From a virus (taxonomy: Duplodnaviria > Caudoviricetes), in the IMG/VR virus record IMGVR_UViG_3300010052_000007, positions 1 to 30,886 of that record: a stretch of 30,886 bases of DNA; one strand, written 5' to 3'. This document shows, one piece after another, positions 1-30,886 of the stretch. A model generated the notes under the pieces. It did not search any database, had not been told where the DNA came from, and was given only the letters and a program-made list of their open reading frames with translations. Numbering within the stretch: the stretch's first letter is position 1; each line of letters opens with the position of its first letter. The position numbers and the translations under genes are program-made.

Positions 1-474
1 CGTCTTCATCAGGCGCCGGGCCTCGCGCTCACAGACGGTGATGTTCTGGACGATCTCGAAGTGCATCTCGTCCTTGCGGCCGTGGTAGTCGCCGCCCCAG
101 CGGATGACGCCGCGCATCTTGCGGAGCTTCGTGTGCAGGGCATCGACGGCAGTGCGTCGGCGGAAGATGCCGGTGCGGACCTTGCCGAGCGGGTGGGCCA
201 TGGCGTTGAGGTCCATCGCTGTGGCGCTGTAGTGGTTCGACGGGGTGATCGCGTTGCGGATCGCCCGGACGGCGTGGCCCCAGTCGTCGAGGACCCGACC
301 GAAGACGGGCTCGATCTTCTCGGCGTACCAGAGCGCGAGATAGGCGAGCAGGAACCCGGCGGACCCGTTGCGCAGGCGCAGGGTGAAGGTGCCGGTGCGC
401 GCGGGGATGACCCACGTGTAGAGGCGCTGGTCGCCGTACTCGAGGAGGGGCCAGCGGTTCTGCGAGGTGGTCAT
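1..474 (-). CDS. Endolysin, M15-family Zn peptidase domain (3' end runs off the window)
   Basis: Not in the ORF track; translated by hand from ATG at 474 (ATGA overlap with the upstream stop): MTTSQNRWPLLEY...DDWGHAVRAIR...SNHYSATAMDLN...IRWGGDYHGRKDEMHFEI. SxH-x6-D and DEMHFE are M15 peptidase motifs of actinophage lysins. Confidence 0.9.
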   Translation of the reverse strand, partial: MTTSQNRWPLLEYGDQRLYTWVIPARTGTFTLRLRNGSAGFLLAYLALWYAEKIEPVFGRVLDDWGHAVRAIRNAITPSNHYSATAMDLNAMAHPLGKVRTGIFRRRTAVDALHTKLRKMRGVIRWGGDYHGRKDEMHFEIVQNITVCEREARRLMKT

Positions 475-944
475 GACGGCGGCTCCTGGATCTCGGGGGT
501 GGTGGGGTCGGTCTGCTTGGCGATGGCCTCGACGCCGCGCCACATGGCGACGTTCTCGGCCTTGGTGGCGACGCGCTCGATCGCCGCCTGCTCGAGCGCA
601 TCGACCCGTCGTTCGACCGTGTCGAGGCGCTGGTCCTGCTGCTGCTGGCTCTCGATGAGGGTCGCGATGTGCTCGAGCGCCTTCTGGGTCTGCTGCTGGC
701 CGCGCTCGACGTTGTCCATCCGCACGCCGATCCCGGGCAGCGCGCTGCCGGGGATCTCGCGGCCGGTGATGGTGTCGTGCTGGGCCTCGCGCCCGATGAG
801 GCTGTCGCGGATCTGCACCCAGGTCCCGAGGCCGCGCTTGAACCGCGGTCGGATCCAGCGCAGGTAGCCGAGCAGCGCTCCCAGGACGGCCAACAGGCCG
901 AGGACGAGCGCGACGATGTCGTTGCTGCGGTCGATGTCGATCAC
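471..944 (-). CDS. Holin-like/lysis-associated membrane protein (N-terminal TM helix plus coiled coil), 157 aa
   Basis: GTG at 944 with GAGGAG RBS; IVALVLGLLAVLGALLGYL hydrophobic helix; directly upstream of and coupled to the endolysin. Confidence 0.65.
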   Translation of the reverse strand: MIDIDRSNDIVALVLGLLAVLGALLGYLRWIRPRFKRGLGTWVQIRDSLIGREAQHDTITGREIPGSALPGIGVRMDNVERGQQQTQKALEHIATLIESQQQQDQRLDTVERRVDALEQAAIERVATKAENVAMWRGVEAIAKQTDPTTPEIQEPPS

Positions 945-952
945 GCGGCTCC

Positions 953-2335
953 TCAGTCGATCGGGTAGGAGTAGGCGAACTGGACGCTGGTGGCTGCAGA
1001 ACCGGAGCGGTTGGTGACCGTGATCGAACCGTCGCTGCCGCGCAGCACGATCCCGGTGTCGTTGTTCGAGAGCCGCGCGATGTTCATGTTCAGCGACACC
1101 GGCCGAGTGCCAGCCGGGAGGCCGTTCGCTGCGGTCACGATGGTTGCGGTGGCGCCGGCTGCGATGTTGATGGTGACGTTGCCGTCCACGAACACAACAC
1201 CGCCGCGGACCCGGTAGCGCAGGGTGCCCGCGGTCCCGGAATGTGTGAGCGCAATCCAGCCGGTGTCGCCCGGGCTGCCAGCCGCTTTGGCGAGCGCCGA
1301 GGCGGCGAGCTCGGCCACGGAGTCGAGGGCGGACTGCTCGTCTTGAGCGGCCAGGCCCTTGGGGTTGGCCTGCAACTCCCCGGCGGCCCAGTCGAACTCG
1401 ACGTCGCCGAGGACGATGCTGGTGTTGCGCGAGAGACCGCGAGGGTCCGGCACTGAGCGCAGGGCCATGCCCTGGCCAGCGCGGACGAAGGCGAGGTCGG
1501 CTTCGCGGCCGCCGAGGTTGGTGACCTGGCCGGCGGAGAGCTTGAGGCCGTTGGTCCATCCGGCGCGGCCGGCGTTGGCCTCGTTCCACAGGCCGGTGGC
1601 GATCGCGACAGCCTCGGCTGGGAGCAGGGGGCCGCGGTCGAAGATCTCCTTGGGCTTCTCGACGGGCCGGGTAGGGGAGACGGACGGGTAGGAGGCGGTG
1701 TCACGTCGTCCGGTCGTCTTGTTGGTGTAGCGGACGAAGACGACGTCGACCCGCTCGGTGCCGGATACGCCGAGGACCCCGGAGCCGGGAGCGACGAGCC
1801 AGTTGATGGAGGTCTCGATGGCGGGGATGATGATGAGCCGGCGGCGGGAGTCGACGTGCCAGCTCTGGCCCGTCTTGGTGGCCCAGGCGTCGAGGACGGA
1901 CCGGACGGTGGTGAGCCCGGAGCCGGCCTCGCCGACGTCGGTGGTGCCGAAGTCCCCGACCCGGCGCCAGGACAGGGCGCCGCGGCTGATGGCGGCGTCG
2001 ATGACCTCGTTGGGCTTGGTCGAGGCGTTCATGGCCGGATCGAGGGCGAGGGCGGTCTCGGCGTCGCGGGAGGCTCCGACGGCGGCGATGGTGCCGGCGT
2101 CCCAGTCCGGCTCGACCAGGGTGCCGGCCCACAGGCACGTCGGGCCGCGCATGAGCTCGACGGGCGCCTTGTCACGCAGGGCGGGGTGGCGCCACCCGTT
2201 CTTGAAGATGATCCGGGCGGACAGGTCGACGTCGCCGTTGATGTCGCCGGAATGGCGCAGGCCGTCCCAGCGCACGATGCCGGACAGGAGGTAGCCGCCG
2301 ACCCGAAGCTCGGGGCGGAACCGGTTGCGTCGCAC
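953..2335 (-). CDS. Minor tail protein (hub/Tal-like with C-terminal receptor-binding-type beta domain), 460 aa
   Basis: Start placed at GTG 2335 with AGGAGG RBS, i.e. the C-terminal part of track ORF 953..4870. LWAGTLVEPDW hub-like segment; C-terminal DTGWIAL...LRYRVRGGVVFVDG...LPAGTRP is typical of tail-fibre tips. Confidence 0.8.
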   Translation of the reverse strand: MRRNRFRPELRVGGYLLSGIVRWDGLRHSGDINGDVDLSARIIFKNGWRHPALRDKAPVELMRGPTCLWAGTLVEPDWDAGTIAAVGASRDAETALALDPAMNASTKPNEVIDAAISRGALSWRRVGDFGTTDVGEAGSGLTTVRSVLDAWATKTGQSWHVDSRRRLIIIPAIETSINWLVAPGSGVLGVSGTERVDVVFVRYTNKTTGRRDTASYPSVSPTRPVEKPKEIFDRGPLLPAEAVAIATGLWNEANAGRAGWTNGLKLSAGQVTNLGGREADLAFVRAGQGMALRSVPDPRGLSRNTSIVLGDVEFDWAAGELQANPKGLAAQDEQSALDSVAELAASALAKAAGSPGDTGWIALTHSGTAGTLRYRVRGGVVFVDGNVTINIAAGATATIVTAANGLPAGTRPVSLNMNIARLSNNDTGIVLRGSDGSITVTNRSGSAATSVQFAYSYPID

Positions 2336-2346
2336 GACGGTTCCTC

Positions 2347-4824
2347 CTAGGCGCTCTCGTCGAGGACGGCGTCGAGGTAGCGCGGGTAGAACCAGAGCTC
2401 GGACTGCGCCTTGAGCGAGGTCGAGGTGACGGTGAAGACCTGGAGCGGGCCGGGGTCGGCGTAGTGCTGGTCGGCGGCGCCGAAGTCGGCGCCGATGGTC
2501 TTGAAGTCGACGCACACGGGGTTGGTCCCGAATGCGCCCGTTCCGCCGTAGACACTGGGCAGCTTGCCCAGCTCTGCGGGGCGGATCTCGATCCAGGTCA
2601 TGGAGTCGGCGTCGCGGACCCAGGTCAGGGAGCCCTCGGTGAGGTTGAAGAGCCAGAACTCGTCCCAGGACATGTTCGCGGTCCCGGTGATGGTGATCTC
2701 GACGAGCTGGCTGCCTTCGACCTCGACCGGCGGCAGGAGCATGGCGGCGAGGTTGATGGCCCGGTAGCCGCTGGTCACGGGGACCTCGATGGACCCGGAG
2801 TCGGTGACGCCGGAGCCGATGGTGGCCGCGCCGGTGGAGTCGACGATGCGGACCGTCCAGGTCAGGGTGCCGGCGGTGGTGATGTTGAGCCGGCCGACGA
2901 GGCCGTGCATCCCGTCGCGGAGCTTGGCCGCCTGAATCCGGAAGACCGCCGGGGCCGCAAGGGTGTTGCGGGCCCCGGAGATCATCGCCGTGTCGACGGT
3001 GGCGCCGCCGGAGGTCAGGAACGGGCGCAGCGGTGGCGCGAGGGCGGCGTTCTTCGTGCTGTAGACGATGATGTCGTTGCCCAGCGGGCCAGGGGTCGGG
3101 GTGGTGGAGTCGTAGGCGCGGATCGCGGCCTGGGTGGGAGCGGAGCCGAGGATGATCGCGGCGCGGGAGCGCTGACGGTTCGTGCTGCTCGACACGATCA
3201 GGTTGGTGTGGGTGACCTCGGCGACCGCGATCGATGCCGACGGCGTCGCGGGCTGCGCCGGTGCCGCGAGCGAGATGGACAGCCGGTCGAAGTCCGCGGC
3301 GGTGAAGTAGTAGTCGAGGTATCCGCTGACCAGGCTCGGCATGACCGCGATCGGGGTGATCGGACTCAGGCTGCCCAGGCCGCGCTTGAACGTCGGGTCG
3401 GTAGCCACGCCGGCCACGGAGGCGGCCACCGAGATCCGCAGGTAGGGCAGCGCACCCGGTGCGGCGGTGGCGCCGGTGCGTCGCAGCTCGAGCGATCGGG
3501 GGCCGTAGACACTGACCGGGGTGCCGGAGGCGATCACGCTTCCGCCGGCCGAGGTCGGGCTCGGCTTGGCGACCTCGACCGTGGTCGAGTTGAAGGGCGT
3601 GCCGGTCCATCCGCTGTAGCCGGTCGCACTGTTGGTGTTCGTCCCCATGAGGAAGGACCGAGCGCCGACGGCGACGGCCGGGACGCGCTCCAGCATGAAG
3701 TTGGATGTGTAGATCTTCTCCCCGGCGACCGGGGCGTAGGCGTGGACCAGCGCGAGGCGGATGCGGGTCGTTCCGGCGGGCACGGTGTAGTACCCATGGA
3801 TGGTCTTGTAGACCCAGCCGTTCGCGTCCGCGCCGCCAGCAATCGCCACCAGGCTGCCGATCTCGGTCTGCCCGCTGCTGGTCGCGCCGTTCCACTGGTC
3901 GACGACGAGCTTGATCGTGCTGCCGTCCTTGACCGCCCCGCCTCCGCCAGTAGCGGTGACGCGGACCGCGATCTCGTTGCGCAGGTAGATCCGGTCGCCG
4001 GGCGCGACGACGTGCGCGGAGGAGCCCTGGACGGCCTCGGCGAGCATGCGCCGGTTCGCGACGCCGGTGATGGGCCGCAGCTGGAACGCCGTGCCGAGGA
4101 TGTCGACCCACGTGTGGTCCATCGGCGGGGTCACCGAGGCGGCCTGCACTGCCACGACGTCGGTGCCGGGGTCGGCCGTCCACTGGCCGATGCCCTGGAC
4201 CGGGGAGGGGTTGAGGATCTCGTTGGTCCGCTGAACCGTGCCGAACCCGTAGGCGGTGGGGACGGTCCACCCGGAGGCGGAGTCGCAGGTGTCGATGACC
4301 GTCTTGGTCTCGCTCGCGGGCGGGACCGGCAGCGCCGGCACGGTGACCGGGTCCGGCGGGCGGGAGAACGGGTGCCGCGACATCGCGACCGTGAAGTAGC
4401 GGCACTCCTGGACCTCCTCGTCGAGGTCCCAGTCGTTGCCCTCGTCGCGCTCCGGGTCCGCGGCGTAGACGTCGTAGACACAGGTGGCGGCATCCTCGAG
4501 CGGAGAGACCCACACCAGCGGCGGGATCGGGTCCGCGGACGCGTTCGCCGCCAGCGCAGCGGCCGCCTTCGCAGCCGCCGGCCCGGCCGCCTTCCCCTCC
4601 GGCGCCGACACGCGAAGCTGCAGCACTGTCTCGGCGTTGTCGTGGCCGTTCATCACCGCGAGCGACCCGTCGACCTGCAGCGACTTCACGAACTCGACGA
4701 GCTGCTTCGCGGTGCCGAGCTTGGTGCCGTCGGCCATGGCCTCGATCACGAACTCCGCGTCCGGGTCGACCGTGTCGCCAGCGATGCGGATGTCGCCCCA
4801 CGTCAGCGAGTGCGGCTGGCTCAT
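2347..4824 (-). CDS. Minor tail protein (distal-tail-like, with inserted carbohydrate-binding-like domain), 825 aa
   Basis: First large gene after the tape measure; beta-rich T/G/V/A composition; internal RTNEILNPS...FMLE...WTGTPFNSTT segment resembles jelly-roll modules in actinophage tail proteins. Confidence 0.75.
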   Translation of the reverse strand: MSQPHSLTWGDIRIAGDTVDPDAEFVIEAMADGTKLGTAKQLVEFVKSLQVDGSLAVMNGHDNAETVLQLRVSAPEGKAAGPAAAKAAAALAANASADPIPPLVWVSPLEDAATCVYDVYAADPERDEGNDWDLDEEVQECRYFTVAMSRHPFSRPPDPVTVPALPVPPASETKTVIDTCDSASGWTVPTAYGFGTVQRTNEILNPSPVQGIGQWTADPGTDVVAVQAASVTPPMDHTWVDILGTAFQLRPITGVANRRMLAEAVQGSSAHVVAPGDRIYLRNEIAVRVTATGGGGAVKDGSTIKLVVDQWNGATSSGQTEIGSLVAIAGGADANGWVYKTIHGYYTVPAGTTRIRLALVHAYAPVAGEKIYTSNFMLERVPAVAVGARSFLMGTNTNSATGYSGWTGTPFNSTTVEVAKPSPTSAGGSVIASGTPVSVYGPRSLELRRTGATAAPGALPYLRISVAASVAGVATDPTFKRGLGSLSPITPIAVMPSLVSGYLDYYFTAADFDRLSISLAAPAQPATPSASIAVAEVTHTNLIVSSSTNRQRSRAAIILGSAPTQAAIRAYDSTTPTPGPLGNDIIVYSTKNAALAPPLRPFLTSGGATVDTAMISGARNTLAAPAVFRIQAAKLRDGMHGLVGRLNITTAGTLTWTVRIVDSTGAATIGSGVTDSGSIEVPVTSGYRAINLAAMLLPPVEVEGSQLVEITITGTANMSWDEFWLFNLTEGSLTWVRDADSMTWIEIRPAELGKLPSVYGGTGAFGTNPVCVDFKTIGADFGAADQHYADPGPLQVFTVTSTSLKAQSELWFYPRYLDAVLDESA

Positions 4825-5078
4825 GCAGTCTCCTCCGGCTCGGTCGGGATCTCGGGAGCGAGCAGCGCACGGTCGGCCTCGAGTCGTGCCTTCTCGGTCA
4901 GGCAGGCGGCGAGCTTCGCCTCCGCGGCCTCCAGGTCGGCACGGGCCTTGGCGATCCAGCCCTCCTGCAGCCCGATGCTGTTCGCGCCGCCGTCGAGTTC
5001 AGCGAGCCGCTGGTCGATCAGCGGCACGGTGGGGCTCACCGTCGCGTCGGCCGGGCCGGGTTCGATCTGCTCAGTCAC
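4821..5078 (-). CDS. Small acidic coiled-coil protein, 85 aa
   Basis: GTG at 5078 just after the TMP stop; ATGA overlap with the next gene; IAKARADLEAAEAKLAACLTEKARLEA heptad pattern. Confidence 0.7.
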   Translation of the reverse strand: MTEQIEPGPADATVSPTVPLIDQRLAELDGGANSIGLQEGWIAKARADLEAAEAKLAACLTEKARLEADRALLAPEIPTEPEETA

Positions 5079-5079
5079 G

Positions 5080-8000
5080 TCACTTCTTCCCGTTCCGGCC
5101 GCGGTGGCCCTTGGAGTTGCCGCGGTTGCGGTTGTCGCGGTCTTCCTTGTGCTCGGCCTTGATCGCGGCCTTGATCGCCTTGAGCTCGAGGTTGGCCGCA
5201 CGCAGCTCGCGGACCTGCGCCGCCAGCTCCTTGGCGTAGGTCGCCGCGGCCGCGTCGCCGGCCTTGGTGGCGTACTGCTCGCGGAGGTTGAACGCGGAGA
5301 CGAACTTGGCGAGGTCGGCGGCCGAGCGGTTCGCGAAGTCGGTCAGCGACTGGGCGTCCGGGGCCTCTCGCAGGAGCGCCTCGAGAGCGCCCTGGTTGAC
5401 GCCCTTGGACCGCAGCGCCTCGATGTCCTTGGCGAGCTGGGCGCCGTTGAGGTTGTCGCCGTTGAGGACGGCCATGACGTCGTCGAACGATCCGCCGGCC
5501 GACCACACGTCGTTGTTGGGGAACAGGTCCGATCGGACGCGGTCGCTCGCCGCGTCGCGGATCGAGTTCATCTTGTCGATGACGCGGTCGCGGGCCTCAG
5601 TCTCGTCATCGACGGCCTTCTCGGAGCGCTTGAGCGCCCGATTCAGGCCCTTGAGCGACTTGGGCAGCTCGTACTGGATGACCTCGATGGCCTTCATGCC
5701 GTCCGGCAGCCAGGTCGGGTTCTTCCCGCTGCCGGGCTGACCTAGCGGCGCGAGCGCCGAGGACCACGACGGATTGCGGCCGGCCGTGCCGCCACTGGCC
5801 AGGCCACGCGCCATCATCCGCTCGGCGACCTCGCGGCGTGACATGCCGCGGTTGATGTCCTTCAGCTCGGGTCGGAAGGTGTCCGCCTGGCCGTCGCGGT
5901 TGGAGGTGACCTCTTCCCCAGGGGCGAGCATGTACGGGTAGCGGTCGGCGTAGGGGCCGCCGTCCTTGGGGACGGTGGAGCCGTCGGCCGAGCCCTTGCC
6001 GCCGAAGATGGTCTGGATGCGGACCCAGGCGGTGCGCGCGGCGGTGATCGCGTCGAGCTGTGCCTTCGCTTCGGCGATGCCGGTGAGCGTCACGTGCGGG
6101 CGGGCGCCCTTGTTCGTGGTGCCCACGAGGCGGCCGTCGACAATCGAGATCTTCCCGATGAAGGGGTTGATGTTGGCATCGACGTTCGGCTTGGTGTCGG
6201 AGCCGTCGAGGTTGCCGAGGAGATCCTCGAGGCCGATGACCTGCTCGCGGGCCTTCTTGACGTCGCCGGTGTCGATGTCGATCTTCGTGGCCTTGAGCAG
6301 GTCGCGGAGAACGTCGCGCAAGTCCCGCGTGGCCTTCGTGGCTCCGCCGGCCTTCTCGACGGCCGCGTCGAAGTCGGCAAGAGCTCCCTTGAGGAACTTC
6401 ACCCGCTCGAGACCAGAGAGCTGCTCGGAATACTGCTCTGTTGCTGCGATCAGCTCGTGGAGATTGGTCAGGTTTTCGCGGCCCCACGCCAGGTCCGGGT
6501 TGAGCCCCTCGCCGTTCTGCTTGATCGACTCCGTGACGTTGTCGATCGCAGCCTGGTAGGCGATCCAGGCGGCCTGCTTGTCGACGACTGCGTTGAGGTT
6601 GGTGATGGCCTGCTGGAGCCGCTCGGTCTGGTGGGCGGCGGCTGCCGCCTTCTCGCCGGCGTTGCCGTAGCGCTCGGCGAGTGCGTCGAAGGCGATCTGG
6701 TCGGAGGCGGCGTCTTCGGCGTCGCGCAGGCTGCTGGCGAGCCGGCGGATCTTCTCCTCGTCCTTGCCGAACAGGAACCCGAAGTCGCCGGTGAAGACGC
6801 GCTCGAGGCCCTTGCCGACGTCGTCGAGGGCGTCGCCGATGCTGGAGATCTCGTTGCTGTCCTTGGCCTGCTCCTTGAGCCGGGCGAGCTCGTCGGCGGC
6901 CTTGCTGAACTGACCCTCGGAGATCTGCTTCTGGACCTTGTCGACGGTGTCGGAGAAGCCGACTGTGGCGTTGTCGAGGTCCATGATCCCGCCGGCGGCC
7001 GCGCCGACGGCGACGCCCCAGGGGCCGCCGAGGGTGCCAAGGAGGCCGAGAGAGACGGTGTTGGCGACGCCGAGGTTGTCCGCGAGCCCGGTGCCCGCGA
7101 GGGCCAGACCGGCGATGGGGGCGGCGCCCTTGGCGGCCTCTGCGGAGAAGGCGCGGACCTCCTTGCGGGCCGCGAGGGTCTGCTCGGAGGCGTGCTTGGA
7201 GGACTGGCCCAGGCGGTAGGCCACGGTGCCGAACTTCGACATCGAGGGGATGGCGGCCTTGGCATCGCGGGCGGCGGTCTTCGTGAACCCGAGCACGCCC
7301 TGCTGGGCCAGGCGCTGGGAGGCGGTCCCGCCGTAGAGCTTGGTCTGCAGGGCGGCGGCAGCCTGAAGGCCGCGAGAGTAGAGCGCGAGCGCGGCGACGC
7401 CGGCCAGGATCGGGGTGCCGAGGTCGCTGTCGGCGATCGCGGACACGGCGTCGCCGAAGACCTCGATGACCTTGAGCGAGGGCCCGCCGAGCGGGGCGAC
7501 GGCCTCGATGATCTGCAAGATCGCGTCCGCGAGCGCCCCTGCGGCGTCCGCGACCCGGGGGCCGTTGGTGTCAATGTAGTCGATGAACTCGCGGTAGCCG
7601 TTGGTGCCGGACAGCTCCTCGGACCACTTCGCGAAGTCGCGGGACTGCTCCAGCAGCCACTCGCCGAACTTGTCGTTGGTGGGGTCGAAGGCCATCCACA
7701 GCTCGGCGAGGCCCTTGGTGAGGTTGCCGAGGGTGCGGAAGAGGTCGTCGATGGCGTCGGGGGCGTTGTGCTCGACGAAGTCCCAGAACTCCTCCCACTC
7801 CGGGCCGGCGAGCTGGCTGGCGCCCTCGGCGATGAGGGACCCGCCGCGCTCCCCGATGGCCTGGGAGATGTCACCGAGCTTGGGGGCCAGCCGCTCAAGG
7901 TCGTCGAGGGCCTCGGTCAGGCCGGGGAACCAGCCCGCGGCAGCGGAGTCGCGCATCTCGCGCAGCACGGGACGGAGCTTCTGGAACTCGGTGACGAACT

Positions 8001-8481
8001 TGCGGGCGTCCGGGCCGATGTTGGCCATCGCCGCTTCGGCCTTCTCGAGGTTCGCGGCGGTCGGCTCCAGGCGGGCCGTCTCGACGGCCTTGAGGGCGTC
8101 GCCCACACCCTGCATCGCGCCGACGAACGAGACGCCTGCGATGGCGGCGAAGCCGAGCTGGGAGGCGAGCCCGGTCACGGCCGGCACCGCGATGCCAGCG
8201 ATCGGGACCGCCGAGGGACCGAGGATCGCCATGACGTCAGCGAGAATCCGCACCCGACCCGAGAGCCGGTCGATCTCCGGGCCCGACTTCCGGGCAGAGC
8301 GGCCGACGCCCTCGACTCCGTCGGAGACCTGCGGGAGGGTCTGCTTGACCCGCATACCCGAGCCGTCAACGTGGTCGAGCGTGCTGCCGAACACCGCGGC
8401 GGCGGTGGTCATCTTCGCCATCGTGGTGGTGAATCCGGCGTCCTCGGCGGAGACGCGGACCGACTCAAGGCGAACAGCCAT
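5080..8481 (-). CDS. Tape measure protein, 1133 aa
   Basis: Longest gene; Ala/Gly-rich and helical with hydrophobic stretches; C-terminal ADGSTVP..GGPYADRYPYMLAPGEEV motif typical of TMPs; GGAGG RBS; follows the tail chaperone. Confidence 0.95.
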   Translation of the reverse strand: MAVRLESVRVSAEDAGFTTTMAKMTTAAAVFGSTLDHVDGSGMRVKQTLPQVSDGVEGVGRSARKSGPEIDRLSGRVRILADVMAILGPSAVPIAGIAVPAVTGLASQLGFAAIAGVSFVGAMQGVGDALKAVETARLEPTAANLEKAEAAMANIGPDARKFVTEFQKLRPVLREMRDSAAAGWFPGLTEALDDLERLAPKLGDISQAIGERGGSLIAEGASQLAGPEWEEFWDFVEHNAPDAIDDLFRTLGNLTKGLAELWMAFDPTNDKFGEWLLEQSRDFAKWSEELSGTNGYREFIDYIDTNGPRVADAAGALADAILQIIEAVAPLGGPSLKVIEVFGDAVSAIADSDLGTPILAGVAALALYSRGLQAAAALQTKLYGGTASQRLAQQGVLGFTKTAARDAKAAIPSMSKFGTVAYRLGQSSKHASEQTLAARKEVRAFSAEAAKGAAPIAGLALAGTGLADNLGVANTVSLGLLGTLGGPWGVAVGAAAGGIMDLDNATVGFSDTVDKVQKQISEGQFSKAADELARLKEQAKDSNEISSIGDALDDVGKGLERVFTGDFGFLFGKDEEKIRRLASSLRDAEDAASDQIAFDALAERYGNAGEKAAAAAHQTERLQQAITNLNAVVDKQAAWIAYQAAIDNVTESIKQNGEGLNPDLAWGRENLTNLHELIAATEQYSEQLSGLERVKFLKGALADFDAAVEKAGGATKATRDLRDVLRDLLKATKIDIDTGDVKKAREQVIGLEDLLGNLDGSDTKPNVDANINPFIGKISIVDGRLVGTTNKGARPHVTLTGIAEAKAQLDAITAARTAWVRIQTIFGGKGSADGSTVPKDGGPYADRYPYMLAPGEEVTSNRDGQADTFRPELKDINRGMSRREVAERMMARGLASGGTAGRNPSWSSALAPLGQPGSGKNPTWLPDGMKAIEVIQYELPKSLKGLNRALKRSEKAVDDETEARDRVIDKMNSIRDAASDRVRSDLFPNNDVWSAGGSFDDVMAVLNGDNLNGAQLAKDIEALRSKGVNQGALEALLREAPDAQSLTDFANRSAADLAKFVSAFNLREQYATKAGDAAAATYAKELAAQVRELRAANLELKAIKAAIKAEHKEDRDNRNRGNSKGHRGRNGKK

Positions 8482-8542
8482 CTGGGCCCTCCATCGGATC
8501 GGGGTTGTCGGAGAAGGGGCACCAGAAGACGCGGTGGTCGAC

Positions 8543-8548
8543 TACGCT
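8543..8548 (+). promoter_or_regulatory. Putative -10 element (TACGCT) for a leaderless lipoprotein mRNA
   Basis: TANNNT hexamer ending 6 nt before ATG 8555, with no Shine-Dalgarno in between; typical actinobacterial leaderless geometry. Confidence 0.6.
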
Positions 8549-8554
8549 CCGGGC

Positions 8555-8971
8555 ATGATGAGGAAGGCTCTCGGGGCGCTGACGGGACTGCTGCTTGCCG
8601 TGTCGCTCGCCGCGTGCGGAGGCGACGAGGAGCCCGAGGTGTCGAGCGAGCCGGCGAGCACCGGGGCTCCCAGCGAGACGCCGACGGTCGTCCTCGACAT
8701 GCTCGATGCGTGCAGGCTGCTGGAGCAGCAGGTGTCGAAGTACAGCGACAGCGAAGCCGACCAGGAGCAGTTCGCCGCCTACCTGACAACCCTGGCGGGA
8801 TCATCCGACCCTGAGACGCGCGCCGCCCTCCTCAGGGTCGCTTCTGCGGCAGCCAACGAGTACGGAGGCGAGGGTGTCGACGATGTCCTCGACAGGCAGG
8901 GCGAGTACCTCGAAGCGCTCGACAACATGGCGGCCGAGTGCAAGGCCGTCGGGTCCTCAGCCCTGCAGTGA
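8555..8971 (+). CDS. Lipoprotein moron (candidate superinfection-exclusion protein), 138 aa
   Basis: MMRKALGALTGLLLAVSLAAC signal peptide with LAAC lipobox, S/T/P/E linker, acidic helical domain with two Cys; fills the gap between tail chaperone and TMP on the opposite strand. Confidence 0.85.
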   Translation: MMRKALGALTGLLLAVSLAACGGDEEPEVSSEPASTGAPSETPTVVLDMLDACRLLEQQVSKYSDSEADQEQFAAYLTTLAGSSDPETRAALLRVASAAANEYGGEGVDDVLDRQGEYLEALDNMAAECKAVGSSALQ

Positions 8972-9457
8972 CTCGCTGGGCTTCTCGTCGGGGGTCTTGC
9001 GGCCGCGGAACTGGACCATCACGTGGCGCCCATCGCCAGGGCGCTTGCGGGTGGGCGGGATCTTGTCCTCGTCGCCCATCGCCTTGAGGGCCTTCTTGTC
9101 GGCGGCGTGCTGGATGCGGTCGTTCTTGGCGACGCCGGCGCACACATTGCAGTGCTCGACCTCGATCGCGAAGTGGTTGTCCAGGTCCCCAGTCAGGGAC
9201 TTGTGGTAGCCGCAACCTGAGCAGACGCCGGCCTCGTAGATCCGCAGCTCGACCATCTTCGTGACCTCGGCCTCGGTCCACTCCGCCTCGCGGTGGATGA
9301 CCGTGTAGCCGGTGAGGTTGCCCTCGGCGTCGTAGTGCTCGTGGTGCTCGGCCGGTTCCCAGCCGTTGAGGCGCCGTTCGGAGACGCCGAGGTCGAAGGC
9401 TAGGCGTCTGCGCTCTCGGCCGAGAGGGTCGAGGGCGAGCCGCTCAGGGCTTTTGGG
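8957..9457 (-). CDS. Tail assembly chaperone, -1 frameshift extension (gpT part of gpGT)
   Basis: The -1 frame is open from the slippery site: PKSPERLALDPLGRERRRLAFDLGVSERRLNGWEP...REAEW...CSGC...CNVC, stop at 8957; no independent RBS/start seen. Confidence 0.85.
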   Translation of the reverse strand, partial: PKSPERLALDPLGRERRRLAFDLGVSERRLNGWEPAEHHEHYDAEGNLTGYTVIHREAEWTEAEVTKMVELRIYEAGVCSGCGYHKSLTGDLDNHFAIEVEHCNVCAGVAKNDRIQHAADKKALKAMGDEDKIPPTRKRPGDGRHVMVQFRGRKTPDEKPSESLQG

Positions 9458-10029
9458 GGGACGGTGACCTTGAACTCCTGCATCTCCACGACGCGGCGCA
9501 CGAGGTCGGTCATGTCTGCCGGCGCGATCCGCTTGGAGAGCCAGCCGGACCAGTCGCCCTCGGTGAGCTTCTCGTCGTTCCAGGAGACTGCCCAGTCGCC
9601 GAGGTTGGCCATGAGGTCGGTGGTGTTGACCACGCCGTTGCCGTTGCGGGTGTCGGAGATGTTGCCCTCGCGCGGGGGGTGGTCGTCCTTGTACGCCTGC
9701 CAGGCGGCGCCGTCGACACCGTTGAGCTGCAGGTCGCCCTCGTAGTCGCGCATCTGGTCCCACAGCGCGCTCAGCTCGGCGTCGATCTCGGCCACCCGCG
9801 GCGGCATCTCGGGCTCGGCGCGCTCGGCGGCCTTGCGGACGCGGGCCTGGGCCTCGCGGTCCTCCTCGCCCTGGCCGGCGGTGGCGGTGGCGTTGATGAT
9901 GAGGTCGGCCTTCTCCGAGCTGAGGCGCTGGACCTTCTCGACGAGCTCGAGGTTGAGGCACAGGCGAACAGAGCGGGTGGGGAGCTTGGCGGCCTTCTCG
10001 GCTCGCAGTTCCGCGAGGGTCTTGGGCAT
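9400..10029 (-). CDS. Tail assembly chaperone (gpG-like), 209 aa
   Basis: ATG 10029 with AGGAG RBS (MPKTLAELRAEK...); lies between major tail and TMP; ends with a slippery site. Confidence 0.9.
   Translation of the reverse strand: MPKTLAELRAEKAAKLPTRSVRLCLNLELVEKVQRLSSEKADLIINATATAGQGEEDREAQARVRKAAERAEPEMPPRVAEIDAELSALWDQMRDYEGDLQLNGVDGAAWQAYKDDHPPREGNISDTRNGNGVVNTTDLMANLGDWAVSWNDEKLTEGDWSGWLSKRIAPADMTDLVRRVVEMQEFKVTVPPKALSGSPSTLSAESADA
9451..9457 (-). other. Programmed -1 ribosomal frameshift site C CCA AAA
   Basis: Minus strand reads GTC CCC CCA AAA GCC; X XXY YYZ heptamer in the correct phase near the end of the chaperone gene. Confidence 0.88.
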
Positions 10030-10038
10030 GGGGTTCTC

Positions 10039-10093
10039 CTGCCGGGTGGTTGCCGAGTGGCCCCGTCCGCGACTCGGCAGCGCGGACGGGGCC
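10039..10093 (-). promoter_or_regulatory. 13-bp hairpin whose loop is complementary to downstream sequence (pseudoknot/switch) ahead of the tail chaperone RBS
   Basis: 10059-10071 pairs perfectly with 10081-10093; loop CUGCCGAGU is complementary to 10051-10058 and to 10039-10044. Confidence 0.6.
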
Positions 10094-10105
10094 GTCTTGG
10101 GTGGA

Positions 10106-10630
10106 TCAGGCCGCGACGACGCCGTTGATGGGCTCGCCACCGTCGGCGTAGATCACGGACTGGGTGATCGAGAACTGGTCGAACTCGCCGTCGCCGGTCC
10201 GGCCGCGGCGCTGGCGACCGAGCTTGACCTTGTGGGCGATGTAGGAGTCGCCGGCCGCGAAGGTGGAGCCCTTGCCGTCCATGCCCTGGAACTCGAGCAG
10301 GATCTTGGTCGTGCCCGGGGTCATGAGCGTGCGGGCCTCGTTGCCGGGGGCGGCGTCGTCCTCCTGCGGGAGGTGGCTGTACTGCAGGTCGGTGATGGTG
10401 TCGGTGGTGTTGCCGAACTCCTGGGGCACCTTGCGGCTGCACATCTTGCGGGGGCCCTCGCCGACGTTCTCGCCGCCCTCGGAGACGAAGTCCCCGTAGA
10501 GGTGACAGGTGAGGATCTCGCCCGCGGTGACGGCGGTGAGCGGGATGGCGGCGAGGTTGGTCGCGGTGTCGAGCACCACGAGCCGGGAGTACCCCTGGGA
10601 CTTCTGGGTCTCGGGCATGGTGACGGTCAT
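10106..10630 (-). CDS. Major tail (tube) protein, 174 aa
   Basis: AGGAGG RBS; LTCHLY...RKMCSRKVPQEFG...LQYSHLPQ pattern of actinophage tail tube proteins; synteny. Confidence 0.88.
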   Translation of the reverse strand: MTVTMPETQKSQGYSRLVVLDTATNLAAIPLTAVTAGEILTCHLYGDFVSEGGENVGEGPRKMCSRKVPQEFGNTTDTITDLQYSHLPQEDDAAPGNEARTLMTPGTTKILLEFQGMDGKGSTFAAGDSYIAHKVKLGRQRRGRTGDGEFDQFSITQSVIYADGGEPINGVVAA

Positions 10631-10631
10631 G

Positions 10632-10919
10632 TCAGTCCTCCTGGGAAGGCGGGTTGGTGATCGGGCTGTCGCCGGTCGACGCAGCCGGGGCGGACGACGC
10701 AGCCGACGCCGCCTTCTTCGCCGCCGCCTTGTCGGCGACGGACGTCTTGGGCTTGACCGGCCGCCCGCCGGCCCGGGTCTCGGGTCGGGGGTTGCCGGAG
10801 CGGGTGTGGGTGGGCTCGTCGAGGACGGTCAGGCCGCGGCGCTCGGCGTCGGCGCGGCCGACGTTGAACTCGGTGTCGCCGACGCGGACGCGGACCAGGT
10901 CGGTGGCGAGATCGGACAT
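10632..10919 (-). CDS. Small hypothetical protein with Ala/Lys/Pro-rich tail, 95 aa
   Basis: ATG 10919 with AAGGAG RBS (MSDLATDLVRVRVGDTEFNV...); slot between tail terminator and major tail. Confidence 0.8.
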   Translation of the reverse strand: MSDLATDLVRVRVGDTEFNVGRADAERRGLTVLDEPTHTRSGNPRPETRAGGRPVKPKTSVADKAAAKKAASAASSAPAASTGDSPITNPPSQED

Positions 10920-10944
10920 GAGGGACTCCTTGTGGTCGGTCGAC

Positions 10945-11331
10945 TCAGAGGGCGTGCGTGTACTGCTCGGCGCCGGAGAACCAACCGTTGTCCGGCCCGG
11001 CGGGGCGAGCGGTCTCGAACTGGATCGGGGCCGTGACCTGCCCGGCGACCGGGAGGCACTGGAACTCGAGTGCGGTCCGGCAGGTGTCGAGCGTCTTGTG
11101 GACGTTGTCGACGCTGGCCTGGGACACGGCACGGAGCAGGGTCCGGTAGCCGGCGACGTCGGAGACTGCGCTGGCCTTGGGGTTGCCGCCGAAGCGTCGG
11201 GTCACGATGACCTCGACGTACTCGGCCGGCCTGATGGCGGGCACCTGGCCGAGCGGGTAGGCGCGGCACTTCGGCGGCAGGGCAGCATTCAGTGCCTCGA
11301 CGATGGCGTCGAGGTTGGAGGCGGTGGACAT
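10945..11331 (-). CDS. Tail terminator-like protein, 128 aa
   Basis: Size and synteny; AYPLGQVP...YVEVIV...WFSGAEQYTH pattern. Confidence 0.7.
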   Translation of the reverse strand: MSTASNLDAIVEALNAALPPKCRAYPLGQVPAIRPAEYVEVIVTRRFGGNPKASAVSDVAGYRTLLRAVSQASVDNVHKTLDTCRTALEFQCLPVAGQVTAPIQFETARPAGPDNGWFSGAEQYTHAL

Positions 11332-11736
11332 CTACCGGAACCCGGCTCGCTGGAACAGGTCGCCGAGCTCGTCGCCGATGGCCTTGGGGAACTCGACGGC
11401 GAGGATGTCGACAGAGCGGTCGAGGTTCTGGTGCGGCGATGCCTGGTTGATCGACCCGAACTCGTAGCCGCTGGCCTTCGAGCCCTGCGGCAGCGCGGAG
11501 TCGGGGCCGTACTCCCAGTCCATGTCACCGCGGCGCTCGGCGGTGAACGAGGGGGCGTAGTCGATGTCGACGTCGGAGAACATGGTGTGCTGCTCGGCCG
11601 CGAAGCCCTTGGCGGCGTCGTTGCCGCGCTTGGCGGCCTTCTTGACGACCTTCGCCATCTGGGGCCGGAAGCGGCGCTCGATCGTGGTCATGTCGTCGAC
11701 CAGCTCGTCGATCTGGTGCTGCACGTGGACGCGCAT
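11332..11736 (-). CDS. Neck/tail-completion protein (HK97 gp10-like), 134 aa
   Basis: ATG 11736 overlaps the upstream TGA; WEYGPD...GYEFGSINQASPH motif. Confidence 0.78.
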   Translation of the reverse strand: MRVHVQHQIDELVDDMTTIERRFRPQMAKVVKKAAKRGNDAAKGFAAEQHTMFSDVDIDYAPSFTAERRGDMDWEYGPDSALPQGSKASGYEFGSINQASPHQNLDRSVDILAVEFPKAIGDELGDLFQRAGFR

Positions 11737-12200
11737 CAGACCTCCAGCTCGATGACGTCGAGACGCCGTGCGGTGGCGTAGGACTTCACGGGGACCGAGA
11801 CGACCATGTAGCGGCGGCCGAGCAGGGCGATGTCGGCGTCCGAACCGACCGCGAGCACGACGTACTCCCATGCGCCGCCGACCTGGCCGCGCTCCTCGCC
11901 CGGGTTCGGGAGCTTCGCGGCGATCGGGATGTGCAGACCACCGGCGAGCACGGGACGGTCGGTGCCGCCGATCTTGATGTAGCGGGTCGGGGTGTCGCCG
12001 CCGGCCTGGGCGCCGGCCTGGACCTTCCCGAACGTCTGGCCCTCGAACGTGAAGTTGGGGACGTCGTAGCCGTCGGCGTCCTTGGTGAGTCCGGTGGGGG
12101 AGTAGGCGGCCAGGGTGAGGGTCATCATCGACTCGGCCTGGCGGCGCAGCTCGGGGAGGGCGGCGGTGATGTCGTCGTTGATGGTGGGTTCGAGGCTCAC
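11736..12200 (-). CDS. Head-to-tail stopper, 154 aa
   Basis: RRQAESMM...FEGQTFGKVQ...LHIPI...KSYATARRL pattern; synteny. Confidence 0.78.
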   Translation of the reverse strand: MSLEPTINDDITAALPELRRQAESMMTLTLAAYSPTGLTKDADGYDVPNFTFEGQTFGKVQAGAQAGGDTPTRYIKIGGTDRPVLAGGLHIPIAAKLPNPGEERGQVGGAWEYVVLAVGSDADIALLGRRYMVVSVPVKSYATARRLDVIELEV

Positions 12201-12580
12201 GCGATGTCCTGGGGGGATCGGACGGCGATGGTGTAGCTGGTGGCGTTGACGGCGGGGCCGAAGAGGCTCCAGAGGTTGTCGGTGATGTCGGCGGGCGTGA
12301 CGGGGTCGTAGCGGCGGGTGACGTTGCCGTCGTCGACTGAGACGGTGATGCTGGTCGCGCCTCCACCGGCGAGGAGGGGGCGGGCCTTGGCGGCGGCGAT
12401 CTCGGTCTCGACGTACTTCACGGCGTCGGGGTCGAGGTCGGCGATGGGGCCCAGGCGTGCCTTGAGGTGGAGTTCGACGCCGTTGAGCCAGTAGGTGATC
12501 TGGCCCTGCTGTTCGGGGGTGAGCGAGTCGGAGGGGCGGCCGAGGGCGACCGCTACTTCTTGCCAGGTGGCGAGTGCCAT
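12197..12580 (-). CDS. Head-to-tail adaptor, 127 aa
   Basis: MALATWQEVAVALGR...SITVSVDDGNVTRRY, typical of actinophage adaptors. Confidence 0.82.
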   Translation of the reverse strand: MALATWQEVAVALGRPSDSLTPEQQGQITYWLNGVELHLKARLGPIADLDPDAVKYVETEIAAAKARPLLAGGGATSITVSVDDGNVTRRYDPVTPADITDNLWSLFGPAVNATSYTIAVRSPQDIA

Positions 12581-12599
12581 GACCGCCCCTCCTTCGTGC

Positions 12600-13262
12600 T
12601 CAGGACCGCCGGGTGGCGGTCTTCTTGGCGGTCCGCTTCGCGGCGGGCTTGGCCGGCGTCTCGTCCTCGTCCTCGTCCTCGACCTGGGCGTCAGCGTTGG
12701 TCTCGGTCTTGGCGTCGGGCTTGGTGTCGGGCGTGGCGTTGGCGCGTCCCTGCTTGGCGGAGCCGGGGTCGGAGATGTCGAGGTCGCCGCGGTCGCTGGT
12801 GTCGGGGACTTCGACGTCGGCAGCCTCGGCTGCCGTCTTCCCCTCGACCAGTCGGGCCTGGGCGAACTCGGTCTCGCGCTTGTCCTGCTTGCCGGCGTCC
12901 TCGGCGAACACCTCGCCGGGACGGATGCCCGCAGGCCCGGAGGCGTGGATCTCGGGAGAGATCACGTCCGAGCCGTGGGGGTTGCCCTGGCCGGCGTTGG
13001 TGGGGGCGAGGAAGTCCTCGGGCTCGGGGTCGACGGCTGCGTCGCGCAGCCGGGTGCCGACGGTGACCTCGGTGAGGTCTCGCGGGTCCGGCGGCTCGGG
13101 TGCAGCGTGGGGGTTCTCGGTCTCGCCGTCCACGGTGTAGCCCGCGGCTCGGTAGTAGTTGAGAGCCGCCTCGTCCTCGACCTCGGCGGCGCCGTCGGTG
13201 AAGACGGCGCCGCCGGGGCCGGGGCCGGCGTAGTGCTTGTTGGGGGCCTCGACCTTCGCCAT
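12600..13262 (-). CDS. Acidic, low-complexity hypothetical (possibly head-associated) protein, 220 aa
   Basis: ATG 13262 with AAGGGAG RBS (MAKVEAPNKHYAG...AALNYYRAAGYTV); D/E/P-rich with a basic C-terminus; follows the capsid gene. Confidence 0.8.
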   Translation of the reverse strand: MAKVEAPNKHYAGPGPGGAVFTDGAAEVEDEAALNYYRAAGYTVDGETENPHAAPEPPDPRDLTEVTVGTRLRDAAVDPEPEDFLAPTNAGQGNPHGSDVISPEIHASGPAGIRPGEVFAEDAGKQDKRETEFAQARLVEGKTAAEAADVEVPDTSDRGDLDISDPGSAKQGRANATPDTKPDAKTETNADAQVEDEDEDETPAKPAAKRTAKKTATRRS

Positions 13263-13300
13263 GGCTACCAACTCCCTTCTGTCTCGGTCCCGGCTCTTGG

Positions 13301-14293
13301 TCAGGAGAGGCGGATGTTGCGGCGGACCGCGGCGGCCTTGGTGGCCTTGAGGGCGACCGAGACGGGGCCCAGCTCGACCTCTCCGGTCTTGACCGCACCG
13401 GCGGTGGTGAAGTCGGGCAGCCAGGTGTTGATGAGCGGCTGGCCGGCCAGGGAGACGCCGTGGAAGCCCTGCATGCCCAGGCGCACGGCGTACAGGTCGG
13501 TGTAGTTGCCGGCCTGGCCGCCCACGGTCTTGGCGGTGACGGGGATGACGTCGGTGTTCGTGCCGGCCTTGGTGCCCATGTCGACGATCCAGACGTTGCC
13601 GAACTTCTCGACGCGGATGGTGCCCTCGGGGCCCTCGTCGATGATGACGGGGTCGCTGACGTACATGCTGGCCCGGCGGGCGATGCCGCGGAGCTTGGTG
13701 AGCAGCTTGGTGTTGCCGAGCAGGGCGGTGGCGGGGCCGTTGAGCATGGCGAGCAGCTCGTCGACCACGTCGATGGCCGCGAACGCGGTGTCGTTGCCGG
13801 CTGCGACCGTGGTCCAGTCGGTGCCGGCGGCGGCGCCCAGCTCGGTCGAGGAGCCGGTGAGGGCCTTGGACAGGCCGTCGAAGCCGTTGGCGTCGACCGC
13901 GGTGTCGCCGTTGATGATGGCGTCGTTGAACGCGGCGACGGCACCCTCGATCTTGTTCTTCATCTGGAACTCGGTCTCCGCAGCGGCGGCGACCTTGTCG
14001 AGGACGCGGTCGATCTGGAACGACCCGCCGAGCGGCTTGAGGTCGGTCGAGAAGCGCTGCTTGGTGACCTCCTGCGGCGTGTACTCGCTGTTGATCGCGC
14101 GGAAGCCGGCGGTGGCCTGCGTGATCTGGCGGTTGTAGCCGTAGGTGAGGGTGCCGCCGGCACCGGCGCCGTTGACGGCGTCGTGGAAGGGCAGGTTGCC
14201 CACCAGCCACGACTGCTTGAGGAACTCGTTGATGACGAAGAGGTCGACGTCGTCGGTGGTGTTGAGCTTCGCCTGGGCGAGGGAAACGGGCAT
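13301..14293 (-). CDS. Major capsid protein (HK97 fold), 330 aa
   Basis: AAGGAG RBS; FRAINSEY, LGGSFQIDR and IINGD...FDGL motifs; follows the scaffold. Confidence 0.93.
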   Translation of the reverse strand: MPVSLAQAKLNTTDDVDLFVINEFLKQSWLVGNLPFHDAVNGAGAGGTLTYGYNRQITQATAGFRAINSEYTPQEVTKQRFSTDLKPLGGSFQIDRVLDKVAAAAETEFQMKNKIEGAVAAFNDAIINGDTAVDANGFDGLSKALTGSSTELGAAAGTDWTTVAAGNDTAFAAIDVVDELLAMLNGPATALLGNTKLLTKLRGIARRASMYVSDPVIIDEGPEGTIRVEKFGNVWIVDMGTKAGTNTDVIPVTAKTVGGQAGNYTDLYAVRLGMQGFHGVSLAGQPLINTWLPDFTTAGAVKTGEVELGPVSVALKATKAAAVRRNIRLS

Positions 14294-14333
14294 TGCTGTG
14301 CTCCTTCTTTGCTCTGCCCGTAGTGCCTACGGG

Positions 14334-14957
14334 TCAGTGGGTCTGGGCGGCGAGCCGGTTGGCGATCGCCTCACCCAGCGACCCCGCCCGGGCGGGCGGG
14401 TTCGGTCGGGGGCCGCCGGGGAACGGCGGGGTGCCGGTGGCGGCGGGGGCTGCCTTGAACACGTCGTCGGTGTCCAGGGCGGTCGTGATGGCCTTGCTGA
14501 GTGCCTCGGTGTCGGTGGGGTCGATGTCCTTGATCGAGGCGAGGAAGGTGCTGGAGTCGAGGAGCCGGGCGGCGTTGGCCTCGAGTGCGGGGGCGGCCTT
14601 GAACACGGCGAGCTGGAGGTTGGCGGCCCGAGCGTTGGCCTTCTCGGTCGCGATCTCTGCGGTGAGCGCCGTGGGGTCAGGGGGCGTGTCGTCCTTCTTG
14701 ACGCCGAGGGCGACCGCGAGGGCGTCCATCTGCTGCTGATGGGCGGTCTGCATCTCGCTGACCTGGGTCTCCAGCGCCTGGCGCTTGTCGCGTTCCTTGG
14801 CGAGGTCGGCGAGGATCGCGTCCTTGCCGCCCTTCGAGGGGTCGGGCTCGGCCGGCGGGTTGGCCGGGTCTGCCGGAGGCGCCGGGCTCGGCGCAGGAGC
14901 CGGGGCGGCCGGAGCCGGGGTGGGAGTCGGGTCGGGGTTCGGGTTGGGGTCGCCCAT
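14334..14957 (-). CDS. Capsid scaffolding protein, 207 aa
   Basis: Pro-rich N-terminus, GGKDAILADLAKERDKRQALE coiled coil, LLDSSTFL motif; directly upstream of the capsid gene. Confidence 0.88.
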   Translation of the reverse strand: MGDPNPNPDPTPTPAPAAPAPAPSPAPPADPANPPAEPDPSKGGKDAILADLAKERDKRQALETQVSEMQTAHQQQMDALAVALGVKKDDTPPDPTALTAEIATEKANARAANLQLAVFKAAPALEANAARLLDSSTFLASIKDIDPTDTEALSKAITTALDTDDVFKAAPAATGTPPFPGGPRPNPPARAGSLGEAIANRLAAQTH

Positions 14958-14979
14958 CTCGGGTTCTCCTGAGGGTTGC

Positions 14980-15031
14980 GGGCGCTCCCTCGCGGAGCAG
15001 CCCTGTGGGCCCGTCCGCGTCTCGCGGCGGG
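14980..15031 (-). promoter_or_regulatory. Tandem GNRA-N pentaloop hairpins in the scaffold leader
   Basis: CCCG-CCGC[GAGAC]GCGG-A-CGGG (15010-15031) and GGGC-U-GCUCC[GCGAG]GGAGC-GCCC (14980-15003). Confidence 0.55.
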
Positions 15032-15089
15032 AGTCGGTGAGGGTCGAGGCCGTCGGTAGGACCCAGTGGCCTGGATGGCGCTGTCGGCG

Positions 15090-15095
15090 TACACT
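15090..15095 (+). promoter_or_regulatory. Putative -10 element TACACT, convergent with the MuF-nuclease gene
   Basis: TANNNT hexamer about 7 nt upstream of the hairpin at 15103; weak -35-like TGGCCT at 15067-15072 (17-nt spacer). Confidence 0.5.
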
Positions 15096-15101
15096 CGAAG
15101 G

Positions 15102-15149
15102 TGAAGCGGGGCGGCCTCGGTGTTAACTGGGGATGCGCCCCGCTTTGTT
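15102..15149 (+). ncRNA. Candidate small hairpin RNA (possible RNA antitoxin)
   Basis: Outer stem 15103-15113/15136-15146, inner stem 15115-15120/15127-15132 with two G-U pairs possible only on the plus strand, loop UGUUAA, 3' end UUUGUU; upstream -10 box. Confidence 0.45.
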
Positions 15150-16521
15150 AGTTCAGCGGGATCCTGATCAGCCGGCCGTGGCTCATGACCCACAGGCGCT
15201 CGATCTTTCGACCCGCGGTGTGGTTGTAGTCGCGCAGGGCCTCGAGAGCCTCCGGCGCTACGTCGCGGTCTCCGACGTCAACCACGACGTTCGCGACTGT
15301 CGGACGGCGCTTGTTCTTGGCTGTGGCCTTCGCGATCTGTCGAGCGATGTGCTTGGCATCGACCGGGGTCGTCGCGCGCAGGCCCTTGTGTTCGACCAGG
15401 AGGTCGACCGGGAGCGATGGGTCGAACTCGGCACTGGTGTGCCACACGAAGTCGTTGGCCGGCAGGGTGCCGATCTCGTCGGCGCCATTGGACCCGGTCG
15501 GGATCCACGAGATGCGCTGGCCGAGTCCGGTGACCATCCGCTCGGCGAACCGGACCTCGTCGTCCTCGAGCGACTCGCCAGAGGCGTTGAACCGCTCACC
15601 TTCCAGCGCAGCTTGTCGGGCGTTCCAGTACCGCACGTAGTCCGGGTCGCCCGGCTCGGGCTCCGGCGCGGGCGTAGGTGGCTGCGGTGGCCGTGGCGGC
15701 TGCGGTGGCCCGTCTCCTGAGGAACTGTCGACGCTCGGCGCGGGGGTGCGTCGGCGGCTGGACAGGTCGACGTAGCCGTTGTCGGACAGCAGGTCGACGA
15801 GGGCCTCGCGGTCCTCGCCGGCCGCGCGGAAGATGCCCTCGGGGGTCATCTTGCCGTTGCGGGCCAGAACGTGGCCGGACTCCTTGAGCCCAGCGGCCTT
15901 CGCGCGGACGTTGACAACCTGGTTGAAGTCGACGTCGTGCTCGAGGATCGCCCGCCGGTCGGCCTTCGACAGGCCGGTGACGAGCCCGCGGCGAGCGAGG
16001 TCGACGGGATCCTGCACGAGGTCGCGGTTGGCGAGCGTCGTGGGGATCATGACGCAGTCGCAGCCGGGGTGGCGCAGGAACCCGGTGGAGTAGCGGTAGA
16101 CCCGGCCAGCCAGGACCACGCAGCGTGAGCACGAGGGCGGGTCGAGGTAGCGGACGTGTCCGATGTCCTCGCGGACCGCCACGGCGACCTCTTCGGCTGC
16201 CCGGCCGGCGTCTTGGACGAGGGACTCGACGAGCCGGTCGAAGCCGAGGTCGCCGGCCTCGTCGAGCATCGCCTCGAGCATCTGGACCGAGGTGGTGAAC
16301 GCGGCCGAGTTCAGCAGCGCGTCCGCGGCGGCGTCGAGCGACTGCTCATCGAGCATCGCGGCCACAGCGCGGCTGGCGAGCTGGGCCTGTGCGACCTGGT
16401 ACTTCGCGACGACCGTCCCGACGGCGATGGTGCCGCGGGATCGGACCCGGCGGGCCTCCCGGGCGGCCGAGCGGGCGGTCAGCGCGGAGCGGCGGTAGTG
16501 CTCAGTTGCGGTCCGCAGCAT
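15148..16521 (-). CDS. MuF-like minor head protein with C-terminal CdiA-like PD-(D/E)xK nuclease (toxin) domain, 457 aa
   Basis: Between portal and scaffold; RYLDPPSCSRCVVLAGR...FLRHPGCDC MuF-type motif; Pro-rich linker; CTD with E..FAERM...ANDFVW...VEHKGL...IARQIAKA...VVVDV...IERLWVM pattern. Confidence 0.8.
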   Translation of the reverse strand: MLRTATEHYRRSALTARSAAREARRVRSRGTIAVGTVVAKYQVAQAQLASRAVAAMLDEQSLDAAADALLNSAAFTTSVQMLEAMLDEAGDLGFDRLVESLVQDAGRAAEEVAVAVREDIGHVRYLDPPSCSRCVVLAGRVYRYSTGFLRHPGCDCVMIPTTLANRDLVQDPVDLARRGLVTGLSKADRRAILEHDVDFNQVVNVRAKAAGLKESGHVLARNGKMTPEGIFRAAGEDREALVDLLSDNGYVDLSSRRRTPAPSVDSSSGDGPPQPPRPPQPPTPAPEPEPGDPDYVRYWNARQAALEGERFNASGESLEDDEVRFAERMVTGLGQRISWIPTGSNGADEIGTLPANDFVWHTSAEFDPSLPVDLLVEHKGLRATTPVDAKHIARQIAKATAKNKRRPTVANVVVDVGDRDVAPEALEALRDYNHTAGRKIERLWVMSHGRLIRIPLN

Positions 16522-17890
16522 CGCGGCGCACCTGGTCCGCGACGGCGGCGGTGATCGGGTCGAGGAGCTGCCGCTGGCGCTTCTCGGCCCAGTCCTTCAC
16601 GTCGTCCCCGTCGGCGTTGAAGTACCGCTCCCAGGCGACCTCTTCGGGCATCCCGGCGCTGATGGCGACCTTGGCGGCGTTGGCCTGCTCGGTGTCGGTG
16701 ACGAACTCCGGGTTGCGCCACTCGGTGCTCATCCGGTTCATGTTGGGCACCGACTTTCCGGCGGCCTTGAGCACGAGCCGGTTGACGTCCTCCCACGAGT
16801 CGTCCTCTTCGGCCATCCGGTCGCGAGTGCGCGACACCTCGGAGGACTGGGCGAGCTTGAGACCGTCGGCGGCGACGTTGACGAGCTTGCCCATGATCGA
16901 GTCCGCCGAAGTCGGCACCAGCACGGCGCAGTCGATGACGTCGTCACGGACGGCGTCGAGCATCTGCTTGATGTCCTCGGCCTGGAGCTGGCCGTACTTG
17001 CCCTCGGGGTTCTCGTTGACGAACATCCGGTTCACGGCCTTGACGAAGCCCTCGACGGGCTCCTTGGTGACCGGGTCGCGGGGGATCTTGAGGCCGGTGG
17101 CCCACATGGCCTTGAACGCGCCCTGGTCCTGCATCGCCATCCGGTCCAGCAGCGACTTGTTGAGCCGCTTCTGCGCAGGCAGCGCCCGGTGCCACTCCGG
17201 CACGGGAGCGTCGAGCATCCGGGACCGGTTGGGGAACGGCACCAGTGCGACCTCGCCCAGCGAGTTCGTGCCCGTCCCCTTCTCCTGCAGCTCCCAGGAC
17301 GGCTTCATCGACAGCGCCGAGCGGGCTTGAGTGGCGTAGACCCGGGTCTTGGCGGCGTAGGTGAACACTCCTTCGCTGCCGAGGTCGAGGAACGCCATGA
17401 TGAGCGGCCCGCCGACGGCGGTCTCGTCGAGCCACACCTTCAGACCGGCGGCTCGGGCGCGGCTGCTCCCGGGCGCGTACTCGACGATGCACTGCTCGGG
17501 GTGCTCCGGCGTCATCTTCGGAACGCCGGAGTTGGGGTCGACCATCACGTATGCCTCCGAGAGCGAGTGCTTCTCGTGACGCACGAGCCGGGAGCCGCGG
17601 TCGAAGTTGTTGGCCTGCCAGACGTCCCAGATGTCGTCATTCGGCTTGCCGTCGACCTTGAACCCGGCGATCCGCATCCGCGCCAGCGGGGCATCCGAGA
17701 CGACGCCGAGCATGTTGAGCCCGACCGTTTCCAGGAGGCGCTGGAACAGCTCCTCGGCGTCCGCGTAGCCCTGCGGCGCGGGGTGGGCGCCGGTGTACCA
17801 GGCGTTCCACGTCTTGATGGTCGGCTGACGCTCGCGCAGCTTCTTGTACAGCCGGTCGAGCCACCAGTCGGGAGTCCCGGTATCAGCCAT
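16502..17890 (-). CDS. Portal protein (SPP1 gp6-like), 462 aa
   Basis: WYTGAHP, IWDVWQANNFD, VPFPNR and EWRNPE motifs; follows terminase; GGGAGG RBS. Confidence 0.93.
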   Translation of the reverse strand: MADTGTPDWWLDRLYKKLRERQPTIKTWNAWYTGAHPAPQGYADAEELFQRLLETVGLNMLGVVSDAPLARMRIAGFKVDGKPNDDIWDVWQANNFDRGSRLVRHEKHSLSEAYVMVDPNSGVPKMTPEHPEQCIVEYAPGSSRARAAGLKVWLDETAVGGPLIMAFLDLGSEGVFTYAAKTRVYATQARSALSMKPSWELQEKGTGTNSLGEVALVPFPNRSRMLDAPVPEWHRALPAQKRLNKSLLDRMAMQDQGAFKAMWATGLKIPRDPVTKEPVEGFVKAVNRMFVNENPEGKYGQLQAEDIKQMLDAVRDDVIDCAVLVPTSADSIMGKLVNVAADGLKLAQSSEVSRTRDRMAEEDDSWEDVNRLVLKAAGKSVPNMNRMSTEWRNPEFVTDTEQANAAKVAISAGMPEEVAWERYFNADGDDVKDWAEKRQRQLLDPITAAVADQVRRDAADRN

Positions 17891-17914
17891 CGGTCCTCCC
17901 TTCGGGTTCGAGGT

Positions 17915-18535
17915 TCAGTACGAGATGGAGGCGTAGTCGGGCTCGACGATCCAGCCCGCGGCACGCTGGTCGGCTGCGGCCTCGTGGCAGATCACGGTCG
18001 TCACGGCGGCGTCGATCTTCTGGTGGTGGGCCGGCTTGCCGAGGGTGTAGGTGCGGCCGGTGCGGGCGATGATCTTGCGGGCGTTGCGCATGTGCGCCTC
18101 GGTGATCGGGCAGCCGTCGTGGGTGATCCACTGCAAGTCGGCCTCGAAGCGCCGGATCGCGGGATACATCCGCTGAGCCGAGGTCGTCGGGAATGTCACG
18201 AACCGCGGCGAGCCGTCCGCGTGCGGCCACTCGGTGGCCCACTCCTCGATCTCGGTCTCATAGGAGGTCTCGTCGTGGAACCCGGGGTCGCAGTAGGCGC
18301 GCAGCAGGTCGTAGGTGTCGACGATCTCGGCCCAGGCCGCATGGATCTGGCCGCGGGGGATCTTGTTGTCCCAGTCGCGGGGGTTCCAGATCGTCGGGAG
18401 CCGGTCTGGCCCGTAGCGGGGGGTGAAGATGTAGCCCTCGCGGGTCTCGAGCTTGATCGCGGTCCAGTCGTCGTTCTCCGAGCCGTCGAACCCGCCACAC
18501 ACGGCGGTGCCCTCAGGCGGCGGCGGCAACCACAT
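17915..18535 (-). CDS. Terminase large subunit, nuclease domain, 206 aa
   Basis: ATG 18535 with GAGG RBS; VCGGFDGSENDDWTAI, YCDP and HMRNAR...KIDAAV RNase-H-like terminase motifs. Confidence 0.9.
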   Translation of the reverse strand: MWLPPPPEGTAVCGGFDGSENDDWTAIKLETREGYIFTPRYGPDRLPTIWNPRDWDNKIPRGQIHAAWAEIVDTYDLLRAYCDPGFHDETSYETEIEEWATEWPHADGSPRFVTFPTTSAQRMYPAIRRFEADLQWITHDGCPITEAHMRNARKIIARTGRTYTLGKPAHHQKIDAAVTTVICHEAAADQRAAGWIVEPDYASISY

Positions 18536-19625
18536 CGGCTCGCCTCGCTGTCCATGCCCCGTCCGGCAGCCACGCGCCGCCGCCGGCACGGATGCGGTTG
18601 CCGAAGAACCGCTCGGCCTGCGCCGGGTCGCGCTGGACCAGGGCGAACGCGAGTCCCTCGATGCTGTCGAGGTTCACGTGGTCGGAGCCCTCGTAGACGT
18701 AGGCGTGGATCTTGCGGCGGTTCGCCTTCGTCGAGTACGGCAGCGGCTTGCCGTCCTCGCCCAGCAGGTCCGGGTTGGTGTCGGGGTTGCGGTAGTAGGT
18801 GAACACGTCGGGCAGGTCGGCCTCGTGGGTCAGTTGCGCGAACGACTCCATCGCCGGGTCGTAGCAGTTGGTGGTCTGCTTGCCGCGTCCACCCATGCCC
18901 GCCGCGCCACGCTCCTGGGCGTCGGCGACCTCGATCATCCCGTTCTGCTTGGTGTAGAGCCCCGACTCGTCGTGCAGGTAGTCCGAGATCGGGTTGCCCA
19001 GCCGCGACTTCGCGCTCGAGGACACCATGTCGATTCGATCGGTCTCCGGGTCGGTTCCCTCGGCCGCGATCCGCATGAACTCCCCGCGCGGCAACAGCAG
19101 GTCGGCCAGCGGTGAACCCTGCCGGCGGATCATCGCGTTCAGCGGGCCCCACACGTTGGTCTTGACCTGCTCCTGGCTGTTGGCCGTGAGCTGGATCAGC
19201 GGAGAGGGGTGGCGCACACCCATCGGCTCGCCGACCTCGTACTCGTAGTACCAGCCACACGAGCAGCCGTGGAGATCGCAGCGGTAGACGTCGCCGCGCT
19301 TGGCCCAGCCACCGAACAGCTCCGGGCCGACCGCCGAGACGCATGTCAGGCACGCAGCCCACGGACCCTTGCCCGTCTTCTGTGGCGCCATGACCTGGGT
19401 CAGCCGGTAGACGAACGCCTGGTTCATCGGCGGGTCGTCCGGATCGTAGACCGCGTCCTCGCGCACCCGGTAGTGGTTCGCGGTGCACCAGAACTGCCAG
19501 TCGTACTGCCGGAACGGGCGGCCCCGCTTGAAGCCCTGCGGGATCACACAGTGCTGCTCGATCCACTCATCGACCAGATCGCCCAGCGTGGGGAAGTCGA
19601 TCTTCCCAGGGCCCTCCGACAGCAT
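18513..19625 (-). CDS. Terminase large subunit, ATPase domain, 370 aa
   Basis: Walker A APQKTGKG, Walker B YLHDESG, TTN coupling motif, ERFFGNR end. Confidence 0.92.
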   Translation of the reverse strand: MLSEGPGKIDFPTLGDLVDEWIEQHCVIPQGFKRGRPFRQYDWQFWCTANHYRVREDAVYDPDDPPMNQAFVYRLTQVMAPQKTGKGPWAACLTCVSAVGPELFGGWAKRGDVYRCDLHGCSCGWYYEYEVGEPMGVRHPSPLIQLTANSQEQVKTNVWGPLNAMIRRQGSPLADLLLPRGEFMRIAAEGTDPETDRIDMVSSSAKSRLGNPISDYLHDESGLYTKQNGMIEVADAQERGAAGMGGRGKQTTNCYDPAMESFAQLTHEADLPDVFTYYRNPDTNPDLLGEDGKPLPYSTKANRRKIHAYVYEGSDHVNLDSIEGLAFALVQRDPAQAERFFGNRIRAGGGAWLPDGAWTARRADVVAAAA

Positions 19626-20176
19626 CAGCGCAGCCGCTTCTGCCGGCGCTGGCCGACCTCGTCACCCTCCGCAGGCTCCCGCTGATCCGCGGCGTTCCCG
19701 GCCTTCTCGGCGGCCTTGTCGCCGACCTCGTTGCGGGCGATCGCCCAGCCGTTCTCCTTGAGCCCGGCCGGCGTCATCCCGATCTGGTCGGCGAAGCGGT
19801 GGATCGAGCCCTTGTCGGCCGCGGTCGCCTCCGACGACTCACACACCACGGTGGTGCGGACCCACATCGCGATCGTGTTCCACCGCCACGGCTCCATCGA
19901 CCAGGCGCACGCCTGCGGGTAAGACCACGCCTGCTCCCACAGCTCGACCTCGCGCTCCCGGAACGCCTCGGTCGCCTCGGCGTCGACCACCTGGAACCGG
20001 CGCTTGTCCTCGAACTCCCACCGGTAGACCGTGAACGTCATCAGCGGGAAGTCGGGGACCTCGCCGTCGTAGCCCTCGCTCGGGAGCGCGGTCAGGGTGT
20101 AGCCCTGGCGCTCCGAGGTGCGGCTGTTCGGGTCCTTGCCCGGCCCCGAACGGTTGCGCGCTCCACCCTTCGTCAT
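19625..20176 (-). CDS. Terminase small subunit, 183 aa
   Basis: MTKGGARNRSGP start; LWEQAWSYPQACAW; ADQIGMTPAGL motif; coupled to the TerL ATPase gene. Confidence 0.88.
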   Translation of the reverse strand: MTKGGARNRSGPGKDPNSRTSERQGYTLTALPSEGYDGEVPDFPLMTFTVYRWEFEDKRRFQVVDAEATEAFREREVELWEQAWSYPQACAWSMEPWRWNTIAMWVRTTVVCESSEATAADKGSIHRFADQIGMTPAGLKENGWAIARNEVGDKAAEKAGNAADQREPAEGDEVGQRRQKRLR

Positions 20177-20192
20177 GGTTCCTCAACTCCCT

Positions 20193-20240
20193 CGCAGCCT
20201 CTCGCTGCGTAGGCGACCCGCCGGGCATCTCGCCCAGCGG
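20193..20240 (-). promoter_or_regulatory. Tandem GAGAN pentaloop hairpins in the TerS leader
   Basis: CCGCUGGGC[GAGAU]GCCCGGCGG (20218-20240) and CGCAGC[GAGAG]GCUGCG (20193-20209). Confidence 0.55.
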
Positions 20241-20259
20241 TTGGCGCGGTGGCGCCGAA

Positions 20260-20339
20260 AGCTCTGAACCCCGCGCACCTCCGAGACGCCTGACTTCCGG
20301 TTCTTCCCTCGATCCGGGAAGGGGGTCGGGTGGGGGGTC
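20260..20339. other. Probable cos/packaging region
   Basis: Non-coding gap between HNH and TerS with G/C runs and a CTTCCC/GGGAAG inverted repeat (20303-20321); the usual cos location in HNH-TerS-TerL phages. Confidence 0.45.
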
Positions 20340-20660
20340 TCAGGTCCAACGGCCAGCGGTGGCGAGGTTCCCTGGCGGGCACTCGGGTCCGCGGTAGACG
20401 CTGCGGTCCAGGTCGTCGTGGCCTAGGTGCCAGTTGGCCGGGTCGACGTGGTGCGGCTTGCCTTGTTCGGCACAGCGCCAGCAGATGAACTGCTCGCCTG
20501 CATCCATGCGTCGCTGGTAGTCAGCCCGCAGCCGGTCATGTTGCTTCCCGTAACCCCGGGCCTGACGTGTGCCACGTGCCCGGTCCTTCGCACGTGCGTG
20601 GACTAGGCAGCGGCTGGCCTTGGTGAGCGTCGGGCACCCCGGTTCGAGACAGACCTTCAC
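20340..20660 (-). CDS. HNH-family packaging endonuclease (atypical motif), 106 aa
   Basis: AGGAGG RBS; CLEPGCP..RCLVH, RGYGKQH, CWRC, WHLGHDD, GPE..GN; upstream of TerS. Confidence 0.8.
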   Translation of the reverse strand: MKVCLEPGCPTLTKASRCLVHARAKDRARGTRQARGYGKQHDRLRADYQRRMDAGEQFICWRCAEQGKPHHVDPANWHLGHDDLDRSVYRGPECPPGNLATAGRWT

Positions 20661-20670
20661 GCCGCCTCCT

Positions 20671-20950
20671 CGACCGGGGGAGTCTGCACACGGCGTCCGG
20701 GACGGTGGTCTCGTTGGCCGTGGCGGTTGCTGGCCGCACGTCCTAGGAAGCGGTCAGCAGGTCCAGCCAGTCCCGGGGGACGGCTGGAAGCTAGGGCCCG
20801 CTCGGCTCTGGCACCGGCTTGGAGCCAGGAGCCGAGCGGGTATGACGAGACGGGGTCTCGTGTTTGTGCCTCAACTCAGAGCCCAGACGCTCTCATCGAG
20901 TAGTTGCCCGCCGGGTAGCTGTTGAGCCTGAGACTCAGGCCGTCCGGTCG
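20671..20950. ncRNA. Candidate structured RNA / late-operon leader
   Basis: No credible ORF; stems at 20762-20788, 20797-20840, 20845-20861, 20902-20920 and 20926-20940, plus a 7-bp closing pair 20671-20677/20944-20950. Confidence 0.4.
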
Positions 20951-20972
20951 GGCGCATCGGGTGGGAAATGCG

Positions 20973-21017
20973 CGAACCGGGCGCCTATCCCCAGCACAAG
21001 GGGGGCTACCCGGTTCG
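20973..21017 (-). terminator. Terminator/attenuator-like hairpin downstream of the putative late promoter
   Basis: 9-bp perfect stem CGAACCGGG/CCCGGTTCG followed on the minus strand by CGCATTTCCC (weak U tract). Confidence 0.45.
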
Positions 21018-21053
21018 GTTGGAAGGGACGCTGAGTAGCGCCCAACTGCGACA

Positions 21054-21059
21054 AGCGTA
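21054..21059 (-). promoter_or_regulatory. Putative late promoter -10 element TACGCT
   Basis: TANNNT directly after the stop of the Zn-finger/HTH gene, facing the structural operon. Confidence 0.5.
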
Positions 21060-21064
21060 GCGCA

Positions 21065-21985
21065 TCATCCGGCGTCGGGTGCGACCTCTGCAGCCGCCTC
21101 GGCTTCGGCCTTGGCGACCTCGCTGTCGGTGCGGGTTGGGCCGTTGCGCTTGAGCGCATCGAGGACGTCGCCGAGCCGGAACCGCTTGGGGCCGCTCTCG
21201 ACCTCGCGGAAGACCATGGTGCCGAGGTCGAGGTCGTACACGTGCTCGGTGCGGGTGGCTCGGATGACGGGGATCTGCTTGCGCTCGCCCCACTTGCTGA
21301 TGCGCTTGTGGAGTCGGGCTACGGCCTGTTCGGTGTCGACGAGCGCGACGATCGCGCGGGCGAGGGCCATGGGCTGGGCGACCCAGGCGCGGGCTTCGTC
21401 GAGGACGGTGTCGAGGTGGTCGCGGGCGTAGGTGTTGGCGCCGCAGCCTCGGCACTTGACCCAGGTGAGGCCGGGGATGACGTAGGTGCCTGAGTCGCAC
21501 TGCTTGCAGCCGCCTGCGTACCAGCCGGGGGCGACGTCTTCGGTGAGGTCGCGGAGGGTGCTCTCGTGCTGGGTGACCTTGCGGAGGAAGACGTCGGCCC
21601 AGGTGCTGGCGCTGATGGTGGCGAGGTGTTCGGCGAGGAGTCTGCAGTGGGCTGCGACCTGTTCGGCTTCGGTGTCGGGGTGGTCGACGTCGAGGCCGCG
21701 TTCCTCGGTGAGCCGCTCGACGAGGCGGTTGATGTCGTTGCCGGCCTGCTCGAGGGCGCTCTGGACTCGGTCGGTGCCGGTCGAGAGGGCTTCGCGGTCG
21801 CTGCCGTCGTAGAGGACCCGTGATCCGGGGACGGTGCGGGAGCCGGCGCGGCCGGGACGCCAGCGGGCGAGGTTGCGGAAGTAGACCGGGATGAACTCCA
21901 GGCCCTGTGCTGCCTGCATCTGCGCCAGCTCGCAGAGGACGAGGCCGTTCGAGGTGGTCGCGCCGCAGTGCACGCAGTTGGTCAT
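21065..21985 (-). CDS. Zn-finger/HTH protein, putative late-gene regulator, 306 aa
   Basis: ATG 21985 (MTNCVHCG...LC); YAGGCKQC...VKCRGCG Zn ribbon; C-terminal RISKWGERKQI...RFRLGDVL HTH-like segment; last gene before the packaging module. Confidence 0.75.
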   Translation of the reverse strand: MTNCVHCGATTSNGLVLCELAQMQAAQGLEFIPVYFRNLARWRPGRAGSRTVPGSRVLYDGSDREALSTGTDRVQSALEQAGNDINRLVERLTEERGLDVDHPDTEAEQVAAHCRLLAEHLATISASTWADVFLRKVTQHESTLRDLTEDVAPGWYAGGCKQCDSGTYVIPGLTWVKCRGCGANTYARDHLDTVLDEARAWVAQPMALARAIVALVDTEQAVARLHKRISKWGERKQIPVIRATRTEHVYDLDLGTMVFREVESGPKRFRLGDVLDALKRNGPTRTDSEVAKAEAEAAAEVAPDAG

Positions 21986-22137
21986 CGGGCCCCTTCCTGG
22001 GCGTGGGCGGTGTGGTGGTCGATGGCGAGGGTGTCGACGTCGGGGCGGGTGGGGCGTCGGATGGTCCACCAGCAGGCCGAGCAGGTCGTGAACCAGCCCC
22101 GGGAGTAGCGGCGGACTCGGACGGTCGGGAACTTCAT
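21982..22137 (-). CDS. Small CxxC...HxxxH Zn-finger protein, 51 aa
   Basis: ATG 22137 with GAGGAG RBS; 4-nt overlaps at both ends; CSAC...HHTAH. Confidence 0.7.
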   Translation of the reverse strand: MKFPTVRVRRYSRGWFTTCSACWWTIRRPTRPDVDTLAIDHHTAHAQEGAR

Positions 22138-23546
22138 GCGGTGGGCGTCTCCTCGTTGAGCAACGCGACCAGGCGGTCGGCGCGCGACCGCCACTTGGCG
22201 CGGCCGTGATCGGTGAGTTGGTCGAAGGCGCTGGAGGGGTAGTCGACGGCGAGAAGGGCCTTGGCGAGCCGGTCGGGGTCGGCGTCGGGCCAGCCGCGGC
22301 GTGCGGCCTCGGCTTCGGCCATGGCGACCTCCTCGACGACGGTGAGGGGCGCCGGTTCTACGTGGAGCCGATCTCCCCGGGCGAGGACGGCGCGGACCTG
22401 CTTGATGGCGTCGAGCACGTGCGGGTACGGGACGTGCTCCTTGCTGGGGTCCCAGACGGTGCTGGCTTCGATCCGGTCGAGTTCGGCGCTGACGGCCTCG
22501 GTGAGCGCGAGGAGGTCGTTGGCCGCGCGTTCGCTGAGCCGCTGCTTCTCGGTGGCGAGGGCGTCGAGCTTGGCGACGGCGTCGGCGGCTGTGGCCGTAG
22601 CGAGGTCACGCTCCTGCTCGGCAGCGTGGAGGCGCTGTACGAGGGTCACGCGCTCCTGGACGTGCCCGGTGACGCGGCGGTCGGTGACCTCGTAGGCACG
22701 CTTCCACCCGTCCCGCTCCTGCTCGACCGCGGCGAGCCGCTTGGCGAGGATGCGTTCCGCGACCGGCACCACGGCGCCGATGAGGCTGCCGATGTCCGGC
22801 AGGTCGGGGTGCACCTCGGGCGAGTTGGTGCCGAAGTCGCCGAGTGCGTCGAAGAGCAGCTCGTGCTCTTCCTCGCGCAGCCTGGGCTCCTCGGGACCGG
22901 GCTGCGCGCAGATGGGGCAGGTGCTGGCGTATGCCTCGTAGACGACGTCGTCGCGCGGGGCGGGGTCAGGAGTCTCCGCGGCTGCGGACTGCTCGGCCGC
23001 GGCCTCGAACAGTGCGTGAATGCTGGCCCGCTCGACGTAGCGCAGGTGTTGCGGGCCCTCGTGGTCAGTCCAGCGCCGGCACTCGGTGCAGTAGCGGTTG
23101 ATCCCTCCCGGGCTCCCTCCGCTCCCGGAGCGCTTGTTCAGTGCGGCGAGGAGTTGCTGTCCGCAGGCGTTGCGGATGATCTGGGCGGTGACGCCGTGAT
23201 CGGTGGCGGGCTCGGCGTCGTCGTTGATCCACTCATGGGCGAGGGCGTGCGCGGCCTGTAGCGCCTGGGCGTCACGGAGCCGATCGTCGTTGAGCCGCTC
23301 GAACGCCTGGGCGGTCGCGAACGTCTCGTCGCCGTGGCGCTCCTGCCACTGCTGGCGCTGGTCGTCCAGCAGACCGTCGAGGAACGACCCTGCGCGCGAC
23401 ATCTGTCCGGCGTTCAGGGCCAAGAACGTCTGCGCTGACTCGTAGCAGGTGGGGGAGTCGCCCTCGTGGCAGTAGTGGTCGTCTCCGATGGTGGCGAGGC
23501 CCTTGGTGGGCTGCTTGCACCAGGCGCAGATCGGGGCGGCGGTCAT
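22134..23546 (-). CDS. Mosaic hypothetical protein with several Cys/His clusters and a coiled coil, 470 aa
   Basis: ATG 23546 overlaps the upstream stop; CAWC..HYCH..C, CTEC..H..H and CPIC motifs; long heptad region. Confidence 0.75.
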   Translation of the reverse strand: MTAAPICAWCKQPTKGLATIGDDHYCHEGDSPTCYESAQTFLALNAGQMSRAGSFLDGLLDDQRQQWQERHGDETFATAQAFERLNDDRLRDAQALQAAHALAHEWINDDAEPATDHGVTAQIIRNACGQQLLAALNKRSGSGGSPGGINRYCTECRRWTDHEGPQHLRYVERASIHALFEAAAEQSAAAETPDPAPRDDVVYEAYASTCPICAQPGPEEPRLREEEHELLFDALGDFGTNSPEVHPDLPDIGSLIGAVVPVAERILAKRLAAVEQERDGWKRAYEVTDRRVTGHVQERVTLVQRLHAAEQERDLATATAADAVAKLDALATEKQRLSERAANDLLALTEAVSAELDRIEASTVWDPSKEHVPYPHVLDAIKQVRAVLARGDRLHVEPAPLTVVEEVAMAEAEAARRGWPDADPDRLAKALLAVDYPSSAFDQLTDHGRAKWRSRADRLVALLNEETPTA

Positions 23547-23728
23547 GGGGTGACCCACGACTGAACCTCGACGGCGACGGACACGACGACACTACGGCCG
23601 CAGTCCTCGCACTGGATGAGGTGATGGGTGGCGGCGATCCTGGTGGGGTCAATGTCGAACTCGTGGTCCTCGGAACCGCAGTTCGGGCAGGTGGCGACGA
23701 CCTGGACGCTCTGGACATTGGTGCTCAT
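23543..23728 (-). CDS. Zn-ribbon protein, 61 aa
   Basis: ATG 23728 with GGAGG RBS; CPNCG...CEDCG. Confidence 0.78.
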   Translation of the reverse strand: MSTNVQSVQVVATCPNCGSEDHEFDIDPTRIAATHHLIQCEDCGRSVVVSVAVEVQSWVTP

Positions 23729-24027
23729 CGGCTGGCCTCCCACGGCTGCGGGAGCGGCGGCAGCAGGGCCCCGTCCTCGGCGACTTCCGCGGGGCGTGGC
23801 TCCCGGCTGGGGAGCGTCACGGTGATGGTGGCGGTGTAGGTCAGCTCGCCGGGCGCGTAGAGCGTTGTCGTGTCGAACCGCTGGGCGTTGGCGAGGGCGT
23901 GCTGGGCAACCAGTTCGACGTGGTCGCCGGGCCAGGTCATCCAGGCTCGGATCTGGTCGAGGGCGTTGTCCTCGACCAGGGCACGGGTCCGGCCGGTGGC
24001 GGTGAGGGTGAGACGGCGGTAGTTCAT
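23725..24027 (-). CDS. Hypothetical protein, 100 aa
   Basis: ATG 24027 with AAGGAG RBS (MNYRRLTLTATG...); coupled to the next gene. Confidence 0.75.
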   Translation of the reverse strand: MNYRRLTLTATGRTRALVEDNALDQIRAWMTWPGDHVELVAQHALANAQRFDTTTLYAPGELTYTATITVTLPSREPRPAEVAEDGALLPPLPQPWEASR

Positions 24028-24053
24028 GGGCGCTCCTTGGGGCAGGGGGTGGG

Positions 24054-25379
24054 TCACGAGCGGCCTCCTTCGAGGGCGGTGAGGTTGGGGGCGCCGGGGC
24101 CGTTGGGGCGGCGCCAGGCGATGGACTGGAGCGAGGCGTAGTGGCCTTCGACCTGGAGGGTCGCTACGCCCTTGGGGCCGTGGCGGTTCTTGTCGACGAT
24201 CACGGTGAGCTCGGGGATGGTGTCGTCGGGTTGATGCAGGAGGATCACCTGGTCCGCATCTGCCTCGATCGAGCCGGACTCCCGCAGGTCGGCGCTCTTC
24301 GGGGCCTGGCCCTTGGCCGCTTCTCGGTTGAGCTGGGCCATGGCAACGACGCACGCGCCGGACTCGCGGGCAAGGAGCTTGAGGCCGCGCGAGACCTCGC
24401 CGAGATCCTGGGCGCGGTTGCCGTTGCCGGCGGGGATCTTGATCAGTTGCAGGTAGTCGACGACGACGAGCGCGAGGTCGTCGCGCTGGCGTTGCTCGTC
24501 GCGGACCTTGGCCCGGATGTGGGTGACGGTCTGCTCGGCGAGGTCGTCGATCGAGATCGGCATGTCGGTGATCTCGTTGTGCTTGGTGGCGATCCGGTCC
24601 CAGGACTTCGGGTCGGTCGAGCCGTGCTGCAGGGCGGTGAGGTTGACCCTCGCGTGGGCGGCGAGCATGCGCTGTACGACCTCAGTCTCGGTCATCTCGA
24701 GCGAGGCGAAGTGGACGGCGTGTTCGTGGCGGTGGGCGAAGGTCAGCGCGAGGTTGGCGCCCATGAGCGACTTGCCGACGCCGGGGCGGGCGCCGACGAT
24801 GACGAGACGCCCGGGGGCAAGGCCGGTGATGATGCGGTCGAGGTCCGGCCAGCCGGTCGGGAGCGCTGCCGCCTGGCCGTGCTCGGCGATGTGCAGGACG
24901 TCGGGGAGGATCTCGCCGATGGTCCGGGAGCGCCGCACGTCGCGCCCGCGGGTGGCAAGGTCGATGACCTGACGAGCCTGCTCGCGCAGTTCGTCAAGGT
25001 CGCCCGCGCTGCTCCCGATCTGGTGGACCTTGGTGCCGGCGGCCTGCAACTTCCTGAGACCGGAAGCACGGACCACCTGCTCGGCGTAGTAGCCGGCCGA
25101 GGCGACGAGGGGGCAGCTCTGGGTCAGGGTGAACAGGTGCAGGGGATCGAACCCGGCGGGGGCGTCTGTCTGCAGGGCGACGCTGACCGACACCGGGTCT
25201 GGCTGCGTCCCGCCGGCGTGGACTCGCCCGATGGCGGCCCAGATGGACTCGTTGATGGGCGCGTAGAAGTCGCCGGGTTGGGCGATCGCGAACAGCTCGT
25301 CGATGTCGGGGTAGCCGGACATGGCAGCACCGAGCAGGGCCGCTTCTGCGTCGGCTGCCCTGATGGGCTCGTTGCTCAC
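24054..25379 (-). CDS. dnaB: Replicative DNA helicase, DnaB family, 441 aa
   Basis: GTG 25379 overlaps the initiator stop; GARPGVGKS, FASLEM, VVVDYLQL, AQLNRE, DLRESGSIEADAD and KNRHGP motifs. Confidence 0.96.
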   Translation of the reverse strand: MSNEPIRAADAEAALLGAAMSGYPDIDELFAIAQPGDFYAPINESIWAAIGRVHAGGTQPDPVSVSVALQTDAPAGFDPLHLFTLTQSCPLVASAGYYAEQVVRASGLRKLQAAGTKVHQIGSSAGDLDELREQARQVIDLATRGRDVRRSRTIGEILPDVLHIAEHGQAAALPTGWPDLDRIITGLAPGRLVIVGARPGVGKSLMGANLALTFAHRHEHAVHFASLEMTETEVVQRMLAAHARVNLTALQHGSTDPKSWDRIATKHNEITDMPISIDDLAEQTVTHIRAKVRDEQRQRDDLALVVVDYLQLIKIPAGNGNRAQDLGEVSRGLKLLARESGACVVAMAQLNREAAKGQAPKSADLRESGSIEADADQVILLHQPDDTIPELTVIVDKNRHGPKGVATLQVEGHYASLQSIAWRRPNGPGAPNLTALEGGRS

Positions 25380-26377
25380 CCCTGGCCCCGCTTCTCGACC
25401 TGCTTGAGACTCCACTCGTAGTACTCCTGCGGCGAGAGTCCGTCTGGCGGCAGTTCGAGTTCGTCAGCGCGGGGGAGACGCGAGGCGGCCTTGCCGGTCG
25501 CAGGCGCTGCCGGGTCGGGCTTGGCGTAGGAGCTGTTGAGCCACTGGCGGAAGGCGGCGTCCCAGTCGACCATGCGGCGGTCCTTGGCGGCGGCGTGGTC
25601 ACGGAACTGCGCGGACTCGCGTTCGAGGTTGAGCCCACGTTCGCGAGCGAGGTCGGCGTGCTTCTCGTTGGGCTGCCAGTCGTCTGGAAGTGCGCGCGCC
25701 GGTCGCTTGCGACCGGTGGCCTTGGGTCGCGAAACATCTCCCCCCACACCCCCCTCAACCACAGGGGGTTTTGTAGTAGTAGCAGTAGTAGTAGTGGGGC
25801 ACCCCTTTACCGAAGGGTTCGCCTGACCCTTTCCCGAAGGGTCGGGGGAAGGGTTTCCCGAAGGGTTGGGCGAAGGGTCAGGGGAGCCGTTCCCCAAGGG
25901 GTAGGTGGAAGGGTCGATCGACGCACCAGCGAGGAGTTCCACGGCCTCCGGCTTCGCCCACCCAGCCAGGTCGGGGAAGTCGGCCCGCAACCGGTTCATC
26001 TCGTGCACCACCACGCCGCGGATCGCCGCAGATGCCGTCGCCGCATACGCCTTCGCCATCGCCACGGCCATGTTCGGCTGCTTCATCAGACCGTCGTTGC
26101 GCACGAACGAACGGATCAGCGCCTCCTCCGTTGCCGCGTCGATGACGAGGTGCCGGGACGCGACCATCTCCCGGCCGGCCTGCTCGACCTGCTCGATAGT
26201 CAGGCCGACGATCGCGGCGAGCCGGTTGGGCCGCCAGTCCGCCACCCCGCAGTGGCTCAGGGAGGACGAGGTGAGCAGCGCGAGGTACAGGTAGCGCGCC
26301 ATCGGGGACAGTTCGCGCCATTCGTGGTCGGCCCAGATCGAGAGCTTGATGACCGCGCGGTCCCGCGATCGCCCCAT
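25376..26377 (-). CDS. Phage replication initiator (lambda O-like arrangement), 333 aa
   Basis: IWADHEWRELS..ARYLYLAL winged-helix N-terminus; repetitive PSxx linker; LPDDWQP...FRDH...DWDAAFRQWL C-terminal domain; upstream of the helicase. Confidence 0.88.
   Translation of the reverse strand: MGRSRDRAVIKLSIWADHEWRELSPMARYLYLALLTSSSLSHCGVADWRPNRLAAIVGLTIEQVEQAGREMVASRHLVIDAATEEALIRSFVRNDGLMKQPNMAVAMAKAYAATASAAIRGVVVHEMNRLRADFPDLAGWAKPEAVELLAGASIDPSTYPLGNGSPDPSPNPSGNPSPDPSGKGQANPSVKGCPTTTTATTTKPPVVEGGVGGDVSRPKATGRKRPARALPDDWQPNEKHADLARERGLNLERESAQFRDHAAAKDRRMVDWDAAFRQWLNSSYAKPDPAAPATGKAASRLPRADELELPPDGLSPQEYYEWSLKQVEKRGQG
25769..25914. repeat. Putative replication origin: GAAGGGT iterons plus an AT-richer (GTA)n tract
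   Basis: GAAGGGT at 25812, 25836, 25848, 25860, 25872 and 25908, all in 12-bp phase; adjacent TTTTGTAGTAGTAGCAGTAGTAGTAGT at 25769-25795. Confidence 0.78.
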
Positions 26378-26649
26378 CAGTCCTCGCCCCGGCCGAGCTC
26401 GTCGCCGTACTGGAACAGCAGCCTCGTCGCGGCGCGCAGGAGGTGGGTCTGGGCCTGGAGGACCGTCAGTGGATCGGTCGATTCGAGCGCATCGCAGGAC
26501 AGGACGCCCAGTGCGCTGATGTCCCGGCTGTCGCCGGCAACCGCCTGGGTCCTGAAGGTGTGAGCCAGCTCTACGAAGAGATCGCCGAGGGTCGCTGCCT
26601 GGCCCTGGAGTCGCTCGTCGTGGGTGCCCTGGTCGGGCTGGTTGGGCAT
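26377..26649 (-). CDS. Hypothetical protein, 90 aa
   Basis: ATG 26649 (MPNQPDQG...), TGATG overlaps at both ends. Confidence 0.72.
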   Translation of the reverse strand: MPNQPDQGTHDERLQGQAATLGDLFVELAHTFRTQAVAGDSRDISALGVLSCDALESTDPLTVLQAQTHLLRAATRLLFQYGDELGRGED

Positions 26650-26870
26650 CAGGCTGCCTCGCTTCCGTTGTCGGGGTTGTACTTGGTGATCCACGTGTGG
26701 CCGAGCGCGCAGACGCACAGCGCCTCCGCTACGTGGGGTGCCCTGATGAGCACCGGGGTGGGGTTCTGGACGGGGCCGGCGCAGTTCGGGCAGATCGCGT
26801 GGATGTCGACCACCGCGGCGGGCTCCTGGCCGGGGTCGTCCATCCAGGCGCTGGGCTCGAGCGGGTTCAT
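26649..26870 (-). CDS. Zn-ribbon protein, 73 aa
   Basis: ATG 26870 overlaps the upstream stop; CPNC...CALGHTW. Confidence 0.72.
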   Translation of the reverse strand: MNPLEPSAWMDDPGQEPAAVVDIHAICPNCAGPVQNPTPVLIRAPHVAEALCVCALGHTWITKYNPDNGSEAA

Positions 26871-27127
26871 GCGGTCGGCCTTCCGCACGCCCCCGGGTCC
26901 GCGTCGCAGCGGGCCGCGTCGCAGCGGGCGCACATGCCACGGTGATGCGTCGGGTCGCCGTCGTACCCGAAGACGACCGGGTCACCGCAGTGACACCGCT
27001 CGACGCGTTGCCCCGACGTCAGCGCGGCCTCGAGCGCGTCGAGCAGCTTGCCGATCCGGTCGTTGAGCACGCCCTGGCCCCACGCACGGTCCTCGCGCCA
27101 GGCGGACATCTCCTCGAACGTCGTCAT
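26867..27127 (-). CDS. Cys-rich hypothetical protein, 86 aa
   Basis: ATG 27127 with GGGAG RBS; CHC...CARCDAARCD...C. Confidence 0.72.
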   Translation of the reverse strand: MTTFEEMSAWREDRAWGQGVLNDRIGKLLDALEAALTSGQRVERCHCGDPVVFGYDGDPTHHRGMCARCDAARCDADPGACGRPTA

Positions 27128-27198
27128 GCGGTCTCCCAGCGTCGGGGTGGCCACCAGCAGCCCAGGAGGCGGCGGACGGCCTTGGGGATGAGGGTCAC
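27124..27198 (-). CDS. Putative 24-aa microprotein (MTLIPKAVRRLLGCWWPPRRWETA)
   Basis: Not in the ORF track; GTG 27198 with GAGGAG RBS; 4-nt overlaps with both neighbours, exactly bridging the gap. Confidence 0.55.
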   Translation of the reverse strand: MTLIPKAVRRLLGCWWPPRRWETA

Positions 27199-27707
27199 GG
27201 CGACTCCTCGCTGCTAGGCGCCTGACCTCCGAGCGCGATGCTCTGGATGAGGTCCAGACGCCGCTCGAGATCCGCCACCTTCTCGCCCTGCTCTTCCAGC
27301 TCCTCGACCCGGAGGGCGAACTGGCCGGCGTCATCGCACGCCTGCAGCCACGCGTCCTTCGCCTCTTCGGCCTTCGCTTCCAGGTCGGCGACCTGCTGCC
27401 GCGCGCGGGTCTGCTCGGTGACCTCACCCAGGACGAACAACGCGTCGTCCAGGGCGGCGATCAGCGTGCGAACCTCGTTGATGCGCAGCGAGAGGCTGTC
27501 CCCGCCACCCTGGATGTCGCCCTGGGGTGAGACGACGATCTCCGGCGGGAAGTCCTCTGCTTCGAGGTGGCCCACCGTGACCACCAGCGCGTCGCCGAAC
27601 TCCTGGCCCGTGGTCATCGGCAACGGCGCGGCGACCGGCGCCGACTGGTGGTAGCCCTCGCACTCGTCGCCGAGAACACACCAGCTCGGGCAGGGGATCG
27701 TGGTCAT
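27195..27707 (-). CDS. Hypothetical protein (CPxWC...H motif, C-terminal coiled coil), 170 aa
   Basis: CPSWC...H metal-binding-like start often seen in actinobacterial mobile elements; coupled ends. Confidence 0.78.
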   Translation of the reverse strand: MTTIPCPSWCVLGDECEGYHQSAPVAAPLPMTTGQEFGDALVVTVGHLEAEDFPPEIVVSPQGDIQGGGDSLSLRINEVRTLIAALDDALFVLGEVTEQTRARQQVADLEAKAEEAKDAWLQACDDAGQFALRVEELEEQGEKVADLERRLDLIQSIALGGQAPSSEESP

Positions 27708-28246
27708 GAGCCACCGCCGGGGACGTAGTAGGGATCGCAGAGCCGCCGCTCGCGCTGCTCACGCATCTCTGCGACCGCCAGGTCGGCCTTACGGGGGCGC
27801 CAGGTCACGCCGCCGTCGATGAGCTCGAAGTAGTGGTCCTCGCTGTCAGCGAACGCGCGGCCAGCGTGCTCGGGCTTGACCAGGAGCCCTTCTGGCGCGA
27901 CGGCCGCCGTGAGGCCGGTGATGTACCCGTCGTCCTCGACCTGCTGCCAACAGACGTCGGCCAGGTCCAGGACTCCGTCCATGGTCTCGAGCCGGAAGCC
28001 GACCCGGTCCACCTCGGGCCCCGCTGCAGCAACGGTGCCGGCGAGGATCTCGCGCGCCACCATGTCGGCGTTCGGGGTCAGGGGTAGGGCGTACCTCACG
28101 CTCACGTACCTGTTCAGCAGCCGGAGGCCGGCCTCGGTCTCCAGCCAAGCGGCGACGGCCACGGCCAGCCCGGTCGACCACGCTGTGCCGCCCCCGGCCC
28201 GGCGCACCTGGGCGGCTGCGCGCTGCAGTTCCTCGGGCGGCATCAT
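27704..28246 (-). CDS. Hypothetical protein, 180 aa
   Basis: ATG 28246 (MMPPEELQRAA...) overlaps the upstream stop; AVAAWLETEA motif. Confidence 0.72.
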   Translation of the reverse strand: MMPPEELQRAAAQVRRAGGGTAWSTGLAVAVAAWLETEAGLRLLNRYVSVRYALPLTPNADMVAREILAGTVAAAGPEVDRVGFRLETMDGVLDLADVCWQQVEDDGYITGLTAAVAPEGLLVKPEHAGRAFADSEDHYFELIDGGVTWRPRKADLAVAEMREQRERRLCDPYYVPGGGS

Positions 28247-28428
28247 CGGACGACCACCACCAGGTAGTCCGGGCGAGCGGCCAGCCGGACCACCACATAG
28301 ACGACCGGCACGAACAGCGCCACCACCACCCAGCCGAGCTGAGTCGGCCAGTTCGGCGACCGCTCCGCCTGACGCATGGCGAAGACGAAGATGAAGGCGC
28401 CAGCGAGTGAGGTCAGGACGACGATCAC
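28243..28428 (-). CDS. Small two-TM membrane protein, 61 aa
   Basis: GTG 28428 overlaps the lipoprotein stop; two hydrophobic helices. Confidence 0.65.
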   Translation of the reverse strand: MIVVLTSLAGAFIFVFAMRQAERSPNWPTQLGWVVVALFVPVVYVVVRLAARPDYLVVVVR

Positions 28429-28892
28429 TTCTCGCCACCCAGCCGGGGGACGTCGATCGGCAGGGGCGCGTCGGACTCGATGTAGTCGAGGGTCGTGGAG
28501 ACCATCGTGCCGTCGCCGAGGAAGAAGAAGATCCCGGGATCGCCGGACCCGAACGTGCCGTCGTCCTGAGCCGAGTCGAGCACGTAGTCCTCGCCGGACT
28601 TCCGGATCAGATCCTGCTCGGGCGCGAGCTGGGAGCCGGACGAGGACACCTTGCCCTTGATGACGTAGTAGCCGATGGGCTTGGCGAACGAGATCAGGTA
28701 GACGTAGCGGATCGCCTCGGAGTCGTTCTCGCGGTCGAGCTTCTCCTTGAGGTTGGCCTGCTCCAGCGAGTTCTTGAGGGCCGCGCTCTGGGCCTTCTTG
28801 CGGTCGTCGTACTCGCTGCTGGTGCACGCGGCGGTGCCGAGGAGCAGAACGGCCGCCATGGTGGCGGCCGCGGTCTTGGTGAGGATCTTCAT
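28425..28892 (-). CDS. Phage lipoprotein, 155 aa
   Basis: Signal peptide with TAAC lipobox; YVYLIS...YYVIKGKVSS..SQL...DGTFGS...IFFF segment; AAGGAG RBS. Confidence 0.85.
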   Translation of the reverse strand: MKILTKTAAATMAAVLLLGTAACTSSEYDDRKKAQSAALKNSLEQANLKEKLDRENDSEAIRYVYLISFAKPIGYYVIKGKVSSSGSQLAPEQDLIRKSGEDYVLDSAQDDGTFGSGDPGIFFFLGDGTMVSTTLDYIESDAPLPIDVPRLGGEK

Positions 28893-28898
28893 CGGGGA

Positions 28899-29330
28899 CT
28901 ACTCCTTGCAGTCGGTGGTGGGATCGGTGTCGGTGATCTGGCCGGGCAGGTCGGCTGCCCGGAAGTCGGCGGCCAGGTAGGTCCGTGCGGCGGCGTTGTA
29001 GTCGGCGACGAAGGACAGGCAGACGTTGCGGGTGCCGACGTAGGTGTCGCGGGCCGTGCGGTTGCCCGGGTCGGTGGCGAGGAGGTCGTGCGCGAGGGTG
29101 ACCTTGCGGTCGGTCGCGACGATCTCGGCGTACAGCTCCTCGAACCTGGCCTGGGCCTTGGTCCAGTTGGCCGCCGAGTTCTTCTCGATGACGGCGTCCC
29201 CGCGGCCCTTCGGCTCCGCGGTCGCGACCCGCAGCGCCCAGATGCCGATGACGAGCGCGACGACGACGATGACGGCTCCGAAGACCACGGCTGTTGCCGT
29301 GGTGGCGCCGAGCGCGCGCTGGCGACTCAC
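28899..29330 (-). CDS. Membrane-anchored protein with extracellular helical domain, 143 aa
   Basis: GTG 29330 overlaps the upstream stop; N-terminal TM helix; C..VADYNA...LP...C with two Cys. Confidence 0.8.
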   Translation of the reverse strand: MSRQRALGATTATAVVFGAVIVVVALVIGIWALRVATAEPKGRGDAVIEKNSAANWTKAQARFEELYAEIVATDRKVTLAHDLLATDPGNRTARDTYVGTRNVCLSFVADYNAAARTYLAADFRAADLPGQITDTDPTTDCKE

Positions 29331-29992
29331 TCGGCACCGCCCAGGGCATCCTTCGCAGCCAACATCCGGGCGTAGGCGGCAGCGGCGTCGGCTCGGTCGG
29401 CGTCCGTCGCCACGTTGGAGGCGACGAACATGTCCGTCTCGACGTTGTGGATCACCCGACCCTGGATGACGTCCTTCGCGAAGACCTCGGAAAGTTCGGC
29501 TCGGAGCTGCTCGTCGATGAGCCTGTCGACGGACTTGAGGCGCGGCTGCGGGGTCTCCTGCTGGCCGTTCTCGGCGTAGAACTCCTTGAGGGTCCGCATG
29601 TGCTTTCGGGCGGGCGCGCCGCCGTTGGCCCAGTGCGCGACCTCGACCCGGTGCACGGCCTCCAGGTCGAGGGCCTGCTCGGCGGCGTGCTCCCGGTAGT
29701 TCGCCATGACGGGGCGCTCGCCGTCCGCGTCGATCGCAGTCGTGCACCCGATGCCGTAGCCGATGTCGCCCTCGGGCGCCTTCGCGACCGTGATGCCGTC
29801 CTCGCTGGTCGTGATTTCCAGTGCGTCCTCGAACTCGTCGTCGGGGACCATGGCGAGGATCGCGATGATCAGGTGCTTCGCGGTCAGGTAGTCGAGGCGC
29901 GGCTCCGAGAGGTCGAACTTCGAAGACCGCAGCAGAGCGCGGCCCTGCTCGATCTGCTCGGCGGTCGGGAACGGGCGGGGATCGGTGGTCAT
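29327..29992 (-). CDS. Hypothetical protein, 221 aa
   Basis: ATG 29992 with AAGGAG RBS (MTTDPRPFPT...); coupled ends. Confidence 0.78.
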   Translation of the reverse strand: MTTDPRPFPTAEQIEQGRALLRSSKFDLSEPRLDYLTAKHLIIAILAMVPDDEFEDALEITTSEDGITVAKAPEGDIGYGIGCTTAIDADGERPVMANYREHAAEQALDLEAVHRVEVAHWANGGAPARKHMRTLKEFYAENGQQETPQPRLKSVDRLIDEQLRAELSEVFAKDVIQGRVIHNVETDMFVASNVATDADRADAAAAYARMLAAKDALGGAE

Positions 29993-30885
29993 GAAGACTC
30001 CTTGTCGTTGAGCGTGGTGCGGAAGGTGTGCAGCTCGGCCGTTACGTTGTCGAGCTCCCGGAGCCACCACGAGCGGGTCCGTTCGTCGGCGGCCAGGTAG
30101 TCGGCATCCAGCTCGGCCACTACGCGCGCGACCTTGACGAGGGAGCGGAGCATCTCGGAGCCCTCGCGGACCGTGATGGTCTTGCGGTTGGCTGGATACC
30201 GGTCGTCGTCGGTGAGCTTGGTGATGGACTCTGCGCTGCGGGCGAGGTTGTTGCTGGCGCGGAAGTACGAGTCGGGCAACGGGCTGCGACGGATCGGCTT
30301 GAGGTCCGAAGCCGGCTTCGGAGGTGGCGTCGGGCGCTTGTAGGTCTTCCCGTCGATGCCCGTCACGTCGACCGGTCCCGGCGGATCGGCGGGCGGAGGG
30401 AGCGGGGACTCGGCGACGTCAGCACCTTCGTCGCCGTCGATCTCTGCAGGGTCTGCGAACGTCCCGCGGGAGAGGACCGCCGCCAGAGCGCCCTCCGGGT
30501 CGACCTTGGGGTCAGGGATCCCGGCGAGCGCGTCGGTCGCGGAGACGAAGGTGGGGGCGGGAAGGGGGGCAGGTGTTAGGTCCCTAACACCTGACTGCTG
30601 GTCCGAATGGACCGTGTAGTTCGAGACGCCGACGACCGGCGCGATCGCCCTGGTGCTCATCCCTGCGGCGGTCAGCTCGCGGACCACCTCGCGCCGCACC
30701 TCGACCCCGAGCTGGGTCAGCGCGTCGCCGAAGCACTCCGACACGTACTCGCTGACCCCGGAGTAGCCCAGGACCGACCACGCCTGACGCTCGATCGCCT
30801 CCCGGATCAGGGGCATCACCGCGACGTAGTTGTCCGCGATCGCGTCCAGGCGCAGGCGGATGCGGGTCGTCAGCCGCTCGGCCTC
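29989..30885 (-). CDS. HTH DNA-binding protein (5' end beyond the window)
   Basis: Frame is open to the window edge; AWSVLGY...EY, GMSTRAIAPVVGVSNYTVHSD HTH and VTGIDGKTY motif. Confidence 0.8.
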   Translation of the reverse strand, partial: EAERLTTRIRLRLDAIADNYVAVMPLIREAIERQAWSVLGYSGVSEYVSECFGDALTQLGVEVRREVVRELTAAGMSTRAIAPVVGVSNYTVHSDQQSGVRDLTPAPLPAPTFVSATDALAGIPDPKVDPEGALAAVLSRGTFADPAEIDGDEGADVAESPLPPPADPPGPVDVTGIDGKTYKRPTPPPKPASDLKPIRRSPLPDSYFRASNNLARSAESITKLTDDDRYPANRKTITVREGSEMLRSLVKVARVVAELDADYLAADERTRSWWLRELDNVTAELHTFRTTLNDKESS

Positions 30886-30886
30886 A

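What the first reader, a model, noticed from the sequence alone, without database searches (positions are those of the whole stretch)
15060..15720. MuF-fused nuclease toxin with no immunity ORF but a convergent small hairpin RNA: candidate RNA-antitoxin system
Seen: the minor head gene ends in a ~165-aa PD-(D/E)xK-like domain. The 190 nt between its stop (15148) and the scaffold start contain no ATG- or RBS-led ORF on the coding strand. On the opposite strand there is TACACT (15090-15095) followed about 7 nt later by GAAGCGGGGCG-G-CCUCGG-UGUUAA-CUGGGG-AUG-CGCCCCGCUUU-GUU, ending at the toxin stop codon. The inner stem needs two G-U pairs and the outer stem extends by G-U pairs, so it folds fully only as plus-strand RNA. 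Established: MuF polymorphic toxins are normally followed by a protein immunity gene; type III TA systems use RNA antitoxins that bind the nuclease. Inference: a separately transcribed ~48-nt RNA, expressible in a lysogen, acts as decoy or inhibitor of a virion-associated nuclease. It barely overlaps the CDS, so protein binding looks more plausible than antisense silencing.
Basis: partly seen in the sequence, partly recalled or inferred. Interest (0 to 1): 0.85.

Follow-up and report, generated by a model that had tools for sequence, protein, structure and literature searches.

The report
Phage toxin with RNA immunity gene
This phage's head-protein gene ends in a predicted tRNA-cutting toxin domain that, instead of the usual protective protein, travels with a tiny hairpin RNA gene with its own promoter-like signal, which likely binds and blocks the toxin; I found no such RNA-based immunity described for this toxin class.

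Summary
The minor-head gene (16521-15148, minus strand) ends in a 164-aa PD-(D/E)xK domain. Its predicted fold best matches the CdiA-1026b tRNase (Z 9.8). Opposite its stop lie TACACT and, 7 nt on, a 44-nt bulged hairpin (z -5.3) whose inner stem forms only on the plus strand.

All 29 of 29 distinct homologous loci tested carry a TANNNT followed 5-8 nt later by a hairpin (3.6 expected from shuffles). None of 9 relatives with the same head domain but no nuclease do. No conserved immunity ORF was found.

Stems covary and loops track nuclease clades. A longer form of the RNA occurs in sense orientation in one clade and as nuclease-free orphan copies, which argues against cis-antisense or plain termination. 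There is no Rfam match.

Best reading: an RNA immunity factor that binds the nuclease, type III-like in logic but not a type III family member. Its inner stem most resembles host tRNA-Gln/Asn acceptor stems, a suggestive hint of a decoy. Transcription, toxicity and binding are untested.

The parts
15148..16521 (-). Minor head (MuF-like/VG15) protein fused to a C-terminal nuclease, 457 aa, between portal (16502-17890) and scaffold
15151..15642 (-). C-terminal PD-(D/E)xK nuclease domain (about residues 294-457); invariant E322, D357, E377, K379; predicted CdiA-1026b-like tRNase fold
15090..15095 (+). -10-like hexamer TACACT (preceded by GGCG), 7 nt before the hairpin; predicted start near 15102
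   Evidence: no full promoter in consensus scan
15103..15146 (+). Predicted small RNA: 11-bp outer stem, 1x3 internal loop, 6-bp inner stem with two G-U pairs, UGUUAA loop; followed by GUUAGUU over the toxin stop (likely its own weak terminator)
15114..15135 (+). Conserved inner module (C-run/G-run stem plus A-led 3' bulge); candidate protein-binding site and tRNA acceptor-stem mimic
14984..15031 (-). Two small sense-strand hairpins before the scaffold start; they are all that the spacer holds in nuclease-less relatives and are not part of the toxin-RNA cassette
14334..14957 (-). Scaffold-like protein, the first SD-led ORF after the toxin stop

Best explanation
The head-protein gene carries a nuclease domain predicted to cut tRNA, and the adjacent hairpin is most likely a separately transcribed small RNA that would bind this nuclease and block it, replacing the immunity protein that MuF and CdiA toxins usually have. 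Shown: domain and hairpin form one cassette that is present or absent together; the -10 spacing is conserved; the stem covaries; no immunity ORF is conserved. Inferred: (1) the RNA is made from its own promoter, also in the lysogen, and ends at the U-rich tail; (2) the nuclease is toxic, rides in the phage head and is delivered on infection, as proposed for MuF toxins; (3) the RNA's bulged inner stem and clade-specific loop occupy the nuclease's tRNA-binding face, protecting the producing cell and lysogens against their own and incoming toxin; (4) more tentatively, it does so as a tRNA acceptor-stem decoy whose ends are locked by the outer stem.
For: Linkage: 29 of 29 distinct nuclease loci versus 3.6 expected from shuffles, and 0 of 9 nuclease-less relatives. 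The nuclease-less relatives have 41-76 nt spacers. RNA-first searches led back to the nuclease: of 111 pattern hits, the 3 with the full architecture all lay beside it, one of them new (L139); 21 of 35 long-form hits lay beside it. Structure conservation in 12 short RNAs: 76.5% of cells paired versus 62.6% shuffled, 31 two-sided changes versus 14.4, 0 of 500 shuffles as high, above all slid controls; one inner pair alternates U-G (7) and C-G (5), which fixes the strand. Inner-stem sequence is conserved, which a cis-antisense RNA does not need. A sense-oriented long form exists with its own -10 (L160/GMA4, L172, L174), as do 6 copies with no nuclease in the DNA fetched. Long and short forms share the base helix: long L027 nests with short L022/L024 (support 0.89) and shares their stem sequence. 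The cassette persists on a standalone nuclease gene (L025) and a 42-aa remnant (L043). Fold: 4G6V Z 9.8, rmsd 3.2, 119 aligned; next 5J4A Z 6.0. 1026b cleaves a tRNA acceptor stem (PMC9086364). The inner module scores highest against host tRNA-Gln(UUG) 102/150 and tRNA-Asn(GUU) 98/150 among 45 tRNAs, and the window's loop equals the host Asn anticodon loop without C32.
Against: No expression, toxicity or binding data. The -10-plus-helix test was designed after seeing the loci, and the loci are related (several near-identical), so 29 overstates the number of independent cases. The sense orientation is one clade (support 0.93), so one event, and it concerns the long form, not the window's short form; the short-form model did not detect long forms. 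Alignment A6 was fitted to the structure, and the count of pairs with two-sided changes alone was not above shuffles (9 versus 8.1). Acceptor-stem similarity is not discriminating: Arg, Leu and Glu stems score 92-94 because C-run/G-run stems are common, and the Asn-like loop is confined to 3 short-form loci (window, L016, L139). Sequence-level assignment to CdiA_C is weak (3 of 39 members, best E 0.0087; 13% identity to 4G6V).
Confidence: 0.65

Rival explanations
1. Cis-antisense control, type I-like: the convergent RNA pairs with the late mRNA just after the toxin stop and triggers its cleavage or blocks leaky late transcription in the lysogen (as recalled for convergent prophage pairs such as txpA/RatA; from memory, not checked here).
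For: 26 of 29 loci are convergent and the RNA ends at or near the stop codon. It is fully complementary to the late transcript.
Against: The RNA lies in sense orientation in 3 of 29 loci, and 6 copies have no nuclease gene beside them. The conserved inner sequence and clade-specific loops are not needed for antisense pairing. A -32 kcal/mol closed hairpin offers little single strand. Antisense action could not stop toxin protein arriving in a virion (inference).
Confidence: 0.14
2. The RNA binds the nuclease but as a cofactor, activator, specificity guide or packaging partner rather than an inhibitor.
For: The same strict linkage and covariation. Known protein-linked RNAs in either orientation (DUF3800-I, drum, skipping-rope) had no assigned function in PMC5737381.
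Against: It leaves a predicted toxin with no immunity, since no ORF is conserved. The solved relative acts as a monomer on tRNA (PMC9086364). Orphan copies fit immunity better. The RNA has no long variable guide segment.
Confidence: 0.11
3. The hairpin is only a terminator or a DNA-level element (it stops convergent transcription or marks the end of a mobile nuclease cassette), and no stable RNA is made.
For: U-rich tails follow most hairpins, and the outer stem folds on both strands.
Against: A TANNNT lies 5-8 nt before the first pair in 29 of 29 loci, leaving nothing upstream to terminate. The U-G/C-G alternation implies RNA pairing on one strand. The conserved bulge and the elaborated long form exceed what a terminator needs.
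Confidence: 0.07
4. A small protein encoded across the gap is the real immunity factor.
For: 21 of 29 loci have some frame of 30 or more codons starting near the stop; L004 and L016 have an ATGA overlap.
Against: Starts, frames, lengths and sequences differ between loci, 8 of 29 have none, and the window has only an SD-less GTG shadow frame. SD-led candidates inside the hairpin region were seen only in L043 and L139.
Confidence: 0.03

Closest known systems
MuF polymorphic toxins of temperate phages (Jamet et al. 2017, PMC5576092; passages read)
   Same: Minor-head protein in the packaging/head module with a swappable C-terminal nuclease; relatives with the same N-terminal domain and no toxin exist.
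   Different: [quoted passage not shown] The window's N-terminal domain is VG15/phrog_1522-like, not a direct Phage_Mu_F hit.
CdiA-CT/CdiI of Burkholderia pseudomallei 1026b (PDB 4G6V) and E479 (5J4A); review PMC9086364 (passages read)
   Same: PD-(D/E)xK fold, the best structural match (Z 9.8); a tRNase (1026b cuts the tRNA-Ala acceptor stem).
   Different: 13% identity; phage head protein instead of type V secretion; immunity there is a protein; substrate here is unknown.
Type III toxin-antitoxin systems ToxIN/AbiQ, CptIN, TenpIN (PMC5086642; passages read)
   Same: The proposed logic: a ribonuclease held inactive by a small RNA.
   Different: Single hairpin rather than tandem pseudoknotted repeats; downstream with its own promoter and mostly convergent rather than upstream in one operon with a terminator; a different nuclease fold; fused to a virion protein.
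AbiF/AbiFr (as reviewed in PMC12737573; passages read)
   Same: A single cis-encoded ncRNA inhibits a nuclease, through nucleotides in a bulge.
   Different: HEPN toxin, an anti-phage system; no sequence or Rfam similarity was found here.
DUF3800-I to XI, drum and skipping-rope RNA motifs (Weinberg et al. 2017, PMC5737381; passages read; supplement not read)
   Same: Structured RNAs tied to one protein family in either orientation, several with their own terminator.
   Different: Different protein partner; no Rfam match for these RNAs.

Membership tests
MuF polymorphic toxins | Gene in the head/packaging module of a temperate phage | tested here: met
   Between portal and scaffold/major head; close relatives lie inside bacterial chromosomes
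MuF polymorphic toxins | N-terminal MuF-family domain | tested here: inconclusive
   VG15 E 4.8e-5, below cut-off; phrog_1522 E 3.9e-28; no PF04233 hit in the window, but homologues P0008/P0009 have it
MuF polymorphic toxins | Exchangeable C-terminal toxin domain | tested here: met
   The same N-terminus lacks the domain in 10 of 10 other loci; the same domain sits on different N-termini
MuF polymorphic toxins | Small immunity ORF directly downstream | tested here: not met
MuF polymorphic toxins | Toxic, and carried in the virion | not testable with these tools
   needs experiment
CdiA-1026b-like PD-(D/E)xK tRNases (Pfam CdiA_C) | Fold and acidic/lysine active-site set | tested here: met
   4G6V Z 9.8, rmsd 3.2, 119 aligned; invariant E322, D357, E377, K379; not mapped residue by residue onto E187/D214/D223/K242
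CdiA-1026b-like PD-(D/E)xK tRNases (Pfam CdiA_C) | Profile match above the Pfam cut-off | tested here: not met
   No hit for the window; 3 of 39 relatives weak, best E 0.0087; Atlas neighbours carry CdiA_C in 49% of members
CdiA-1026b-like PD-(D/E)xK tRNases (Pfam CdiA_C) | Cleaves tRNA | not testable with these tools
   inferred from fold only
Type III toxin-antitoxin (ToxIN, CptIN, TenpIN) | Antitoxin is a tandem array of repeats upstream of the toxin in one operon, with a terminator between | tested here: not met
   A single unit, downstream, with its own -10; definition
Type III toxin-antitoxin (ToxIN, CptIN, TenpIN) | Pseudoknotted antitoxin | tested here: not met
   The short form is a simple bulged hairpin; a pseudoknot in the long form was not tested
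Type III toxin-antitoxin (ToxIN, CptIN, TenpIN) | RNA binds and inhibits the toxin protein | not testable with these tools
   inferred
Type I (cis-antisense) toxin-antitoxin | Antitoxin complementary to the toxin mRNA | tested here: inconclusive
   True for 26 of 29 loci including the window, false for 3 sense-oriented loci and 6 orphans
Any Rfam family | Covariance-model match | tested here: not met
   (only neighbouring tRNAs and one sub-threshold ftsZ-DE hit elsewhere in L161)

The most novel reading that the evidence does not exclude
A family of phage-borne tRNase toxins is neutralised by miniature tRNA decoys. In this phage the decoy is a Gln/Asn-type acceptor stem capped by the Asn anticodon loop, with both ends sealed by an outer helix; longer relatives add tRNA-like arms. 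Hosts keep orphan copies of the RNA as stand-alone immunity against incoming virion toxin, and some phages add a replacement tRNA-Tyr. This would be RNA immunity in a polymorphic-toxin system, working by substrate mimicry.
Probability: 0.3. Interest if true: 0.93.

Novelty: new variant of a known kind. Interest (0 to 1): 0.82.

Why it matters
Immunity to polymorphic toxins (CDI, MuF and others) is described as protein-based in the papers read, and RNA antitoxins that bind a nuclease are known from a few families with other folds. A 44-nt RNA acting as immunity for a CdiA-like tRNase would join the two fields. It could account for some of the roughly one in ten MuF toxins with no downstream ORF (PMC5576092) and would give a minimal, easily mutated RNA inhibitor of a tRNase. 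It also makes the open question of what MuF toxins do in the lysis-lysogeny balance directly testable, since the RNA can be deleted or swapped between clades. One cultured phage (Gordonia phage GMA4) and named culture-collection strains carry the cassette.

Tried and rejected
Sequence searches of PDB found nothing, and Foldseek against PDB gave no match at E <= 0.001. Only the exhaustive aligner found 4G6V. The fold search against viral structures returned no answer.

Rfam gave no match, and the promoter consensus scan found no full promoter.

The idea that all family RNAs mimic the tRNA-Asn anticodon arm was rejected, because the loops vary (UGUUAA, CGAACAG, UACCA, UAGCC, UCGCC, UUC, UUU, UUUUG). 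A tRNA-Ala G3:U70 mimic is not supported: Ala is not among the top 12 stems.

Expression: no RNA holder was listed, and the four runs laid were contigs, which cannot show transcription. Two contigs covering the element showed no listed change in 15083-15164, which is too little to weigh.

Loose DNA patterns gave mostly chance hits: 108 of 111, 8 of 35, and 20 of 24 with no nuclease beside them, none of which passed model R1 below E 0.26. No orphan short-form RNA was found in what was searched, including 5 whole genomes.

Genome samples had few carriers: 3 of 401 and 3 of 401.

Rows dropped: L176 (long RNA present, nuclease interrupted by a stop) was left out. L037 duplicates L036. The L183 row was on the wrong strand and was ignored. 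L043 was left out of the tree, and only the C-terminal frame of the frameshifted L016 was used.

Literature: nine full-text searches showed no listing on RNA immunity for MuF or CdiA-type toxins. The library lacks most subscription papers, and the supplement of PMC5737381 was not read. Earlier scan notes gave nothing relevant.

Full report
Observation. The gene at 16521-15148 (minus strand, 457 aa) lies between portal and scaffold in a phage head module. On the plus strand TACACT (15090-15095) is followed after 7 nt by a 44-nt hairpin, 15103-15146, that ends at the gene's stop codon. It has an 11-bp outer stem, a 1x3 internal loop, an inner stem CCUCGG/CUGGGG and the loop UGUUAA. It folds at -32.2 kcal/mol (z -5.25) on plus and -21.6 (z -4.53) on minus, and the inner stem forms only on plus. 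The first SD-led ORF after the stop is the scaffold. A consensus scan finds no full promoter, and Rfam has no match.

The protein. The C-terminal 164 residues have no Pfam hit. Homologues keep E322, D357, E377 and K379, 92 representatives score E <= 0.001, and the nearest named Atlas clusters carry CdiA_C or CdiA_C_tRNase. An AlphaFold2 model (pLDDT 90) aligned to 48,161 solved chains gives the CdiA-1026b toxin first (4G6V; Z 9.8, rmsd 3.2, 119 residues, 13% identity) and the E479 toxin second (Z 6.0); Foldseek and sequence searches missed them. By PMC9086364 (passages) both are tRNases with protein immunity, 1026b cutting an acceptor stem. tRNase activity here is inferred from the fold. The N-terminal part is VG15/phrog_1522-like; homologues with a Phage_Mu_F domain carry the same C-terminal domain.

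The cassette. Loci came from viral, metagenome and genome collections and collapse to 29 distinct downstream regions, with L176 left out. In 29 of 29 a TANNNT is followed 5-8 nt later by a helix of at least 7 bp, against 3.6 expected from dinucleotide shuffles; 26 are convergent and 3 co-directional. Relatives found through the N-terminal domain all lack the nuclease (10 of 10 loci, 9 distinct). They have 41-76 nt spacers holding only two small sense hairpins and score 0 of 9. Those two hairpins persist in the window, so nuclease, RNA and promoter behave as one inserted unit. The test was written after seeing the loci and the loci are related, so the figure shows tight linkage, not 29 independent events. 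Searches by RNA pattern alone led back to the nuclease: the 3 of 111 hits with the full architecture, including the new locus L139, and 21 of 35 hits for the long form. No small ORF is conserved: 21 of 29 loci have some frame near the stop, at unrelated offsets and with unrelated sequences, and 8 have none. [quoted passage not shown]

The RNA family. Twelve short forms share the outer stem, a 2-4 nt 3' bulge that is mostly A-led, and a C-run/G-run inner stem. On the model-fitted alignment 76.5% of cells pair (62.6% shuffled), with 31 two-sided changes (14.4), 0 of 500 shuffles as high and above all slid controls. The number of pairs with such a change is not above chance (9 versus 8.1). One inner pair alternates U-G and C-G (7 and 5), which holds only on the predicted RNA strand. 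A long form of about 70 nt has the same base with an inserted apical domain carrying conserved GAAAUAA and CGUCRGAA. Long L027 nests in the protein tree with short L022/L024 (support 0.89) and shares their stem sequence, which ties the two forms. Loop types follow nuclease clades; kin share labels, so this fits co-evolution without proving it. One clade (GMA4, L172, L174; support 0.93) has the RNA in sense orientation with its own -10, directly followed by tRNA-Tyr(GUA); L027 also has a tRNA-Tyr. Six long copies with a -10 have no nuclease in the DNA fetched; in three of them the adjacent ORF begins MRVVVVGGVAGG, which looks like a host enzyme. The short form also follows a standalone nuclease gene (L025) and a 42-residue remnant (L043).

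Mechanism. Shown: linkage, -10 spacing, covariation, strand, and lack of a conserved immunity ORF. Inferred: a constitutive small RNA binds the nuclease and inhibits it, protecting the producing cell and lysogens (0.65). Sense-oriented and orphan copies, and sequence conservation inside the stem, argue against cis-antisense (0.14), although in the window the RNA is fully complementary to the late mRNA and those arguments come from the long form. A promoter directly before the first pair argues against a mere terminator (0.07). A cofactor role remains open (0.11).

On mimicry, the inner module was compared with acceptor stems of 45 host tRNAs from genome G001, which carries a 97%-identical nuclease. 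tRNA-Gln(UUG) scored 102 and tRNA-Asn(GUU) 98 of 150, then Arg, Leu and Glu 92-94, with a mean of 50. Both top tRNAs have U1-A72 and G73, and L043 reads UCCCCUG/CAGGGGAG. The window's loop is the host Asn anticodon loop minus C32, but only 3 short-form loci have it. This is a lead, not a result.

Comparison and novelty. The element would work like a type III antitoxin but fails the family's defining layout: no repeats, no pseudoknot in the short form, not upstream in one operon (PMC5086642, passages). AbiFr is the nearest single-RNA precedent, with a HEPN toxin (PMC12737573, passages). DUF3800-type RNAs share the either-orientation link to a protein (PMC5737381, passages; supplement not read). 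Nine literature searches listed no RNA immunity for MuF or CdiA-type toxins, within an open-access library. No expression data were available.

Verdict: a real, conserved RNA-nuclease cassette absent from Rfam, most likely an RNA immunity system; new variant of a known kind; interest 0.82.

Noticed in passing
window 17915-19625 (-): The terminase large subunit is in two overlapping ORFs (18513-19625 and 17915-18589) that match separate PHROG families for the two halves; a split gene or a frameshift site.
   Followed up: no
L018 3061-3142, L172 1259-1338, L174 1089-1168, L027 2048-2128: A phage tRNA-Tyr(GUA) lies right after the nuclease-RNA cassette in four distinct phages from two clades. It may be a replacement for the toxin's target, and in the sense-oriented loci tRNA processing could release the RNA's 3' end (inference).
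   Followed up: partly
L158, L164, L166, L171, L175, L183: Long-form RNA copies with their own -10 and no nuclease in the fetched DNA, near the edge of viral contigs and in three cases next to a host-like gene; candidate orphan immunity RNAs.
   Followed up: partly
L007-L009, L156-L187 (long form): The apical insert has two conserved single-stranded motifs, GAAAUAA (in a 9-nt loop on a 4-bp stem two nucleotides after the inner helix, like a tRNA D-arm) and CGUCRGAA; a loop-loop or T-loop contact is possible and untested.
   Followed up: no
window 14984-15031 (-) and L029-L038: Two small hairpins, often with GCGAG or GAGA loops, precede the scaffold start in this phage group, the second one covering the ribosome-binding site in the relatives; possibly a translational operator.
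   Followed up: no
L022 (G001:C6:495895-496380) and L024: Genome G001 holds a second, divergent cassette with a different loop (UACCA) on another element, where no scaffold gene was seen right after it; two coexisting pairs in one host suit a cross-protection test.
   Followed up: partly
L025; L043; L016; L176: The RNA is kept beside a standalone nuclease gene (L025), a 42-aa C-terminal remnant (L043), and nuclease genes that are frameshifted (L016) or interrupted by a stop (L176) in their records.
   Followed up: partly
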